64,000 bases of DNA from Deltaproteobacteria bacterium. GTDB lineage: Bacteria; Myxococcota_A; Polyangia; Polyangiales; Houyiibacteriaceae. The position numbers and the translations under genes are program-made. The notes under the pieces are model-generated. The model had not been told where the DNA came from. It searched no databases and saw nothing but the letters and a program-made list of their open reading frames with translations. The stretch lies in NCBI GenBank assembly GCA_034670305.1, contig JAXMNT010000026.1, positions 1 through 64,000 of the forward strand, given 5' to 3'. Of the stretch, positions 1-64,000 are shown in pieces. The number at the start of each line of letters is the position of its first letter. Position 1 is the first letter of the stretch.

Positions 1-77
1 GCCCGGCGGCTTCGTCCGCTGGGCATCGCGCTCCGATTCGCGCCTCGCCGTCGCGAAACACACGGCGTCCACGACGC

Positions 78-110
78 GGGCAAGGGCACGGGCAAGGGCA
101 ACGGCAAGGG
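78..110. repeat. short hexamer tandem array (GGGCAA/GGGCAC)x5
   Basis: gggcaa gggcac gggcaa gggcaa cggcaa read directly; lies just downstream of the minus-strand epimerase stop. Confidence 0.75.
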
Positions 111-134
111 AGCAGGTCGCTTTTCAGGGACCTG

Positions 135-1082
135 CTAGCGCCCACTCTCGGCGAACCAGGCCGCGGTGCGGGCGGTTCCGTCTTCAAGGGAGACCAAGTC
201 GCCGAGCGCGGGGGTCGGTTCGAGAACGGAACGCTGCAAGTCGCCGGGGCGCCGTCCAGCCGCATCGATCTGGGCCTCGACCTTCAACGCGCGCACGAGT
301 CCGTCGGCGATCGCACGGGTGGTGGTGGGCACGCCGGTCGCGACGTTCACGGTGCCTTCGAGCGTCCCCTGAAGCGCGAGGAGGTTGGCCCGAACGACGT
401 CCTCGACGAACACGTAGTCGCGCACACAGCCGTCGTCGCCCGGCTCGGCCATCGCGTTGATGTGGATGCCCGAGCCGGCGATCAACCGCTTCGCGAAGAT
501 CGCGACCACGCCCGCTTCGCCGTGCGGGTCTTGCCGCGGCCCGTACACGTTGGCGTACCGAAGCACGACCGACGAGAGCCCGTGTTCGCTGCGGTAGAAG
601 TCGAGGTAGCGTTCGACCGCGTACTTGGCGCACGCGTAGGGACTCAGTGGCCTGGCCGGCCACTCGGGCGTTGCCCGCTGTCCCGCCGGAACTTCGCCGT
701 AGATGGCGCCGCCGGTGCTGGCGAACACGACTTTGCCGACGTTCTCCGCCACGCAGGCTTCGAACACGTTCAAGCTGCCCAGCACGTTCGCTTCCGCGTC
801 GCCGAGTGGGTCGCGCACGCTCGCCGAAACACTCGTCTGCGCGCCCTGATGAAACACGACCGTGGGCTTCAGGTCGCGCACCATGGCGCGCACGCCGGCG
901 GCGTCGCGAAGATCCAACGCCCGAAAGGTCTGCACCCCCGAGGGCACGTTCTCGCGGTGCCCCGAGCTGAGATCGTCGAGGACCAAGACCTCGTGCCCGG
1001 CGTCGAGCAGCGCGTCGCAGAGATGGCTTCCGATGAACCCCGCGCCCCCGGTGACGAGCGCGCGGTGAATCGTCGCCGTCAC
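135..1082 (-). CDS. galE: NAD-dependent epimerase/dehydratase (UDP-glucose 4-epimerase-like extended SDR)
   Basis: TGGAGFIG Rossmann motif, YACAK (YxxxK), LRYANVYGPRQ, RDYVFVEDV; GTG start overlaps the nadA stop. Confidence 0.85.
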   Translation of the reverse strand: MTATIHRALVTGGAGFIGSHLCDALLDAGHEVLVLDDLSSGHRENVPSGVQTFRALDLRDAAGVRAMVRDLKPTVVFHQGAQTSVSASVRDPLGDAEANVLGSLNVFEACVAENVGKVVFASTGGAIYGEVPAGQRATPEWPARPLSPYACAKYAVERYLDFYRSEHGLSSVVLRYANVYGPRQDPHGEAGVVAIFAKRLIAGSGIHINAMAEPGDDGCVRDYVFVEDVVRANLLALQGTLEGTVNVATGVPTTTRAIADGLVRALKVEAQIDAAGRRPGDLQRSVLEPTPALGDLVSLEDGTARTAAWFAESGR

Positions 1083-2509
1083 GCGGACGCTCGGGTGAGC
1101 ACGTCTTCGACCAGGGCGGGGGCCATGTGTCCGGAGGTCTGGAAGTGCTTCATGTGCAGGATGGGTTCTGAGCCGAGGTCGGCCGCGGTGCGGCCACCGA
1201 TCATCTCGACGTACTGCTTCGGGTAGAAGGGCGCGAGCGTCTCGGGCGTGAGCGAACCGATCTTGCGACAGAGGTCGAGCAGCGCGTCGAGTGAGTTCAT
1301 CTTCATGTACGGGCAGGTCGCGCAGCCACCCGCGGTGGTGCAGCCCTCGCCGGCCGCCACGCCCGGAACGACCGGCAAGTCGCCCTCCCCGGTCGTCGCG
1401 ATCGCGCCGCTCGCGACCGGAAAGATCACCTCGACCTCGACCGGCGACTTCGCGGCCGCGAGCATGGCCTGCACCTTGCGCACGATCGGCGTGATCATGC
1501 CGGCTTCGGTGCCGAGCACGAACGGCAGCGTGGCCTTCTCGCCGCGGTCCACCGCTTCGCGGACCCGGTCGAGAATGAAGCCGAGAATGTTCGACGTGGA
1601 TCCCACCACGCCGCGCTTCGCGCGCTGCTTCTCGAGCGCCAACGCGAACATCTCACCGGGCACTTCGAGGTGGGCGGTGACGAACGCATCCGCGTGGTCT
1701 TCACGGACCTGGCGGGTGACGTCGGCGCCGAACATGTGGTGCACCACGCAGTTGCCCTGCTCGAACACGTGGAACCGTTTCAGGAGCGCAGCGACCGACG
1801 CGGCGTCGTGCTTCGGATGCACCGCGCGCACTTCGTCGTCGCTCATCTTCGCCATCACTTCGAAGAGCGCGACCAGGTTGTGGCCCATGTAGGTGTCCGG
1901 CCCGAAGAAGATCTCGACGTCGTCGATCTCGGCCGCCGCCTGCAAACACGTCTGCACCACGTTGCTCGAGGTGCAGGTGATTGTCGGGACCCGCGCGTGG
2001 GACTTGGCCTTCGTGACGAGGCTCGTGTTGATGTAGACGACGTGGATCGCGTGGGGCGTCTTGGCGGCTTCGGCGAGGTACGCCCCGTAGGCCTGCGCTT
2101 CGGCGGACTCGGCGAGCGAGCAGCCGATCGGATCCTCGGCCACGCGGTAGACGGGCACCTTCGAGTGGCCGGCGTCGTCGAGCATCGCGCGCGCGTTCTC
2201 GCTCATGAAGTCGACACCGAGCACGACGATGTGTTCACAGCCCGCTTCCACCATCTCGATGCCGCGCGCCGCCATGAGCAGCGAATCGGAGACACCGATG
2301 TGTTCCCAGGAGCAGGCGCTGAGCACGCCCTGCAGCTCCGGGTCCATGTAGAAGTGCGCGACGACGCCGATCTTCTTCTCGCGGAGCAACGCGTCGAGTT
2401 CCTCGGTGAGCTTCGGGGAAGGCGAGAGGTACATCGCCTGCGCTTCCGCGAAGCTTCCTTCGGGGACGAGTGCGTCGGCGGTGATGCGGAGAACGGGAAA
2501 TCGGCTCAT
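1079..2509 (-). CDS. nadA: quinolinate synthase A (plant-type NadA)
   Basis: VVAHFYMDPE, GVDFMSE, GCSLA, VYINTS, CTSSN, GPDTYMG, CVVH, AHLEVP, GSTS, GTE, CPYMKMNSL; the three 4Fe-4S Cys motifs are present. Confidence 0.92.
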   Translation of the reverse strand: MSRFPVLRITADALVPEGSFAEAQAMYLSPSPKLTEELDALLREKKIGVVAHFYMDPELQGVLSACSWEHIGVSDSLLMAARGIEMVEAGCEHIVVLGVDFMSENARAMLDDAGHSKVPVYRVAEDPIGCSLAESAEAQAYGAYLAEAAKTPHAIHVVYINTSLVTKAKSHARVPTITCTSSNVVQTCLQAAAEIDDVEIFFGPDTYMGHNLVALFEVMAKMSDDEVRAVHPKHDAASVAALLKRFHVFEQGNCVVHHMFGADVTRQVREDHADAFVTAHLEVPGEMFALALEKQRAKRGVVGSTSNILGFILDRVREAVDRGEKATLPFVLGTEAGMITPIVRKVQAMLAAAKSPVEVEVIFPVASGAIATTGEGDLPVVPGVAAGEGCTTAGGCATCPYMKMNSLDALLDLCRKIGSLTPETLAPFYPKQYVEMIGGRTAADLGSEPILHMKHFQTSGHMAPALVEDVLTRASA

Positions 2510-2577
2510 GCGGCGGACTATAGGACGCGCCGCCGCCGATGGCAGCCCTCGCCATGTCGCCCGCGCCTACCGACCTC

Positions 2578-3321
2578 TCAACGCCCGAAGCGCGGCTCGG
2601 CGCCTTCGAGGCCGAAGCCGAGCAGTTGGAGCGTGTGCCCGCCGGCGCTGCCTTCGAACCGCACCATGCCGCTGATCGGAACCGCGGAATGAAGCCAGAC
2701 GTTGGCCGTGACCTGTTCCTGGCCGAACGTGAGCTCGCGCTCCGCCTTGAAGGCGCCGTGGAAGACGCCCGCCGGAACGGTGACGTCCTCGCGTTCTCCG
2801 ACGAGCTCCGCCGGGAAGAGCATGCCCAGCCACTGCTGCAGGAGCGGCTGGTACGTGGGCAGCAAGCGAGCGGGGATCTCTTCGATCTCCCCGCGGTTCT
2901 CGAAGCTGAGCTGGAGCACCCGGTGGGCGTCCGCCGTCGCGCCAGGACGCACGAGCATCTTCACCTGGCGGGTGCGTTCGCGCCGCACGTCGGTGACCTC
3001 GACCCAGAACGCTCCGTCCTCGCGGTCGACGATCCGGTACTCGACGGTGGAGCGGCCGCCTTCGCGCCAGTCGGCCCCGTAGCGGATCCACTGTCCGATC
3101 GCGGGTGCGATCGGCGCGACCCCTTCGGCGGGCGCGTCGTGTTCGGTCGGCTCCGCGACCTCCGCGGGCGGGTCGTCTTCTCGGGGTGCCGGGGGGCCGG
3201 CTTTCGTGGGCCGCTCGACCGAGTCGAGTGTCTCGACCGGTTCGGTCTCGGTCGCGCCGTTCGAACCGCAACCGACCGACAATCCAACCGAAGCAGCGAC
3301 CAGCGCGAGGAGCATCCGCAT
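2578..3321 (-). CDS. hypothetical lipoprotein
   Basis: start moved to MRMLLALVAASVGLSVGC (lipobox); Pro/Glu linker followed by a beta-rich domain (VTVPAGVF). Confidence 0.65.
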   Translation of the reverse strand: MRMLLALVAASVGLSVGCGSNGATETEPVETLDSVERPTKAGPPAPREDDPPAEVAEPTEHDAPAEGVAPIAPAIGQWIRYGADWREGGRSTVEYRIVDREDGAFWVEVTDVRRERTRQVKMLVRPGATADAHRVLQLSFENRGEIEEIPARLLPTYQPLLQQWLGMLFPAELVGEREDVTVPAGVFHGAFKAERELTFGQEQVTANVWLHSAVPISGMVRFEGSAGGHTLQLLGFGLEGAEPRFGR

Positions 3322-3440
3322 GGCCTCACCCTGACAGGAGTGATGCACCCGCGCCACGAAACGCCGGGATGGGCAGCCGCCGGTGCGCCTCACGCCGAGG
3401 GGTGGATCCCCTCGGGGCCGGGGCGTGCTACAAGCCGCGC

Positions 3441-3935
3441 ATGGCGAACATCACGTTTAAGGGCACCGAGATCCAGACCAGTGGCGCGCTCCCCGCGAAG
3501 GGGACCGCCGCACCCGCGTTCACGCTCGTGGACAAGGGGCTTGCGGAGAAGACGCTGGCGGACTTCGCGGGCAAGAAGAAGATCCTCACCATCAACCCGA
3601 GCTACGACACGGGCGTCTGCATGGCGACGGCACGCGCGTTCAACGCGAAGGCCGGTGAGACGGGCGCGGTCGTCTTGATGATCAGCGCCGACCTCCCCTT
3701 CGCGCAGAAGCGGTTCTGCGAAGCCGAGGGGCTCGAGCACGTCGTGCCGCTCTCGACCTTCCGCTCGACCTTCGTGAAAGACTACGGGCTGGAAATGCTC
3801 GGTGGCCCGCTCAAGGGTCTGAGCGCCCGCGCGGTGCTCGTACTCGACGAGAAGGACCAGGTCGTGCACGCGGAGCTCGTGCCCGAGATCGTGCAAGAGC
3901 CGGACTACGACGCCGTGCTCGCCGCCGCGAAGTAG
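3441..3935 (+). CDS. tpx: thiol peroxidase (atypical 2-Cys peroxiredoxin)
   Basis: MANITFKG start, PSYDTGVC, SADLPFAQKRFC, RAVLVLDE, EPDYDAVL. Confidence 0.93.
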   Translation: MANITFKGTEIQTSGALPAKGTAAPAFTLVDKGLAEKTLADFAGKKKILTINPSYDTGVCMATARAFNAKAGETGAVVLMISADLPFAQKRFCEAEGLEHVVPLSTFRSTFVKDYGLEMLGGPLKGLSARAVLVLDEKDQVVHAELVPEIVQEPDYDAVLAAAK

Positions 3936-3937
3936 CG

Positions 3938-4942
3938 TTGGCCGCCAAAGCGCTCGTTCGGGATCTGGCCGCGGGCGCACTGCAGCTCGTGGGCGGCAGC
4001 GCGCCAGGCCGACGTGCGGCCGGACGGCTGACCATCGCGACGTTTCACCGGGTGCTGCCAGAAGCCCTGCGCGCGCGTTATCCATTGCCTGGACTCTGCG
4101 TGACGCCCGAGGAGCTCGACTGGTTCCTGGGGTTCTTCCAGCAGCGGTTCGAGGTGATGCCGCTCGCAAAAGCGTGGCGGCTCTACCAAGCCGGGACGCC
4201 CACCGAGCGTCCACTCTTGGCGCTGACGTTCGACGACGGGGAGCGAGACAACGTCGAGTTCGCGTGGCCCGTGATGCGGCGCCACGGGGTGCGGGGGTCG
4301 TTCTATCTGGCGACCGACCACACGGGCAGTGGCGCACCGATCTGGCACGACCAGATCGGGTTCGCGCTCTTGCGTGCGATCGAACAGGGCAAAGCGCGCG
4401 AGGCAGGCGCCCTCCTCGGTCGGCAGCTCGACGCAAGCTCCGTCGCCGCGTGCATCGAAGCCACGAAGTCGCTCACGCCAACGGAACGCTCGGAACAGGT
4501 CGCGCGGCTGAGCGACCTGACCACGGGCGAAGTGCCGGGGTGGGCCGCGCTCATGACCTGGTCCGACGCGCGGGTGCTGCAGCGTGCGGGCAACGAGATC
4601 GGCTCGCACTCGCTCTCCCATCCGCTGCTGCCCCAGTGCGACGACGGTTGGCTCGAGCGAGAGCTCCAGGAGTCCAAGGCGCGCATCGAGTCCGAGCTCG
4701 GCGCGCCGGTCGAGACCTTCTGCTACCCGAACGGCGACGCGGACGAACGGGTCGCGCGGGCCGCCGAGCGGGCGGGGTACGCCTGCGCCGTCACCACCAC
4801 CTGGGGCATGAACGACGACTCGGTCGACCCGTTCCTGCTCCGGCGCTGCGACATCAACGCCGAACACGTGGTCGACCGGACGGGTCAGCTGTCGAGTGCG
4901 AGGTTGCAGCTGAGGTTGAGCGGGCTGCAGCCGGGACTCTGA
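3938..4942 (+). CDS. polysaccharide deacetylase (CE4/NodB family)
   Basis: TFHRV, LTFDDG, GSHSLSHP, FCYPNG; TTG start 2 nt after the tpx stop. Confidence 0.85.
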   Translation: MAAKALVRDLAAGALQLVGGSAPGRRAAGRLTIATFHRVLPEALRARYPLPGLCVTPEELDWFLGFFQQRFEVMPLAKAWRLYQAGTPTERPLLALTFDDGERDNVEFAWPVMRRHGVRGSFYLATDHTGSGAPIWHDQIGFALLRAIEQGKAREAGALLGRQLDASSVAACIEATKSLTPTERSEQVARLSDLTTGEVPGWAALMTWSDARVLQRAGNEIGSHSLSHPLLPQCDDGWLERELQESKARIESELGAPVETFCYPNGDADERVARAAERAGYACAVTTTWGMNDDSVDPFLLRRCDINAEHVVDRTGQLSSARLQLRLSGLQPGL

Positions 4943-4948
4943 GGGGTC

Positions 4949-5020
4949 GCCGAGGCCGAAGCCGACGCCTCCGAAGCCGACTCCGAAGCCGACGCCGACT
5001 CCGAAGCCGAAGCCGACTCC
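4949..5020. repeat. hexamer tandem array (GCCGAA/GCCGAC/TCCGAA)
   Basis: fills the gap between two convergent stop codons (4942 and 5027). Confidence 0.85.
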
Positions 5021-5026
5021 CGTGGC

Positions 5027-6622
5027 TCAGCTCATCATGCAGCTGCCGGCGAAGAACGCTGGGGGGACTGGGGTCACGGTGCACTGGGTGCGGGTGTTGT
5101 CCTGCACGTCCATCAACAGATCGAAGTCTGCGGAGATGTCCTCGCTCGGGAACTCAGCCAGCCAGCTCTCGACGGTGGGCGCCACCATGTCGATGAGGCC
5201 GAGCGCGCGGGCGCAGTCGCCGTCGTCGTAGAAGGTCGTGGTGGCCCGGAGCGCCAGGTACATGTTCAGCATCATGAAGACGTTTGCGTGCGCCGGATCG
5301 GAGAGCACCGGCCACATCATTCCGTCGGGCCGCGGCGCGGGGTTCTGACCTGGAGCGAGCTCGTTGTAGACGGTCTCTTCGGTCTCGACGCGGCGGCCGT
5401 CCGGCGCGAGCCAGCTCGCGCGAAGAACGAACGCGGGCGCGCTGGCGCCGATGTCGGTGCCGTCCTGCGCGATGAACTCGACGAAGAGTCCGCCGCCACC
5501 GCCTCGGCGACCGCCTTCGGCGCTGGTGCCTTCGCGGTGTCCGAGAAAGAGCGCGGGCGACGAGAGCTCGGCCCGTTCGCCGGTCGCCGACGCACGCCGC
5601 GCGCCGTAGATGCGACCGACCTCGTAGCCGGGCGCGGCCTCGACCTCCATGCGGAAGTCGGTCGCGAGCGGGAAGAGGCTGAGGCCGGCTTCGCTGACAA
5701 GGATGTCGTGCAGGTCGCCGCTGTCCTCCGCGAACGCGAGCGTGCCGGCGCCGAGCTCGCCGATCTTCCCGACCACTTCGGCTTCGTAGGAGTCGCCCGC
5801 GCCGATGACACTGAACGCGGTGCCCTCGCGGACGAGGGATTCTGCGCGGGCCACGATCCGGTCTCGGTCTGTGATGCCGGTCTCGGCGCGGCCCGTGGTC
5901 ACGAGCAGCATGCGGGTGGCACCGGTGAACCCTGAGGTGTCGCGAAGTTCAGTCGCGGTCGCGAGCGCATCGAAGAGCGCCGGCGCGTCGCCATACGTCT
6001 CGAACGCTCTGTCGCGCACCGCCTCGGTCAGCAGCGGTGAGTCCGGGGGCGCGTTGTGGATCAGCACGTCGGTCCGCGCCCCGTAGTAGACCAGTGAGAT
6101 CCGGTCCTCGGGTTGCAGGTCCGCCGCCATCTCGAGGATGCCGGCGTCGATGCCGCCCGTGTAGGCGCGCAGGGCGAGCGTCCGCTCCACGACGACGACG
6201 ACGTGCAGCGGAGGTCGTTCGAAGGTCTCGGGTCGGACTGGGCTGTTGAGTCCGACGAAGCCCATCGTCCAGTTGCTCCCGTCGAATCGAGGCGCGACCG
6301 CGAGCATGGGATGCAGGCAGACGTCTTCACCACACGTGGCGTCCGGCAGATCGACCGCGTGTTCCGCGAAGAAGCCGACCGGGTCCAGCGTGGCCGGATC
6401 CGGCACGTCGCCCTCCGCGACGATGCTCCGGAAACGCGCGATGTCCTGCGCCCCGCCCTGGGTGATGTGATGCGAACCGGTCGGGCCGGTCGAAACGCTG
6501 CCCTCGTCCCCGCACCCGAGCGCCAGCATGGCGCCTGCCATCACCACGCATTGCATCCAGCGCGAACCACGTCCGCGCCCATTCGTCTCATCACTGCAAG
6601 TCATCGATCGCCTCCAAGTCAT
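5027..6622 (-). CDS. vWA-domain lipoprotein (YfbK-like, degenerate MIDAS)
   Basis: lipobox LALGC; RPPLHVVVVVE, DRISLVYY, LLVTTG and SVIGAG follow the vWA strand pattern; ATGA overlap with the upstream gene. Confidence 0.7.
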   Translation of the reverse strand: MTWRRSMTCSDETNGRGRGSRWMQCVVMAGAMLALGCGDEGSVSTGPTGSHHITQGGAQDIARFRSIVAEGDVPDPATLDPVGFFAEHAVDLPDATCGEDVCLHPMLAVAPRFDGSNWTMGFVGLNSPVRPETFERPPLHVVVVVERTLALRAYTGGIDAGILEMAADLQPEDRISLVYYGARTDVLIHNAPPDSPLLTEAVRDRAFETYGDAPALFDALATATELRDTSGFTGATRMLLVTTGRAETGITDRDRIVARAESLVREGTAFSVIGAGDSYEAEVVGKIGELGAGTLAFAEDSGDLHDILVSEAGLSLFPLATDFRMEVEAAPGYEVGRIYGARRASATGERAELSSPALFLGHREGTSAEGGRRGGGGGLFVEFIAQDGTDIGASAPAFVLRASWLAPDGRRVETEETVYNELAPGQNPAPRPDGMMWPVLSDPAHANVFMMLNMYLALRATTTFYDDGDCARALGLIDMVAPTVESWLAEFPSEDISADFDLLMDVQDNTRTQCTVTPVPPAFFAGSCMMS

Positions 6623-8148
6623 TCCATCACCCCGTCGTCCAAGTTCATCTCCGTCAACACCAGGTACTCACCGCGCACGCCGAGGGTCCGGCGCACGGGG
6701 TCGCAGTCGTCCGTCGTCACCAGCACCCGCTCGTACCGACCGAGCATCACCGTCTGCTGGGCGCCCATGCGCGGTTCGGGCACGACAGCGCTCTGGCCGG
6801 GCGCAAGCCACTCTTCGCCTACCCGAGCGTACAGGGGCTCGACGAACGCACCGCATGCCAGTCGCTGCGCGTTGCAGTCACTCTCCGTCACCTCTTCACC
6901 GGACGAGGCGAAGCGCGGAGGCGCGGGACCGAACTCGTCCCCGACGCGGCGAACATCCAAGTGCCACTGCGCATTCTCGACCGTGAGGACGTTGGGGCTG
7001 GACACGAGGCCGACGACATCGCCCGCCTCGAACGGGAACGCCCACGCCGGCACGCCGCACAGGTGAAGCGTGTTCGGTCCGTAGAGGTACGCCAGGTCGA
7101 CCCGCAAGCAGCCATCCGCCGCCCGCTCGACCCGCTCGATGGTGGGGTCGTCCGCCACCCAGCTCGGGCCACTCCACTGAATGCCTTCGTCGTCGTCGAG
7201 ACAGGGTGCGTCGACCCGGTCGAGGAGGTGCGCCATCTCCAGCGCCGAGACAGAGTGGGCGGTCGCCAGCAAACGACCGTCCGGGCCGCGTCCAATCTCG
7301 ACCGACTCGGGCTCCGGCGTGTCTCCCCGAGCCACGAACTCCGGCCGGTCGATGACGCCCGAGGTCCAGACGACGACGCGCGAGTCGAGTCCGTCCGCGT
7401 CGAGGAGGACCGCTTCGCAGATCCCGGACGCGCCCGCGAAGAGGGCGCTGCCGGGTCGATCAAGCGGCAGGACCTGACCAGGCTCGAGTTCGTACGTGCG
7501 GCCCTCGCCAAAGAGATCCCGCGAGAGGGCCTGGTCGATGCGTCCGCGGATGGACGGGCAGTCCACGCGCGAGGGCTGCAGGTAGCGCACCCGCAACGTG
7601 AGCCGCTCACCCGTCATGTTCACCGCGACCGCGCTGCCGAGGAACTGGGTGGGCGCGCTGGTTGCCACGCAGGCGAGCGCCGCCAGCACCAATGCGGTGC
7701 GCTCGCAGACTCGAACGAGGGCGGTACGTTCGACCGCGCCATCGCTGGCGACGCCGACCCGCCACGCCAAAGGCACCATCGCGAGCGCGACCAGATCGGT
7801 CGGGTCCGACCACACCCGCCAGCCGGCGAACGCCATGAGTGACTCGGCGGCGTGCGCTGCGCCGGTGGAGAGGTTGATCGCGACGAAAGGTGTGAGTGCG
7901 AGTGTGAATGCCGCCGCGCGCTGACCTCGGGTTCGAACCCGAAGCACGGCGCACACCAAAAGCGTCGCGACGATCACCCCGGCGAAGTCACTGACCTTGC
8001 CGGTCAACCAGCCGGGCAGCAGACCCGCGTACTTGAGCAGGTGGTCGTTGAGCACGAGGACGAGCAGCGCGCCGAGAAACGTGCGGCTCGTGAGCGCCGA
8101 AAAGGGAGTTGCCGTGAGTCGCTGATCGAGCCGTGAGGTGTGTTCCAC
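6619..8148 (-). CDS. membrane protein with N-terminal LNDH..K..GK.SD multi-TM module and Cys-rich extracytoplasmic domain
   Basis: LLVLVLNDHLLK...GWLTGKVSDFAG, DPTDLVAL, LAALACVATS; GTG at 8148 chosen as start. Confidence 0.65.
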   Translation of the reverse strand: MEHTSRLDQRLTATPFSALTSRTFLGALLVLVLNDHLLKYAGLLPGWLTGKVSDFAGVIVATLLVCAVLRVRTRGQRAAAFTLALTPFVAINLSTGAAHAAESLMAFAGWRVWSDPTDLVALAMVPLAWRVGVASDGAVERTALVRVCERTALVLAALACVATSAPTQFLGSAVAVNMTGERLTLRVRYLQPSRVDCPSIRGRIDQALSRDLFGEGRTYELEPGQVLPLDRPGSALFAGASGICEAVLLDADGLDSRVVVWTSGVIDRPEFVARGDTPEPESVEIGRGPDGRLLATAHSVSALEMAHLLDRVDAPCLDDDEGIQWSGPSWVADDPTIERVERAADGCLRVDLAYLYGPNTLHLCGVPAWAFPFEAGDVVGLVSSPNVLTVENAQWHLDVRRVGDEFGPAPPRFASSGEEVTESDCNAQRLACGAFVEPLYARVGEEWLAPGQSAVVPEPRMGAQQTVMLGRYERVLVTTDDCDPVRRTLGVRGEYLVLTEMNLDDGVME

Positions 8149-8159
8149 ACGACCCCACG

Positions 8160-8177
8160 TTGCAGCCGCCGTACCAA
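8160..8177 (-). promoter_or_regulatory. putative sigma54 (-24/-12) promoter
   Basis: minus strand TTGGTACG-GCGG-CTGCAA, GG-N10-GC spacing, about 12 nt upstream of GTG 8148. Confidence 0.45.
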
Positions 8178-8392
8178 GCACGGTTTGGCGCGCCGTTGTC
8201 GATGCCGCAGGTCGCGGCGGACACTTCAGGAGACCGCCGCGACCATGGGACCTCGGACACGGATGGCGGCCTGTGGCCGTGGTGTGCCAGAGCCCGTGGC
8301 ACACCCTGCAGGCGGCTGGCTGCGAGCAGGGCTGCCAAGACGCGAATCGAGACGCGGGACGAAGTCCGACCCGGCGTACGGTGTCCGAACGC

Positions 8393-9070
8393 CTACTTCC
8401 AGCTGCGCCAGCTGAGCATCAAGGACGCGAAACACATCACGGCGAGCAGCCCGACGATCGGCCAGCGCCGGCTCTCTTGGGTCGACACCCACGACTCGAG
8501 TTCGGCACGCTCGCCTGGGTAGACCTGGCTCAGCGTTCCGTCGTCCGCGCGGCGTGCGACGACGGGATCCCCAGGGCGAAACGCGGTGACGAGGACCTGA
8601 TAGGGCGGCGCCCCGAGCCGGCTCGCGACGTCGTCCGCTTCGCTGATGACGGCCAGCCCTTCGACGGACTCGACCTGCCGATGGTCGGGCTGCACCGGGC
8701 CCTTCCACTCGCGTGCGGAAGGCAGCACGACCTCGACTTCCCCGTCGGCGGTCAAGACCCGCTGACGGGCTTCGCCGACCGGCATCGACCAACTGTGATC
8801 GACCGCGCCCGAGCCAGGTTGGGTGAGGCGGACCTCTCCGAAGAGCACCGGATCACCGGCCGGGACCTCGACGAGCTCCGACGCGACCAAGGTGCCTTCG
8901 ATGGCGCCGCTGCCGGTCGGCACACGGGCGCCGGTGCCGTTCACGGTGATGTCGTACGCGACGCCTCCGAAGCCCACGCCGGTGATGCCGGCGAAGATCG
9001 CGAACAGCTTCTTGAAGCCGGCTTTGGCGGGCGACGACGACACTGGACGGGTGGTGGGACTCGTGGACAT
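8393..9070 (-). CDS. hypothetical membrane protein (2 TM)
   Basis: N- and C-terminal hydrophobic helices; start overlaps the ruvB stop by 1 nt. Confidence 0.6.
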   Translation of the reverse strand: MSTSPTTRPVSSSPAKAGFKKLFAIFAGITGVGFGGVAYDITVNGTGARVPTGSGAIEGTLVASELVEVPAGDPVLFGEVRLTQPGSGAVDHSWSMPVGEARQRVLTADGEVEVVLPSAREWKGPVQPDHRQVESVEGLAVISEADDVASRLGAPPYQVLVTAFRPGDPVVARRADDGTLSQVYPGERAELESWVSTQESRRWPIVGLLAVMCFASLMLSWRSWK

Positions 9071-10173
9071 CAGAAGAGCGACTCCTGGCCTTCGGGATCG
9101 GGGTCGGACTTCTTCGACTTCGACTTCGCCGACTTCGGCGTCGGCAGCGGACCGACCTTCTTGGGGGTGCCGCGCGTCTTGCCAAGGTGGGTGTAGGCGT
9201 GGCTTGTCGCGATGCGACCGCGGGGCGTGCGGGCGATGAACCCGCGCTGCAGCAGATACGGCTCGTACACGTCTTCGAGGGTGTCGCGCGGTTCGCTCAG
9301 CGCGGCCGCCAATGTCTCGATGCCGACCGGACCGCCTTCGTAGAAGTCGATCATGATCGTCAGGTACTTGCGGTCCATTTCGTCGAGGCCTGCGTGGTCC
9401 ACGTCGAGCCGGTCGAGCGCTTCTTGGGCGGTCGCTAGGTTCAAGCGTCCGTCTCCGAGCACGTCGGCGAAATCGCGCGCGCGCCGGATCAAACGGTTGG
9501 CGATGCGGGGGGTCCCGCGGGCGCGGCGGGCGACCTCCATCGCGGCGTCGTCGTCGACCGGGAACTCGAGCAACCGCGCGCTGCGCGCGATGATCTGTGC
9601 GAGGTCTTCGGGCGGGTAGTAGTCGAGGCGCGCGGCGTAGCCGAAGCGGCTGCGCATCGGGTTGGTCAACAGGCCCGTGCGGGTGGTCGCGCCCGCGAGC
9701 GTGAATGGATGGAGCGGCAACGAGAGCGTCTGCGCGTACGGACCGTCGCCCTGCACGATGTCGATGCGGAAGTCTTCGACCGCCGTGTAGAGGTTCTCTT
9801 CGACCACCGCGGGAAGCCGATGGATCTCGTCGATGAAAAGAATGTCGTTCGGCTCGAGCTTCGTGAGCAACGCGGCGAGCTGCCCCTTGTGTTCGATCGC
9901 CGGTGCGCTCGCGGAGTGCATCGCCACGCCGCGCTCCTCGGCCAGGATCATGGCGAGGGTGGTCTTGCCGAGACCGGGCGGCCCGCAGAAGAGCACGTGG
10001 GGCGCCGGGTCACCCCGCTTGCGGGCGGCTTCGACGAACACCCGGAGGTTGCCCTTGATCTTCTCTTGCCCGACGAAGTCTTCGAACCGCTCGGGGCGAA
10101 GCGAGAGATCGAAGACGTGTTCGTCCGGCTGCGGTTCGCCCGCGAGGTCTCCGTCTCGGGTCTTGTCGGTCAC
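9070..10173 (-). CDS. ruvB: Holliday junction branch migration helicase RuvB
   Basis: LRPERFEDFVGQ, GPPGLGKTT, FIDEIHRL, GATTR, RGTPRIANR, GGPVG, EPYL, RTPRGR. Confidence 0.97.
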   Translation of the reverse strand: MTDKTRDGDLAGEPQPDEHVFDLSLRPERFEDFVGQEKIKGNLRVFVEAARKRGDPAPHVLFCGPPGLGKTTLAMILAEERGVAMHSASAPAIEHKGQLAALLTKLEPNDILFIDEIHRLPAVVEENLYTAVEDFRIDIVQGDGPYAQTLSLPLHPFTLAGATTRTGLLTNPMRSRFGYAARLDYYPPEDLAQIIARSARLLEFPVDDDAAMEVARRARGTPRIANRLIRRARDFADVLGDGRLNLATAQEALDRLDVDHAGLDEMDRKYLTIMIDFYEGGPVGIETLAAALSEPRDTLEDVYEPYLLQRGFIARTPRGRIATSHAYTHLGKTRGTPKKVGPLPTPKSAKSKSKKSDPDPEGQESLF

Positions 10174-10300
10174 GCGCTGGCTCCGAAGGTCGAACCCGGC
10201 CGGTTCGTGTCGAGCGTGTGCGCGATCCGCATCGGAAGGGTCTTGGGTGCAGGACGACAGACGTCAAGCACGACCGGGCAGAGGGATGGGTTCATGTGCA

Positions 10301-10897
10301 TCAGCCGAGGTTCGCCAGCGCCTTGCGCAGACTCAGCGCGAGGTCTTCTTTGGGATCGAGCCCTTCGATCGCGCGCTCCGCTTCGACCCGCTTGTAACCC
10401 ATCTGCACGAGCGCGAGCACGACCCCCGCGAGTGGACCGCTCGGTGCACTGCTCGGCCGGGTGACGTTCGCCACCGGAGCACCCGCGCCGGAGCGCACGA
10501 TGAGGCGGTCTTTGAGATCCAGCAGGATCCGTTCGATCGTCTTCTTGCCCACGCCAGGAATGCCCTTGAGCGCCGCGCGATCTTCGTGGGCGACCGCGTG
10601 CGCGAGCCGATGCGCATCGAGCACACCGAGGATGGCGAGCGCGAGTTTCGGCCCGACGTTGGAGACCCCGAGCAACATCCGGAACGCCGTCTTGTCCTCG
10701 AGCGTCGCGAACCCGAACAACATCAGCGAGTCTTCCCGGGCGTGGGTGTGCACGTGCACGGTCAACGCTTCACCGCCACGCAAGGTGGTGAGGGTGCCGA
10801 GGGGCACGAACACTTCGTAGCCCACCCCCGCGACGTCCAGCACGATGGTGCCGTCGTGCGGAACCTCGACCACCCTGCCCTCGAGCCGGCCGATCAT
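10301..10897 (-). CDS. ruvA: Holliday junction branch migration protein RuvA
   Basis: MIGRLEG, GVGYEV, REDSLMLFGF, VGPKLA, PGVGKKT, ALVQMGY. Confidence 0.96.
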   Translation of the reverse strand: MIGRLEGRVVEVPHDGTIVLDVAGVGYEVFVPLGTLTTLRGGEALTVHVHTHAREDSLMLFGFATLEDKTAFRMLLGVSNVGPKLALAILGVLDAHRLAHAVAHEDRAALKGIPGVGKKTIERILLDLKDRLIVRSGAGAPVANVTRPSSAPSGPLAGVVLALVQMGYKRVEAERAIEGLDPKEDLALSLRKALANLG

Positions 10898-10977
10898 CGA
10901 CCACGTCCCATCGCCCGCGCGTTCAACATCGGGCGGAGCCTACACCAGACTGCGCAGGTGTACAGGCCGAGGCCGTC

Positions 10978-13527
10978 TCACCCGTGTTCTTCGAGGAGAT
11001 CGGCCACCCGGCGGAGCAGTACCTTGCGGCGCCAGGGTTTGGTCAGGGTCTGCGTGGGCACGCCGGTGTCGGCGAGCGCCATGGTGTCGCCGAGGTACCC
11101 GCTGACGATCAGTGCGGCCGGCGGCGGGGCGATCGCGACCATGCGCTGCAGCACTTCCGCGCCGCCGAGGCCCGGCATGATCATGTCGAGCAGCACCAGA
11201 TCGATGGACGCATGGTGGAGCTTCCAAGCCTCGAGGGCTTCTGCGCCACTGGCACAGACGATGACCTCGTAGCCCGCGCCCTCGAGCGTGCGCTGGAGGA
11301 TGCGCCGGTTGCCCGCGTCGTCGTCCGCCATGAGCAAGCGGCGGCCGGTCTTGGCGCTGCTGGGGGGAGGCGGTTCGACCTGCTGCGGGGCCGGCACCGC
11401 GCGCGGCAACCAGATCTCGAAGCGGCTGCCGGCACCGAGTTTGGATTCGACCCGCACGAAACCGCCGTGCGACCACGCGAAGCCGTACACCATGGCGAGG
11501 CCGAGTCCGGTGCCTTGTTCGCCCTCTTTGGTCGTGAAGAACGGCGTGAAGATCTGTGCGAGGTGTTCCTCTGCGATCCCCCCACCCGAATCCACCACAG
11601 CGAGAAAGGCGTAGCGGCCAGGGTCCCGGTCTTCGGGGAGACGCGCGTCGTCCTGGGACAGAGAGACGTGGCCAGTAGAGAGCTCGATCACACCGCCGTC
11701 GGGCATCGAATCCCGCGCGTTGAGGATCAGGTTCAGCACCGCCTGCTCGAGCAGTCCAGGATCCACGCTCACCGGGGTGGCCCCGATGCCCACCGGCACG
11801 AGCTCGTGCCGTTTCATCAGCACCCGGCTGAACATCGGAATCATCTGCGCCACCCGCGCGCCGAGATCGACCTCCTCCACTTCGCGCGGTTGCGTCCGGC
11901 TGAAGGTCAGCAACTGGCGGGTCAACGAGGCCGCGCTCGTCGTCGCCGCGCGGATCTGCTGCAGGGCCGCGCTCAGTTCTTCTGGACGCTCCGCGGCGTC
12001 GCAGTGCACCGAGATCACCTGGAGGATGTTGTTGAAGTCGTGCGCCACCCCGCCCGCCAGTTTGCCCAGGCTCTCCATCTTCTGCGCCTCGAGCAGTCGA
12101 CGCTGCAGCCGCCGCAGCGACTCGCGCGCGTCGCGCAGCTCCGTGACGTCGAGGTGGGTCCCCGTCATGCGGGTGACCTGATCGGTCTTCGGGTCTCGGG
12201 CGGTCACGCGCCCCGTCGAGAGGATCACGCGGTACGAACCGTCCGCGTGGCGGAGTCGAAACACGGTGCGGAAGTCGGGCGTCTCCCGCTCGAAATGCGC
12301 TTCGATCGCGAGGAAGGTCGGCCCCACGTCGTCGGGGTGCAGCAGTTCCCGGAACTGCGAGACGTCCTGCCGGATCTCCGAGGGGGAGAGCCCCACGATC
12401 TCACCCCACTTCCCGTTGAAGGCGGTCTCGCCCGTCAGGGGGTTCCACTCCCACAGGCCGAGGCCCGCGCCTTCCACCGCCCGCTGAAGCAGCCGCTCCG
12501 ACCGCTCGATCCGGCGCTCGGTCTGCGTGCCGTCCACGATGACCCCAGCGAACCCGACCAGCACTCCGTCGAGGTCGCGCACTGCGCGCCCACCCAAGTT
12601 GTGCACATGCCGCCACCCGCCATCCGGTGCGCGCAACCGAAACGACGCGCGGTCGAACTCACGGCCCTGGAGGAGTCCCTCGATTCGCTCCTTCATCGCG
12701 TCGCGATCGTCGGGGTGCACTTCGGTCATGCGGAAGACGTCGAGCCCCGTCGTCTTGTCGGGCACGGTCTCGCCGAGGATCGATCGCGCTTCGTCTGAGA
12801 GTTCGATCCTTCCGTCGGCGAGGTAGATCCGCCAGGACCCGACCCGGCAACGCGCCAGGGTCCGTTCGAGACCCGAGCGCATCAACGCACGTTCGCGAAA
12901 CTCGAACAGGTGGGTCACGTCTTGGACGAAACCGAAGTAGCGATTGGCGTCCGGGCGCACCGGATGCTGCCGCAACCAGCGGATTCGGCCCTCGCTGGAT
13001 TGAACCCGATAGTCGACCGCCTCGAGCGCCTGACCCGCGTGGATCGCGCCCCAAATCTGCCCGAGCCGCGGCTGGTCTGCAGGCACCACGACGGACAGGA
13101 CCGCCGCCTGGGTCAGTCGCTCCGCCACCGGGACCCCGAGCAACTCGAAGAGGTCCGGTCCGCACTCGAACACGGGCTCTGGATCGTTGAGATCGATGCG
13201 CCAGCTCGCCACTTTCCCCGAGAGTTCTTCTCGCGGCAGGCTGGGCTCGAACGACGCCGCGATGGCGCACGCCACCGAACGCAGGACGTCGGGGGTGCGC
13301 ACGTCCACGGTGCCAGGGTCCGAACTCGGTCCGATCGAGTAGCGGATCCTCGGTCCCCGCCTGGGCTCGGGCGCGGTCTGGCCCTCTTCGACAAACCAAA
13401 CGTCCGGCGGTTCGGCGTTCGGATCCAGAGAGGTCTCGAGCCGCCAGCCGAGCTCGTCGATCGCGGCTCGGACGAGGTTCACCCCTTCCACCGTCCCCAC
13501 GACGATTGCGAACACAGGCTGATACAT
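10978..13527 (-). CDS. hybrid PAS sensor histidine kinase/response regulator
   Basis: three PAS/PAC-like repeats, LAGGVAHDFNN H-box, NLILNARD, DSGGG, FFTTK, GTGLGL, C-terminal receiver (ADDD, LLDMIMP, KP). Confidence 0.92.
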   Translation of the reverse strand: MYQPVFAIVVGTVEGVNLVRAAIDELGWRLETSLDPNAEPPDVWFVEEGQTAPEPRRGPRIRYSIGPSSDPGTVDVRTPDVLRSVACAIAASFEPSLPREELSGKVASWRIDLNDPEPVFECGPDLFELLGVPVAERLTQAAVLSVVVPADQPRLGQIWGAIHAGQALEAVDYRVQSSEGRIRWLRQHPVRPDANRYFGFVQDVTHLFEFRERALMRSGLERTLARCRVGSWRIYLADGRIELSDEARSILGETVPDKTTGLDVFRMTEVHPDDRDAMKERIEGLLQGREFDRASFRLRAPDGGWRHVHNLGGRAVRDLDGVLVGFAGVIVDGTQTERRIERSERLLQRAVEGAGLGLWEWNPLTGETAFNGKWGEIVGLSPSEIRQDVSQFRELLHPDDVGPTFLAIEAHFERETPDFRTVFRLRHADGSYRVILSTGRVTARDPKTDQVTRMTGTHLDVTELRDARESLRRLQRRLLEAQKMESLGKLAGGVAHDFNNILQVISVHCDAAERPEELSAALQQIRAATTSAASLTRQLLTFSRTQPREVEEVDLGARVAQMIPMFSRVLMKRHELVPVGIGATPVSVDPGLLEQAVLNLILNARDSMPDGGVIELSTGHVSLSQDDARLPEDRDPGRYAFLAVVDSGGGIAEEHLAQIFTPFFTTKEGEQGTGLGLAMVYGFAWSHGGFVRVESKLGAGSRFEIWLPRAVPAPQQVEPPPPSSAKTGRRLLMADDDAGNRRILQRTLEGAGYEVIVCASGAEALEAWKLHHASIDLVLLDMIMPGLGGAEVLQRMVAIAPPPAALIVSGYLGDTMALADTGVPTQTLTKPWRRKVLLRRVADLLEEHG

Positions 13528-13610
13528 CCGACCCCCTGGACGCGCGGAAGCGCCCCCTGTCAGCAGACTCTACGATGCGAAAGGCACGGGTTCCAGTCTG
13601 GCGCGCCCGT

Positions 13611-14888
13611 TCAAAAGGCCGGCAGCAGCACAGAGACACCAGTTCCCGCGGCGCCCGATTGCACCTCCACCACCCCCGCGTGCGCGCGTGCGGTGCCGAG
13701 CACGACGCTCAATCCCAGACCGCGATGGCCAGGTTTCGTCGAGTAGAACGGCTCGAACATCGACTCGACCGTCGCCGCGTCGAGTGGGCCGCCTGCGCCG
13801 CGCACTTCGATGCACAGGTGGGGCCCGGCGGCGGCGTCGGCCGCTCGGAAGAGGGCCGAGTCGAGGCGCTCGTCGTCCAGGGCCACCGTACGAAGCCGCA
13901 CTTCGACGTTGGGGCGTGCCTCTGCTCCGATGCCCGCGTCGGCGGCGTTGCCCACCAGGGCCGCGACCGCGCCGAAGATGAGTTCCGTCGCGACCTCCAT
14001 CGCGTCCGGCAAGGTGCCATCGGCTTCCACCGACAACTGGCAATCTTTGGCGCTTCCGTCGAGGTCGCGACGGAGCCGTTCGAGCAACGCGTGGCCATCG
14101 AGTTTCTCCCGGACCGCGGGCGTGCCTCCACTGAACGCGAGCAGCTTGCTGCACAGGGTCTCGGTTTGCGCGGCCGCGTGCGCGACGTCTTGGAGCCCCA
14201 CGCGCGTGGCGCCCACGTCCCCGCGTGCGGCCGCGTCACTCGCCTCTCCGACCGCGAACGTCAACACCTGGAGCGAGTTGGCGAAGTCGTGGGCGACGAG
14301 GCCGGCGAGGCGGCTCAGACTGCTCAGCCGCTCCAGCTGCGCGCGTCGTGCCTGCAGCTGCTCGAGCGCCCGCTGCTGCTGCGCCCGCTGCATCACGATC
14401 GACGCGATCGCCGCGCACCGCTCCATCGCGTCGAGGTGGGTGTCGCGGGGTTCGGCGACCGCCGATTCGTAGATGGCGAAGGTGCCCAGCACGGTGCCGT
14501 CGGGGTCGAAGATGGGCTGGGACCAACAGGCGCGAAGGTCGAACCGATCCGCCAGTTCCGTGAAGTCGCCCCACCGCGGATCGACTGAGATGTCTTTCGC
14601 GATCACCCGCTCCTTGAGGAACGCCGCGGTGCCGCAACTCCCTACGCGCGGACCGATCTCGACGCCTTCGATCGCCTCGCAGTACGCGGGATCGAGACCC
14701 GCCGAAGCCGCGTGGTACAGGTTCTCGCCCTCCAGGCGCAGCACGCTGGTGGCGGTCTCCGGCACCGCAGCACGAAGCACCTGGACCAGACGGCCGAGAC
14801 TCTGCGACTCGGTCTCGCCAAGGGCGACGCCTACGAGCACCGACAGAAGATCGTCGGCGAGGGGCGAAGGGGACACGCGGCGCATCAT
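13611..14888 (-). CDS. GAF-domain histidine kinase (divergent HATPase)
   Basis: GSCGTAAF...DPRW...ACWSQPI GAF; VAHDFAN; FEPFYSTK, GLGL; start ATG 14888 or GTG 14876. Confidence 0.8.
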   Translation of the reverse strand: MMRRVSPSPLADDLLSVLVGVALGETESQSLGRLVQVLRAAVPETATSVLRLEGENLYHAASAGLDPAYCEAIEGVEIGPRVGSCGTAAFLKERVIAKDISVDPRWGDFTELADRFDLRACWSQPIFDPDGTVLGTFAIYESAVAEPRDTHLDAMERCAAIASIVMQRAQQQRALEQLQARRAQLERLSSLSRLAGLVAHDFANSLQVLTFAVGEASDAAARGDVGATRVGLQDVAHAAAQTETLCSKLLAFSGGTPAVREKLDGHALLERLRRDLDGSAKDCQLSVEADGTLPDAMEVATELIFGAVAALVGNAADAGIGAEARPNVEVRLRTVALDDERLDSALFRAADAAAGPHLCIEVRGAGGPLDAATVESMFEPFYSTKPGHRGLGLSVVLGTARAHAGVVEVQSGAAGTGVSVLLPAF

Positions 14889-14922
14889 ACCTCGTTGCGA
14901 ACCGTCGATCGAACCTTCACGG

Positions 14923-15849
14923 TCAGACGGGCGGCATGAGCCGCGTCCAGGCGGTCTCGAGTCGGCGCACACGGGCGGATCCGGCCACTTGCAGCAGAGG
15001 CCGGTCGCGGAGAAACCGGGTCTTCGTGACCTCGTCCACGGTGGTCCAGTCGATCCGTTCGACCAGCGCATGGGTGCGGTCGAGCACCCCCGCGAGCGCA
15101 ACGTGCACCGCGGCGTCGAGCGGCTCGGCGAGCGCGAGCGGGTAGATCGCGGTGGCGATCATCGCGAGCTCGGTCATCTCCACCCGGGGCCATCCGTGCC
15201 GGCGCCCGAGCTGGATGAGGTAGCCGACGAGGGCCGCATGCACGTGAAGATCCTCCACGGTGCGGAACGGCTTGAGGTAGTCCTCGAACCCATCGCCCGG
15301 GAGGATCTCGTCGCGGTGCACGACGACGTCGTCGAGGGTCAACTTCGCGTGCGGGATCTCCGGTACGAACGGGGTGGGCGGCAACATCTCGAGCGAGAGC
15401 CCCTCGCGGGACCTCGGGAGCCGGACCATCTTCAGTCGGTTGCGATCGTGATCGTCGAGGCCCTCGCTCACGACGACGACGAGTTCCTCCGCGTGGGTGG
15501 CGAGGGTGACGAACCCCTTCTGCCCCGTGGCGCGGTAGTGGTCGCCGTCTTGGGTCAGCCGGGTGGTGATCGCGCGGGGGTGACTGCCCCCCTTCTCGGT
15601 CGCACACAGCGCGGTGATCACGCCAACGAGCGACGGCACGAGGCTGCCGAGCGCTTCGACGTAGCCGCTCGCGAAGGCGTACCCGACGCGGTCCATCGCG
15701 AAGCCCCCCGCGAACGCCCGCGCCGCCGGCGTGACGAACTCGGGTGTGCGCTGTTTCGCCGCCCACCACGCGTCGACGCTCTCGATGGAGGTCTCCGGAA
15801 GGGGATCCCCCAACATGTGACGCAGCACGTCGACCATCTCGGACGCCAT
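14923..15849 (-). CDS. acyl-CoA dehydrogenase family protein
   Basis: ALCATEKGG, ATGQKGFVT, PEIPHA, GDGFEDYLKPFRTVED; start MASEMV. Confidence 0.75.
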   Translation of the reverse strand: MASEMVDVLRHMLGDPLPETSIESVDAWWAAKQRTPEFVTPAARAFAGGFAMDRVGYAFASGYVEALGSLVPSLVGVITALCATEKGGSHPRAITTRLTQDGDHYRATGQKGFVTLATHAEELVVVVSEGLDDHDRNRLKMVRLPRSREGLSLEMLPPTPFVPEIPHAKLTLDDVVVHRDEILPGDGFEDYLKPFRTVEDLHVHAALVGYLIQLGRRHGWPRVEMTELAMIATAIYPLALAEPLDAAVHVALAGVLDRTHALVERIDWTTVDEVTKTRFLRDRPLLQVAGSARVRRLETAWTRLMPPV

Positions 15850-15967
15850 GAACCTGGTTTGGCACCGCCCAGGAACCAGGGCAACTCGAGCGGGCGCGAC
15901 GTTGGAGCCCGCGACGGTTCGAGTGAAAGTTCTTGCAAGGATTTCGCCGCGCGTGGTTCCAACCCCC

Positions 15968-17035
15968 ATGCGAATCCAAGCCTCTCCTCTCCTCGTGCTC
16001 GCGCTCGCCTGTGGTTCCGCCGCGAACGATCCCCAGGAACCTCAGCACGTCGAACCGGCCAGCACCGAACCCAGCACTGCGATTCACGAAGTCAGCACCG
16101 GACCCACTGCCTCGAATGGCCGCTACGAAGTGCACGAGTGGGGGCTCGTCGACGTCGCGCGGGATGGCACGATCGAGCTGGCCACCGGCCCCGGCCGCCA
16201 GCCCGCGGCCCAGCCCGGCACCCAGGTCGTGCGGCCTCCCGCGGCGACGCGAAAACCCGTCCTGTACTTTCATCTCCTCGAAGGGGAAGTCCAGCTGCGC
16301 ACCATCGCGCGCATGCAGTATGGCGCTATGCTCGAGCGGTACCCGACCACCACGATGAGCGGCCGGGAAGTCACCTGGGAGAACGTGCGGATCGTCGCGC
16401 GGCAGTGTCAGCGCACCAGCTACCCGATGCCCGGCTCGCCCCCCTGCGACAACATCCCCGATGGGTACTGCGAGGCGTCCGAGCTTCAGGCGTACGAAGC
16501 GAGCGACGCGAGCTGTCTCGTCGTCGACGGCCACGACTACAACCACCTCTTCTACCGTGGCGGTGGCACAGGCCTGACGTTGCCGCTGGAGCCCCGGCCG
16601 GTCCGCGACGGACTGAGCGTGCGCAACCACTCCACCCACGCCGTTCCGTTCGTGATTCACATCAGCGGCGGGACAACCCCCAGCGCCCGACGCGACCAGC
16701 CCGCGCGGGAACCACGACGAGTGGAAATGCCCGCGGTCAGCGTCCACCGTTTCGAAGCCGTGGCCGCGGGCAGCGACTCCATCGGACCAAGTCCGATCCC
16801 ACCCCACGAGGCCGTCGCCGCGCTGCGGCGAGAACTCGCCCGCGTCGGCCTGACACCACCAGAGATCCAAGCGTTCATGAACGCCTGGGAGACGCCCGTC
16901 TTCCGGTCACCGAACCTGCGCGAGGCCCTGCTCTACGTGCTGCCCGCCGAACTCGTGAACTCCGTCAGCACGGTCGAGTTCGATCCCGCGCCCACCGAGT
17001 TCAAACGCGCCATGGTGGTCCGCGTCGAGCTGTAA
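15968..17035 (+). CDS. conserved hypothetical lipoprotein (HEWG/KPVLYF/FYRG family)
   Basis: lipobox LALAC; motifs VHEWG, KPVLYFH, LFYRG, GLTPPEIQAFMNAW. Confidence 0.7.
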   Translation: MRIQASPLLVLALACGSAANDPQEPQHVEPASTEPSTAIHEVSTGPTASNGRYEVHEWGLVDVARDGTIELATGPGRQPAAQPGTQVVRPPAATRKPVLYFHLLEGEVQLRTIARMQYGAMLERYPTTTMSGREVTWENVRIVARQCQRTSYPMPGSPPCDNIPDGYCEASELQAYEASDASCLVVDGHDYNHLFYRGGGTGLTLPLEPRPVRDGLSVRNHSTHAVPFVIHISGGTTPSARRDQPAREPRRVEMPAVSVHRFEAVAAGSDSIGPSPIPPHEAVAALRRELARVGLTPPEIQAFMNAWETPVFRSPNLREALLYVLPAELVNSVSTVEFDPAPTEFKRAMVVRVEL

Positions 17036-17192
17036 TCATGCCCAGACGACTTGCTCATACTGCGTATACACTCGTGTAGAACAACCGGCCTAGACATGAG
17101 TCGGTCGAGTTCATATTGAGTATCCGACCATCGTTCCCTCAACGCGATCCCGAATGTTGAGCCGGAGGTTGGCCGCTAGAACACAACCAACC

Positions 17193-19151
17193 ATGCGACT
17201 GCCTAAGCTCAGCATTCTCTCAGTCCTCGTTCTCCTCACCCTCGCGTGCGATGACGACCCCACTCCAGGACTGGATGGAGGGTTGGATGGAGGGGGATTG
17301 GATGGCGATACCCCTGCCGATGCCTCGACGGATGCTTCAATGGCGGACTCCACGGGTTCCTCCACAGACGCAGGTCTTGATGCGCAGGACGGTTCCGCGG
17401 ACATGGATGGGGGCACCGACTCGGGCGCGGATGCGGCGGTTGAGGGGATGGGGATTCGGTGCCTCGTTGCCACTCACTACGCCCCCTCCGACATTGCAAC
17501 CCTCGGTGAACAGAGGTGGTCAATCGCGGGTGATGAGCTGGTCCGCACCGACCTGAGCTTCGATGTCGGAACGACAGAACTCACCGGCGATTTCTCAGAG
17601 CTCCACAGCACCGGCACGTACGTGGCGGTGCGACTTGAAACTGCGGAGGTCCGGGTTCGGGACGACTCTGGTTCGTGGGCCGTGCTCGATGGCGTAGACG
17701 GAACTCTGGGCGGAAGCGGAGCGCTGGTTGTGTCCGACGGAGATCAGTTCTGGCGATGGACAGGCGCGTTGGTCAACATTCCGGGCCCGGGTGAACCCAC
17801 CTTCGCGTTCACTGCATCGGACTCCGACATCTACGCCGGCGCTGACGGTTCCATCTGGCACCACGACGGCACCGCATGGACGGAGACCAGCACCGCGCCG
17901 CTCGCCGTGGCGCCCGGCCCACCGTTGCCGCCCGTAGATTCCCTCTTGGTATCCGCGCCGACACCGACTGGGGACGGTGCGCTTGTGTTCGGGTACACCA
18001 TCGAGAGGTCGTCCACCTATGAGTACGGCGTGGCGGTGTTGCGTGATGGCGTCTTCACCAAGCTCGCCGTTCCACCGGCACTGTTGACGATTCATGTCGC
18101 TGATGGGGGATTGCTTGGTCTCACGACAACAGGGTTTGCGTTCCAGTTGGTGGAGGGTTCTGGCTGGGAGGTCATTTCAGGGCAACGCGGTGCGCTTTGG
18201 GACGCCGGCACCACCTGGTCGGTCGGTTCGGTCGCTGGCATTCACAGCCTCGAAGACTGGGAGTGGGTCCTGAGTCACCCAAGACAAATGCCCTTCTCGT
18301 TGAGTGGCGCTTCGCCGGACACCGGCATCAGTTCCTCATTCGCCTACGGTGTGGTCGCCGATGGCACCGGCACCTCCAAACTCGTCCGATGGGACGATGG
18401 CTGGATCCGGACCGGCGTTGCGGGCCCGTCGGTGGATCGTGGACTGGCGTGGACCCCCGAGAACGTCTTCTTCATGCTGGGTGGCGAAGGCAGTGAACGA
18501 CTCTATCGCTGGACGATGGGCGTGGAAGAATCGCTGGGGCCATTCAACACCAACCGCGTGGTTGCCCATCCCGCCCATGCGTTCGTCCTGGACCGGTACA
18601 GTATCCTCGGCCATCGCGTTCGACGGTGGGACGGACCGGAGAGCGGATTCTCATCGCTCCCCAACCTCTTCTGCCAGGGAGCCCGTCTTGTCACAGCAGG
18701 CACCGATGGGCTCGTCGCCACCGGTTGCGAGAGCGAAGCAAGTGGTCCTTCAGCGCGTTGGCTCGATGCAGATGCGTGGGAGAACATCGCGGCGCTCAAC
18801 CACATCGGCCACGTCGCCGGTCCGGGCGGCACCGCCATCTTCCACGACGAAGCGGCTGAGAACTACCCGACCTTCGACGGCATCGGCTGGTCGACGCTTG
18901 ACCTGAGTTGGGTTGACTCACCCGCCCACGTCGCCGGTCCGGCTTCCGACAATCTGGTGGCGTTCACGGAGGGTCGCGTCCTTTGGAGGAGTGGTGGAGA
19001 GGTCGCCACACTGGACGACGTTCGAATCGGCGCCGTTCACTCCATCAGCGTGCAGACGGATCGGTTCCTCGCGCTCGCAACCCCTCCAGGCTTCCTCACG
19101 CCGGACGCGAGCCCCGCGCTTAGGACGTTCGACTGCAGTCTCGTCCCGTAG
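17193..19151 (+). CDS. hypothetical lipoprotein, DGG linker plus probable beta-propeller
   Basis: LLTLAC lipobox, DGG/DAG acidic linker, repeated W-x-[WH]-DG-x-x-W units; lower GC than neighbours. Confidence 0.65.
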   Translation: MRLPKLSILSVLVLLTLACDDDPTPGLDGGLDGGGLDGDTPADASTDASMADSTGSSTDAGLDAQDGSADMDGGTDSGADAAVEGMGIRCLVATHYAPSDIATLGEQRWSIAGDELVRTDLSFDVGTTELTGDFSELHSTGTYVAVRLETAEVRVRDDSGSWAVLDGVDGTLGGSGALVVSDGDQFWRWTGALVNIPGPGEPTFAFTASDSDIYAGADGSIWHHDGTAWTETSTAPLAVAPGPPLPPVDSLLVSAPTPTGDGALVFGYTIERSSTYEYGVAVLRDGVFTKLAVPPALLTIHVADGGLLGLTTTGFAFQLVEGSGWEVISGQRGALWDAGTTWSVGSVAGIHSLEDWEWVLSHPRQMPFSLSGASPDTGISSSFAYGVVADGTGTSKLVRWDDGWIRTGVAGPSVDRGLAWTPENVFFMLGGEGSERLYRWTMGVEESLGPFNTNRVVAHPAHAFVLDRYSILGHRVRRWDGPESGFSSLPNLFCQGARLVTAGTDGLVATGCESEASGPSARWLDADAWENIAALNHIGHVAGPGGTAIFHDEAAENYPTFDGIGWSTLDLSWVDSPAHVAGPASDNLVAFTEGRVLWRSGGEVATLDDVRIGAVHSISVQTDRFLALATPPGFLTPDASPALRTFDCSLVP

Positions 19152-19188
19152 CGACCACTGAAAACAGAGCGGCGCATTCGCGCATGCG

Positions 19189-20673
19189 TTGTACAGTCCG
19201 CGCTTCGTGGTCCGAAGGACGAGAGCTGATCGCAAACGACTGCGCGCGCTGAGCGACGCGATGAGTCGGGCCCGGACCTACCAGTCTTGGCTCGACGCCG
19301 CCGAAGCGCTCGATCGCGCGACGGGGCTCGATGTGTGGCGCGCGGACGACGAGAGCGACCACTACCTGGCGGACGTGCTCCGCGACGACCTCCAGCGGAT
19401 CGAAGCGCTCCGGGACGCCGGCAAGGTCGCGCACCTGCTCGTCCACCTCGAAGAGAGCCTGTACCGCAGCCTCAACGACGTGCTCGACCCCGAGCTGCAC
19501 ACGACCGCGAACGCCGGTTCGAAGCACCTGGTCGAGCGGTGGTTGCGCGCAGCGGAGTCCGCGATCGACTGGGCGGTCGACGCGCCTCTCCCGGGCTGGA
19601 CCGACGACAAGAAGCTGGAACGGATCCGCGCCTCGTATCGGAACCTCGGTCGCTCGGGGCTCTTGCTCAGCGGCGGCGCCACGCTCGGCTTCTACCACCT
19701 CGGGGTGTTGCGGGCGCTCTGGCAGGTCGGGCTCTTGCCCGAAGTGATCGTCGGCGCGTCGATGGGGGCGATGGTCGCTGCCGGCATCGCTGCGCGCACC
19801 GACGCGGAGCTGGACGAACTCTTCGAACCGCCCGCGCCGAAGATTCAGACGCGTGGTCTGGAATGGCGGTCGTTCGCGGAGTCCTGGCGCACCAAATCGC
19901 TGATGCGACCCGAACGCATGCTGGCGGTGATCGAAGCGAACTGTGGGCACTACACGTTCGCGCAAGCGTTCGAACGAAGCGGCCGCATCCTCAACATCTC
20001 CCTGATGCCGACACGCTCGCGACAGAAGCCGCGGCTCCTCTGCCACCTGACCGCACCGGACGTCTGGATCCCGCGGGCGGCGCTTGCGAGCTCGGCGGTG
20101 CCCGGGCTCTTTCCGCCCGTCGCGCTGACGCGGCGTCCAATCGGCCGCGACGACTCGACCGAGGCGCCGTACATCGAGGGCGAGACGTGGATCGACGGGA
20201 GCTTCGGTGCGGACTTGCCGACCGCTCGAGTCGGCCGCCTGCACAACGTGAACCACTTCATCGTGAGCCAGACCCAGCCTCACGCGGTGCTGGCGATGAC
20301 GGGCGAAGAACAACGGGGTCTGGTCAAACTCGCGACCGATGCCACGACCCGCGCCGTGCGCGCGCAGGGGGCCCACGGCATCGCGCTCGCAAGCCGGATG
20401 TTCGGGGGCACGCCGATCGGCGCCGGCCTCAGCCTCGCGCAAGCGGTCATCCAGCAGGACTACCGCGGCGACATCGACATCTTCCCGCGCTTCGATCTCT
20501 CGACCTACGGCAAGCTCCTGACCAACCCCACCGCGAAGGACCTCGAGTGGTACGTCGCCGAAGGGGAGCGGGCCGCCTGGCCGAAGGTCGCCATGATCCG
20601 CGAAGCGACCCGGATCACCCGCTGCCTCGCCCGCTGCGAAAAACGCCTGGAAGCCCGCATCGCCCGCGCCTGA
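19189..20673 (+). CDS. DUF3336 plus patatin-like phospholipase/TAG lipase
   Basis: TYQSWLDAAEALD..G...WR N-domain; LSGGATLGFYHLG, GASMG, ASSAVPGLF, WIDGS, NVNHFIVSQTQPH. Confidence 0.85.
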   Translation: MYSPRFVVRRTRADRKRLRALSDAMSRARTYQSWLDAAEALDRATGLDVWRADDESDHYLADVLRDDLQRIEALRDAGKVAHLLVHLEESLYRSLNDVLDPELHTTANAGSKHLVERWLRAAESAIDWAVDAPLPGWTDDKKLERIRASYRNLGRSGLLLSGGATLGFYHLGVLRALWQVGLLPEVIVGASMGAMVAAGIAARTDAELDELFEPPAPKIQTRGLEWRSFAESWRTKSLMRPERMLAVIEANCGHYTFAQAFERSGRILNISLMPTRSRQKPRLLCHLTAPDVWIPRAALASSAVPGLFPPVALTRRPIGRDDSTEAPYIEGETWIDGSFGADLPTARVGRLHNVNHFIVSQTQPHAVLAMTGEEQRGLVKLATDATTRAVRAQGAHGIALASRMFGGTPIGAGLSLAQAVIQQDYRGDIDIFPRFDLSTYGKLLTNPTAKDLEWYVAEGERAAWPKVAMIREATRITRCLARCEKRLEARIARA

Positions 20674-20674
20674 G

Positions 20675-20703
20675 GTCGGCTTCGGCTTTGGCTTGGCTTC
20701 GGC
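20675..20703. repeat. short degenerate (TTCGGC)n array
   Basis: gtcggc ttcggc tttggc ttggc ttcggc directly after the stop at 20673. Confidence 0.55.
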
Positions 20704-20778
20704 CCCGCACAGCGGTTCCACTTGCAACGCACTTCGTCGACGGCCACGACTTGGGTAGGCTCTGCGCCAGCCCTTCGG

Positions 20779-22659
20779 ATGCCACGTTCGACCCATGACT
20801 GCGGCACGCCGCGCCCCCGCCCCCGCGTGCGCCTCGCCACGCGAACGCTGCTGTCCTTCGCGTGTCTGGGATGCGGCGGGACCGCGATCGACGCGACCAC
20901 CGTCACGTCCGAACCGGTGGCGTGCGCCGTCGAGCCGGGCCCGTTGCCGTTTCGGCGACTGACCCGGTCCGAGTACGGCGCGACCGTGCGCGATCTCTTG
21001 GGAGACGAGACCGACGTCGCCGCGTCCTTCCCACCCGACGACGACGGCCTCGGCTACGCGGTGGCCGGCACCGTCACCGCGCTGTCGGTGGAACTCTACC
21101 TGCGCGCCGCCGAGCAGCTCGCACACACCGCGGTGCGCGCGCGGCTGGCTTCGCTCTTGCCGTGCGCCGTGCCTGCCGTGGGCACCTCGCTCGAAGACGC
21201 CCAGCCGTGCGCGGTGCGGTTCATCGACGCGATGGGGCGCCGTGCGTACCGGCGGCCGTTGACCGCCCCCGAGCGAGCGCGTTTGGGCGCGGTGTTCGCG
21301 GCGAGCCACGACGACATCGGGTTGGCCGACGCGCCCGCCGCAGAGGTCGCCGCAGAAGTCGACGCAGAGGTCGCCGACGCAGAAGCCGCCGACGCAGACG
21401 TCGCGCTCAGCAACAACGATGGGGAAGCGCCAGCAGCGGTCGAAGCCGAGCGCGCAGCGGCGCCGCCCACCAACGTGCGGTTCGCGCACGGCATCGAGCA
21501 GGTGCTCGTCGCCATGTTGCAGTCGCCGCGTTTTCTCTACCGCATCGAAGACGCGCCGGTCGCGCCGATCGAAGGCAACCCGGACGTGGTGCCGCTCAGC
21601 GGATACGAACGCGCCAGCCGCCTGAGCTACTTCTTGCTCGGCTCCATGCCCGACGCCGCACTCTTCGACGCGGCGCAGCGCGGCGCACTCGACACCCGCG
21701 ATGGAATCGAACGCGAAGCCCGGCGGCTGCTCGCCGAACCGCGCGCCCGGGAAGCCACCCTCGACTTCGCGATGCAATGGCTCGAACTCGAGAAGCTCGG
21801 CGACACGGCCAAAGACGAGACGCTCTACCCAGACTGGGACGCGGCTCTCAAACGTTCGCTCGAACATTCTGCCCGGCGGTTCGTAGAGCACGTCTGGTTC
21901 GACTCGACCGGCACCCTCGCGGAGACGTTCCGTTCCGAGGAGGCGTTCGTCGACGTGCGGGTCGCCGACCTCTTCGGGGTCTCGATGCCCTCGCTGCGAG
22001 GCGGCGAGGACACCGACAACCCCTTCGTTCGCGTCGAACTTCCGACCACGCAGCGCGCCGGCATCCTGACCCACGCCGCGATGCTCGCGCGGCACGGGCG
22101 CGCCGATGGAAGTTCGCCGGTGCTGCGCGGACGCTACGTGCGGGAACGGCTCTTCTGTCAGCCCCTCCCGCCCCCGCCCGACGGCGAGGTCACCGCACCG
22201 CCCGATCCCGATCCGAACGCCTCCACCCGCGCCCGCTTCGCCGAACACGGAGAGAACGCGGAGTGCGCGAGTTGCCACCGACTGATGGACCCGATCGGGT
22301 TCACCTTCGAGCACTACGACGGCATCGGTCGGTACCGCGAAGAAGACGGTGGCGCGCCCGTGAACGCAGCCGGATCGCTCATGGGCACCCGGCATACCGA
22401 CGGTTCGTTCGCGAACGCGATCGAGCTCGCCGACCAACTCGCGGGCAGCGAAGACGTGCGCCGCTGCTTCGTCGATCAGACCTGGCGCTACGCGTTCGGT
22501 CGGCTGGTGCTGCCCTCCGACAGCTGCTCGTTCGAGACCGCCGCCTCCGCCTTCGAAGAATCCGGAGGGAACGTGCAAGACCTGCTCGTCGCCATCACCA
22601 CGACCGACGCGTTTCTGCACCGACGGCTGCGCGAAGCGCCCGTCGAGGACGCCCGATGA
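20779..22659 (+). CDS. DUF1592/DUF1588/DUF1595/DUF1585-family (PSD) protein with CxxCH
   Basis: RRLTRSEYGATVRDLLG, RAYRRPLT, LQSPRFLY, ASRLSYFL, AGILTH, SSPVLRG, CASCH, DPIGFTFEHYDGIG; start uncertain. Confidence 0.85.
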   Translation: MPRSTHDCGTPRPRPRVRLATRTLLSFACLGCGGTAIDATTVTSEPVACAVEPGPLPFRRLTRSEYGATVRDLLGDETDVAASFPPDDDGLGYAVAGTVTALSVELYLRAAEQLAHTAVRARLASLLPCAVPAVGTSLEDAQPCAVRFIDAMGRRAYRRPLTAPERARLGAVFAASHDDIGLADAPAAEVAAEVDAEVADAEAADADVALSNNDGEAPAAVEAERAAAPPTNVRFAHGIEQVLVAMLQSPRFLYRIEDAPVAPIEGNPDVVPLSGYERASRLSYFLLGSMPDAALFDAAQRGALDTRDGIEREARRLLAEPRAREATLDFAMQWLELEKLGDTAKDETLYPDWDAALKRSLEHSARRFVEHVWFDSTGTLAETFRSEEAFVDVRVADLFGVSMPSLRGGEDTDNPFVRVELPTTQRAGILTHAAMLARHGRADGSSPVLRGRYVRERLFCQPLPPPPDGEVTAPPDPDPNASTRARFAEHGENAECASCHRLMDPIGFTFEHYDGIGRYREEDGGAPVNAAGSLMGTRHTDGSFANAIELADQLAGSEDVRRCFVDQTWRYAFGRLVLPSDSCSFETAASAFEESGGNVQDLLVAITTTDAFLHRRLREAPVEDAR

Positions 22660-24038
22660 AAGGTCGCGACCACCGCTGGAGCCGGCGCTCCATTCTCCGA
22701 GGTCTTGGACTCGGCATCGTCGGTTCGGCGCTCCCGATGGCGTTGCCGCGCAGCCGCGCGCAAGCAGGCGGGCACACGCCGCCGATCCGCTTCGTCACGA
22801 TCTTCACCGGGGGCGGCACCATCAAGGACGCCTGGGGGACGCGGCGGACCGACACCGACTTCCGCTACGGCGAGATCCTGGAACCCTTCGAAGACCTCCG
22901 GGACCGGGCGCTCGTCCTCGAAGGGCTCGACATGACCGTCGCCATGCGCGGTCCGGGCGGAGGCCACCAGCGCGGCCCCGGCGTCGTGCTCACCGGACAG
23001 CCACTGCTCGAAGGCGACTTCTGCGGAGGCATCGACTGCGTCAGTGGCGCGAGCGGATGGGCCGCCGGGCCGTCGATCGATCAGGTCATCGGCGACCACC
23101 TCGTCGGCAGCACCCGCATCCGCTCGATCGAAGCCGGCGTTCGGGTGCTCGGCGCCAACAACCGGCACCGCATCTCGTTCCGGGCCGCCAACGAACCGGT
23201 CGCACCCGACGACGATCCCTTCAGCGTCTGGCAGCGGCTCTTCGCCGGCGCCGGTCTGACCCGCGCCGAACTCGAACTGCAGCGCCGGTCGCGCGGGAGC
23301 GTGCTGGATCTGGTCCGCGGCGACCTGCGCGCGCTCGAGCGGGACATCGGCCGCGAACACCGCTCGAGGCTGGAAGCACACGTCGGCGCGATCCGGGAAC
23401 TCGAACGACAGCTCGACGCCGCGCTCGAAGGCAACACCTGCGAAGCGCCCGACCTGCCGACGAGCTTCGACCCCCACGCCAACGACCTCTACCCAGACGT
23501 GTCGCGTCTGCAGCTCGATCTGATCGTGAATGCGTTCGCGTGCGACGCGACCCGGGTGGCGTCGCTTCTGTACTCGGGTGGCAACAGCTACCAGACGTTC
23601 CCGTGGATCAACGTGCACCGGGGACACCACGCGCTCTCTCACGAAGGCGACAGCAACACCCGCGCCCAAGCCGCGCTCACGAAGATCGATGCGTGGTACG
23701 CGTCCGAGATCGCGCGCTTCGTCCGGCAGCTCGACGCGATCCCCGAAGGCGACGGCACGTTGCTCGATCACACGATCGTGATGTGGTGCAACGAGGTCTC
23801 GAAGGGCAACACCCACTCGCACGCGAACATGATGTTCTTGTTGCTCGGCGGCTCGAAGGCGGGCCTTGAAACCGGCCGCTGGTTGCGGTTCGGAGACCGC
23901 CCGCACAGCGACCTCCTCGTGAGCATCGCCCACGCCATGGGCCACACGGGCCTCTCCCGCTTCGGCCACGACGACTACTTCACCGGCCCCCTGACCGAAA
24001 CCGGCCTGCACGCACCCGGCCGGCACGTACCCGCGTAA
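22656..24038 (+). CDS. DUF1552-domain protein (Tat-exported)
   Basis: SRRSILRGLG twin-Arg signal, SIDQ, SVLD, H...IRELE, AFACDATRV, HHALSH, TLLDHT; ATGA overlap with the DUF1592 gene. Confidence 0.88.
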   Translation: MKGRDHRWSRRSILRGLGLGIVGSALPMALPRSRAQAGGHTPPIRFVTIFTGGGTIKDAWGTRRTDTDFRYGEILEPFEDLRDRALVLEGLDMTVAMRGPGGGHQRGPGVVLTGQPLLEGDFCGGIDCVSGASGWAAGPSIDQVIGDHLVGSTRIRSIEAGVRVLGANNRHRISFRAANEPVAPDDDPFSVWQRLFAGAGLTRAELELQRRSRGSVLDLVRGDLRALERDIGREHRSRLEAHVGAIRELERQLDAALEGNTCEAPDLPTSFDPHANDLYPDVSRLQLDLIVNAFACDATRVASLLYSGGNSYQTFPWINVHRGHHALSHEGDSNTRAQAALTKIDAWYASEIARFVRQLDAIPEGDGTLLDHTIVMWCNEVSKGNTHSHANMMFLLLGGSKAGLETGRWLRFGDRPHSDLLVSIAHAMGHTGLSRFGHDDYFTGPLTETGLHAPGRHVPA

Positions 24039-24113
24039 CTGCTTTCAGCGGGTTCGATCGCTTTGACGCGCGCCGCTTCAGCCGTGAGACTGCGCGCGAG
24101 AGTGGGGGTGTGT

Positions 24114-27100
24114 ATGTCGCGCGGGTGGGCGGGGTCCTTGGTTTTGGTAGGGTTGGTCGGGCTGTTGGCCTGCGGAGACGACGACACGATGTCGCCGGTG
24201 GACGGTGGCGGCGACGCCGCGGCGTGCACGGACGACTCGTGTGACGACGGCCTGTTCTGCAACGGACCCGAATCGTGCGTCTCCGGAACCTGTGCGGCCG
24301 GCAGTCCTCCCTGCGGCGCGGGCATGACCTGCGACGACATCAGCGACTCGTGCAGCGGCACGTGCGACGTCCCCGACGCCGATGGCGACGGCGCGGACTC
24401 GATCGCATGCGGCGGGGACGACTGCGACGACGACGACCCGGACCGGTTCCCGGGCAACGAAGAAGTCTGCGACGCCGAAGGCCACGACGAAGACTGCGAC
24501 GGCGCCACCCTTGGCGGACGCGACGTCGACCGCGATGGGTTCGTCTCGGACGTCTGCTGCAACGACGACGTGTGCGGGCTCGACTGCGCGGACGGCATCG
24601 GCGCGGTCCACCCGGACGCCGCCGAGGTCTGCAACCTGCGCGACGACGACTGCGACGGCGCCGTCGACGAAGGCACCCAGGTCGAAGCGCACGCCGACGC
24701 GGACCGCGATCTCTATGGCGCCGACGAGGTGCTGATGGTCTGTGCGGGCACCGCCGGCACCTCCGGTGTGCCGAACGACTGCGACGACTCGGACCCGGAC
24801 CGCAACCGGGCGGTACCCGAGATCTGCGACGGAGAGGACAACGACTGCGACGACATCGTCGACGAAGACGCGGTCGACCACCCGTGGTACCCCGACACGG
24901 ACGGCGACGGATACGGCGATGCCGACGGCGACATCGTGCTTCAGTGCGGCCGCCCGGACGGATACAGCCTGCGCGCCTCCGATTGCGACGACAGCGACGC
25001 CGCGCGCTCGCCCGGCGCCGACGAACTCTGCAACGCGCTCGACGACGACTGCGATGGCATCCCAGGCTTCGAGATCGCTCCTGGCGACACCGAAGACGAC
25101 GACCGCGACGGGTTCGCGGACGCAACGTGCGGCAGCACCGACTGCGACGATCTGGACCCCTACGTGTACGTCGGCGCACCCGAGCTCGCCGACGACGTCG
25201 ACAACGACTGCGACGGAACGATCGACGAAGACGTGACCGAGGTGGACTGGTACAGCGACGCGGACGAAGACGGCGGTGGCGACGCGACGGACACCCCAGT
25301 GACCTCCAGCGAGCGCCAAGCCGGACGTGTCATCGGCGGCGGCGACTGCGACGACGCGGACGCCACGGTCACGACCACCGCGCGCGAGGTCTGCGACGGG
25401 ATCGACAACGACTGCGACGACACCATCGACGAAGGCACCCGGCGGAGTGCCTGGTACCGCGACGAAGACGGCGACGGCTTCGGCGATCCGACCATGGTCA
25501 CGCTCGACTGCGCCCAGCCGGATGGCTACGCAGCCAGCCCGTCGGACTGCGACGACGGCGACGCGATGCGGTTCCCCGGTGCGACCGAGCTCTGCGACGA
25601 CGTCGACCAGGATTGCGACGCGCGGGTGGACGAAGGCGCGGTGCCGGTCGACTGGTACGTCGACTTCGACGGGGACGGCTACGGCACCGGCGCGGTCGCG
25701 ATGTCGAGCTGCGTGATGCCGGTGGGACACGCGCTGCGCGACGGGGATTGCGCGGACATGAACGCGTCGATCAACCCGGGCGCCACCGAGATCTGCGATG
25801 GCGTGAACGACGAGGACTGCGACGAGAACGTCGACGAAGGCCTCACGTCGATCTTCTACCGCGACATGGACGGAGACGGCGCCGGCGACCCGAGCATGAC
25901 CATGACCGCGTGTTCCGCGCCGAGTGGGTTCGTCTCGACGATGAACGACTGCGACGACGACGACGGCGCGAACTTCCCAGGCAACCCGGAAGTCTGCGAC
26001 ATGGCCAACAACGACTGCGACGGCGCGACCGATGAAGGCCTGCCGACCGCCATCTACTACCGCGACATGGACGGCGACGGCTACGCGCCGACCGGTGCCG
26101 GATCGCTCATTCGATGCGCGGCGCCCGACGGCTACACCGCCGACCTCGGCGACTGCGACGATGGCCTCCCCTCGGTGAACCCCGACGGCACCGAGGTATG
26201 CAACGGGCTCGACGACGACTGCAGCACCGTCGTCGACGACGGGGTCGCCGCGATGTGTTCGCCCGCCATTCACCCCGACCTGACCGGGGCCTGCGAGATG
26301 CCGCCGGCAGCCGCAGGCACTTGCGACTGTGTGAGCGCGACCGCCGACGAGTGCGACGGCAACCCGGTCAACGGATGCGAAGATCTGATGACCGACGTCG
26401 ACCACTGCGGGGCGTGCAACGACCCATGCCCGGACGCTCGGTACTGCGCTGCGGGCAGCTGCACCTACGCGCCCATCACTGCCTTGACCGGCGGCGTCTC
26501 GAACAGCTGTGTCATCCGCGGTACCAACGTCGTGCAGTGCTGGGGCACCAACCGCACCACCTTCCAGGGCCCGGGTTCCTTTGGCACCGCGACGCGGGTA
26601 CTGGAGGGGTTCGAAGTCGTGCACTTTGCGACGAGTCGCTACAGCAGCGAGGGGCTCGGGCACGGCTGCTTCGCAGCGCTCAACGGGACCGGCGGGAACG
26701 ACCTCTACTGCTGGGGCTACGACAGCGAAGGGCAGACCGGCGACGGCGCTGTGACGCCCGCCCGCAACGAGGTTCCGACCCGAATCCTGGCCTCGGTCGA
26801 CGATGTGGTCGAAGACTGGGCGGAGGTCGTGCTCAGCGGTGCCTACTCCGTCGCGCGGACCGCAAGTGGTTCCGTTTGGGCATTCGGCACCAACTCGTCG
26901 GGCCAGTTGGGCAGCGACACCGGAGGCGCGGCGTCTCCAGTGCCCTTGCAGGTCGCCGGAATCGACGACGCGGTGCAGATCTCCGCGGGGTTCTCCCATG
27001 CCTGCGCCGTGCGGGCCTCGGGTCAGGTCTGGTGCTGGGGCAGTGACTCGTTCAACCGATGCGGCAACGGCGTGGTGCGGCGAGATGGGCCAACACCGCG

Positions 27101-27623
27101 ACCGGTGGTGTTCGACATGGGTGGGGAGATGCCACTGCAGAACGTCGCTCAGGTGGCGGCGCACGACGACGGTGGTTGCGCCCGCAAGACCGACGGAACC
27201 GTCTGGTGCTGGGGCGCCGGCACCCTTGGCAACGGGAGCACCGGGACCACCGGTGTCGCCGTCCAGGTGACGATCTCGGGCGCCACCGACCTGACATGCA
27301 GCGGACGGCCCAGTTGCTGCGCCGTCACGGGTGGCGGCATCGTTCAGTGCTGGGGCAACTTCAACGGCGGCACCCACGGCAACAACGCGACCACCGCGAA
27401 CCCGACGCCGGTCAACGTCGTGCTCGGAGCCGGACCCACACCACTCACTGGCGTCACCGAGGTGCACGCGACCAACGATGTGATGTGCGGACTCGTGCCT
27501 GCGCCGATGAACGACCGCGTCGTGTGCTGGGGCAACGGGACCAACGGACGGCTGGGCGACGGCAACACCGGCACCCACACGCGGCTCAATGCGGGTGCGC
27601 CGGACTTCGTGATGGGCCTATGA
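24114..27623 (+). CDS. large lipoprotein: about 10 MopE-type putative metal-binding repeats plus RCC1-like propeller
   Basis: LLAC lipobox; DxDGDG...DCDD...ExCDGxDNDCDG repeats; HCGAC motif; CWG/GQLG/HAC RCC1 repeats. Confidence 0.85.
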   Translation: MSRGWAGSLVLVGLVGLLACGDDDTMSPVDGGGDAAACTDDSCDDGLFCNGPESCVSGTCAAGSPPCGAGMTCDDISDSCSGTCDVPDADGDGADSIACGGDDCDDDDPDRFPGNEEVCDAEGHDEDCDGATLGGRDVDRDGFVSDVCCNDDVCGLDCADGIGAVHPDAAEVCNLRDDDCDGAVDEGTQVEAHADADRDLYGADEVLMVCAGTAGTSGVPNDCDDSDPDRNRAVPEICDGEDNDCDDIVDEDAVDHPWYPDTDGDGYGDADGDIVLQCGRPDGYSLRASDCDDSDAARSPGADELCNALDDDCDGIPGFEIAPGDTEDDDRDGFADATCGSTDCDDLDPYVYVGAPELADDVDNDCDGTIDEDVTEVDWYSDADEDGGGDATDTPVTSSERQAGRVIGGGDCDDADATVTTTAREVCDGIDNDCDDTIDEGTRRSAWYRDEDGDGFGDPTMVTLDCAQPDGYAASPSDCDDGDAMRFPGATELCDDVDQDCDARVDEGAVPVDWYVDFDGDGYGTGAVAMSSCVMPVGHALRDGDCADMNASINPGATEICDGVNDEDCDENVDEGLTSIFYRDMDGDGAGDPSMTMTACSAPSGFVSTMNDCDDDDGANFPGNPEVCDMANNDCDGATDEGLPTAIYYRDMDGDGYAPTGAGSLIRCAAPDGYTADLGDCDDGLPSVNPDGTEVCNGLDDDCSTVVDDGVAAMCSPAIHPDLTGACEMPPAAAGTCDCVSATADECDGNPVNGCEDLMTDVDHCGACNDPCPDARYCAAGSCTYAPITALTGGVSNSCVIRGTNVVQCWGTNRTTFQGPGSFGTATRVLEGFEVVHFATSRYSSEGLGHGCFAALNGTGGNDLYCWGYDSEGQTGDGAVTPARNEVPTRILASVDDVVEDWAEVVLSGAYSVARTASGSVWAFGTNSSGQLGSDTGGAASPVPLQVAGIDDAVQISAGFSHACAVRASGQVWCWGSDSFNRCGNGVVRRDGPTPRPVVFDMGGEMPLQNVAQVAAHDDGGCARKTDGTVWCWGAGTLGNGSTGTTGVAVQVTISGATDLTCSGRPSCCAVTGGGIVQCWGNFNGGTHGNNATTANPTPVNVVLGAGPTPLTGVTEVHATNDVMCGLVPAPMNDRVVCWGNGTNGRLGDGNTGTHTRLNAGAPDFVMGL

Positions 27624-27630
27624 CGCCGTA

Positions 27631-27925
27631 GCGGAAGCGGAAGCCGAAGCGGTCGCGGAAGCGGAAGCGGAAGCGGAAGCCGAAGCGGAAGCGGTCGCGG
27701 AAGCGGTCGCGGAAGCGGAAGCGGAAGCGGAATCCGAATCCGAATCCGAAGCCGAATCCGAATCCGAATCCGAAGCCGAATCCGAAGCAGAAGCCGAAGC
27801 CGAAACCGAAGCCGAAGCCGAAGCCGAATCCGAATCCGAATCCGACGCAGAAGCCGAAGCCGAAGCCGAAGCCGACGCCGAAGCCGACGCCGACGCCGAC
27901 GCCGAATCCGAGGCCGAAGCCGGCC
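27631..27925. repeat. composite hexamer array: (GCGGAA)n then (TCCGAA/GCCGAA/GCCGAC)n
   Basis: about 295 bp of 6-nt units read directly; starts 7 nt after the stop at 27623. Confidence 0.95.
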
Positions 27926-27975
27926 GATCCGGCTCCGCGGTGGCGGGGCGGCCGGGCATGGGTCAGACCGGAGTC

Positions 27976-29703
27976 ATGAAGACTCGACTGGACGTGGTGG
28001 GCGCGGGGGTTCGGTTGGCGGCGTACACCGAGGGGCGGCCGCTCGATTCGGGGGCGCCGGTGGTGCTCTTGCTGCACGGGTACCCGGACGACCACACGGT
28101 GTGGGACGGGGTCGCGGAGGCGCTCGCGGCGGACCACTGCGTGCTGCGATACGACGTGCGCGGGGCGGGCGCGTCGGAGCGACCGGAAGCGGTGGCGGAC
28201 TACGACCTCGCGCTACTCGCGGACGATCTCTTCGCGGTGCTCGAGGCGCTCGTGCCCGACGGCCGACCGGTGCATCTGGTCGGACACGACTGGGGCGGCA
28301 TCCAGCTCTGGGAACCCGTCTGCGATGCGCGCGCGACCGGACGGATCGCGAGCTTCACCTCGGTGAGCGGACCGTGTCTCGACCACGCGGGCCTTGCGAT
28401 GCGCGGGCCGGCGTTTCGCTCGCCAGGCAAACTCGTCGCGCAGCTGCGGCGCTCTTGGTACGTCGGGTTCTTCCAGCTTCCGGGCGTCGCGCCCGCGCTC
28501 TGGCGCGGCAAGGCGGGCGCGGGGTTTCCAGCGCGACTTGCCAAGACCGAAGGCATCGACGCGGACAGCCTCTCCGACGGCCTCGTCGAAGATGGCGTGC
28601 ACGGGATCAAACTCTACCGCGCCAACATGCGCGACCGGCTCTCGAAGCCGCGCGACCGCCGCACCGACGTGCCGACGCTGCTCATCGCGCCGGCGGACGA
28701 CGACTACGTCACGCCACTGCTCGCCGACGCAGCCGAAGGGTTCGCGAGCACCCTCTACCGCCGCGACGTCGCGGGCGGGCATTGGATCGTGCGCCGGCAT
28801 CCGAAACGCATCGCCCGGTTCGTCGCCGAGATGGTGCGGCACGTCGACGGCGAACCGTCGGCTGCCCTCGAGCGTCGCCGCGTCCGGCCGGGGCATCGCC
28901 ATCCGCGCCGCCTGGCGCTCGTCACCGGGGCTGGATCCGGCATCGGTGAAGCGACCGCGCTCGCGTTCGCGGAAGAAGGCGACGATCTGGTCTTGGTCGA
29001 CCTCGACCTGCCTTCCGCCGAAGCCGTCGCTGTCCGTTGCCAGGCGTTCGGTGTCACGGCCGTCGCTTACCAGGTGGATGTCAGCGACCGGGCCGCGATG
29101 GAAGACCTCACCGAACGGGTCTGCGCCCTCGAGGGCGTGCCGGACGTGGTCGTGAACAACGCAGGCATCGGGCTCGCGGGACCGTTCTTGGCGACCGACG
29201 CGGACGCCTGGGAGCGGGTGCTCGGCGTGAACCTCTTCGGGGTCATTCACGGCGCGCGCCTCTTCGGCCGGGCCATGGTCGAGGCGGGCGGGGGACACCT
29301 CGTGAACATCGCCTCCGCGGCCGCGTTCGCGCCGAGCCGCAACATGTCCGCGTACGCGACCTCCAAAGCCGCGGTGCGCATGCTCGGCGATTGCCTGCGC
29401 GGCGAGTTCGCAGAACACGGCGTCGGGGTCAGCACCATCTGCCCCGGCTTCGTGCACACCCCCATCACCCAGCGCACGCAGTTCGTCGGCCTCGACGACG
29501 CCGCGCAGGCCCAAGAGCGCGACCGCGCGACCGCGATGTACGCGAAACGCAACCTCACCGCCGAAGAAGTCGCGCGCGCGATCGTCGGCGCGGTGGACCA
29601 CGACCGCGCCGTCGTCCCGGTGGGACTCGAGGCGCATGTGCTCGATCGGGTGCAGCGCTGGGCACCGGCGTTGAGCCGAAAGATCGCGTCCCTGAAGTTC
29701 TAG
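27976..29703 (+). CDS. alpha/beta-hydrolase-SDR fusion (EphD-like)
   Basis: LLHGYPD, GHDWGG, GGHW; then [20 protein letters not shown]. Confidence 0.88.
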
Positions 29704-30518
29704 GGCTTCTTGGCGGGCGCAGCGGGCGCGGCTTCGGGCCAGGGTCGGAACGGGGCGGCGAGGAGCGGAAAGATGCCTTCGGGCAGGTCTTCTTTCACGC
29801 CGAACTCTGTCGGCTGCTCGCCGGCCGGCAGGTGGTACGTGCGGAAGATCAGATCCCAAATCGGAAAGAACCCAGCGAAGTTCACGTGCAGGTCCTTCTG
29901 GTGGTGGAACCGGTGGAACGCCGGGCTCGCAATCACGTAGCGCAGCGGTCCGAACCGCCAGGGCACACTCGCGTGCAACACGATGCCGTGGATCAGAAAG
30001 AGCGGCGCGTAGACCGCGAAGGCCTTGAGCGGCAATCCCATCAGGAACAATGGGATGACCCGCAACACCGTGCCGAGCCCAGTGCCGATCGGATGCCCGC
30101 GCGCCGCAGCGAGCCAATCGACCGTCTTCGAGGAGTGGTGGATCGCGTGCAGTCGCCACAGCCGCTTCGACTTGTGAAAGAGGCGGTGGATCCAGTACCC
30201 GAGGAAGTCGGCGCAGAGCAGACCGATGAGGAGCTGCAGCGCGAACGGGAGCTCCTTCAGCGGACCGGCGCCGTGCTCCATGTGGTCCATGAATCGTTCG
30301 CGTCCGAGCGCCACGGCGGGCAGCAGCAGCGCACCGCCCACGAAGAGCGGCCGCGTGATGCGACTCATGAACCCCGCCACGGGCCACCAGAGGATCTCGC
30401 GGAAGAAGCCCCGAATCGATCGACGCGGCCCCTTCGGCGCTGGCCACTTCCACTGCACCAGCCCCATCAGGATCGCGAAGATCCCGAGACCGGTGAGTAT
30501 GCCGCCGAGGTTGGCCAT
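29700..30518 (-). CDS. sterol desaturase / fatty-acid hydroxylase family protein
   Basis: His boxes YWIHRLFH, HAIHH, HRFHH; VNFA..FPIWDLIFRT; start MANLGG. Confidence 0.88.
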   Translation of the reverse strand: MANLGGILTGLGIFAILMGLVQWKWPAPKGPRRSIRGFFREILWWPVAGFMSRITRPLFVGGALLLPAVALGRERFMDHMEHGAGPLKELPFALQLLIGLLCADFLGYWIHRLFHKSKRLWRLHAIHHSSKTVDWLAAARGHPIGTGLGTVLRVIPLFLMGLPLKAFAVYAPLFLIHGIVLHASVPWRFGPLRYVIASPAFHRFHHQKDLHVNFAGFFPIWDLIFRTYHLPAGEQPTEFGVKEDLPEGIFPLLAAPFRPWPEAAPAAPAKKP

Positions 30519-30585
30519 CCAGAGAGTGTACGCCCAAGTCGCGCGTGGCATTTCCCCCGAGCGGCAAGTCGGGCAGCATGCCCGC

Positions 30586-31506
30586 GTGACCGAGGGATCG
30601 AACCCGTTGTTTCTTCCGGCCCCAGCCATACCGCGCTGGCTCGAAACCCAGCTGCCGCCAGACACCCGCCGGCGCTGCGTTCGGGTCGGCGAACACGCGC
30701 TGCACGTGATGGAGTTCGGTCCCGCGGACGGACGAGCGGTCGTCTGCGTACACGGCAACCCGAGCTGGGGGTTTCTCTACCGGATGATCGGCGCCGCCCT
30801 GGCCGGCGAACCGTTCCGACTCATCGCACCCGATCTGGTGGGCCTGGGGCTGAGCGACAAACCCCGAGACGGCGCGATGCACACGCTCGACGCGCACGCA
30901 GGTTGGCTTGGTGGCGTCGTCGACGCGCTCGACCTCGAGGACGCGATCTTCGTCGGACAAGACTGGGGCGGACCGATCGGACTGCGCGCGTTCGCCGACC
31001 GGCCGAAGCGACTCTCGGGCATGGTGATCCTGAACACCGTCGTCGGGCCGCCGAAGCCAGGCTTTCGACCCACCGCATTCCACCGGTTCGCCCGGCTGCC
31101 GATCGTCAGCGACTTCGTCTTCGAGACCCTCGGCTTCCCGCAGAACGCGATGGGATTCGCGCAGGGCGACAGACGCAGCGTGCGTGGCGACGTGCGGCGC
31201 GCGTACATGTACCCGCTCCGGCGGCGCGACGAACGGACCGCGCCCCTGGCCCTGGCGCGCATGGTGCCGGACACCCAATCGCACCCATCGATCGAACCTC
31301 TGCGGCGCTGCCAAGAGTTCTTCGAAGCGTTCGAGGGTCCGGTCGCGATCGTGTGGGGCGATCGCGATCCGGTGCTCGGCTCCGTGCGCAGCTGGATCGA
31401 GAAGCTGCGCCCCGACGCCCACGTCACCCGCACCGAAGCCGGTCACTTTCTCCAAGAAGAAGTACCCGACGAGATCGCCGACGCGGTGCGCCGCGTCGCC
31501 TCATGA
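30586..31506 (+). CDS. haloalkane dehalogenase/OleB-like alpha/beta hydrolase
   Basis: HGNPSWGFLYR, APDLVGLGLSDKP, QDWGGPIG, GHFLQEE. Confidence 0.85.
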   Translation: MTEGSNPLFLPAPAIPRWLETQLPPDTRRRCVRVGEHALHVMEFGPADGRAVVCVHGNPSWGFLYRMIGAALAGEPFRLIAPDLVGLGLSDKPRDGAMHTLDAHAGWLGGVVDALDLEDAIFVGQDWGGPIGLRAFADRPKRLSGMVILNTVVGPPKPGFRPTAFHRFARLPIVSDFVFETLGFPQNAMGFAQGDRRSVRGDVRRAYMYPLRRRDERTAPLALARMVPDTQSHPSIEPLRRCQEFFEAFEGPVAIVWGDRDPVLGSVRSWIEKLRPDAHVTRTEAGHFLQEEVPDEIADAVRRVAS

Positions 31507-31521
31507 GCGCGCTGCCGAGAT

Positions 31522-31857
31522 TCAGCGGCGGCGGCGACCGAAGAGAGCGACCAGACCGAACATCCACGCGGCGCCCGCGCCCTCGCCCGCTGCTGAACAG
31601 CCGCCGGAGGGGGCAGGGGCTGGCGGTGCTTCGCCTTCGACGCAGTGACCTCCTTGTCCGCGTTCGTACGGCTCCCAATGGGTCCCCTCGCCGCACGCCA
31701 CACATTCACCGTCGTGGGCGCCCTGCCACTCTTCGCCTTCGGGACATGGGAACGGAGGCACGACGTCGGCCGAAGCCCAGGCCGGCGCGAGACACACGGC
31801 GACCATCCCTGCGATCAGGACGAGTCGAGCGAAGACGGATGGCGCGGAACGGTTCAT
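31522..31857 (-). CDS. small secreted Cys-rich protein with MYXO-CTERM tail
   Basis: signal ending AWASA-DVVPP; two C-x-EG-x-x-W-x(5-8)-C units; GGCSAAG..AAW..LVALFGRRRR. Confidence 0.75.
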   Translation of the reverse strand: MNRSAPSVFARLVLIAGMVAVCLAPAWASADVVPPFPCPEGEEWQGAHDGECVACGEGTHWEPYERGQGGHCVEGEAPPAPAPSGGCSAAGEGAGAAWMFGLVALFGRRRR

Positions 31858-31894
31858 GGAATCGGAGTGTACCAGCGAGACGTTGGTGCCCGGC

Positions 31895-32731
31895 ATGACC
31901 GCGCTTCGAGAGCACGCGACTCAGCGCCGCGCCGACCTCCGCTTGGCAGCGGGACTGCTCGCCCTCATTGTGGGGACCGTGTTCGGACTCGTGACGTTGC
32001 AGCGCGCGCTGCTCTTTCCGCGCCCTCGCGTGGCCGTTGCCGCGCCGCCACCGAACACCGAGGACTTCGAAGCGTGGTGGATCGAATCCCCGGAGGGACC
32101 GGTCGAAGCGTGGTTCTTGCGCGGCCGGAACGTCACCGGCCCAAGCCCCGTCGTCCTGTTCACCCACGGCAACGGAGAGCTCATCGACTTCTGGCGGGAC
32201 GAGATGAACCCGTGGCTCGACATGGGCGTCAGCGTCGTGCTCGCGGAGTACCGCGGCTACGGACGCAGCGCCGGCAGCCCGAGCGAAGCCCACATCGCAG
32301 CGGATCTTCGGCTGCTGCACGCGAAGATGGTCGCCCACCCCCTCATCGACCCGGCGCGCATCGTCTACCACGGGCGTTCGCTTGGCGGCGGCGCCGTCGG
32401 CACGCTCCTGCGTTCCCACGCGCCGCGCGCGTTGATTCTCGAGTCCACCTTCACCAGCGTCACCGATCTGGTGGCGGCGATGCGGCTTCCGCGATCGCTG
32501 ATGGTCGACCGCTTCGAGACCCTGCCCGCCCTCGCGGAGTACAACGGCCCGCTGCTCGTCGTGCACGGCGAACACGACCGCGTGATCCCCGTCGCGCATG
32601 GACGACGCCTCGCGCAAGCCAGGCCCGGATCCGAACTCCTGCTCTACGACTGCGGCCACAACGACCTCCCCCACGACGCCCGCTACTGGCAAACGATGCG
32701 CACGTTCCTCGAACGCGCGAACGTGCTGTAG
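31895..32731 (+). CDS. membrane-anchored alpha/beta hydrolase (ABHD12/13/17-like)
   Basis: N-terminal TM, HGNGE, EYRGYGRS, GRSLGG, HGEHDRVIP, GHND. Confidence 0.85.
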   Translation: MTALREHATQRRADLRLAAGLLALIVGTVFGLVTLQRALLFPRPRVAVAAPPPNTEDFEAWWIESPEGPVEAWFLRGRNVTGPSPVVLFTHGNGELIDFWRDEMNPWLDMGVSVVLAEYRGYGRSAGSPSEAHIAADLRLLHAKMVAHPLIDPARIVYHGRSLGGGAVGTLLRSHAPRALILESTFTSVTDLVAAMRLPRSLMVDRFETLPALAEYNGPLLVVHGEHDRVIPVAHGRRLAQARPGSELLLYDCGHNDLPHDARYWQTMRTFLERANVL

Positions 32732-32763
32732 CAACGCCGCCAGCTTCGGCTCCATCACACGAA

Positions 32764-32790
32764 AGCGGAGCGCCCAACGGACGCTCCGCT
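32764..32790. terminator. hairpin between convergent genes
   Basis: agcggagcg (32764-72) / cgctccgct (32782-90) inverted repeat; no clear U-tract. Confidence 0.5.
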
Positions 32791-32803
32791 CAGCTTCGCC
32801 AAG

Positions 32804-33115
32804 CTATCCGCGACTAAGCTTGAACAACATCGCGCAGACGTGGTCCGCCAGGTCGTAGACCTCGTCGCTCGCCTCCACGTACCCCATCACGCCTGCGACC
32901 TGCAGAGCCGCCTTCACTTCGCGGGCCTCGCCAAGAGCTCGAGAAAAGCCGTCCGGGTTCCGCCCCCCGCGCGCGCTCCGCGACTCGGCGATCAAGAGCG
33001 GGACCGCCTGCGCGGCGCGCCGGAGTTGCGACTTGAGACTCGCCTCGCGAATGCGAGGCAGAACCTCGCGAACCAGCGTAGAAAGCAGAAGCAGCGACTT
33101 GTCGAATACCAGCAT
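32804..33115 (-). CDS. four-helix-bundle protein (23S rRNA IVS protein / bAvd-like family)
   Basis: QLRRAAQAVPLLIAE, FSRALGEAREV..AL, GY, ML.KL; SD GGGAGG 5 nt before ATG. Confidence 0.8.
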   Translation of the reverse strand: MLVFDKSLLLLSTLVREVLPRIREASLKSQLRRAAQAVPLLIAESRSARGGRNPDGFSRALGEAREVKAALQVAGVMGYVEASDEVYDLADHVCAMLFKLSRG

Positions 33116-33176
33116 GTTGACCTCCCGGTCGTTGTGCGCCGAGCGTGAACTCGCCCGAGGGCGCGCAGCGCCCCCC

Positions 33177-33270
33177 AGCGGTCTGGGCGGTGCCGGGTCA
33201 AGGACGAGCGAAGCGAAGCCAGCGAAGCTGGGGCCGAAGGCCTCCTTTACGCGGTGCCGCCCAGACCGCT
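33177..33270. other. long imperfect hairpin upstream of the four-helix-bundle gene
   Basis: perfect 14-bp IR agcggtctgggcgg (33177-90) / ccgcccagaccgct (33257-70), extendable inward; inner aagga/tcctt pair; three GCGAAGC in the loop. Confidence 0.7.
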
Positions 33271-33339
33271 ACGGTCGGACAACCCACGGGCCAGCCAAAC
33301 CCTCCCGAGAAGGGGGCGGAAGCTACGGGGTGCGTCGCT

Positions 33340-33425
33340 GTCGGCATCGGCATCGGCCGGCATCGGCTTCGGTATCGGCTTCGGCTTCGGCGTCGGCTTC
33401 GCCGTCGGCGTCGGCGTCGGCTCGG
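33340..33425. repeat. (ATCGGC/TTCGGC/GTCGGC)n hexamer array
   Basis: read directly; lies in the divergent gap between 33115(-) and 33477(+). Confidence 0.85.
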
Positions 33426-33476
33426 GAAGTCTGCTCGAGCACGCAACCGGCGGCCCACGGTTTCGAGGAGGGACCC

Positions 33477-34139
33477 ATGCACTCCCTCTCCCCCTGGGCG
33501 ACCTCGGTCGCCTGTCTTCTTCTCTGGGTGGCCTCCGCGTGTCCTTCGCCGGCCGCCGCTCAGTCCCGCTGGAACACGCCGGTGCTCGAAGGGCACATCG
33601 AGGAGCACGCGCCCCGGCGCGACGAACTCGGCTACTTCCGCGTCCCGCGCCTCGAGATCGCCGCCGACGGGGGCGGGTCGCTCGGCGACGCCGCGCTCGA
33701 CCGGTTCCACGCGGTCGGCACACTCCGCCTGCACGTGCCGCTCGGCGCCGCGGTCGTCGTGGGCGGGGAGGCGCGAAGCGGCGTGCTGTTCTTCCCACGC
33801 GACCTGTCGGACTTGAACGACGAACTCGAGTTCACCCGCCGCACCGACGTGGCGTTCTTCGCTCGGCTCCGCGCCACGTTCGCACGCACGACGATCTTCG
33901 TCGGCGGCGACTTCGGCTGGTCGCGCGTGGCTCCGGAGGATCAGTCTGCCGGGAGTGCGCGCGATGGTCTCGTCGCCGGACCTCAGGTGGGTGTGGAGGT
34001 CGGCACCTTCGTTCGGACTTCTCTGACGGCCAGCTGGCGCGTCTATCGATACGGCGAAGCCGACCTCGACGGCAGCCGCGGGCACTCGGAGTTCTCGTTC
34101 GGCCTGGGGTTGCAGATCCCGATCTGGAGGGTCCGATGA
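33477..34139 (+). CDS. secreted protein, probable small outer-membrane beta-barrel
   Basis: SD GAGGAGG; signal ending AAA-Q; alternating amphipathic strands, terminal [10 protein letters not shown]. Confidence 0.6.
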
Positions 34140-34924
34140 ACCGCGCCCGTCCACTCTGCGTGTGGTTGGCGCTGTTGCTGGTCGGATGCATCCGGGGCGA
34201 AACGCTTCGTCCGGTCCACGACGTGCGCACGCACCTGGCCAGCGAGTTCGACTGCGACCTCTCCGAGATCGACGTCTCGCCCCTCGGCCTGCCCTTCTTC
34301 GAGGATCCCTTCTTCACCGATCACGCGCACTACCGGGCGCGCGGTTGCGGACATGTCGTGGACTTCGAGTGCCCGGCGTTCGGCGCGTCGCAACCGTGCG
34401 TCCCCGTGCATCCCTACGAGACGGCCCACGCCTCGACGCCCCAAGCCACGGTGCGCTGGCTCAGCAATTACCCCGCCGCACACACGTACGCCGCACGCGA
34501 AGAGATCCACGTCGGCAACCAGGGACGGATCGTACGCGCCGTCCGCCAGGGCGAACACGCGCTGGGCATCTCGGTCGCCGCCGAACCCGCGGTGTGGCGC
34601 GTTCAGGCGGCGCAGATCGGGCTGCGGTCGGAGCAGTACACCTACCGCTCGCAGGAATCGTGTGGAAGCAACTGCACCCGGACCATCACGGGCGTCGGGT
34701 ACCGCAGCGTCAAGGTGCTCGAACATCCGTGCCACCTCGAGTTCCAGTTCCGCCCGAGCCCCGGGGGCTCGTACCGGATTGGTTTTGCCCACGCACCGCG
34801 CGGCCAGACCGCGGTGCAAGCACCGGTCGGGGTCACGGGACCAACCGCTGCGTGCGAGGTCGCCTGCGTGCGCGACGACGGGGGCGTCGACCGTGCGTGC
34901 GAAGGCTTCCAGCCGCTCCGCTGA
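34136..34924 (+). CDS. hypothetical Cys-rich lipoprotein
   Basis: LLLVGC lipobox; EFDC...ARGCG...FEC motif; ATGA overlap with the upstream gene. Confidence 0.65.
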
Positions 34925-34976
34925 GCCGCGCGTAGCGGTCCCGGTGACATGCCTCGCTCGCTTCGCTCGACTTCGC

Positions 34977-35008
34977 CGTGTCGGCCGACACGCCGGTCTG
35001 ACTTTTTT
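34977..35008 (+). terminator. palindrome plus T-run, candidate intrinsic terminator
   Basis: perfect 16-bp palindrome cgtgtcggccgacacg (34977-92), T6 at 35003-08. Confidence 0.45.
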
Positions 35009-35086
35009 GTCGTGACCCCCGTCCCACCCTGACAACGCATTCGAAGCACTCGGGTTCGAAGCGACTGGCTCAAGACAGGGGACGGC

Positions 35087-35638
35087 ATGCAGAAGTGGAT
35101 CGGGATCGGGTTGGCGTTGGCGATGACGATGGGGCTCGGCGCAGGCGCCGATGCCCAACGCGGACAGCGCGGGCAGCGCGGACAACGCGGATACGTGCAA
35201 CAGGGCGCTCACGGCCACGGGCACGCCCATCGCCGGCGCGGACGCGGACACCGACCGCGAGGGCACCACCGAGCGGCGCCCAACTGCCGCGCGACCCTCG
35301 TCCAGGTCGGCCACCACCCCGTCAACGCAGGCTACTGCGAGCGAGCCGAACCCTACTGCGCCGACGCGCTGCTCCGCGCCGGCCACCACCCCGTCAACCT
35401 CGGCTACTGCGCCAACGTCGAACCCGTCTGCGCGTCGTCTCTCCTGCAGGCCGGCCACCACCCCGTGAACCTTGGCTACTGCAGCAGCACCCGCGCCGAA
35501 CCCTACTGCGCCCAGGCCCTCCTCCAAGCCGGCCACCACCCCGTCAACCTCGGCTACTGCGCCAACGTGGAACCCAACTGCGCCGTCTCCGTCCTCCAAA
35601 GCGGCCGCCACCCCGTCAACCTCGGCTACTGCCGCTGA
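35087..35638 (+). CDS. secreted His/Cys repeat protein (5x C-x7[10 protein letters not shown])
   Basis: signal peptide ending ADA-Q, QRG/His/Arg-rich linker, five repeats of about 24 aa; GC3-rich codons. Confidence 0.8.
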
Positions 35639-35641
35639 CAC

Positions 35642-35873
35642 CACCGGCACCGGCACCGGCACCGGCACCGACGGCCTCGGCCTCGGCATCGGCATCGGCA
35701 TCGGCTTCGGCATCGGCTTCGCCATCGGCATCGGCATCGGCTTCGGCATCGGCTTCGGCATCGGAGTCGGCTTCGGCATCGGCTTCGGCATCGGCATCGG
35801 CATCGGCATCGGCTTCGGCATCGGCATCGGCTTCGGAGTCGGCCTCGGCTTCGGCTTCGGAGTCGGCCTCGGC
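35642..35873. repeat. composite hexamer array: (ACCGGC)n then (NTCGGC)n
   Basis: read directly; begins just after the stop at 35638. Confidence 0.93.
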
Positions 35874-36213
35874 CGCCAGTCCCGCGAAGCGAGCCAGGCC
35901 CGAACAGCGCCCACGAGTCAGGCGACTCGCTGACGTGCACCTGCGCAGCCCGCAGGGCGAGCAACTGGTGCACTCCCCAAGTGATCCCAGAGCGCCGAAC
36001 CGACACGGTGCAGCCGAGCGAAGCGAGCCAGCCGTGTCCCCGGGACGGGGTTTGGGGGCCGTGCCCCCAAGCAAGCAAAAGGAGCGCCTGGACGCGCGCA
36101 GCCGCCAAGCGTCCCAATTGCTTCTTCATCGCACACGCTGAAGGCGGCGAGCACGTGCAGGCAGCGACGGGCGCGAATTAGGGCCGCCAGTCCCGCGAAG
36201 CGGGCCAGGCCCG
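35871..36213. repeat. non-coding element flanked by 32-bp direct repeats
   Basis: ggccgccagtcccgcgaagcgRgccaggcccg at 35871-35902 and 36182-36213 (1 mismatch); internal ttgggggc-cgt-gcccccaa hairpin. Confidence 0.75.
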
Positions 36214-36244
36214 TAGTGTTAATGAATGAAGTGTACACTCAGGC

Positions 36245-37057
36245 ATGCGGGTCGCCTGGGGCACCGACATTCACCTCAACTTCGTCGGCGCCGATGGCGC
36301 GCGCCTCTATGGACAGCAGGTGGCGCGGACCCGGCCGGACGCGTTCATCGTCAGCGGCGACATCGCCGAAGCCACGAACCTCACGCCGTTGCTCCGCACG
36401 ATGGCCGAGGGCGCCCGCCTCCCGTGCGACTTCGTGCTCGGCAACCACGACTTCTACCGGAGCGACATCGACACGGTGCGCGCCGAGATGACCGCGCTCT
36501 CTGCATCCATCGGCTCGTACCTCTCGGTCCAGCCGGCCCGCGAGCTGATGGATGGCGTCGCGATCACGGGCGTCGACGGATGGGGCGATGCACGTCTCGG
36601 CAACCCCGAGGGCACGGACGTGCGCCTGAACGACTTCTTGATGATCCGCGATCTCGCGACGCCGGATTGGAGCGAGCTGCTCGCCCGCTTGCGTCGGCTC
36701 GGAGATCAGGAAGCTGCGCTCGCACAGACCCGGCTCGACGAGGCCTTTCAACTGGCCAAGCACGTGCTCTTCGTGACCCATGTGCCGCCGTTTCGCGCCG
36801 CGTGCTGGCACGACGGCGAGGTCTCGAACGACGCGTGGTTGCCCTTCTTCACCTGCGACGCGGTGGGCAAGGTGTTGCGCCACGCAGCCCGCGAGAATCC
36901 CGACCGGCACATCACGGTGCTCTGTGGGCACACCCACAGCGCAGGCGAAGTCCACGTCGGACCGAACCTGCACGTCTTCACCGGACGCGCCGACTACGGC
37001 ACGCCGGCGTTCGACCTGCTCGAAGTCAGCGCGACCGGCGTCGGCTTCGCCGACTGA
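36245..37057 (+). CDS. calcineurin-like metallophosphoesterase
   Basis: TDIH, SGD, GNHD, THVPP, GHTH. Confidence 0.88.
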   Translation: MRVAWGTDIHLNFVGADGARLYGQQVARTRPDAFIVSGDIAEATNLTPLLRTMAEGARLPCDFVLGNHDFYRSDIDTVRAEMTALSASIGSYLSVQPARELMDGVAITGVDGWGDARLGNPEGTDVRLNDFLMIRDLATPDWSELLARLRRLGDQEAALAQTRLDEAFQLAKHVLFVTHVPPFRAACWHDGEVSNDAWLPFFTCDAVGKVLRHAARENPDRHITVLCGHTHSAGEVHVGPNLHVFTGRADYGTPAFDLLEVSATGVGFAD

Positions 37058-38585
37058 GTCCGACGCACACCACGCCGAACCACGCCCACGCTGCGCCCTG
37101 CGTACCTCCGGCGGAACAACCACCGACCACGAGGCCGCCCGTCGGGGTCATCGCGGAAGCGTCGCCACCGGTCGGTCCGGCGTCTGCACTCGGGCCGGCG
37201 TCACTGCCCGGTCCCGCGTCTCGCGCACCGGCGTCCACGCCGCACGCGTCGACACCATCGCAGTTCTGGTCGATGCCGTCGCCGCACATGTCCGCTGCGC
37301 CCGGGTAGATGGTCGCGTCGGTGTCGTCGCAGTCCACGCTCGTGTTGTGTCCATCCCCGTCCGCGTCGGCCGGTCCGCCGGGATCGCATTCGCCCGCCGC
37401 ACAGCCCGCGCACGCCTCGCGTTCCACCGCGCCGCCGCTGCAGCGCACCCGCTCGGCGCCCTCGCAGGTCCAGTCCGCGCCGATGTCCGCCGGGCAGCGC
37501 CCCGCCACCGTCGTGATCCGGATCTGGAGCAAGTCGTCCGCGGGACCGCCGCTGTCGGAGAACCACGCGACGCCTTCTTCGACCAGGTTGAAGAACTGCG
37601 GGTAGTCGCCAGGCGCGTCGGGCGCGCGCACGGTGAAGGAGAACCGGCCGACTTCGCCCGGCGGGGTGTTGGCGTCGGGTCCGGTGACCCGGTGACCACC
37701 GAGCCAGTCGCTGCCCTGCATGGGGCTCGTGGCGTCGCGCGGGTTGCTGGTGCCGAGTCGGGTGTTGCTCGTCCAGGTCTCCGATCCGGTGTTGCGCAGA
37801 TCGATGTGCCCGGTGACCACTTCTCCCGGCGCGAGCTCGAACGGTGCGCTCGCGAGCGGGAAGGTCTGGTCGACATACTGTGCGCGGTACGCCGGCGGGC
37901 CGACGAGCTCCTGGTACGACTCGACGAGCGACATGTACGTGGGCGCGTAGACCGTGCCGACGCCGGAGACGTTCATCCGGATGTTGAAGTGCAGGTGGAT
38001 GGTGGTGGAGGTGCCGCCGAAGTCGTTGCTCACGAGACCGAGGCGCTGACCGCGCGTGACCCGCTGTCCGCGCGTCACGGCCAAGCGGCGACTGTTCATG
38101 TGCAGGTAGTCGTAGCGGCGTCCGTCGTCGCCGGTCACGTAGACCGAGTAGCTGCCGATGTTGGTGACCGTGCCGGGCGCGCCGGCGACCACCCAGTGCA
38201 CGCTGTCGGTGCACGTCGCGGGGCGGATGTCTTGGCCCTGATGGCCCTGTCCACTCGGGCACAGCGGCATGTCCCAGCTGCGGCTCTCGCAGTAGTTGTC
38301 GTACCAGGGGTAGCTGTAGTTCCGGGTGTCGCACTGGCCGCCGCTCGGACCCATGTAGCCGCCCGGGCCGTAGATCTGCGAGTTCGCGTAGGCCGGCCCG
38401 GCTTCCATCGGAAAGCGCATGCCGGGTGCGTACACTCGGGCGTCCACTCGGCCGGCACCGGCGCGTGGTGCACCGCCACCCGCACTCATCAGGGTGCCAG
38501 CAGGCTCCCATCGGAACTGGGCCTCGGCAGGCGCCGCCAGAGACGCCGCCGCCACCGCCATCACACCGAGCAGCGCGCGGTTCAC
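37026..38585 (-). CDS. M23 metallopeptidase plus NBR1-Ig-like domain, MopE motif and MYXO-CTERM
   Basis: signal ending AEA-Q; HQGQD (HxxxD), YLHM, HLHF; LRNTGSETW...GEVGRFSF; DADGDG..DCDD..DQNCDG; GGCS..TM..RRSRRR. Confidence 0.85.
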   Translation of the reverse strand: MNRALLGVMAVAAASLAAPAEAQFRWEPAGTLMSAGGGAPRAGAGRVDARVYAPGMRFPMEAGPAYANSQIYGPGGYMGPSGGQCDTRNYSYPWYDNYCESRSWDMPLCPSGQGHQGQDIRPATCTDSVHWVVAGAPGTVTNIGSYSVYVTGDDGRRYDYLHMNSRRLAVTRGQRVTRGQRLGLVSNDFGGTSTTIHLHFNIRMNVSGVGTVYAPTYMSLVESYQELVGPPAYRAQYVDQTFPLASAPFELAPGEVVTGHIDLRNTGSETWTSNTRLGTSNPRDATSPMQGSDWLGGHRVTGPDANTPPGEVGRFSFTVRAPDAPGDYPQFFNLVEEGVAWFSDSGGPADDLLQIRITTVAGRCPADIGADWTCEGAERVRCSGGAVEREACAGCAAGECDPGGPADADGDGHNTSVDCDDTDATIYPGAADMCGDGIDQNCDGVDACGVDAGARDAGPGSDAGPSADAGPTGGDASAMTPTGGLVVGGCSAGGTQGAAWAWFGVVCVGLSRRSRRRSR

Positions 38586-39109
38586 TGGCGCACCTCGGTC
38601 AGCTCGTCCGCCAGATCCAGCGCCCAAAACGGGTCCGTGCAACGACGGTCGGTGAACGCGTCGTAGCACTCGACCTCGAGCGAGAACGCGACCCCGTCTT
38701 CGGTCCACGTGACGGCGCGGATCTGTTCGTTGAGGGTGGTGCGCGCCGGTTGCCCGCGGACTTCTTCGAACGCAGGCACGATGCGCTCGAGTTCCTGCGG
38801 CGAGAGCTCAGCGTGCACGTTGTCGGTCGCGTGGAGCGACACGGTCAGGCCGTCTTCGTGCCAGCTGATGGCGTACCAGCGCGGACCGCTCGTGACGAAC
38901 GACTCGGCCGCGAACCGCTCCGGCAGCACGAGCACCCGCGCCATCGGCGCGCCTTCGAGCGCGGTCCGAGACTGAGAGGACAGCCCGAGCACCTCGGGCG
39001 CGGGCGTCACGGCCCCGAGCGGCTGAGAGACCGAACCCTCCGGGGCTCCCTCACACGCCACCGCCGTCAGCAGCAACGCACTCCACACACACCATTTCCA
39101 GCAAACCAT
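38582..39109 (-). CDS. hypothetical lipoprotein coupled to the M23 gene
   Basis: LTAVAC lipobox; GTGA stop/start overlap with the M23 gene. Confidence 0.7.
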   Translation of the reverse strand: MVCWKWCVWSALLLTAVACEGAPEGSVSQPLGAVTPAPEVLGLSSQSRTALEGAPMARVLVLPERFAAESFVTSGPRWYAISWHEDGLTVSLHATDNVHAELSPQELERIVPAFEEVRGQPARTTLNEQIRAVTWTEDGVAFSLEVECYDAFTDRRCTDPFWALDLADELTEVRQ

Positions 39110-39259
39110 GGGCGGAACATCGCAATCTCCACGCCAGGTTCTAGTGAGCTGGAATCATTGATGTTTTTGGCGCGCCCGACCGGCTGCGTCAGGGATCGAG
39201 CCGCGATGTCACGGGCCGGCGTTCAGAAGCTGAGCGGAGGCGGCCGCGCTCGTTTGCGT

Positions 39260-40222
39260 TCAGCAGCAGCCGTCGCCGGGGTAGTGCCAGGTCGACGCGG
39301 TGACGTGGACGTCGGGCATCGGGGTCAGGGCCGCGGCGGTCTTGTCGCAGATGCCGAGCGGCACGTCGCGCAAGAGGAAGTGGCCCTTGCCGTCGTCGAA
39401 GTGCGGCGCCGCGCCGGTGTAGATCGCGACCCGGCCGGTGAAGATGCAGGCTCCGTCGTCCGGGATCGGATCGGCGAACGCGGCCACCTCCACGCTCTCG
39501 AGCCAGAGGTCTTCGTCGAGGCCGTGGCGCGCTTTGTCGAGCATGCGGTAAGGGCGCTTGGATCGCACTTCGACCGTCCCGAAACCAGCGTCGACGATGC
39601 GCGCGAGGTAGTCCTCGAGCGGGAGCGCGCCCGAGAGGCACCACGCACGCAGCTTCGGATCGGACGCGAGGTGCGCGGGCATGGGGCGCGTCGAGACCGG
39701 GTCGCTGAGCACGAGCGCGCCGTGCGGACGCAAGACACGCCGGGTCTCCGAGAGCGCCCTCTGGAGGTCGTCTGGTTCGAAGATGTTGAAGAGGCAGTTC
39801 TGCGCGACCAGATCGACCGACGCGTCGTCGAGCGGCAGCGCCAGCGCGTCGCCTTCACGAAGGTCGACGAACGAAGGGTCGAACCAGTCGTTCACCTTGG
39901 CCGCTTCTTCCAGAAGGGCGCGGGCCACATCGAGCATGGCGACGTTCGTGTCGAGGGCGATCACCGCGCCCGGCCGGCGCAAGAACCAGGCGAGCTGCAG
40001 CGCTTCCATGCCCGCGCCGACCCCGATGTACGCAACCTGGTTCACCCGATCGAGATCGCGCGGGTTCACCGTGCTGCCGCACCCGTAGTTCCGCTCGAGC
40101 ATGGCGTGCGGGACGACGAGCCCCGGCAACTTCCAGACGGGCGACTGAGTACAACACAAGGCCGCGTTGGGCGTCGCCGCCGCATCCGCATACACCTCTT
40201 CGACGACGTCACGATAGTCCAC
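39260..40222 (-). CDS. arsM: arsenite S-adenosylmethionine methyltransferase (cyanobacterial/Bacteroidetes ArsM type)
   Basis: ALCC, NYGCG, YIGVGAGMEALQ, AQNCLFNIF, CLSGA, DGACIFTG, CDKTA, C-terminal CC. Confidence 0.85.
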   Translation of the reverse strand: MDYRDVVEEVYADAAATPNAALCCTQSPVWKLPGLVVPHAMLERNYGCGSTVNPRDLDRVNQVAYIGVGAGMEALQLAWFLRRPGAVIALDTNVAMLDVARALLEEAAKVNDWFDPSFVDLREGDALALPLDDASVDLVAQNCLFNIFEPDDLQRALSETRRVLRPHGALVLSDPVSTRPMPAHLASDPKLRAWCLSGALPLEDYLARIVDAGFGTVEVRSKRPYRMLDKARHGLDEDLWLESVEVAAFADPIPDDGACIFTGRVAIYTGAAPHFDDGKGHFLLRDVPLGICDKTAAALTPMPDVHVTASTWHYPGDGCC

Positions 40223-40263
40223 ACCCCACCCTACGCCCCCCACCCGTCGGCGTTAGCCGACAG

Positions 40264-40657
40264 GGTGCCCGTGCCCGTGCCCGTGCCCTTGCCCTTGCCC
40301 TCGAGTGAAGCCTTCGGCGTCGGCATCGGCTTCGGCATCGGCTTCGGCGTCGCCTTCGGCGTCGGCTTCGGCGTCGCCTTCGGCATCGGCATCGGCTTCG
40401 GCATCGGCGTCGGCTTCGGCGTCGGCATCGGCTTCGGCTTCGGCGTCGGCTTCGGCGTCGGCATCGGCTTCGGCGTCGGCATCGGCGTCGGCTTCGGCGT
40501 CGGCTTCGGCGTCGGCTTCGGCTTCGGCGTCGGCTTCGGCGTCGGCATCGGCGTCGGCTTCCGCTCCGTCCGCTTCCGCCTCCGCCACCGCGTCCGCCAC
40601 CGCCACCGCGTCCACTTCCGCGTCGCTCCCGCTCCCCGCGTCCGCTTCCGCTTCCGA
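40264..40657. repeat. tripartite hexamer array: (GTGCCC/TTGCCC)n, (NTCGGC)n, (NTCCGC)n
   Basis: about 390 bp read directly; abuts the stop of the minus-strand gene at 40658. Confidence 0.95.
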
Positions 40658-41806
40658 CTACCAGGTGATGGTCACGCTGCCCGGTTCGCCTACGTTGCCC
40701 GCGGTGCCGGTGGTCTCTCCGAAGCCGCCGGCCGTGCTGCCCAGCCCGCCGGCCCCGTCGGACGCGGTGCCGAGGAATCCGCCGACCCCGCCCACACCCG
40801 GCACACCACCCGCGCCGCCGGCCGGGGCGAGCGCTCGAATGATGCCTGTCCCCGCCGTGTTCTCCACGGGACCGCCGGCCGCACCGCCGTCTCCGCCGTC
40901 GCCGCCGCGCACCGCGGCAAGTGCCACCACATCGCACGGACGGATGACCAAGGTCGCACCGCCACCGCCACCGCTGCCGCCCGATCCACCCGTCGCCGCT
41001 TGTCGGTCGGGCGTGTTCGTGCCGCCGCCGGTGGTGCCGCCGCTGCCGGGTCCCGCGCCATGTCCGCCCACACCTGCGGGTCCGCCAGGTCCACCGAAGT
41101 ACCCCGCGCCGCTCATGTTCGCGTTGCGGCCCGGCTGTCCGCCGGCGCCACCGTAGCCAGTGCGGATCGTGAGGCGCTCGCCGGGCACCACCGAGACCGT
41201 CTCCGTCGCCGACGGCCGCGCTTCGCCATCGGCGCCGGGGTTGCCGACCACCCGCTGGGCGCCGCCGCGACCGATGCTGTAGCCGCCCCCGCCACCGCCG
41301 CCGCCACCGCCGCCGAACACGGTGATGGTGATCGAACAGACTCCGTCGGGCACGACGAACTCGAGGTCTTCGTTGGCCGGCGCGATCTCGATCGAGCCAG
41401 TAGGCGGGTCGTCGCACACCGGTGCGCCGGCGTCTGGGCTGCAGGTGCTGGCGTCCATCGGCGCGTCGATGCCGCCGTCCAGATCCGCGTCCATCTCCAT
41501 CCCGGCGTCCAGGTCGTCCGCGTCCATGAACCCGCCGTCCATGTCGACCGCGCCGTCCATCTCGACCGACGCGTCGTCGAATGCGCCGTCGGCGACATCG
41601 CTGTCGCGGTCCATGGCGCCGTCCGCCCGCGGTGGCGCGTCGGTGCCCGCGTCCCGGGGGGTCGCGGCGTCGAGGCCGCCATCGACCGTTCCGCCGCCGG
41701 CGTCCACGCCCGCATCCACGCCCCCGCCGGTGTCGTCGTCTCCGCACGCCAACGCGCCGACCAGACACAACACCCACGTCAGCTGAACCAGCTTCGTTCC
41801 TCGCAT
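40658..41806 (-). CDS. lipoprotein with DAG/DGG linker and glycine-rich C-terminal domain
   Basis: GALAC lipobox; [20 protein letters not shown]...VVPGE.LTI..G.GG...GSVTITW. Confidence 0.75.
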
Positions 41807-41918
41807 CCTCAACCCCCTACAAGCCAACCCGTCCGGCCTCGTTCCTCTGCGCTGGAGCCCACCGCGGGTGCCGCGTGAGTGTATCAATGAGGCCGGAGGA
41901 TCGCGACCGACCCCCGCC

Positions 41919-44273
41919 CTACTCCTCCGCGGCTGCGCGTTCCTCGCGCGCGCGCCGCTGGGCCTCGATCGCCCAGTACACCGCTTCGGGTGTCGAGGGA
42001 CACGCGACGTCGACGCGTTCCGCGCCGCTTCCGAACGCCGCCACCGCGGCGCGGATCGCTTCGCGTGCGCTGAGCGCGAGCATCAACGGAGGTTCGCCGA
42101 CGGCTTTGCTGCCGCCGATGACCGTCGGTTCGGTCGCCCGCGGCATGAGCTCCACGTGAAACGCCTCCGGGCATTCGCCGAGGGTCGGCAACTTGTACGT
42201 GCTCGCCCCGCGGGTGCCGAGCCGGCCGGTCTTCGCATCCCACACGAGCTCTTCGCGGGTGAGCCAACCGAGGCCTTGCATGAAGCCGCCTTCGACCTGG
42301 CCGCGGTCGACGAGCGGCGAGAGCGAGTCGCCGACGTCGTGCAGAATGTCGACGCGTCGAACGTCGTACTGGCCGGTGAATCCATCGACTTCGACCTCGG
42401 TCACCGCCGCGCCGTACGCGAAGTAGTGGAAGGGTTTGCCGACGCCTTTGGCTTCGTCGTAGTGGATGTTCGGGGTGCGGTAGTAGCCGGTCGCGAAGAG
42501 CCGCACCCGCTGCAGGTACGCGGTCTTGGCGATCTCGCCGAAGGACTTCTTCTCGGACGCGCGCCCGACCGGATGCACGAAGCCGGCGCTGAAGACGATG
42601 TCATGTGCGGCGCATCCGAAGAGCGCACCCGCCACGCCCGCCAGTCGTTCACGGATCGCGTCGCACGCGTCCCGCACCGCCGCGCCGTTGAGATCGGTCC
42701 CGCTCGACGCCGCCGTGGCACTGGTGTTCGGCACCTTGTCGGTGCGGGTCGGCATCATGCGGATCGCCGGAAGGTCCACGCCGAGCGCGTCCGCCGCGAT
42801 CTGCAGCATCTTCGTGTGCAGCCCCTGGCCCATCTCGGTGCCGCCGTGGTTAAGCTGCACCGAGCCATCCGCGTACAGCAGGACGAGCGCGCCCGCCTGG
42901 TTGAAGAACGCGGTGGTGAAAGAGATCCCGAACTTCACCGGCGTGATCGCGAGGCCGCGCTTCTTGTGCGGGTGGATCGCATTGAACGCTTCGATCGCTG
43001 CCAGCCGCGCCTCGAACTCGGACGACTGCGTGAGGCTCTGCCAGATGTCGCGCGCCCGCCCGGCGTCTTTGATCAACATGCCGTAGTGGGCGTGGTCCCC
43101 TTCTTCGATCAGGTTCGCCGCGCGCACGACGTGCGGCGCCAAACCGGTGGCGCGCGCGATGCGGTCCATGATCTCTTCGATCACGACCATGCCCTGCGGG
43201 CCGCCGAATCCGCGGAACGCGGTCTGCGAGGTCTTGTGGGTTTTGCAGACCCGGCCGCGGACCCGCACGCTCGGCAGCTTGTAGGCGTTGTCGACGTGGA
43301 ACATCGCGCGGAAGAGCACCGGCTTGCTCAGGTCGAGGCTCCAGCCGCCGTCGCTGAACAGCTCGATGTCCGCTGCGAGCAAACGGCCGTCCTCCGCGAA
43401 CGCCACGTCGTAGCGGCCGAGGAAGGGATGGCGTTTGCCGGTCATCACCATGTCGCGCTGACGGTCGAGCCGGAGCCGCACGGGCCGCCCGGTCTTCACC
43501 GCGCCGAGCGCGGCCACGCACGCCCAGAGGTTGGCCTGCACTTCTTTGCCGCCGAACGCGCCACCCATCCGGAGCGACTGGCAGGTGACCGCGTGTTTCG
43601 GGACCTCGAGCACGCGCGCCACGATCGCCTGGGTCTCGGTCGGGTGCTGGGTGCTCGCGTGCACCATCACCTGGCCGGACTCGTCCAGGTAGACGAGCGC
43701 CGCCTGCGACTCCAGGTAGAAGTGTTCCTGACCGCCGACGAACACCTCGCCGCTGAGCCGCTCGCCCGCCGAGAGCGCCGCCTGCAAGTTCTCGGCGCCG
43801 TCCGCGAGCCGCTCGATCGTCAGCGCTTCGGTGTGAAAGCTCTCGTGTGCGATCGCGGCTTCGATGCTCAAGATCGGATCGAGCGCTTCGACCTCGACGG
43901 CGACCTTCGCCGCGGCTTGGCGTGCTTCGGGTTCGGATTCGGCGAGCACCCACGCGACGGCCTGTCCATGGAACTGGACGACCGCCGGGAACATGTCTTC
44001 GTCCAGCGTCGCGGCGCCGATGTTGGCATCCGGCGCGTCGTCGCGCGTGAGCACGGTGGCGACGCCGGGCATCGCGAGCGCGGCGGACGCGTCGACCGAC
44101 ACGACCCGCGCGTGGGCGACGTCGACGCACACCGGCCAGGCGTGCAGCACGTTCGCCATGCGGGGTGCGATGTCGTCGGTGTAGAGCGCGGCGCCGGTGA
44201 CGTGCTCGGCGGCGGACTCGTGCGGGATCGCGAGACCCACCTGTCGTTTCTTCGTGATCGCGCCGGAAGTCAT
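41919..44273 (-). CDS. xdhB: xanthine dehydrogenase molybdopterin-binding subunit
   Basis: PHESAAEHVTGAALYTDD, GQEHFYLE, GGAFGGKE, AFRGFGGPQG, GGTEMGQGLHTK, SKAVGEPP; ATGA overlap with xdhA. Confidence 0.95.
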   Translation of the reverse strand: MTSGAITKKRQVGLAIPHESAAEHVTGAALYTDDIAPRMANVLHAWPVCVDVAHARVVSVDASAALAMPGVATVLTRDDAPDANIGAATLDEDMFPAVVQFHGQAVAWVLAESEPEARQAAAKVAVEVEALDPILSIEAAIAHESFHTEALTIERLADGAENLQAALSAGERLSGEVFVGGQEHFYLESQAALVYLDESGQVMVHASTQHPTETQAIVARVLEVPKHAVTCQSLRMGGAFGGKEVQANLWACVAALGAVKTGRPVRLRLDRQRDMVMTGKRHPFLGRYDVAFAEDGRLLAADIELFSDGGWSLDLSKPVLFRAMFHVDNAYKLPSVRVRGRVCKTHKTSQTAFRGFGGPQGMVVIEEIMDRIARATGLAPHVVRAANLIEEGDHAHYGMLIKDAGRARDIWQSLTQSSEFEARLAAIEAFNAIHPHKKRGLAITPVKFGISFTTAFFNQAGALVLLYADGSVQLNHGGTEMGQGLHTKMLQIAADALGVDLPAIRMMPTRTDKVPNTSATAASSGTDLNGAAVRDACDAIRERLAGVAGALFGCAAHDIVFSAGFVHPVGRASEKKSFGEIAKTAYLQRVRLFATGYYRTPNIHYDEAKGVGKPFHYFAYGAAVTEVEVDGFTGQYDVRRVDILHDVGDSLSPLVDRGQVEGGFMQGLGWLTREELVWDAKTGRLGTRGASTYKLPTLGECPEAFHVELMPRATEPTVIGGSKAVGEPPLMLALSAREAIRAAVAAFGSGAERVDVACPSTPEAVYWAIEAQRRAREERAAAEE

Positions 44274-45667
44274 TCTGCCGCCTCCGGATGCGCCTCGTGC
44301 GCGAGTTTGAGGATGAGCTGAGAGACCATCGCGGCGCGGTAGCGCGCGCTGCCTCGGTGGTCGTCGATGGGCGTGAAGGCCGTCTCGAGCAAGGGCACCA
44401 CGTCGGCCAGCGCGCTCGGATCGAGTGGTTTTCCAACCAGCGCGGCCTGCGCCGCGTGCGCGCACATCGGAGTCGCGGCGACCCCGCCGTAGGCGAGCCG
44501 CGCTTTGGTGATCAGACCGCCATCGGTCCAGAGCGCGAAGCCCGCGGCGACGGTCGAGATGTCGTCGAGGATGCGCTTGGACACCTTGAAGAAGCGCTGC
44601 ACGTCCGGGAAGGGTTTGGGCACGATCACCGAGCGCACGATCTCGCCCGGCTCGAGCTGGGTCTTGCGGTAGGCGGAGAAGAACCCGTCGAGCGGCACCG
44701 TCCGCTCGCCGCCTTTGCGCGCCAGCACGAGTGACGCATCGAGCGCGAGGAGCGCCGGTGGTCCATCGCCGATCGGCGACGCGTTCACGAGGTTGCCGCC
44801 GAAGGTCGCGCGGTTGCGAATCAACCTGCTGCTGAAGAGCGGGAAGAGTTCGTCGAGCATCGGAAGGCGGCCGTGCAGCGCTTCTTCCAGGAACGCGAGC
44901 GGCTCCCCGGCACCGAGCACGAGCGCGTCGGCGGTCTCTTCGAAGCCGCGCAGCTCGCCGATCGCGTCCAGCGCGACCAGATGATCGAACCGCCGGTCCA
45001 TCTGGTTGACCTCGACGACCACGTCGGTGCCGCCGCCCACGAGTTTCGCGTCGGGCGATGCCTCGAGCAGATCGAAGAGCTCCGCAAGGGTGGTCGGCCG
45101 ATCGAAGCGCACCCCCGAATGTTCGGTGCGCAGGCTCGGGACCTCGAGCGCGGGCGACGCGAGCCGCTTCTGGTGCGGGTCCGCCTCCGACGGAGTTCGA
45201 AGCGAGACGAGCGCCTCCCGAATCGGGCGGTACCCAGTGCAGCGACAGAGGTTGCCGCCGATGGACTCGAGATCCGGTTCGCCCTCGACGCGGCCGTCCC
45301 GGTAGAACTCCGCGAACATGCTGACGACGAAACCCGGCGTGCAGTAGCCGCACTGCGAACCGCCGCGCTCGACCATCGCCGCCTGCACCGGATGGAGGGC
45401 CGACGGGTCCTTCGCGATGCCTTCGACCGTCACGACCTCTTCGCCATGCACCGATGCGGTGAGCATCAGACACGCGTTCATCGGGACGTAGCGGGTCTTG
45501 CCGTCCGGTCCGGTGCGCACGAGCGCCACCGCGCACGCGCCACACTCGCCTTCGGCGCAGCCTTCTTTGGTGCCGGTCCAGCCGCGGTCGCGGAGGAAGT
45601 GAAGAAGAGGAAGGTGGGGGTCGACGTCTGTCTCGATCGCCTCACCGTTGAGTCGGAACCGGATCAT
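44270..45667 (-). CDS. xdhA: xanthine dehydrogenase small subunit (2x 2Fe-2S plus FAD)
   Basis: GTKEGCAEGECGAC, QCGYCTPG, GNLCRCTGY, GGGTD, IRNRATFGGN, ASPIGD, KVSKR..DDIS. Confidence 0.95.
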   Translation of the reverse strand: MIRFRLNGEAIETDVDPHLPLLHFLRDRGWTGTKEGCAEGECGACAVALVRTGPDGKTRYVPMNACLMLTASVHGEEVVTVEGIAKDPSALHPVQAAMVERGGSQCGYCTPGFVVSMFAEFYRDGRVEGEPDLESIGGNLCRCTGYRPIREALVSLRTPSEADPHQKRLASPALEVPSLRTEHSGVRFDRPTTLAELFDLLEASPDAKLVGGGTDVVVEVNQMDRRFDHLVALDAIGELRGFEETADALVLGAGEPLAFLEEALHGRLPMLDELFPLFSSRLIRNRATFGGNLVNASPIGDGPPALLALDASLVLARKGGERTVPLDGFFSAYRKTQLEPGEIVRSVIVPKPFPDVQRFFKVSKRILDDISTVAAGFALWTDGGLITKARLAYGGVAATPMCAHAAQAALVGKPLDPSALADVVPLLETAFTPIDDHRGSARYRAAMVSQLILKLAHEAHPEAAE

Positions 45668-45861
45668 GGACCGACGACCTTAGCGCAGCCTCGCGATCGG
45701 TCGAAGCCGATTCCTGGTCGGCCTCCCTCGCGCCACGTGCGCTCCACGAACCGTCTCGCGAAGCGCGGTCGCGAACGACGAGACAGTCGACTGCTGATGA
45801 AGTCGCACACGAACCATCTGAGTGCCGTCTGCCGCGCCAGCCGGTGCAGGGCGGCCGAGCG

Positions 45862-47304
45862 TCAGCTGCTCAAGAAGACGTACGCGAGCAGACCGAAGGC
45901 CGCGACCATCACCGGCCAGAGCAGCCAGTAGTAGGTCTCCACCTTCTCGTCGGTGAGACTCAGCCGGCCGACTTCTTCCTCAGGCGCGTCTTCTTCCGCA
46001 TCGGAGTCCAGGGGAGCCGCGGGCGACTGTGGCGCGGCGGCGGGGGCAGCCGATGGGAACGCGGGGGCCGCGGCGAATGCGGGCGCGGACACAGGCTCGG
46101 CCGGGTCAGGCGACGAAACCGCCACGTCCACGACCACGGGTGCTTCGGCCACGCGCGGATCCCTGGGGTTGATCGTTTCGACCACTTCGACGACGGCGCC
46201 GGGCATCTCGGGTGGCGGACCCGGGTCGGTGATCCGCGATTCGACCGGAGGCGAGAACGTCGCGACCGCGGGTTTCGGGGAGGCCGCGGGCGGGCGTTCG
46301 CTCTGCCGCCGCGCCTCTCGAGCCACATCCGTGCCGGGGATGCCCATGATCGTCTTGGCCGCGCGGCGCGGGGGGGCGGGCGAAGCCGGCGGATCCTCGA
46401 AGTGCTCGGGCGGCTTGAAGTCCATGACCGTCGCCCACTCCTGCCGCTTGGAAGCGGTGGGAATCGGGAACGTGCCGGAGGTCTCGATGTGTTTGGCGGC
46501 GATGCGGGAGCGCTGCGCGCCGGTCGTCGCCATCAACACCCGGTCGAGGAAGTCGTCGAGGTTGGCCCAGCGCACGGTCGGAGTGTGGTCGAGCGCCGTC
46601 GCGACGATGTCCACGAGCGCGCGCGGCACGTAGGGTTCGGACGCCAACGAGCGGGCGTCGCCGCGCAACTTGGCGCCCATGCGGTCTTCGGAGGTCGCGC
46701 CGGCGAATGGAAGCTTCTCGGTCAGCAGCGTGAAGAGGACCGACGCGGCACTGAACACATCGGAGCGCGCATCCATCTGGCCGCGCTCGATCGTCTCGGG
46801 CGCACGCGCTTCGACCTGAGAGGTGGCCCCCTCTTTCCAGTCGAGCGGGAGCAATGCGTCGTAGGGCAGGGCGAACGCCCGGCCGGCGTCCGTGAGTACG
46901 ATGGCCTCGATGCCGAGCGGCAGCCCAACCACCCCTTGCTCGGCGAGCGCAGCAATGCCCGAGTAGGCCTCCACGAACATCACGATGCGGTCTCGAACGC
47001 TCTCAGGCATCGCCTCGGAGAACGGCGCTGCAGCTCCGTCGACCCCGTCGAGGACCGCGAACATCACGTCGTCGTACTGCTCGATCGCCCGGAGCGAGAT
47101 CAGGCTCGGGTGCCGCAGCTCCGTGAGCTGTCGCGCCTTGCGCGCCTCGTCGGTGTCCGGTTTGGGCAGCACCTCACACAGGGACACGTTCTCATACGTG
47201 CGGGTGTCGATCGCCGCGCGGTAGATGCCCTGTCCCCACGCCCGTTCGGCGAGCAGGTGGTACGGACCGACCACATCGCCGACGCTCAGACGATCTCTGG
47301 CCAT
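45862..47304 (-). CDS. membrane-anchored Ser/Thr protein kinase-like pseudokinase
   Basis: VGPYHLL, LRHPSLI, APE, DARSDVFS, LLTEKLPF retained; Gly loop, VAIK, HRD and DFG absent; Pro/Ala linker and C-terminal TM. Confidence 0.75.
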   Translation of the reverse strand: MARDRLSVGDVVGPYHLLAERAWGQGIYRAAIDTRTYENVSLCEVLPKPDTDEARKARQLTELRHPSLISLRAIEQYDDVMFAVLDGVDGAAAPFSEAMPESVRDRIVMFVEAYSGIAALAEQGVVGLPLGIEAIVLTDAGRAFALPYDALLPLDWKEGATSQVEARAPETIERGQMDARSDVFSAASVLFTLLTEKLPFAGATSEDRMGAKLRGDARSLASEPYVPRALVDIVATALDHTPTVRWANLDDFLDRVLMATTGAQRSRIAAKHIETSGTFPIPTASKRQEWATVMDFKPPEHFEDPPASPAPPRRAAKTIMGIPGTDVAREARRQSERPPAASPKPAVATFSPPVESRITDPGPPPEMPGAVVEVVETINPRDPRVAEAPVVVDVAVSSPDPAEPVSAPAFAAAPAFPSAAPAAAPQSPAAPLDSDAEEDAPEEEVGRLSLTDEKVETYYWLLWPVMVAAFGLLAYVFLSS

Positions 47305-47530
47305 GGATCCCACACGCATGATTTGAAAAGAGCAGGATTCATGCCGCAAGTCGAAGGCGGAGGATCACCCCGCAGATCGCGGCCGTCCAGTCCTTCATTG
47401 GGGTTTCTGGTCCCCGGATGGAAAGCATTGCGTGGTCGGTTGGTGGCGACTGCCCTAGCCACCCCATTCCAAGTGGTTTTCAACGTGACTCTGGGATGCG
47501 TGACCACAAGCCCCATGGTAGATCGTTCAG

Positions 47531-49633
47531 GTGTCGAATGCGTTTCGAATGGGGTGGGTGATCGTCGCGGTGGGGCTCGGCGGCTGCCCAGGCGGTGACG
47601 GCGGATTCGTGATCGATACCGAGCAGCCCGACGGGTCGGTCGTGCCGCCCTACCGGCCGCCGCGTTGCGGGGATGCTGGGGTGGGGGACGCGTCCTGCTC
47701 GGACGCGGACATCGTCGTGCCCGAAGTCGACGCGGGACCGCCGCCGCCGCCGTGCAACGAAGTGACGTTCTCGTTCTCGGGCGAAGCGACCACGGTGTGG
47801 GTCAGTGGTTCGTGGCTCGCCGACAGCGACGGCGTCTGGCCGACCAACCCGAGCGAAGGCGCGCTCGAGCTCGTCGCGGACGGTGCCGGCTTTTCGCTCA
47901 CGACGTTGATCGAGCCGATCGAACGCCATGAGTACAAGTTCATCCTCGACGGCGCCGACTGGATCCCCGATCCCGACAACCCGAGCCGCACACCGGACGG
48001 CGTCGGCGGCGAGAACAGTGTGCTCGACGTCTGTGGGGCCGCATGTGGCGACGTCTCGGTCTTCGACTGGCGCGACGCCGTCATGTACTTCGCGATGGTC
48101 GATCGCTTCCGCGACTCGGATGGGTCGAGCGACGAGGTGAGCGGCGTCTCGGGCGGCGATGCGAGCCGCGGTCCGAGTGGACAGTACGAAGGCGGCGATC
48201 TGGCGGGCGTGACCGAACGGCTGCCGTACCTGGCGGACCTCGGCGTCACCGCCCTCTGGTTGTCGGCGCCCTACGAGAACCGGAACACCGCAGGCGAAGC
48301 GATCGATCCCGGATCGGATCCGCACACCTACAGCGCCTACCACGGGTACTGGCCGTCGCCGGCGAACATCGACTACAGCGACCCGCGCGCGCCCTCCCCG
48401 CGCCCACAGATCGAATCGCGCATCGGAAGCGAAGCGGATCTGCGCACCTTGGTGGAGACCGCGCACGGTACGACCGGCGCCGACGGCCACGGGCTCAAGG
48501 TGCTCTTCGACTACGTGATGAACCACGTCGACTCGGAGAGCGGGCTGTACGCCGCGCACCGCGACTGGTTCGCGACCGACCCGGGCATGGGCGGGCGCAT
48601 TCGAAGCTGCGGCCGCGAGAACCTCTGGGACGACCCATACTGGGGCACCCGCTGCGCGTTCACCGACTACCTCCCCCCCTTCGACTTCACGAACACCGAC
48701 GCCCGCCGATGGTCGATCGACGACGCGCTCTGGTGGGCGCGCGAGTTCGACATCGACGGGTACCGGCTCGACGCGATCAAACACGTGCCCTTCGAGTGGC
48801 TCACGGATCTGCGGGACCGTGTCGACGTCGAGTTCAGCGACCCGGCGGGCGAACGCTTCTACCTGGTCGGCGAGACCTTCGCGTACGACGACCAAGCACT
48901 GCTCGCGGCCTACGTCGATCCCGACGAGATGCTGGACGGGCAATTCGACTTCCCGCTCAAGGCGCGGCTCTGCGAAGCGGTCTTCCGCCCAGACGGGGAT
49001 CTGTCCGCGCTCGCGTCGTTCATGGACGGCAACGACACCTTCTACGGACCGAGCGCGATCATGACGACGTGGATCGGCAACCACGACATCCCGCGGGCGA
49101 TCCACTTCGCGAGCGGTGAGATCCCCAACTGCCGCGAAGGCTCGAACCCGGGCAACGGCTGGGACTGGGTCCCGAGCCAGCCTTCGGACGCCGCGCCCTA
49201 CGAACGGCTCGGGGTCGCGTTCGGCGTGCTCTTCACGAACCCGGGCGTGCCGCTCATCTACTACGGCGACGAGATCGGTCTCGCCGGTGGTGGCGACCCG
49301 GACAACCGGCGCACGATGCCGTGGGACGATGGATCGCTGAACGCGCATCAACGCGCGCTCCGGGATCTCGTCACGCGGCTCGGCCAAGTGCGGGCGCAGA
49401 ACCCCGTGCTCTCGCGCGGCCGACGCCGCACCCTCTCGAGCGCACGCGACACGTGGGTCTTCGCACGCAGCGGGTGCGACGACGAAGTGATCGTCGCCAT
49501 CAACCGCGCCGACTCCGCACAGAACGTGAACATTCCGGCGGCGAGCTACGACGAGCTGATCTCGGAGACGACCGTCGAAGGTGGATCGGTGCGTCTCGGG
49601 GCGCGAAGCCTGATGGTGCTGCGCGCCCGGTAG
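47531..49633 (+). CDS. GH13 alpha-amylase family lipoprotein with CBM48-like domain
   Basis: LGGC lipobox; VWVSGSW..YKFILDG..W..DP; GGDLAG, YHGYW, DYVMNH, GYRLDAIKH, VGE, NHD, YYGDE. Confidence 0.9.
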   Translation: MSNAFRMGWVIVAVGLGGCPGGDGGFVIDTEQPDGSVVPPYRPPRCGDAGVGDASCSDADIVVPEVDAGPPPPPCNEVTFSFSGEATTVWVSGSWLADSDGVWPTNPSEGALELVADGAGFSLTTLIEPIERHEYKFILDGADWIPDPDNPSRTPDGVGGENSVLDVCGAACGDVSVFDWRDAVMYFAMVDRFRDSDGSSDEVSGVSGGDASRGPSGQYEGGDLAGVTERLPYLADLGVTALWLSAPYENRNTAGEAIDPGSDPHTYSAYHGYWPSPANIDYSDPRAPSPRPQIESRIGSEADLRTLVETAHGTTGADGHGLKVLFDYVMNHVDSESGLYAAHRDWFATDPGMGGRIRSCGRENLWDDPYWGTRCAFTDYLPPFDFTNTDARRWSIDDALWWAREFDIDGYRLDAIKHVPFEWLTDLRDRVDVEFSDPAGERFYLVGETFAYDDQALLAAYVDPDEMLDGQFDFPLKARLCEAVFRPDGDLSALASFMDGNDTFYGPSAIMTTWIGNHDIPRAIHFASGEIPNCREGSNPGNGWDWVPSQPSDAAPYERLGVAFGVLFTNPGVPLIYYGDEIGLAGGGDPDNRRTMPWDDGSLNAHQRALRDLVTRLGQVRAQNPVLSRGRRRTLSSARDTWVFARSGCDDEVIVAINRADSAQNVNIPAASYDELISETTVEGGSVRLGARSLMVLRAR

Positions 49634-49800
49634 CACGGTCGCGCCCTGGCGGTCGCCCTGCGGTCGCGCTGATCGCGTTCGATCGCGGATCGGATCGGAT
49701 CGGGCACGAACACCGGCACGGGTCGGCGGTCGCGATCGCGCCCACTCCGTTCGCGCTCGATCGGGTCGCCTACCGGGCACACCGAGGGCACACTGTGCCC

Positions 49801-50295
49801 GTGACGACGCCTGACGCCGACCGGATCCGTGTGAGGGTGGAGACCGAGCCGACCGCAACGACGTGGACCGCCGATGTGGTGACCCGGCGCCCGCAGCGGA
49901 CCGCGATCGATCTGATCGCACTGGTGACCGCCACCGTGACCACCTTCATCCACTCCTGGGGCCGCGGCGTCGGGCTCTGGCTCGTGTGCCTGTGCGTCGC
50001 GGCGCTGATGGCGGCGCGACGCGTGTCGTCCAAGACCCGCGCCGCCAGAATCCGGCTCACCTCCGACACCCTTCACCTCGGCGGGTTGAAGATTCCGCGT
50101 GCGGAGATCACCGGCGCGTCGCTCCTGCCCGACGCGGTCGAAGGCGGAACGACGCTCGCCAAGGTCGAGCTGGTCGGCAACGATCAGAACTACGAGCTTC
50201 AGCTTCCCGAACCCGACGCACGCGCATTGCTCGACGCACTCGACCTCGACCCGGCCCAACGGAAGATGCGGGTGCGAGTCTCGAACACGGCATGA
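49801..50295 (+). CDS. hypothetical membrane protein, N-terminal part (possibly frameshift-split)
   Basis: 2 TM plus a PH-like segment; ends LLDALDLDPAQR; ATGA overlap with the next ORF. Confidence 0.5.
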   Translation: MTTPDADRIRVRVETEPTATTWTADVVTRRPQRTAIDLIALVTATVTTFIHSWGRGVGLWLVCLCVAALMAARRVSSKTRAARIRLTSDTLHLGGLKIPRAEITGASLLPDAVEGGTTLAKVELVGNDQNYELQLPEPDARALLDALDLDPAQRKMRVRVSNTA

Positions 50296-51047
50296 AGTTC
50301 GCGGCCTGGAGCATCGCCTCCGCCATGCCCATCGGCGTGCTCGCGATCGGCGCGGCGTTCGGCATGAATGACCCCTCGAGCTTCGCCTGGCTCCTGCTGC
50401 CCGCGCTGGTTGGCTGGGTGGCGATGGCGCGCCTGGTCCACCGGTTCGTGCAACCTTTCCCGCTCGACATCGGCTCCGACGGGATCGCGTGGAAGGACAT
50501 GCTCGGCAAGAAGATGTTCATCCGCCACCGCGACATCTTGACGGTCGACCTCGTCGAGTCGCCGTATTCGAAGTCCGACGCGAAGACCCACTTGGTGATC
50601 ACGAGCAAGGGACCGAGCGAGGTCTTCGCCGACGAACACGAGATCGAACTCGGGCCGGTCCCGGAGTCGCTGGGTGTGGTGGTGCGGGCACGCATCGCCG
50701 ACGCACTCGGAGACGAAGGCGACCCCCTGCCGCTCCTCGACCGCCGCGGGCAACCCACCGAGTCGTGGCGCAAGAAGCTGCGTGAGCTGATCGGCGAAGG
50801 GTACCGAGAGGCGCGCGTGCCGCGGGTGCGGGTGGTCTCGGTGCTCGAGGATCCCCACGCCTCGTCCGAGCGTCGGCTGGCCGCGGCGATCGCATTGGTC
50901 GAGTCGATGGACCCAGCGACACGGACCTTCGGCTCGAAACTCGCGAAGTCGATCGCGCGTTCGCTCGTCGATCCGGAGCTCGCGCACGCGCTCGAAGAAC
51001 TGGCCGACGGCAACCTCGGCGACGAGAAACTCGAAGCCGTCGCCTGA
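50292..51047 (+). CDS. hypothetical membrane protein, C-terminal part
   Basis: 2 TM, IGSDGI PH-like segment, LDRRG...W...GYR...LEDP..S.ERRLAAAIAL helical tail. Confidence 0.55.
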   Translation: MKFAAWSIASAMPIGVLAIGAAFGMNDPSSFAWLLLPALVGWVAMARLVHRFVQPFPLDIGSDGIAWKDMLGKKMFIRHRDILTVDLVESPYSKSDAKTHLVITSKGPSEVFADEHEIELGPVPESLGVVVRARIADALGDEGDPLPLLDRRGQPTESWRKKLRELIGEGYREARVPRVRVVSVLEDPHASSERRLAAAIALVESMDPATRTFGSKLAKSIARSLVDPELAHALEELADGNLGDEKLEAVA

Positions 51048-51048
51048 C

Positions 51049-52734
51049 GTGCGTAGGTCGACCGACGGGTGGGGGTGGACCGGCGCGCGCAGCGCGTGGG
51101 CACACGGTGCGCTTCTCTGCACGCTCGCCGCGTGCACTACGCCGGAGCCGTTGCCGCCGGTCGCGACCCACGTCGACGACTGGCGGGACGAGGTGCTCTA
51201 CCAGGTGGTCGTCGACCGGTTCGAGAACGGCGACCCTGGGAACGACGACCTCGATGGCGTCGGGGTCGGCGGGGCGCTCGAACGGCACCAAGGCGGCGAC
51301 TGGGCAGGGCTCGAAAGCCGCCTCGACTACATCCAGGGACTCGGCGCGACCGCGCTGTGGATCTCGCCGATCGTCGCGAACGTCGACCGCACCGAATCCG
51401 AAGACGGCTACCACGGCTACTGGGCGAGCGACTTCACCGAGCTGAACCCACGCTTCGGCGGCCCCGACGATCTGCGCCGGCTGGTCCGCGCCGCCCACGA
51501 CCGGTCGATGCTGGTCGTCGTCGACGTGGTGACGAACCACGCCGGCCGCGTGTTCGGCTACGACTTGGATCGCGACGGAGCGGTGAGCGAGGGCGAAGTC
51601 GAGCCGCCGTTCCTCGACGCGGGCTACGACGTGCCGCTCGTCTGGTCGCACCGGCCGAGGCTCTGGCGCGACGACGCACGGTGGACGCTCGAAGCGTCTC
51701 ACTTTCACCGGAGGGGCGACGGCAACCTCGGCGACCCGCACGAACGCGTCTTCGGCGACTTCCCCACCGGCCTGCGGGACCTCGACACCGAACAAGCCGA
51801 GCTGCGCGACGCACTCGTCGAGACCTACGCGCGCTGGGCGACCGAGTTCGACCTCGACGGGTTCCGCATCGACGCGGTGCCGCACGTGGAGACGGACTTC
51901 TGGGCGACCTTCGGACGCGAGATCCGGGCGCGGCTGTCGCGCGAAGGCAAAGACCGGTTCTTGCTGCTCGGTGAGGTCTTCAGCGGCGACCCCTCGGTGC
52001 TCGCGCGCTACTCGGATGACGAAGGCGCGCTCGACGGCGCGTTCGACTTCGCGCTCAAGTTCGGCGTGGTCGACGCGGTGCTGCTCGACGGCGGCGCGCC
52101 CGCCACCGCCCGCGGCATCCTGGAAGGATCGGGCGCGTACCGCCCCTTCGGCCAGCCGGGCGGCGTCGGCCTCTCGCCGTGGCAAGCGCGGGTGGCGATC
52201 GCGGACAACCACGACACCTGGCGCATCCGCGGCGAACTCGATCGCTTCGAGTCGGTCGCACTCGCGCTGCTCTTGGTGACCACCGTCGATGCGATCCCCT
52301 GCATCTACTACGGCACCGAACAGGCGTTCCGAGGCATGGGCGGCGCGGGCAGCCGCGAGCGCATGTGGGAGAGCGGCTTCCGGACCGACGGCGAGACCTA
52401 CCAGTGGCTGCATCGTTTGCTCGAGCTGCGGGCGTCGCGCGAAGTCCTGCGGCGCGGCTCTTTGACAGTGCGCTACGCGAGCGAGAACGACGGCTTCAGC
52501 GACGCGCCCGACGCGGGCCTGCTCGCCTACGAACGGGCGCTCGGCGACGAACGGATGTTGATCGTGCTCAACGCCCACGCGCTCCAGTCGTCGGCGGCGG
52601 TGGTGCCGTCTGGATTCGCGGCCGGCACGCGGCTCGTCGACGTGCTCGGCGGCGGCGAGGCGGAGGTCGGCGCGGGCGGCGCCATCTCGGTGGCACTCGG
52701 CCCGCGCGGCGCGGCGATGTACGAGCCGCGCTGA
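51049..52734 (+). CDS. GH13 alpha-amylase family lipoprotein
   Basis: LAAC lipobox; DWRDEVLYQVVVDRF, GGDW, YHGYW, DVVTNH, GFRIDAVPH, GEVF, DNHD, YYGTEQ. Confidence 0.9.
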   Translation: MRRSTDGWGWTGARSAWAHGALLCTLAACTTPEPLPPVATHVDDWRDEVLYQVVVDRFENGDPGNDDLDGVGVGGALERHQGGDWAGLESRLDYIQGLGATALWISPIVANVDRTESEDGYHGYWASDFTELNPRFGGPDDLRRLVRAAHDRSMLVVVDVVTNHAGRVFGYDLDRDGAVSEGEVEPPFLDAGYDVPLVWSHRPRLWRDDARWTLEASHFHRRGDGNLGDPHERVFGDFPTGLRDLDTEQAELRDALVETYARWATEFDLDGFRIDAVPHVETDFWATFGREIRARLSREGKDRFLLLGEVFSGDPSVLARYSDDEGALDGAFDFALKFGVVDAVLLDGGAPATARGILEGSGAYRPFGQPGGVGLSPWQARVAIADNHDTWRIRGELDRFESVALALLLVTTVDAIPCIYYGTEQAFRGMGGAGSRERMWESGFRTDGETYQWLHRLLELRASREVLRRGSLTVRYASENDGFSDAPDAGLLAYERALGDERMLIVLNAHALQSSAAVVPSGFAAGTRLVDVLGGGEAEVGAGGAISVALGPRGAAMYEPR

Positions 52735-52737
52735 ACG

Positions 52738-53445
52738 CTAAAAGTGCTCCCAGGGCGCGGTGAAGTTCGTCCTCGTCTCCGCGGCCGGGGCTTCGTCGTC
52801 GGCGAAGAACTCATCGAGGTAAGGCGCGGAGAAGTACGCGGCGCCGGCGAAGGCCAGCACCAGCGGGACGCGGGCGAGCTGCGCGGAGGCAGAGGCGATC
52901 TCGCCGGCGTTGAAGCGGTCGACGGCGCGCAGGCCACCGAAGAAGTCGTAGATCATCAGCGCCGGCACGATGGCCGCGAGCTCCGGGTGGCCGAGGAGCG
53001 CTGCGCCGATGGCGTTGGCTTCGAGCGCGAGGATGAGCCATGCGGTGTGCATCTGGCGCGCGTAGAAGTGGCCGGAGCCGAAGGTGAGCACCAGCGACGC
53101 GAACGCGGCGATGCGTTTGAGCTTCTTGTCGGTGTAGCCCTCTTCGTCGTCGCCCGGACCGCCGCGGTAGGGACCGTCGACCGCGGGCGGCTTGGGATCG
53201 GCGATCGGCTCGAGGATCTCGTCGGCGTCTTCGAGCGACGTGAGGATCTCGCGCGCCGCCTCCAGATCGCTCTGCCGGACCTTGATCGAGATCTTCACGT
53301 AGCCGCCGATCATGCCGAGCATGTGGCGGTGTTCGAGGCCCGGGGTGGCGACGACGATGCCCGCGTCTTGCAGCAGTTCGCGGTGGACCTCCGCTTCCAT
53401 CGGGTCGTGCAGGGTCTCCAGCGTCACGAAGGAATCGTCGGTCAC
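52738..53445 (-). CDS. DUF2007-domain membrane protein
   Basis: EAEVHRELLQDAGI...VKISIKVRQSDLEAAREIL; GSGHFY TM2-like motif; GTG start. Confidence 0.7.
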   Translation of the reverse strand: MTDDSFVTLETLHDPMEAEVHRELLQDAGIVVATPGLEHRHMLGMIGGYVKISIKVRQSDLEAAREILTSLEDADEILEPIADPKPPAVDGPYRGGPGDDEEGYTDKKLKRIAAFASLVLTFGSGHFYARQMHTAWLILALEANAIGAALLGHPELAAIVPALMIYDFFGGLRAVDRFNAGEIASASAQLARVPLVLAFAGAAYFSAPYLDEFFADDEAPAAETRTNFTAPWEHF

Positions 53446-53479
53446 ACCTTGAAGGTAGTGCCGCCCGGCAATCCGCGCT

Positions 53480-54559
53480 ATGGCGGCGGCCATGAGCAAG
53501 GCGGACGCTGCGGCGCAGGACGACGAAGTGGTGGAGAAGAAGGCCGTTGTGGCCGAAGTCGACGACACGCCGATGGCGCTGCTCGGCGCGCGCGCCGGCG
53601 TCGGAGGACTGCTCATGGGCCTGGCCAACCTGGTGCCTGGCATCAGCGGCGGCACCATGTTGCTCGCGTCCGGGATCTACCCACGCTTCATCAAAGCGGT
53701 GGCCGAGGTCTCGACCCTGAAGTTCCGCAAGCGGTCCATCTTCGTGCTCGGGGTGATCGTGGTGGCCGCGCTGTCGGCGATCGTGCTGCTCGCCGGCCCG
53801 GTGAAGTCGCTCGTCGTCTCTCACCGCTGGGTCATGTACAGCCTGTTCATCGGGCTGACCCTCGGTGGTGTCCCGGTGGTCTGGAAACTCGCCAAACCGG
53901 CGAGCTCCGCGACCTGGATCGGCGCCGTGCTCGGGTTCGTCCCGATGGCGGTGCTGGCGTACTTCCAGATGACCGGGTCCGATGGGGGCGCGGACAACGA
54001 AGGGTTCGTGATGATGTTCCTCGCCGGCGTGGCGGGGGCGAGCGCCATGATCCTGCCGGGGGTGAGCGGCGGCTACCTGCTCTTGGTCATGGGCGTCTAC
54101 GTCACGATCTTGGGCGCGGTCGATGCGTGCAAGGTCGCGGTCAAAGCCGGCGCGTGGGGCGATCTCGGCGACCCGTTTCTGAGCGTGGTGTTGCCGGTCG
54201 GCCTCGGCGTCGTGGTCGGCGTCTTGATCGTGAGCAACGGGCTCCAGTGGCTCTTGAAGAAGTACGAGAAGGTCACCCTCGGTGCGCTGCTCGGTTTGCT
54301 CGTCGGTGCGGTCGTTGGCTTGTGGCCGTTCCAGCGCGGCGTGGCGCCGGCCATCGGCGACCTGTTCAAGGGCCAGGTCGTCACCGCGGAATCGCTGACG
54401 GAGATCGCTCCGGAGAAATACCCGACCGAGTTCTTCACGCCGGACGGCGGACAGATCGCGACCGTGCTCGGTCTCGTGGTGGTGGGCTTTTTGGCCACGG
54501 CACTCGTGGCCAAACTCGGCGCCGGCAAAGACGACGCGAAGAAGGCCGCGAAGGCGTGA
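53480..54559 (+). CDS. DUF368 family undecaprenyl-phosphate translocase
   Basis: MGLANLVPGISGGT and second repeat AMILPGVSGG; multiple TMs; alternative start 53492. Confidence 0.9.
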   Translation: MAAAMSKADAAAQDDEVVEKKAVVAEVDDTPMALLGARAGVGGLLMGLANLVPGISGGTMLLASGIYPRFIKAVAEVSTLKFRKRSIFVLGVIVVAALSAIVLLAGPVKSLVVSHRWVMYSLFIGLTLGGVPVVWKLAKPASSATWIGAVLGFVPMAVLAYFQMTGSDGGADNEGFVMMFLAGVAGASAMILPGVSGGYLLLVMGVYVTILGAVDACKVAVKAGAWGDLGDPFLSVVLPVGLGVVVGVLIVSNGLQWLLKKYEKVTLGALLGLLVGAVVGLWPFQRGVAPAIGDLFKGQVVTAESLTEIAPEKYPTEFFTPDGGQIATVLGLVVVGFLATALVAKLGAGKDDAKKAAKA

Positions 54560-54562
54560 CCG

Positions 54563-55606
54563 TCACCGCGTGGTGAACGCGCGGACCTGAGCGCGCTGGG
54601 TTTCGGTCCACGCGCTGGCGCCGTCTTTCGCACGGGCCGACCAGAGCCACGCGCCGACGTAGCCGCGGTCTCGAATGTGTTCGAGGCGGCCGCGCAGGTA
54701 CTGGTTCGGGTCGTGGTCGGTGGGGAGTGGCCAGCGCATGTGCTGGAGGTGAAACCGCGGACCCTGCGCGGACGCGAACTCACCGACGACCGCGTTGGGG
54801 GTCGCGGCGCGCGGGAGGGTTCGGAGCAGCGGGGTCGGATAGTGGTGGATTTGCCAGAGGCCGCGCTCGACCACCCGGCGCGCTCCTGCGGTCAGCCAGT
54901 CCGGACAGCGCGCGAAGCCGACCGTGGGCGTGAAGCCGGCGTCGGCCACCCGCTGGCTGAGACCGACCAGCAACGCTTCGAGCCCCGGTCGCTCCACCCG
55001 ATCGCGCGTGCGGACCCACCGGCCGCCGACCCTTCGCACGTGCAGCGGGCCGCCCTTCACGATCCAGTCCGGTTCGTTGCAGATCTCGAAGGCGCGCACG
55101 TACTTCGGTCGGATGACCTCGAGCATCGGCGCGACGAGCGTGTCGAAGGTCTCGTCCGGATCCGATTGCAGCACGTGCCGCAGGCCGCCGGAGATCACGC
55201 CGCCGCTTCGGACGACCATCGGGAAGAACGCCTCGAACGAGACCAGCGAAGGCACGAGCTGCATGCCGGCGTTCGCGCAGGCGGTCTCGAGCTTCGCGAG
55301 ATCCGCGAGGAACGCATCGGTGGGCGGGACTGGACGGCCACGAAAGTGGCCCGCGTGCACCTTCCAGGTGGGCGCGCGCCCCACCGGGTAGTTCACCCCG
55401 CCGGCCAGAAGCCAGAAGCGCGCGACCTGGATCCCGTCGGCGCGCCACGAAGAGAGATCGCGTTCCAGTTCCCCGAAGTCCGTCCGGCGCGCGCCGGCCC
55501 ACGGGGGCGGCTTCTCACCGAAGTCGTGGCCACACGAGACCCAGGGAACCGAGAGACCGAGCTGCACCGCGGGAGCATAGTGCGATGTGTCAGTGCTGGG
55601 CTCCAC
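54563..55606 (-). CDS. GH-A clan (GH5-like) TIM-barrel glycoside hydrolase
   Basis: G..VPW...GHDFG, ARFWL, FEICNEP, QIHHY, VGEF, GAWLWS. Confidence 0.6.
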   Translation of the reverse strand: MEPSTDTSHYAPAVQLGLSVPWVSCGHDFGEKPPPWAGARRTDFGELERDLSSWRADGIQVARFWLLAGGVNYPVGRAPTWKVHAGHFRGRPVPPTDAFLADLAKLETACANAGMQLVPSLVSFEAFFPMVVRSGGVISGGLRHVLQSDPDETFDTLVAPMLEVIRPKYVRAFEICNEPDWIVKGGPLHVRRVGGRWVRTRDRVERPGLEALLVGLSQRVADAGFTPTVGFARCPDWLTAGARRVVERGLWQIHHYPTPLLRTLPRAATPNAVVGEFASAQGPRFHLQHMRWPLPTDHDPNQYLRGRLEHIRDRGYVGAWLWSARAKDGASAWTETQRAQVRAFTTR

Positions 55607-55907
55607 GGAACGGCGAGGGAGACCTGGTGACCGGGGGACCGACCCATTGGTGGATGGTGGTGGACAGGAACGGCGCGAGGCCGACGCCGACGAACCCGAC
55701 GAGAACGACGCCGAGGCCAGGAGTCAGCGCCAGGCCCAAGGCTTCGAGGGAGAGGAGTCCGGCGCTGATCAGGAGCGACAAGCCGCCGAACCGCGACAAC
55801 CGCCGATCCTGGCTTCCATCGACCGGTCCTTGGAGTTCGTCCTCCTCCACCGTGCGTGTGTAGAGGATTGCGGCGACGAGCCAGACGATGGTCACGACTT
55901 CGGTCAT
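55590..55907 (-). CDS. small hypothetical membrane protein
   Basis: three hydrophobic segments; overlaps the next start by 17 nt. Confidence 0.4.
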   Translation of the reverse strand: MTEVVTIVWLVAAILYTRTVEEDELQGPVDGSQDRRLSRFGGLSLLISAGLLSLEALGLALTPGLGVVLVGFVGVGLAPFLSTTIHQWVGPPVTRSPSPFRGAQH

Positions 55908-56054
55908 GGGCTGGCTATGAGCACGAAGGGTGCCGGCGGTTGGCCTTGGTTTTTCCCGTCATGTGCATGGATCTTGCGGGAGAAAGCGGAGCGGTTTTCT
56001 TCGAGTTGTGGAAAAGTGCCCGATAGCAGGCAGGCTCTAGCCAACTCCCTGGCC

Positions 56055-56416
56055 CGCCGAAGCCGAAGCACGTCGCCGAGGCCGAAGCCGAGGCCGAAGC
56101 CGAAGCCGAATCCGAGGCCGAAGCCGAGGCCGAAGCCGAAGCCGAAGCCGAAGCCGAAGCCGAATCCGAAGCCGAGGCCGACGCCGAATCCGAGGCCGAA
56201 TCCGACGCCGGACAGCCGAAGCCGAGGCCGAAGCCGAGGCCGACGCCGAAGCCGACCCCGAATCCGAAGCCGAGGCCGAAGCCGAGGCCGACGCCGAAGC
56301 TGACCCCGAATCCGAGGCCGAAGCCGAATCCGAGGCCGAAGCCGAAGCCGAATCCGAAGCCGACGCCGAAGCCGAATCCGAGGCCGACGCCGTTTCCGCT
56401 TCTGCTTCTGCTTCTG
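56055..56416. repeat. composite hexamer array (GCCGAA/GCCGAG/TCCGAN)n ending in (CTTCTG)n
   Basis: about 360 bp read directly; downstream of the flotillin gene. Confidence 0.95.
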
Positions 56417-56425
56417 ACAAAGGGA

Positions 56426-56459
56426 GAGGGCGGCCCCCTCCGGAGAGGAGACCGCCCTC
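56426..56459 (-). terminator. 15-bp stem-tetraloop downstream of the flotillin operon
   Basis: minus strand gagggcggtctcctc-tccg-gagggggccgccctc then tcccttt. Confidence 0.55.
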
Positions 56460-56506
56460 GCGGTTCGCTGGCGTTCATGCGCAGCGTTTGAGCAGCCTGG
56501 GTGACG

Positions 56507-58297
56507 TCAGGCGGCTTCTTGGTCGTCGTCGGACGAGGTGTCCGGAGGCGTGGTGTCGTTGCCGGCGGTGAGTTTCGCGGTGGCGGCGGAGGCGAGCGCC
56601 GAAGCACCCGCGCCCACCTTGCTCAGCACCCCGAGCGTGGTGTCGTCGGCCGCTTCGATGAAGCCGCCCACCGTGCGCGCCAGACTCTGGCCACGCACCA
56701 CCGACTCGAGGATCTTCGTCACGTCTTCCGGCGTGCCGTAGAGCGTCGCTTCCATCTTCTGGAAGAGCTTGGCGCTGGCTTCCGCCATGGCGATCTGCAC
56801 TTCCTTCTCGGCGGTGACCCGCAGCTTCGCGATCTCGAAGTCCTGCGCGACCTTGCCGTGCTCTTCCCGGGCCTCCAGCTCTGGCTTGACGACCGTCTCG
56901 ACGCGCTCGCGGTCCACTTCGACCTGCGCACGCTCCACCTCGACGGGCACCATGGCCTTCGCCTTCTCGCCGTCGGCCTTCTGCCGCTCGGCTTCCGCTT
57001 CCGCTTCGGCCCGCATCCGGATCGCTTCCGCTTCCGCGTTGGCGGCCTGGCGCATGGCTTCGGCTTGCTTCTGCTTGGCGTAGGCGGCCGCATCGGCCTT
57101 GCGCATCTCCGAGACGTACGCGGTCTCCGCTTGGGCCTGGGCTTCGATGACCGACTTCACGCGGGCGCGCTCGGCCTCCTCTTTCACCCGGACGGTCTCC
57201 ACCTTCTGGCGCGCGGTCTCCCGCTCCACTTCCGCATCGGCGAGGGCGCTCTCGGCGGCCGCACGAAGCGTCTCGGCTTCGGCGATCTTCCGGTCCTTCT
57301 CCCGCTCCGCGATCTGCGTAGCGCTCTGTTGCTCCCGGGCCGCGACTTCCAAGGCTTGGATCTTCCCGATCTCCGCCAGGTCGAGCTGCCTCTGCACGGC
57401 GATGCCCTTTTCGCGGGCTTCGAGCGTGCTCTGTTGTTCGGTCTTCTCGATCGCGGCCCGTTGACGGGCGCCCGCCTCTTTCTCTTGCCGCTCGAGTTCG
57501 AGCAGCTCCTGGGTGGTCACGACGTCCTGCTCCGCGCGGGCCCGCTCGCCTTCACGGACGAGGCGGTTGCGCTCGGTCAGGTTCTGCTGCGTGATCTCCG
57601 CGATCTTGCGGCGGCCTTGTGCGTCGAAGATGTTCGAGTCCTTGAGGAACTTCTCGTCCGTCTGGTCGAGGCGCGAGATGGTCACCGTCTCGAGAATCAG
57701 ACCGTTCGAGAGAAGATCGCCGGCGACGAACTTCATCACCTCCGCCAAGAAGTCGTCCCGCTCGCTGTTGAGCTGCTCGAGCGTCTTGCTCGCAGCGGCC
57801 GTGCGCAGCGCGCTGACCAACTTGTCCTCTACGAGACCCCGCACCGCTTGCGGGTCGCCCATGAGCTCCCCGAGGCTGCGCGACGCTTGGAGAATGCTCT
57901 CCCGCTCCGGCTGCACCCGCACGAAGAACTCCGCGTGCACATCGGCGCGCAGCTTGTCCTTGGTGATGAGCGCGTCCTGGTTGTCGCGCGTGACCTGCAG
58001 TTTCAGGGTCTGCAGACTGACCCGCAGAAGTTCATGCATGAAGGGGACGACGATCGCGCCTCCGTCTTGAATGACCTTCACCCCGCCCGCGCCAGTCCGC
58101 ACGAACGCTTCCGACGCCTTGGTGCGTTCGTAGAGTCGTGTGAAGAGCGTGAGCACGCCGCTGAGCACCACGCTCAGCCCTCCGACGATCATCATGATCG
58201 CGATGAGCCCGCCGCTGAGCGGGTGCCCGAGGGCCTCCGCTGCGAAGGGTCCGGCGAGCAGAAGCGCGCCGAAGAGGAAGAGGGTACCGATGGCCAT
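56507..58297 (-). CDS. flotillin/SPFH family protein (YqiK-like)
   Basis: SD AAAGGAG; N-terminal TMs, AFVRTG.GG, ALITKD.LRADV.AEF, FDAQGR, long AEA coiled coil. Confidence 0.9.
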   Translation of the reverse strand: MAIGTLFLFGALLLAGPFAAEALGHPLSGGLIAIMMIVGGLSVVLSGVLTLFTRLYERTKASEAFVRTGAGGVKVIQDGGAIVVPFMHELLRVSLQTLKLQVTRDNQDALITKDKLRADVHAEFFVRVQPERESILQASRSLGELMGDPQAVRGLVEDKLVSALRTAAASKTLEQLNSERDDFLAEVMKFVAGDLLSNGLILETVTISRLDQTDEKFLKDSNIFDAQGRRKIAEITQQNLTERNRLVREGERARAEQDVVTTQELLELERQEKEAGARQRAAIEKTEQQSTLEAREKGIAVQRQLDLAEIGKIQALEVAAREQQSATQIAEREKDRKIAEAETLRAAAESALADAEVERETARQKVETVRVKEEAERARVKSVIEAQAQAETAYVSEMRKADAAAYAKQKQAEAMRQAANAEAEAIRMRAEAEAEAERQKADGEKAKAMVPVEVERAQVEVDRERVETVVKPELEAREEHGKVAQDFEIAKLRVTAEKEVQIAMAEASAKLFQKMEATLYGTPEDVTKILESVVRGQSLARTVGGFIEAADDTTLGVLSKVGAGASALASAATAKLTAGNDTTPPDTSSDDDQEAA

Positions 58298-58455
58298 GTT
58301 GGTCTCCTTTCTGGGGACATTCGAGAACAGTCGGGCGATGCAGCCGGCCAAAGCCGCACCGCCCGGATGACCCGAGACGAACTCGGATCAACATCGGGGT
58401 CAGGTCAGGTCAGACAGAGGTCCCTGCGTCGCGAACGGCGCGGAACCAGAAGAGG

Positions 58456-59064
58456 TCATGCCTCGAGGCGGCTCACTGCGCGCGACTCGGGGCTCAGCGG
58501 GACGACCACATAGAGGCCGGAGTCGTCGTCGTAGTCGACGACCACCAAGCGCTCGCCCTTGTCGAGCGGTGCGTCTGCGCGGCATTGGATCTCGTGGAGC
58601 GTGCCGGCGTCGTCGTGGATCTGCGCCGCGCCGGAGTCTCCGCCGACCCGCATGCGCGCGACGCCGGCGCAGCCGACCAGTTGGTCCCGCGAGAGGGAGT
58701 AGCTCTCGCTGGTGGGCATCACGCGCCCAAGCAGCTGCCCGACGACGCCGGACAGGAGCGGCGCCACCGCGAGGGCGACGAACGCGGCCACGGTGACGCC
58801 GAGACTCGGCTTGAGGATCATGCCGAGGGCGCCGAACGAGAGCAGGCCCGCGCTGAGGATGGCGGACACCGGAGCCCGGCCGACCCCGAACCAGGAGAGC
58901 AGCGAGAGCCAGCCCCCGCCCCCGTTCCCCTCCCCGTCCGCATCGGCGTCGACGTCCACGTCGACGTCCACATCGACGTCGACGTCCACATCGCCGCCGC
59001 CCAGCACCGTGCCGATGCCCAGCACCAGGGCGAGAAGGATGGGAATGGCGAAGAGGAGGTTCAT
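58456..59064 (-). CDS. NfeD/YqiJ-like OB-fold membrane protein
   Basis: TM, (DV)n acidic loop, GVGRAP, LVG..G, D..G..H, LVVVDYD; directly upstream of flotillin. Confidence 0.8.
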   Translation of the reverse strand: MNLLFAIPILLALVLGIGTVLGGGDVDVDVDVDVDVDVDADADGEGNGGGGWLSLLSWFGVGRAPVSAILSAGLLSFGALGMILKPSLGVTVAAFVALAVAPLLSGVVGQLLGRVMPTSESYSLSRDQLVGCAGVARMRVGGDSGAAQIHDDAGTLHEIQCRADAPLDKGERLVVVDYDDDSGLYVVVPLSPESRAVSRLEA

Positions 59065-59187
59065 GATGGGTAGCCTCTGAGCACGAACGATGCCGCGTCC
59101 GCGATCTCGATTTGTCCCGCAGATTCACGATTAGACACTCGACTGCTAGGTGCGGTTTTCATCACACATATGAAAATCGCCCGGAGA

Positions 59188-59216
59188 TTGACGCCGGGCC
59201 GTGGTCGGTCGACGAT
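59188..59216 (+). promoter_or_regulatory. putative sigma70-type promoter
   Basis: TTGACG-N17-GACGAT, 7 nt before GTG 59224. Confidence 0.4.
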
Positions 59217-59223
59217 GCGCGCC

Positions 59224-59730
59224 GTGCCCGACACCCCAACCGAACCCGCACCCCACGGGGGCGCGCCTGCGACTGCGACCGACCACACGGAAGCCCCGCG
59301 CGGATCGGTCCTCAAACGCACGAACCGGCTGATCCTCGCGATCGTGGCGTTTCAGCTGCTCGTCCCGCTGACCTACTACATGCGCGACGACCCGTACGAC
59401 GAGCGGTTCGCTTGGCGCATGTTCTCGGCCGTCCGCTTGCACAACTGCCAGACCGAAGCGGTGGATCGCCGAGACGAAGGTGAAGCGCCGATCGCGCTCA
59501 CGAGCGTGATTCACCGCGCGTGGGTCAACCACCTGGGGCGCAATCGGGCCGAGGTCGTGCACGCGTTTCTGCGGCACCGGTGCGAGGTCGACGGAGTCGA
59601 TTCGGTGCAGGTGGTCAATCGGTGCGTGACACCCGACGGCACCGCGCTGCGGCCACAGGTGTACGTGCGCGAATGCGCCTCCGGTGAAGTGCAAGAGCCC
59701 GACGCGCTCATCGTGGAGGCCACGCGATGA
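59224..59730 (+). CDS. small membrane protein resembling the C-terminal half of VKGC-like HTTM proteins
   Basis: FQLLVPL..Y......ERFAWRMFS; ATGA overlap with the HTTM gene; start 59215 or 59224. Confidence 0.6.
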   Translation: MPDTPTEPAPHGGAPATATDHTEAPRGSVLKRTNRLILAIVAFQLLVPLTYYMRDDPYDERFAWRMFSAVRLHNCQTEAVDRRDEGEAPIALTSVIHRAWVNHLGRNRAEVVHAFLRHRCEVDGVDSVQVVNRCVTPDGTALRPQVYVRECASGEVQEPDALIVEATR

Positions 59731-61565
59731 GCAAGAAGCGGAAGAAGAAGAAAAAGAAGAAGCAGTCGTCCATTCCGGCTGCGTCTTCCACGAAGCGCAG
59801 CGAACCGGCCATCGGCGAAGCCTTTCGGCCCAAGCAGCCCGATCACGCACCGGCCGCGCCGCGGGTGAAACGACGCGCTCCCCGACAGGGTTGGGGCGGC
59901 TTCTGGTACGGCCCGGTCGATCCGGTCCGGCCGTGGCTGCTCTCGCGCCTGCTGCTGATGATGGTGGCGTTCGACTGTTGGCTCGATCTCGTACCGCACG
60001 GTGGCCGGTACGGGTTCAACGACTTCAACGTCGCGCACTTCCGGATCCTCGACGCCCTGCAGCCGGTGCCGAGCAGCGGGTTCTACGTCGGGACCATTCT
60101 GCTGACCGGCTTCGCGGCGTTCGTGATGGCGCTGTCCAAACCCAACCGCCTGGGTCTCGCGGCGGTGTTCGGGCTCTACACCTACGCGTGGATGATGAGC
60201 ATGCTGGACAGCTACCAGCACCACTACCTCATCTCGCTGTTGCTCTTCGCGCTCATCTTCTTTCCGCGAGTCGCGGCGGCCGATGTCTTTCCGCGCTCCA
60301 AGGGGCGCACGCCCCCGAGCGCGGTGATCGGCGGCGCGCTCTTCGGGTACGGCGTCTACGAAACGGTGGTCGGGGTGTGCGGCGGCCCGACGCCGCTTGG
60401 GCTCTTCGGACCCGGCGCCGCGGTGGGCACCCCGGCGTGGATCTGGATGGTGCGGGTTGCGATGGCACTCGGCGGCGGCCTGCTCGCGTTTCTTCCCGAG
60501 AAGAAACCCGACGTGCTCGACCCGAAGAAGCTGAAAGCGACCGCACCGAAACGGAAGTTCCCCGAGATCAGCGCGTGGGGCTACGTCCTGCTCGGCGTGA
60601 CCTGCGCGATCGTCTACTTCTACACCGCGGTCGGCAAACTCAGCCCAGACTGGCGCGATGGACACGCGCTCCAGCGCCTCGGCCGCAGCGAACACCTCAG
60701 CGCACTCTTGAACACCGCGACCACCGAGGGCCTCCCCCTCTTCGGGGTGATGGAACCGGCGTCGTTCTGGAAGTGGATGGCGGCCGGCGCGATCTTGGTC
60801 CAGTTCGTCACCTGCGCCGGCTACATCGCGGGGTCCCGCTACGAGGTCCTGCCGCGCTGGGGCCGGTGGGCACTGGCCGTCGCACTCGGCGCACCGATCT
60901 CGTTTCACATCGGCGCCGAGCTCGGTCTGAGCCTCGACATCGGCTGGTTCAGTTTCTACATGATCCTCGTCCCGCTCGTGTTCTTCCTCCCCGCGGTGGT
61001 GCTGCGTCGGGTGAGCGAAGGCGCAGCGCTCGCCTCGGGGTGGGTCCAGTCGAAGTGGCCCGCCTCCCTTCCGACGAGCACGACCGCGATGGTGACCGCG
61101 GTGGCCGGCATCGGCGTGGCGCTCTTCGTCGGCATGCGGATCGACCTGCCGGGCGCCCACATGGCGCTGACGATCGGCGCGATGTGCGTCGCGGCCGCGG
61201 CCATCAACGGCGTGCGTCTGAGGCGCGCACCCGAGGCGCTCTCGTGGGCGGCGGGCAGCGTGCTCGCGCTCATCTTCTGTTGGGGGTCGATCGCCCAGAG
61301 CGAAGCGCGTTTCGACTTCTACCGATTCGTCGGCGGCGAGTACCGCCGCCACGGCGAACCCGAGCGCGCGCTCGACGCCTACGTGAAAGCGAACCGGTAC
61401 GTCGTCTCGCCGTGGTGTCTCTACCGCGGGCGCGATCTGGTCGAGTGTTACCGGGACGAGACGTACGCGGGTGAGGTCGCCGCAGGGCTCGAGGGCGTGC
61501 GGGTGGAGCGGCGCGATCGCCAGCGTCAGGAAGACGAGATGCGCGCGCTCGTCGGTGCCGAGTGA
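59727..61565 (+). CDS. HTTM-domain (vitamin K-dependent gamma-carboxylase-like) membrane protein
   Basis: FWYGPV, YQHHYL, VYFYTAVGKLSPDWRDG, FH, IGWFSFYM; C-terminal TPR-like helix. Confidence 0.8.
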   Translation: MSKKRKKKKKKKQSSIPAASSTKRSEPAIGEAFRPKQPDHAPAAPRVKRRAPRQGWGGFWYGPVDPVRPWLLSRLLLMMVAFDCWLDLVPHGGRYGFNDFNVAHFRILDALQPVPSSGFYVGTILLTGFAAFVMALSKPNRLGLAAVFGLYTYAWMMSMLDSYQHHYLISLLLFALIFFPRVAAADVFPRSKGRTPPSAVIGGALFGYGVYETVVGVCGGPTPLGLFGPGAAVGTPAWIWMVRVAMALGGGLLAFLPEKKPDVLDPKKLKATAPKRKFPEISAWGYVLLGVTCAIVYFYTAVGKLSPDWRDGHALQRLGRSEHLSALLNTATTEGLPLFGVMEPASFWKWMAAGAILVQFVTCAGYIAGSRYEVLPRWGRWALAVALGAPISFHIGAELGLSLDIGWFSFYMILVPLVFFLPAVVLRRVSEGAALASGWVQSKWPASLPTSTTAMVTAVAGIGVALFVGMRIDLPGAHMALTIGAMCVAAAAINGVRLRRAPEALSWAAGSVLALIFCWGSIAQSEARFDFYRFVGGEYRRHGEPERALDAYVKANRYVVSPWCLYRGRDLVECYRDETYAGEVAAGLEGVRVERRDRQRQEDEMRALVGAE

Positions 61566-62788
61566 CGCCGGGGACGCCGAGTGGGGTCGCGCTCGTCGGG
61601 GATCAATGGATCCTGCCAGGCATCGCCACCGCGCACTCGCACGCGTTCCAACGGGCGCTGCGAGGTCGTACGCAATCGGTGAACGCGTCGGCGACCCGCG
61701 ACTTCTGGTCGTGGCGGGGATTGATGTACCAGCTCGCTGGGCGGCTCGATCCGGACTCGATCTACGACTTGAGCCGGTTCGCGTTCGCGGAACTCGCCCG
61801 CCACGGCGTCACCGCGGTCGGTGAGTTCCACTACGTGCAGCACGACCCGAAGGGCCAGCCCTACGCCGACCGCATCGCGATGGCGGACGCGGTGGTTCGG
61901 GCGGCGCGGGACGTCGGGTTGCGGATCACCTTGCTGCGCGTGCTCTATCAACGCGGCGGGTTCGGACGCGGCCTCGACGAGGTCCAGCGGCGGTTCTCGG
62001 ATCCGGAGGTCGGGCACGCGCTCGCCGACGCCGACGCGATCGCGGCCCGGTTCGAGTCGGACGAAGGTGTGCGGGTCGGGCTCGCCCCCCACAGCGTCCG
62101 AGCGGCGGGTTCGGAATGGCTCGAGGCCGCGCGCGATCACTGCGAAGCGCGTGGATGGCCGCTGCACATGCACGTGTCGGAGCAGCCGCGGGAGAACCAG
62201 GAGTGTCTTGCCGAGCATGGGCTGACGCCGGTCGGTCTGCTCGAGCGACTCGGTCTGCTCTCGGAACGGTTCGTCGCTGTCCACGCCACCCACCTGCGCC
62301 GGAGCGACGTCGCATCCCTGGCCTCGAGCGGTGCGACGGCGTGCATCTGCCGAACGACCGAGCGCGACCTCGGAGACGGAGCGCCGGATCTGTCGGCGCT
62401 GGTGCGCGCTGGGGTGAAGCTCAGCGTGGGCGTCGACAGCCACGCGCAGAGCGATCCCTTCGAGGAGCTTCGCGCGGTCGAGCTCGACGAACGCACCCGA
62501 CTCGGACAGCGGCAGGTGGCCCTGGATGGCCCCGCGTTGCTGGAGGCGGGGTCGACGTCCGGGTACGCCTGCATCGGCCAGGCCCTCCAGGGCGACCGGA
62601 TCTGGCTCGACGCCAACGACTTCTCGCTCGGGGGCGATGCCGGCGTGGATGGCATCGTGTTTGGAGCGAACGGGCGCGCCGTGCAGCGAAGCCGGGTGCT
62701 CGGCGCAGACGTCGTGATGGACGGCCGGGTGCCCCACCAAGACGCGATCACCGCCGCCTTTCGATCCGCGGTCGCGCGGCTCTCGTAG
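61562..62788 (+). CDS. hutF: formimidoylglutamate deiminase
   Basis: HSHAFQRALRG, DFWSWR..MY, VGEFHY, APHSVRA, HVSEQ.RE, VHATH, TTERDLGDG, GVDSH. Confidence 0.85.
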   Translation: MTPGTPSGVALVGDQWILPGIATAHSHAFQRALRGRTQSVNASATRDFWSWRGLMYQLAGRLDPDSIYDLSRFAFAELARHGVTAVGEFHYVQHDPKGQPYADRIAMADAVVRAARDVGLRITLLRVLYQRGGFGRGLDEVQRRFSDPEVGHALADADAIAARFESDEGVRVGLAPHSVRAAGSEWLEAARDHCEARGWPLHMHVSEQPRENQECLAEHGLTPVGLLERLGLLSERFVAVHATHLRRSDVASLASSGATACICRTTERDLGDGAPDLSALVRAGVKLSVGVDSHAQSDPFEELRAVELDERTRLGQRQVALDGPALLEAGSTSGYACIGQALQGDRIWLDANDFSLGGDAGVDGIVFGANGRAVQRSRVLGADVVMDGRVPHQDAITAAFRSAVARLS

Positions 62789-62826
62789 GATCTGAAACGC
62801 GCGGCGCCGTCGCACGTAGACTCTTC

Positions 62827-63522
62827 ATGGTGGACTCGAAGCAACGCGACACTCGGCGAACCTTCATCCGGCGGGCCGCCGCAGGCACCGCGATCGCGGC
62901 GCTGGGTGGTTGGTACATGCTGGACGACGAGCTCACCGCAGAGGCGCGTGCGCAGGTCCGGCCGGATGGACGGCCGCGGCTGCCGCCTGGGCAGCGGGTC
63001 CTCTCCGAGCTGCGGGAGATGGGCGGCCAGATGGGTTCGGCGTCGCTCTCGGAGCTGCGGATCCGGGTGCATGGAGAAGTCGAGGCGCCGCTCCTCCTCA
63101 CGTTCCGGGAGCTGCTCGAGTTGCCGCAGACCGAGCGCGCGCTCGACGTGCACTGTGTGACCGGCTGGAGCGTGCTGGGAGCCCGGTTCGAAGGGGTCAC
63201 CCTGACGGAGTTGGCCCGGCGGGTCCGGGTGAAGTCCTCGGCGCGGCATGTCGTGTTTGAAGCCGCGCATGGCTACACCGCCAATGTGCCGCTCCGAGAG
63301 GCGATGCGGGACGAGGTGATGGTCGCGCACCGAATCGGCGGCCGGCGCTTGCCCCGCGCGAACGGTGGGCCGGTGCGCGGGGTGGTGCCGAACCTGTACT
63401 TCTGGAAGAGCGCGAAGTGGCTGACCGGCATCCGGTTCTCGCGCCGCGATGTCCCCGGCTACTGGGAGGTGCGCGGCTACCACAACGTCGGCGACCCGTG
63501 GCGCGAGCAACGCTACGGATGA
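62827..63522 (+). CDS. Tat-signal molybdopterin-dependent oxidoreductase (sulfite oxidase/MsrP-like)
   Basis: TRRTFI, RLPPGQ, DVHCVTGWS, GYTAN, GGPVR, YFWKSAKW, GYWEVRGYH. Confidence 0.85.
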   Translation: MVDSKQRDTRRTFIRRAAAGTAIAALGGWYMLDDELTAEARAQVRPDGRPRLPPGQRVLSELREMGGQMGSASLSELRIRVHGEVEAPLLLTFRELLELPQTERALDVHCVTGWSVLGARFEGVTLTELARRVRVKSSARHVVFEAAHGYTANVPLREAMRDEVMVAHRIGGRRLPRANGGPVRGVVPNLYFWKSAKWLTGIRFSRRDVPGYWEVRGYHNVGDPWREQRYG

Positions 63523-64000
63523 CGGGGCGGGACAACCTGGACTCCGCCGCTCGGCAAGACGGCCCCGAAGACGGTTCGCTTCCCCCAGACGGCGCAACCG
63601 ATGAAGGCAGCTCCGAGAAGTCGGCCGCGAAGAAACGGGGCGCCGCGCTTCGCCGAACCTTGCGCGCGCTCCACCGGGACGCGGGCTACCTCGTCGTCGG
63701 CCTGACGTTCGTCTACGCGCTCAGCGGCATCGCCGTGAACCACGTCGAGGACTGGGACCCGAGCTTCGCGCATTTCGAACACACCCATCAGGTCACCCTG
63801 CCAGCGGGCGCGGACCAGGACGCGACCGTGGCCGCAGTGCTCAGCGCCCTCGAGATCGAGGAGATCCCGGTCGAGGTCTACGAAGCATCAGAGACCGAGC
63901 TCGACGTGGTCCTCGACCGCCGGACGTTGCACGTGGATCTGCGGAGCGGCGAAGTCTTCGAAGAAGGCCAAGAGCCCCGCTTCCTGCTGAGGGCCGCCAA
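63519..64000 (+). CDS. PepSY-associated TM helix protein (runs off the window end; absent from the ORF track)
   Basis: manual translation from ATG 63519: LRALHRDAGYLVVGLTFVYALSGIAVNH; ATGA overlap with the Mo-enzyme stop. Confidence 0.8.
   Translation, partial: MTGRDNLDSAARQDGPEDGSLPPDGATDEGSSEKSAAKKRGAALRRTLRALHRDAGYLVVGLTFVYALSGIAVNHVEDWDPSFAHFEHTHQVTLPAGADQDATVAAVLSALEIEEIPVEVYEASETELDVVLDRRTLHVDLRSGEVFEEGQEPRFLLRAA

What the first reader, a model, noticed from the sequence alone, without database searches (positions are those of the whole stretch)
32732..33425. Stand-alone four-helix-bundle (bAvd/IVS-like) cassette with structured leader, hairpin and hexamer array: candidate RNA-protein or mobile unit
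Seen: a 103-aa four-helix-bundle gene in opposite orientation to both neighbours, with its own strong SD. It is bracketed by a downstream hairpin (32764-90), a roughly 94-nt upstream hairpin (14-bp perfect stem, GTCAAGGA...TCCTTTAC inner arm, three GCGAAGC) and an NTCGGC array. Established: this family (23S rRNA IVS protein/TIGR02436) is structurally related to the nucleic-acid-binding DGR protein Avd, and its function outside DGRs is unknown. No RT or rRNA gene is in this window. Inference: gene, hairpin and repeat may form a dispersed selfish or regulatory module in which the protein binds the hairpin or repeat RNA, possibly acting on the other arrays in trans.
Basis: partly seen in the sequence, partly recalled or inferred. 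Interest (0 to 1): 0.75.

Follow-up and report, generated by a model that had tools for sequence, protein, structure and literature searches.

The report
Avd-like gene cassette inside hexamer repeats
A small Avd-like four-helix-bundle gene with its own leader hairpin, terminator hairpin and neighbouring six-base repeat array belongs to a layout that recurs across Myxococcota genomes, which gives a concrete way to study a protein family whose role outside retroelements is unknown.

Summary
Window 32804-33115(-) encodes a 103-aa PF05635/TIGR02436 four-helix-bundle (FHB) protein. It has an SD, a downstream hairpin, a 94-nt upstream hairpin (z = -5.3) and an NTCGGC array 226 nt upstream.

The new result is comparative. 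I fetched 26 related loci from 17 Myxococcota genomes, selected on a protein motif only.
- 36 of 41 FHB genes (window included) have a long hairpin in the leader.
- The commonest hairpin type shows strong covariation: 92% of cells paired against 65% in shuffles, and 12 of 14 pairs with double changes.
- All 29 covariance-model hits in 204 kb lie directly upstream of FHB genes.
- 34 of 48 testable cassette sides have a period-6 array within 450 nt, against 5.3% of background windows.
- Flanking genes are unrelated, and some MAGs carry several copies.

Caveats:
- The window's hairpin is not recognised by either model built from relatives.
- The gene is single-copy in the window, which holds five other long arrays of the same unit and no other FHB gene.
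- Binding to nucleic acid, RNA versus DNA, and mobility are untested.

Best mechanism, inferred from Avd binding a stem-loop of DGR RNA: the FHB oligomer binds its own leader hairpin. The cassette sits inside hexamer arrays and may spread through them.

The parts
32764..32790 (.). GC-rich hairpin (13-pair stem, 3-nt loop) between the convergent stop codons of the hydrolase gene and the FHB gene. It looks like a bidirectional terminator but lacks a long U run.
   Evidence: Fold (z -2.39). The sigma-70/terminator scan did not flag it because the T-run criterion is not met. In relatives, perfect stems of 12 bp or more lie right after the FHB stop or between convergent FHB pairs in 8 loci.
32804..33115 (-). 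FHB gene: 103-aa Avd/IVS-protein-like four-helix-bundle protein, pI 9.4.
   Evidence: PF05635 and TIGR02436 above their cut-offs. AlphaFold2 model pLDDT 94.6 with four helices. Foldseek matches 2gsc at TM 0.84, 2rld at 0.88, Avd 4dwl at 0.71. A profile hits 2gsc at E 1.3e-16. pI.
33121..33126 (-). Shine-Dalgarno GGGAGG, 5 nt before the ATG.
   Evidence: Read from the sequence. The start Met is conserved in the 93-95% identical proteins P0001 and P0002.
33133..33176 (-). Leader segment between the hairpin and the SD, with two small predicted stem-loops. It begins with ...GCUGCGCGCC, which resembles the CUGCGCGCG that follows the hairpin in relatives.
   Evidence: Fold of the 205-nt leader; comparison by eye with the leaders printed.
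33177..33270 (-). Leader hairpin, 94 nt. It has a 14-15-bp outer stem, an inner AAGGA/UCCUU arm, and two mini-hairpins whose apices read GCC-UUC-GGC and AGC-UUC-GCU. Its 3' end lies 61 nt before the ATG.
   Evidence: z -5.30; one of two perfect stems of 14 bp or more in 64 kb. Position and size match the relatives' leader hairpins, which lie 57-75 nt before the ATG and span 95-121 nt. Covariance models R1 and R2 do not recognise it.
33341..33425 (.). Hexanucleotide array (NTCGGC, about 14.7 copies, one 7-nt unit). It lies 226 nt upstream of the FHB start and 52 nt upstream of the divergent gene's ATG.
   Evidence: TRF. The phased print shows a +1 register shift, so it is not a reading frame. 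In relatives the leader-side arrays end 111-292 nt from the FHB start.

Best explanation
The locus is one copy of a conserved, self-contained cassette of Myxococcota. Its order is: hexanucleotide array, structured leader hairpin, SD, a small basic Avd-like four-helix-bundle (FHB) gene, and a terminator-like hairpin.

Shown:
- The architecture recurs in 17 genomes next to unrelated genes.
- The main leader-hairpin type is kept by compensatory base changes.
- That hairpin occurs only upstream of FHB genes in the DNA searched.
- Period-6 arrays are strongly enriched at the cassette borders.

Inferred mechanism:
- The FHB protein, probably an oligomer like its solved relatives, binds the stem-loops of its own leader. 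This would form an autoregulatory or RNP complex, as the Avd pentamer binds a tetraloop-capped stem-loop of DGR spacer RNA.
- The arrays are not a strand-specific part of the transcript. The cassette sits inside a genome-wide, lineage-specific hexamer microsatellite. Arrays of the same unit on both sides, and elsewhere in the genome, offer portable homology through which the cassette could be duplicated or moved by ordinary recombination.
- The window's copy is a divergent singleton with an array on the leader side only.
For: Protein:
- PF05635/TIGR02436 family, four-helix fold, closest solved structures 2gsc, 2rld and Avd.
- The family here is basic, pI 7.7-11.3 in 26 proteins.

Hairpin:
- z -5.3 in the window.
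- 36 of 41 FHB genes have a leader hairpin: 29 model hits, 6 of an Anaeromyxobacteraceae type, and the window.
- RNAalifold finds a 14-pair helix, 11 pairs with compensatory changes.
- On the model alignment, 92.3% of cells pair against 65.0% in shuffles (0 of 500 reach it) and 36-52% with slid partners. 12 of 14 pairs show double changes.
- All 29 R1 hits in 204 kb are FHB leaders.
- Perfect stems of 12 bp or more: 17 in 10.0 kb of leaders against 33 in 258 kb elsewhere.
- The gene's strand folds better in 27 of 35 hairpins.

Arrays:
- 34 of 48 sides against 5.3% of background windows.
- The array-to-ATG distance of 226 nt in the window falls within the relatives' 111-292 nt.
- Left and right arrays share words in direct orientation in 9 of 13 two-sided loci.
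- Paralog similarity covers the gene and leader and, where arrays are present, begins or ends within them.

Autonomy: 30 flanking ORFs show no shared partner.

Precedent for binding: the Avd pentamer contacts an 11-bp UNCG-capped stem-loop, and 207 of 278 Avd-bearing DGRs have such stem-loops (bioRxiv 10.1101/2023.10.23.563531, passages read).
Against: - No binding was tested.
- The window's hairpin scores 10.5 bits, E 5.7, rank 45 of 64 with R1. R2 gives only a partial 10.2-bit match. Its kinship with the relatives' hairpins therefore rests on position, size and short motifs.
- In the window the strand opposite the gene folds better, -65.0 against -56.4 kcal/mol.
- In helix P1 of the relatives, A-C/C-A cells (11) outnumber G-U cells (7) on the gene's strand. 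RNA on the gene's strand is not demonstrated, and a DNA-level role remains open.
- The mini-hairpin apices read GC-UUC-GC, not canonical C(UNCG)G tetraloops.
- The window's protein lacks the S and N of the family motif GxxRxxxSxxxNxxE: A37 and L41 stand in the positions where relatives have S and N.
- The loci are not independent. Four are orthologous Sorangium loci and several are paralogs within one MAG.
- The close relatives' DNA (P0001, P0002) could not be fetched.
- No empty site or excision product was seen, so movement through arrays is only a model.
- The five other long arrays in the window (and a short sixth) have no cassette.
Confidence: 0.45

Rival explanations
1. Array-binding protein. 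The FHB binds the hexamer repeats themselves, as DNA or RNA. This would resemble small centromere-binding or nucleoid proteins encoded next to iterated sites that they use for autoregulation. It would also act in trans on the arrays without a cassette. The hairpin would then be only a 5' stabiliser or processing site.
For: Arrays lie 111-292 nt upstream of most FHB starts. All six long arrays in the window share one unit, and arrays within a related locus tend to share a unit, as expected if one factor reads them. The protein is basic. FHB genes have also been reported inside CRISPR-cas loci, next to other repeat arrays (PMC3936711, passage).
Against: Hexamer units differ widely between genomes, while the conserved face of the protein changes little. 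Arrays face either way relative to the gene. Some FHB genes have no array (L009), or one only downstream (L020). No binding data exist.
Confidence: 0.15
2. A purely selfish cassette. The FHB unit is a small mobile or formerly mobile element that lands in hexamer arrays or spreads by recombination between them, and has no host function. The hairpins would be its cis sites at the DNA level.
For: Genomic contexts are unrelated. There are 2-4 paralogous copies per MAG at 80-90% nucleotide identity, and where arrays flank them the similarity begins or ends within the arrays. Direct-orientation arrays lie on both sides of an inverted gene pair. G-U against A-C counts give no sign of strand-specific RNA. 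A group II intron sits inside one leader hairpin.
Against: No recombinase or transposase is in the unit. The cassette is syntenic in four Sorangium genomes. The two genes of a pair are ancient paralog types, 35-59% identical, kept together across families. That argues for selection on function. The gene is single-copy in this window, with no plasmid match and native codon-position GC.
Confidence: 0.2
3. Coincidence. This is an ordinary small gene with a terminator, an unrelated hairpin, and one of the many microsatellites of this genome.
For: Within the window alone, about 7% of 450-nt stretches touch an array (my arithmetic from the coordinates). The hairpin is not recognised by the models. 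There is a single gene copy.
Against: The same three-part layout recurs in 15 of 17 related genomes, counted. The other two genomes cannot be tested on the leader side. Enrichment is 34 of 48 against 5.3% for arrays and about 13-fold for long stems.
Confidence: 0.07
4. A type III toxin-antitoxin-like locus. A repeat RNA followed by a hairpin would neutralise the protein encoded downstream.
For: The order repeats, hairpin, small gene resembles ToxIN-type loci (recalled knowledge, not from a call).
Against: The unit is 6 nt, not about 35 nt, and copy number runs to 70. Arrays occur in both orientations and on both sides. The protein is an Avd-like bundle, not a ToxN-type nuclease. There is no PADLOC match.
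Confidence: 0.03

Closest known systems
Avd (accessory variability determinant) of diversity-generating retroelements, e.g. Bordetella phage BPP-1 (PDB 4DWL, 8UB7)
   Same: Same fold: Foldseek TM 0.71-0.73. PF05635 is described as resembling Avd (PMC10053308, passage). Both are small basic proteins. Avd is encoded next to, and binds, a cis stem-loop RNA (bioRxiv 10.1101/2023.10.23.563531, passages).
   Different: No RT, template repeat or variable repeat is nearby. Sequence identity is about 10%. The hairpin lies upstream of the gene and is 94-140 nt rather than about 30 nt. Hexamer arrays are not a DGR feature.
23S rRNA intervening-sequence proteins and stand-alone PF05635/TIGR02436 proteins (solved: Xcc0516, 2GSC; BT_0352, 2RLD)
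   Same: Family membership by HMM. Best structural matches at TM 0.84-0.88. In rRNA intervening sequences the gene is likewise associated with a long stem-loop (recalled knowledge; Ralph and McClelland 1993 seen only as a reference).
   Different: There is no rRNA gene here. The hairpin precedes the ORF and does not enclose it. The window's protein lacks the conserved S and N of the family motif.
Leader hairpin of the Sorangium/Polyangia FHB cassettes
   Same: Same place (3' end 57-75 nt before the ATG, 61 nt in the window). Similar span. An AAGG/CCUU inner arm, UUC-apex mini-hairpins, and a CUGCGCGC-like tract after the stem.
   Different: Not recognised by R1 (10.5 bits, E 5.7) or R2. It lacks the GUGCUCG tract before the stem and the 9-mer repeats inside. 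Its outer stem is longer.
23S_rRNA_IVP genes found in CRISPR-cas loci
   Same: Family members repeatedly sit beside arrays of short direct repeats: 18 genes in cas loci (PMC3936711, passage). The family is also listed among CRISPR-linked proteins in a figure legend of PMC10910872.
   Different: The arrays here have no spacers and a 6-nt period, and no cas genes are present.

Membership tests
PF05635 / TIGR02436 four-helix-bundle (23S rRNA IVS protein, Avd-like) family | HMM score above the curated cut-off | tested here: met
   PF05635 at 42.6 bits against 33.8. TIGR02436 at 42.4 bits against 24. A profile of 40 relatives hits 2gsc at E 1.3e-16.
PF05635 / TIGR02436 four-helix-bundle family | Up-and-down four-helix bundle of about 100-120 aa | tested here: met
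   AlphaFold2 gives helices 2-21, 25-46, 54-76 and 84-102, pLDDT 94.6. Foldseek TM 0.84 to 2gsc and 0.88 to 2rld.
PF05635 / TIGR02436 four-helix-bundle family | Conserved motif GxxRxxxSxxxNxxE (as given in PMC3936711) | tested here: inconclusive
   R33 and E44 are present. The positions where relatives have S and N are A37 and L41 in the window protein and in P0001/P0002.
PF05635 / TIGR02436 four-helix-bundle family | Homopentameric barrel | not tested
   2gsc and 2rld each have five chains.
DGR accessory protein Avd | Encoded next to a DGR reverse transcriptase with template and variable repeats | tested here: not met
   No RVT domain in 30 window ORFs. No tblastn hit better than E 0.16 to an RT. 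Of 30 ORFs flanking related cassettes, only a group II intron RT was found. The window check is not exhaustive.
rRNA intervening-sequence ORF | Located inside an intervening sequence of a 23S rRNA gene | tested here: not met
   No Rfam family, rRNA included, in the 64-kb window.
   R1 gives 10.5 bits, E 5.7, at 33184-33268(-), rank 45 of 64. R2 gives only a partial 10.2-bit match at 33162-33207.
Myxococcota FHB cassette (array, leader hairpin, FHB, terminator hairpin; defined here) | Long hairpin in the 260 nt before the FHB start, period-6 array within 450 nt, hairpin after the stop, unrelated neighbours | tested here: met
   Window. Relatives: 36 of 41 leaders with a hairpin, 34 of 48 sides with an array, hairpins after the stop in 8 loci, diverse neighbours.
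Type III toxin-antitoxin locus | Repeats of about 35 nt on the gene's strand, then a terminator, then a ToxN-like endoribonuclease | tested here: not met
   6-nt units in either orientation. The protein is an FHB. No PADLOC match. The defining features are recalled, not taken from a call.

The most novel reading that the evidence does not exclude
The FHB protein and its leader hairpin form an RNP that makes, extends or homes into the lineage-specific hexanucleotide arrays. This could work by recruiting a polymerase or RT encoded elsewhere for templated repeat addition, or by guiding recombination at the arrays. The many arrays without a cassette would then be its products or landing sites. That would be an RT-less relative of the Avd-RNA machinery acting on simple repeats genome-wide.
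Probability: 0.07. Interest if true: 0.9.

Novelty: new variant of a known kind. Interest (0 to 1): 0.7.

Why it matters
PF05635 proteins are widespread, yet their only worked-out role is as the Avd partner of DGR reverse transcriptases. What they do as stand-alone genes or inside rRNA intervening sequences is an old open question.

This work gives a defined and testable setting for that question:
- a stand-alone cassette that recurs across Myxococcota;
- a leader hairpin kept by compensatory changes and found only upstream of these genes in the DNA searched;
- a strong and unexpected link to hexanucleotide arrays;
- in many genomes, a conserved convergent pair of two ancient paralog types.

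Culturable Sorangium and Anaeromyxobacter strains carry the cassette, so binding, autoregulation, processing and array dynamics can be measured directly.

It also flags long intergenic hexamer arrays with genome-specific units as a notable feature of these genomes. My five literature searches found no description of the arrays or of the association.

Tried and rejected
- Close relatives' DNA. So the contigs of P0001 and P0002 (93-95% identical) could not be read, and covariation of the window-type hairpin stayed untested.
- First alignment for locus search. A 40-sequence alignment was too diverse for the search for related loci. A 10-sequence alignment worked. Both genome-contig scans are now used.
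- Known RNA families. Rfam found nothing in the window at gathering or E-value thresholds (the four weak hits are chance-level). In 12 loci it found only a group II intron.
- Covariance models. R1 (23 leaders) and R2 (9 short leaders, with a second helix) both fail to pick out the window's hairpin.
- Strand test. G-U against A-C counts (7 against 11) and strand-specific folding (27 of 35 favour the gene's strand, the window the opposite) do not settle RNA versus DNA.
- Coding arrays. Rejected, because three of the six long arrays, including 33341-33425, change register by a non-multiple of 3.
- Promoters. The sigma-70 scan found none in 32600-33600. My searches by eye for sigma-54 or ECF boxes in the conserved block before the hairpin gave nothing consistent.
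- Defence or phage link. No PADLOC or PHROGs match. No plasmid match.
- Template idea. I looked by eye for the array's unit inside the leader hairpin. I saw partial resemblances, such as GCGGAG next to GCGGAC arrays in Sorangium and CUUCGC against CUUCGG in the window. Their orientation was inconsistent, so I do not count this as evidence.
- Literature. Five searches found no paper on this cassette or on Myxococcota hexamer arrays. In PMC12699852 I searched five terms and read the five hexanucleotide passages returned; Myxococcota is not mentioned.
- Complex prediction was not used, because a pentamer exceeds its four-copy limit.
Full report
**1. What is in the window**

The ORF at 32804..33115(-) encodes 103 aa. 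It matches PF05635 (E 7.7e-11, 42.6 bits, gathering score 33.8) and TIGR02436 (42.4 bits, cut-off 24). Its codon-position GC (0.72/0.44/0.80) is that of a native gene. GGGAGG lies 5 nt before the ATG.

An AlphaFold2 model built on 40 relatives has pLDDT 94.6 and four helices. Its best structural matches are Xcc0516 (2gsc, TM 0.84) and BT_0352 (2rld, TM 0.88). The DGR protein Avd follows (4dwl, TM 0.71; 8ub7, TM 0.73). The protein has pI 9.4.

The left neighbour is a convergent alpha/beta hydrolase gene. The right neighbour is a divergent ORF with a signal peptide and no Pfam match.

Four further features are present:
- A 13-pair hairpin lies between the two convergent stop codons.
- In the 361-nt divergent spacer there is a 94-nt hairpin with a 14-bp perfect outer stem at 33177-33270. 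It folds at -56.4 kcal/mol with z -5.30, and 0 of 200 shuffles do as well. It is one of only two perfect stems of 14 bp or more in 64 kb.
- Three GCGAAGC heptamers lie inside that hairpin.
- An NTCGGC array lies at 33341-33425.

**2. What the window alone says about the 'module'**

The FHB gene is single-copy in the window (tblastn). The hairpin arms and leader are not repeated elsewhere.

The array is not unique. Arrays built of the same hexamer words lie at 4949-5020, 27625-27922, 35645-35873, 40314-40561 and 56056-56392, and a short one at 20676-20703. Several start 2-7 nt after a stop codon. Three of the six long arrays shift register by a non-multiple of 3, so they are not coding.

From the window alone, the array's adjacency could be chance. 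About 7% of 450-nt stretches touch an array.

**3. Relatives**

Only five near-identical proteins exist in the word-indexed collection. The exhaustive search gives 313 representatives at E up to 0.001, and the next-nearest after the window's own cluster is 53% identical. The window's protein therefore belongs to a small divergent clade.

An alignment-based scan returned 26 loci from 17 genomes, all from Myxococcota or Myxococcota-like MAGs (Sorangium, Polyangia, Anaeromyxobacteraceae). Selection was on the protein motif ALG[SE]A[RA]E[VA][KRQ]A only, so it cannot have favoured any flank.

**4. The cassette recurs**

*Leader hairpin.* In 23 leaders RNAalifold finds a 14-pair helix, and 11 of the pairs show compensatory changes.
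- A covariance model (R1) finds 29 matches at E up to 0.1 in the 204 kb of loci. Every one lies directly upstream of an FHB gene.
- On that alignment 92.3% of cells pair. Shuffles give 65.0% (0 of 500 reach the observed value) and slid partners give 36-52%. 12 of 14 pairs have double changes. The alignment is fitted to the model and the sequences are related, so these figures lean high. The slid control and the independent RNAalifold result agree with them.
- The element has a variable stem ending in CAAGGC...GCCUUG. It encloses mini-hairpins with GC-UUC-GC apices and, in some genomes, 9-mer repeats. Its 3' end lies 57-75 nt before the ATG.
- The six Anaeromyxobacteraceae genes carry a different hairpin of 115-132 nt with 15-24-bp perfect stems. 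It reaches into the SD region.
- Counting the window, 36 of 41 FHB genes have a leader hairpin. Two of the remaining five are cut by contig ends, two show a deletion, and one follows its upstream gene by 21 nt.
- Perfect stems of 12 bp or more number 17 in 10.0 kb of leaders and 33 in 258 kb elsewhere. Several of the latter are hairpins just after the FHB stop.

*Arrays.* 34 of 48 testable cassette sides have a period-6 array within 450 nt, against 5.3% of 18,676 background windows.
- Leader-side arrays end 111-292 nt from the start codon. In the window the distance is 226 nt.
- Units differ between genomes (TTCGGA, GTGTCC, ACGCGC, GCGGAC, ATTCCC, CCGGAA and others).
- Where arrays lie on both sides, they share words in direct orientation in 9 of 13 loci. 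This holds although the unit between them is often an inverted pair.

*Pairs.* 14 of 26 loci hold two convergent FHB genes. They are 35-59% identical and fall into two old paralog types kept together across families. The window has one gene.

*Autonomy.* Thirty flanking ORFs encode unrelated functions, including transporters, a DNA ligase, a sigma factor and dehydrogenases. There is no common partner and no RT apart from a group II intron in L016.

*Copy number.* Several MAGs hold 2-4 copies at 80-90% nucleotide identity. Where arrays flank them, the similarity begins or ends within the arrays.

**5. How far the window's copy belongs**

It has the same parts in the same order and at the same distances. 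Its hairpin shares an AAGG/CCUU inner arm, two UUC-apex mini-hairpins and a following CUGCGCGC-like tract with the main type.

It is not recognised by R1 (10.5 bits, E 5.7, rank 45 of 64) or by a model of the short forms. The protein sits on a long branch, weakly joined (86/66) to the Anaeromyxobacteraceae clade. It also lacks the family's conserved S and N.

I therefore file the locus as a divergent member of the cassette class by architecture. I do not file its hairpin as a member of the R1 RNA family.

**6. Mechanism**

Shown: a conserved base-paired element tied to FHB genes, and enrichment of arrays at the cassette borders.

Inferred: the FHB oligomer binds its own leader stem-loops.
- The precedent is Avd. 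[quoted passage not shown]
- PF05635 is described as Avd-like, on the basis of 2GSC against 4DWL (PMC10053308, passage).
- The gene's strand folds better in 27 of 35 hairpins, which favours an RNA on that strand.
- The window is an exception, and G-U against A-C counts are neutral. RNA versus DNA stays open.

Flanking arrays mostly keep one genomic orientation around an inverted gene pair. A strand-specific role of the array in the transcripts is therefore unlikely.

The simplest reading is that the cassette lies within a lineage-specific microsatellite. Recombination between arrays of the same unit could excise a circle and re-insert it at another array. This would explain direct arrays on both sides and paralog similarity that stops inside arrays. 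It is a model, because no empty site or circle was observed.

Rivals are set out in the Rival explanations section: array-binding protein, purely selfish element, coincidence, and a type III TA-like locus.

**7. Comparison and novelty**

The protein family is known, and its link to a cis stem-loop has a precedent in DGRs. In rRNA intervening sequences the link is recalled knowledge only.

New here are four things:
- the stand-alone cassette;
- the covarying leader element, absent from Rfam 15;
- the association with hexanucleotide arrays;
- the conserved convergent paralog pair.

FHB genes beside CRISPR arrays (PMC3936711 passage; PMC10910872 figure legend) may be a related tendency. I found no paper describing any of this in five searches. 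Supplements were not consulted.

**8. Limits**
- The loci are partly orthologous or paralogous, so the effective sample is nearer 10-15 than 26.
- Only Myxococcota were reached.
- The RT check of the window is partial.
- No experiment bears on binding, transcription or mobility.

Noticed in passing
window 4949-5020, 20676-20703, 27625-27922, 35645-35873, 40314-40561, 56056-56392: Long non-coding hexanucleotide arrays (up to about 56 copies) of one shared unit, NTCGGM, in either orientation. Several start 2-7 nt after a stop codon. At roughly one per 10 kb this is an unusually high density for a bacterial chromosome. None has an FHB gene or a leader-like hairpin beside it.
   Followed up: partly
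window 35087-35638 (+), repeats at 35295-35632: A 183-aa ORF with no Pfam match, made of 72/150-nt repeats that encode a ...[10 protein letters not shown]... motif. An array of about 39 hexamers follows directly.
   Followed up: no
window 40265-40656: A composite repeat block: (GTGCCC)6, then about 41 NTCGGC units, then TCCGCC-type repeats. It lies upstream of a methyltransferase gene at 39260..40243(-).
   Followed up: no
window 13984-14074: The only other perfect stem of 14 bp or more (91-nt span) in the window. It lies inside a GAF/histidine-kinase ORF at 13611..15101(-).
   Followed up: no
window 24728-24818 (+): ARAGORN calls a 91-nt tRNA-Arg(CCG) inside the 1186-aa MopE/RCC1-repeat ORF at 24063..27623. 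Rfam finds no tRNA there, so it is probably a false positive.
   Followed up: no
L016 2703-4630 (-): A group II intron (Rfam RF02001 and RF00029, with an RVT_1 ORF) is inserted inside the leader hairpin of one FHB gene. Comparison with the paralogous locus L018 places the insertion just after the 5' arm.
   Followed up: partly
L002-L005, L008, L010, L011, L013-L016, L018, L019, L026: FHB genes come as convergent pairs of two ancient paralog types, 35-59% identical. The same two types are paired in Sorangium and in a Polyangiaceae MAG, and likewise within Anaeromyxobacteraceae. This hints at a hetero-oligomer.
   Followed up: partly
L010, L011, L014, L015, L005, L016, L018 leaders: Runs of 9-mer repeats (GCCGTSCTC, then GGCTCCGGG/CGCTGCGCG types) lie inside the leader hairpin. 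They share short words with the neighbouring hexamer arrays in some loci.
   Followed up: no
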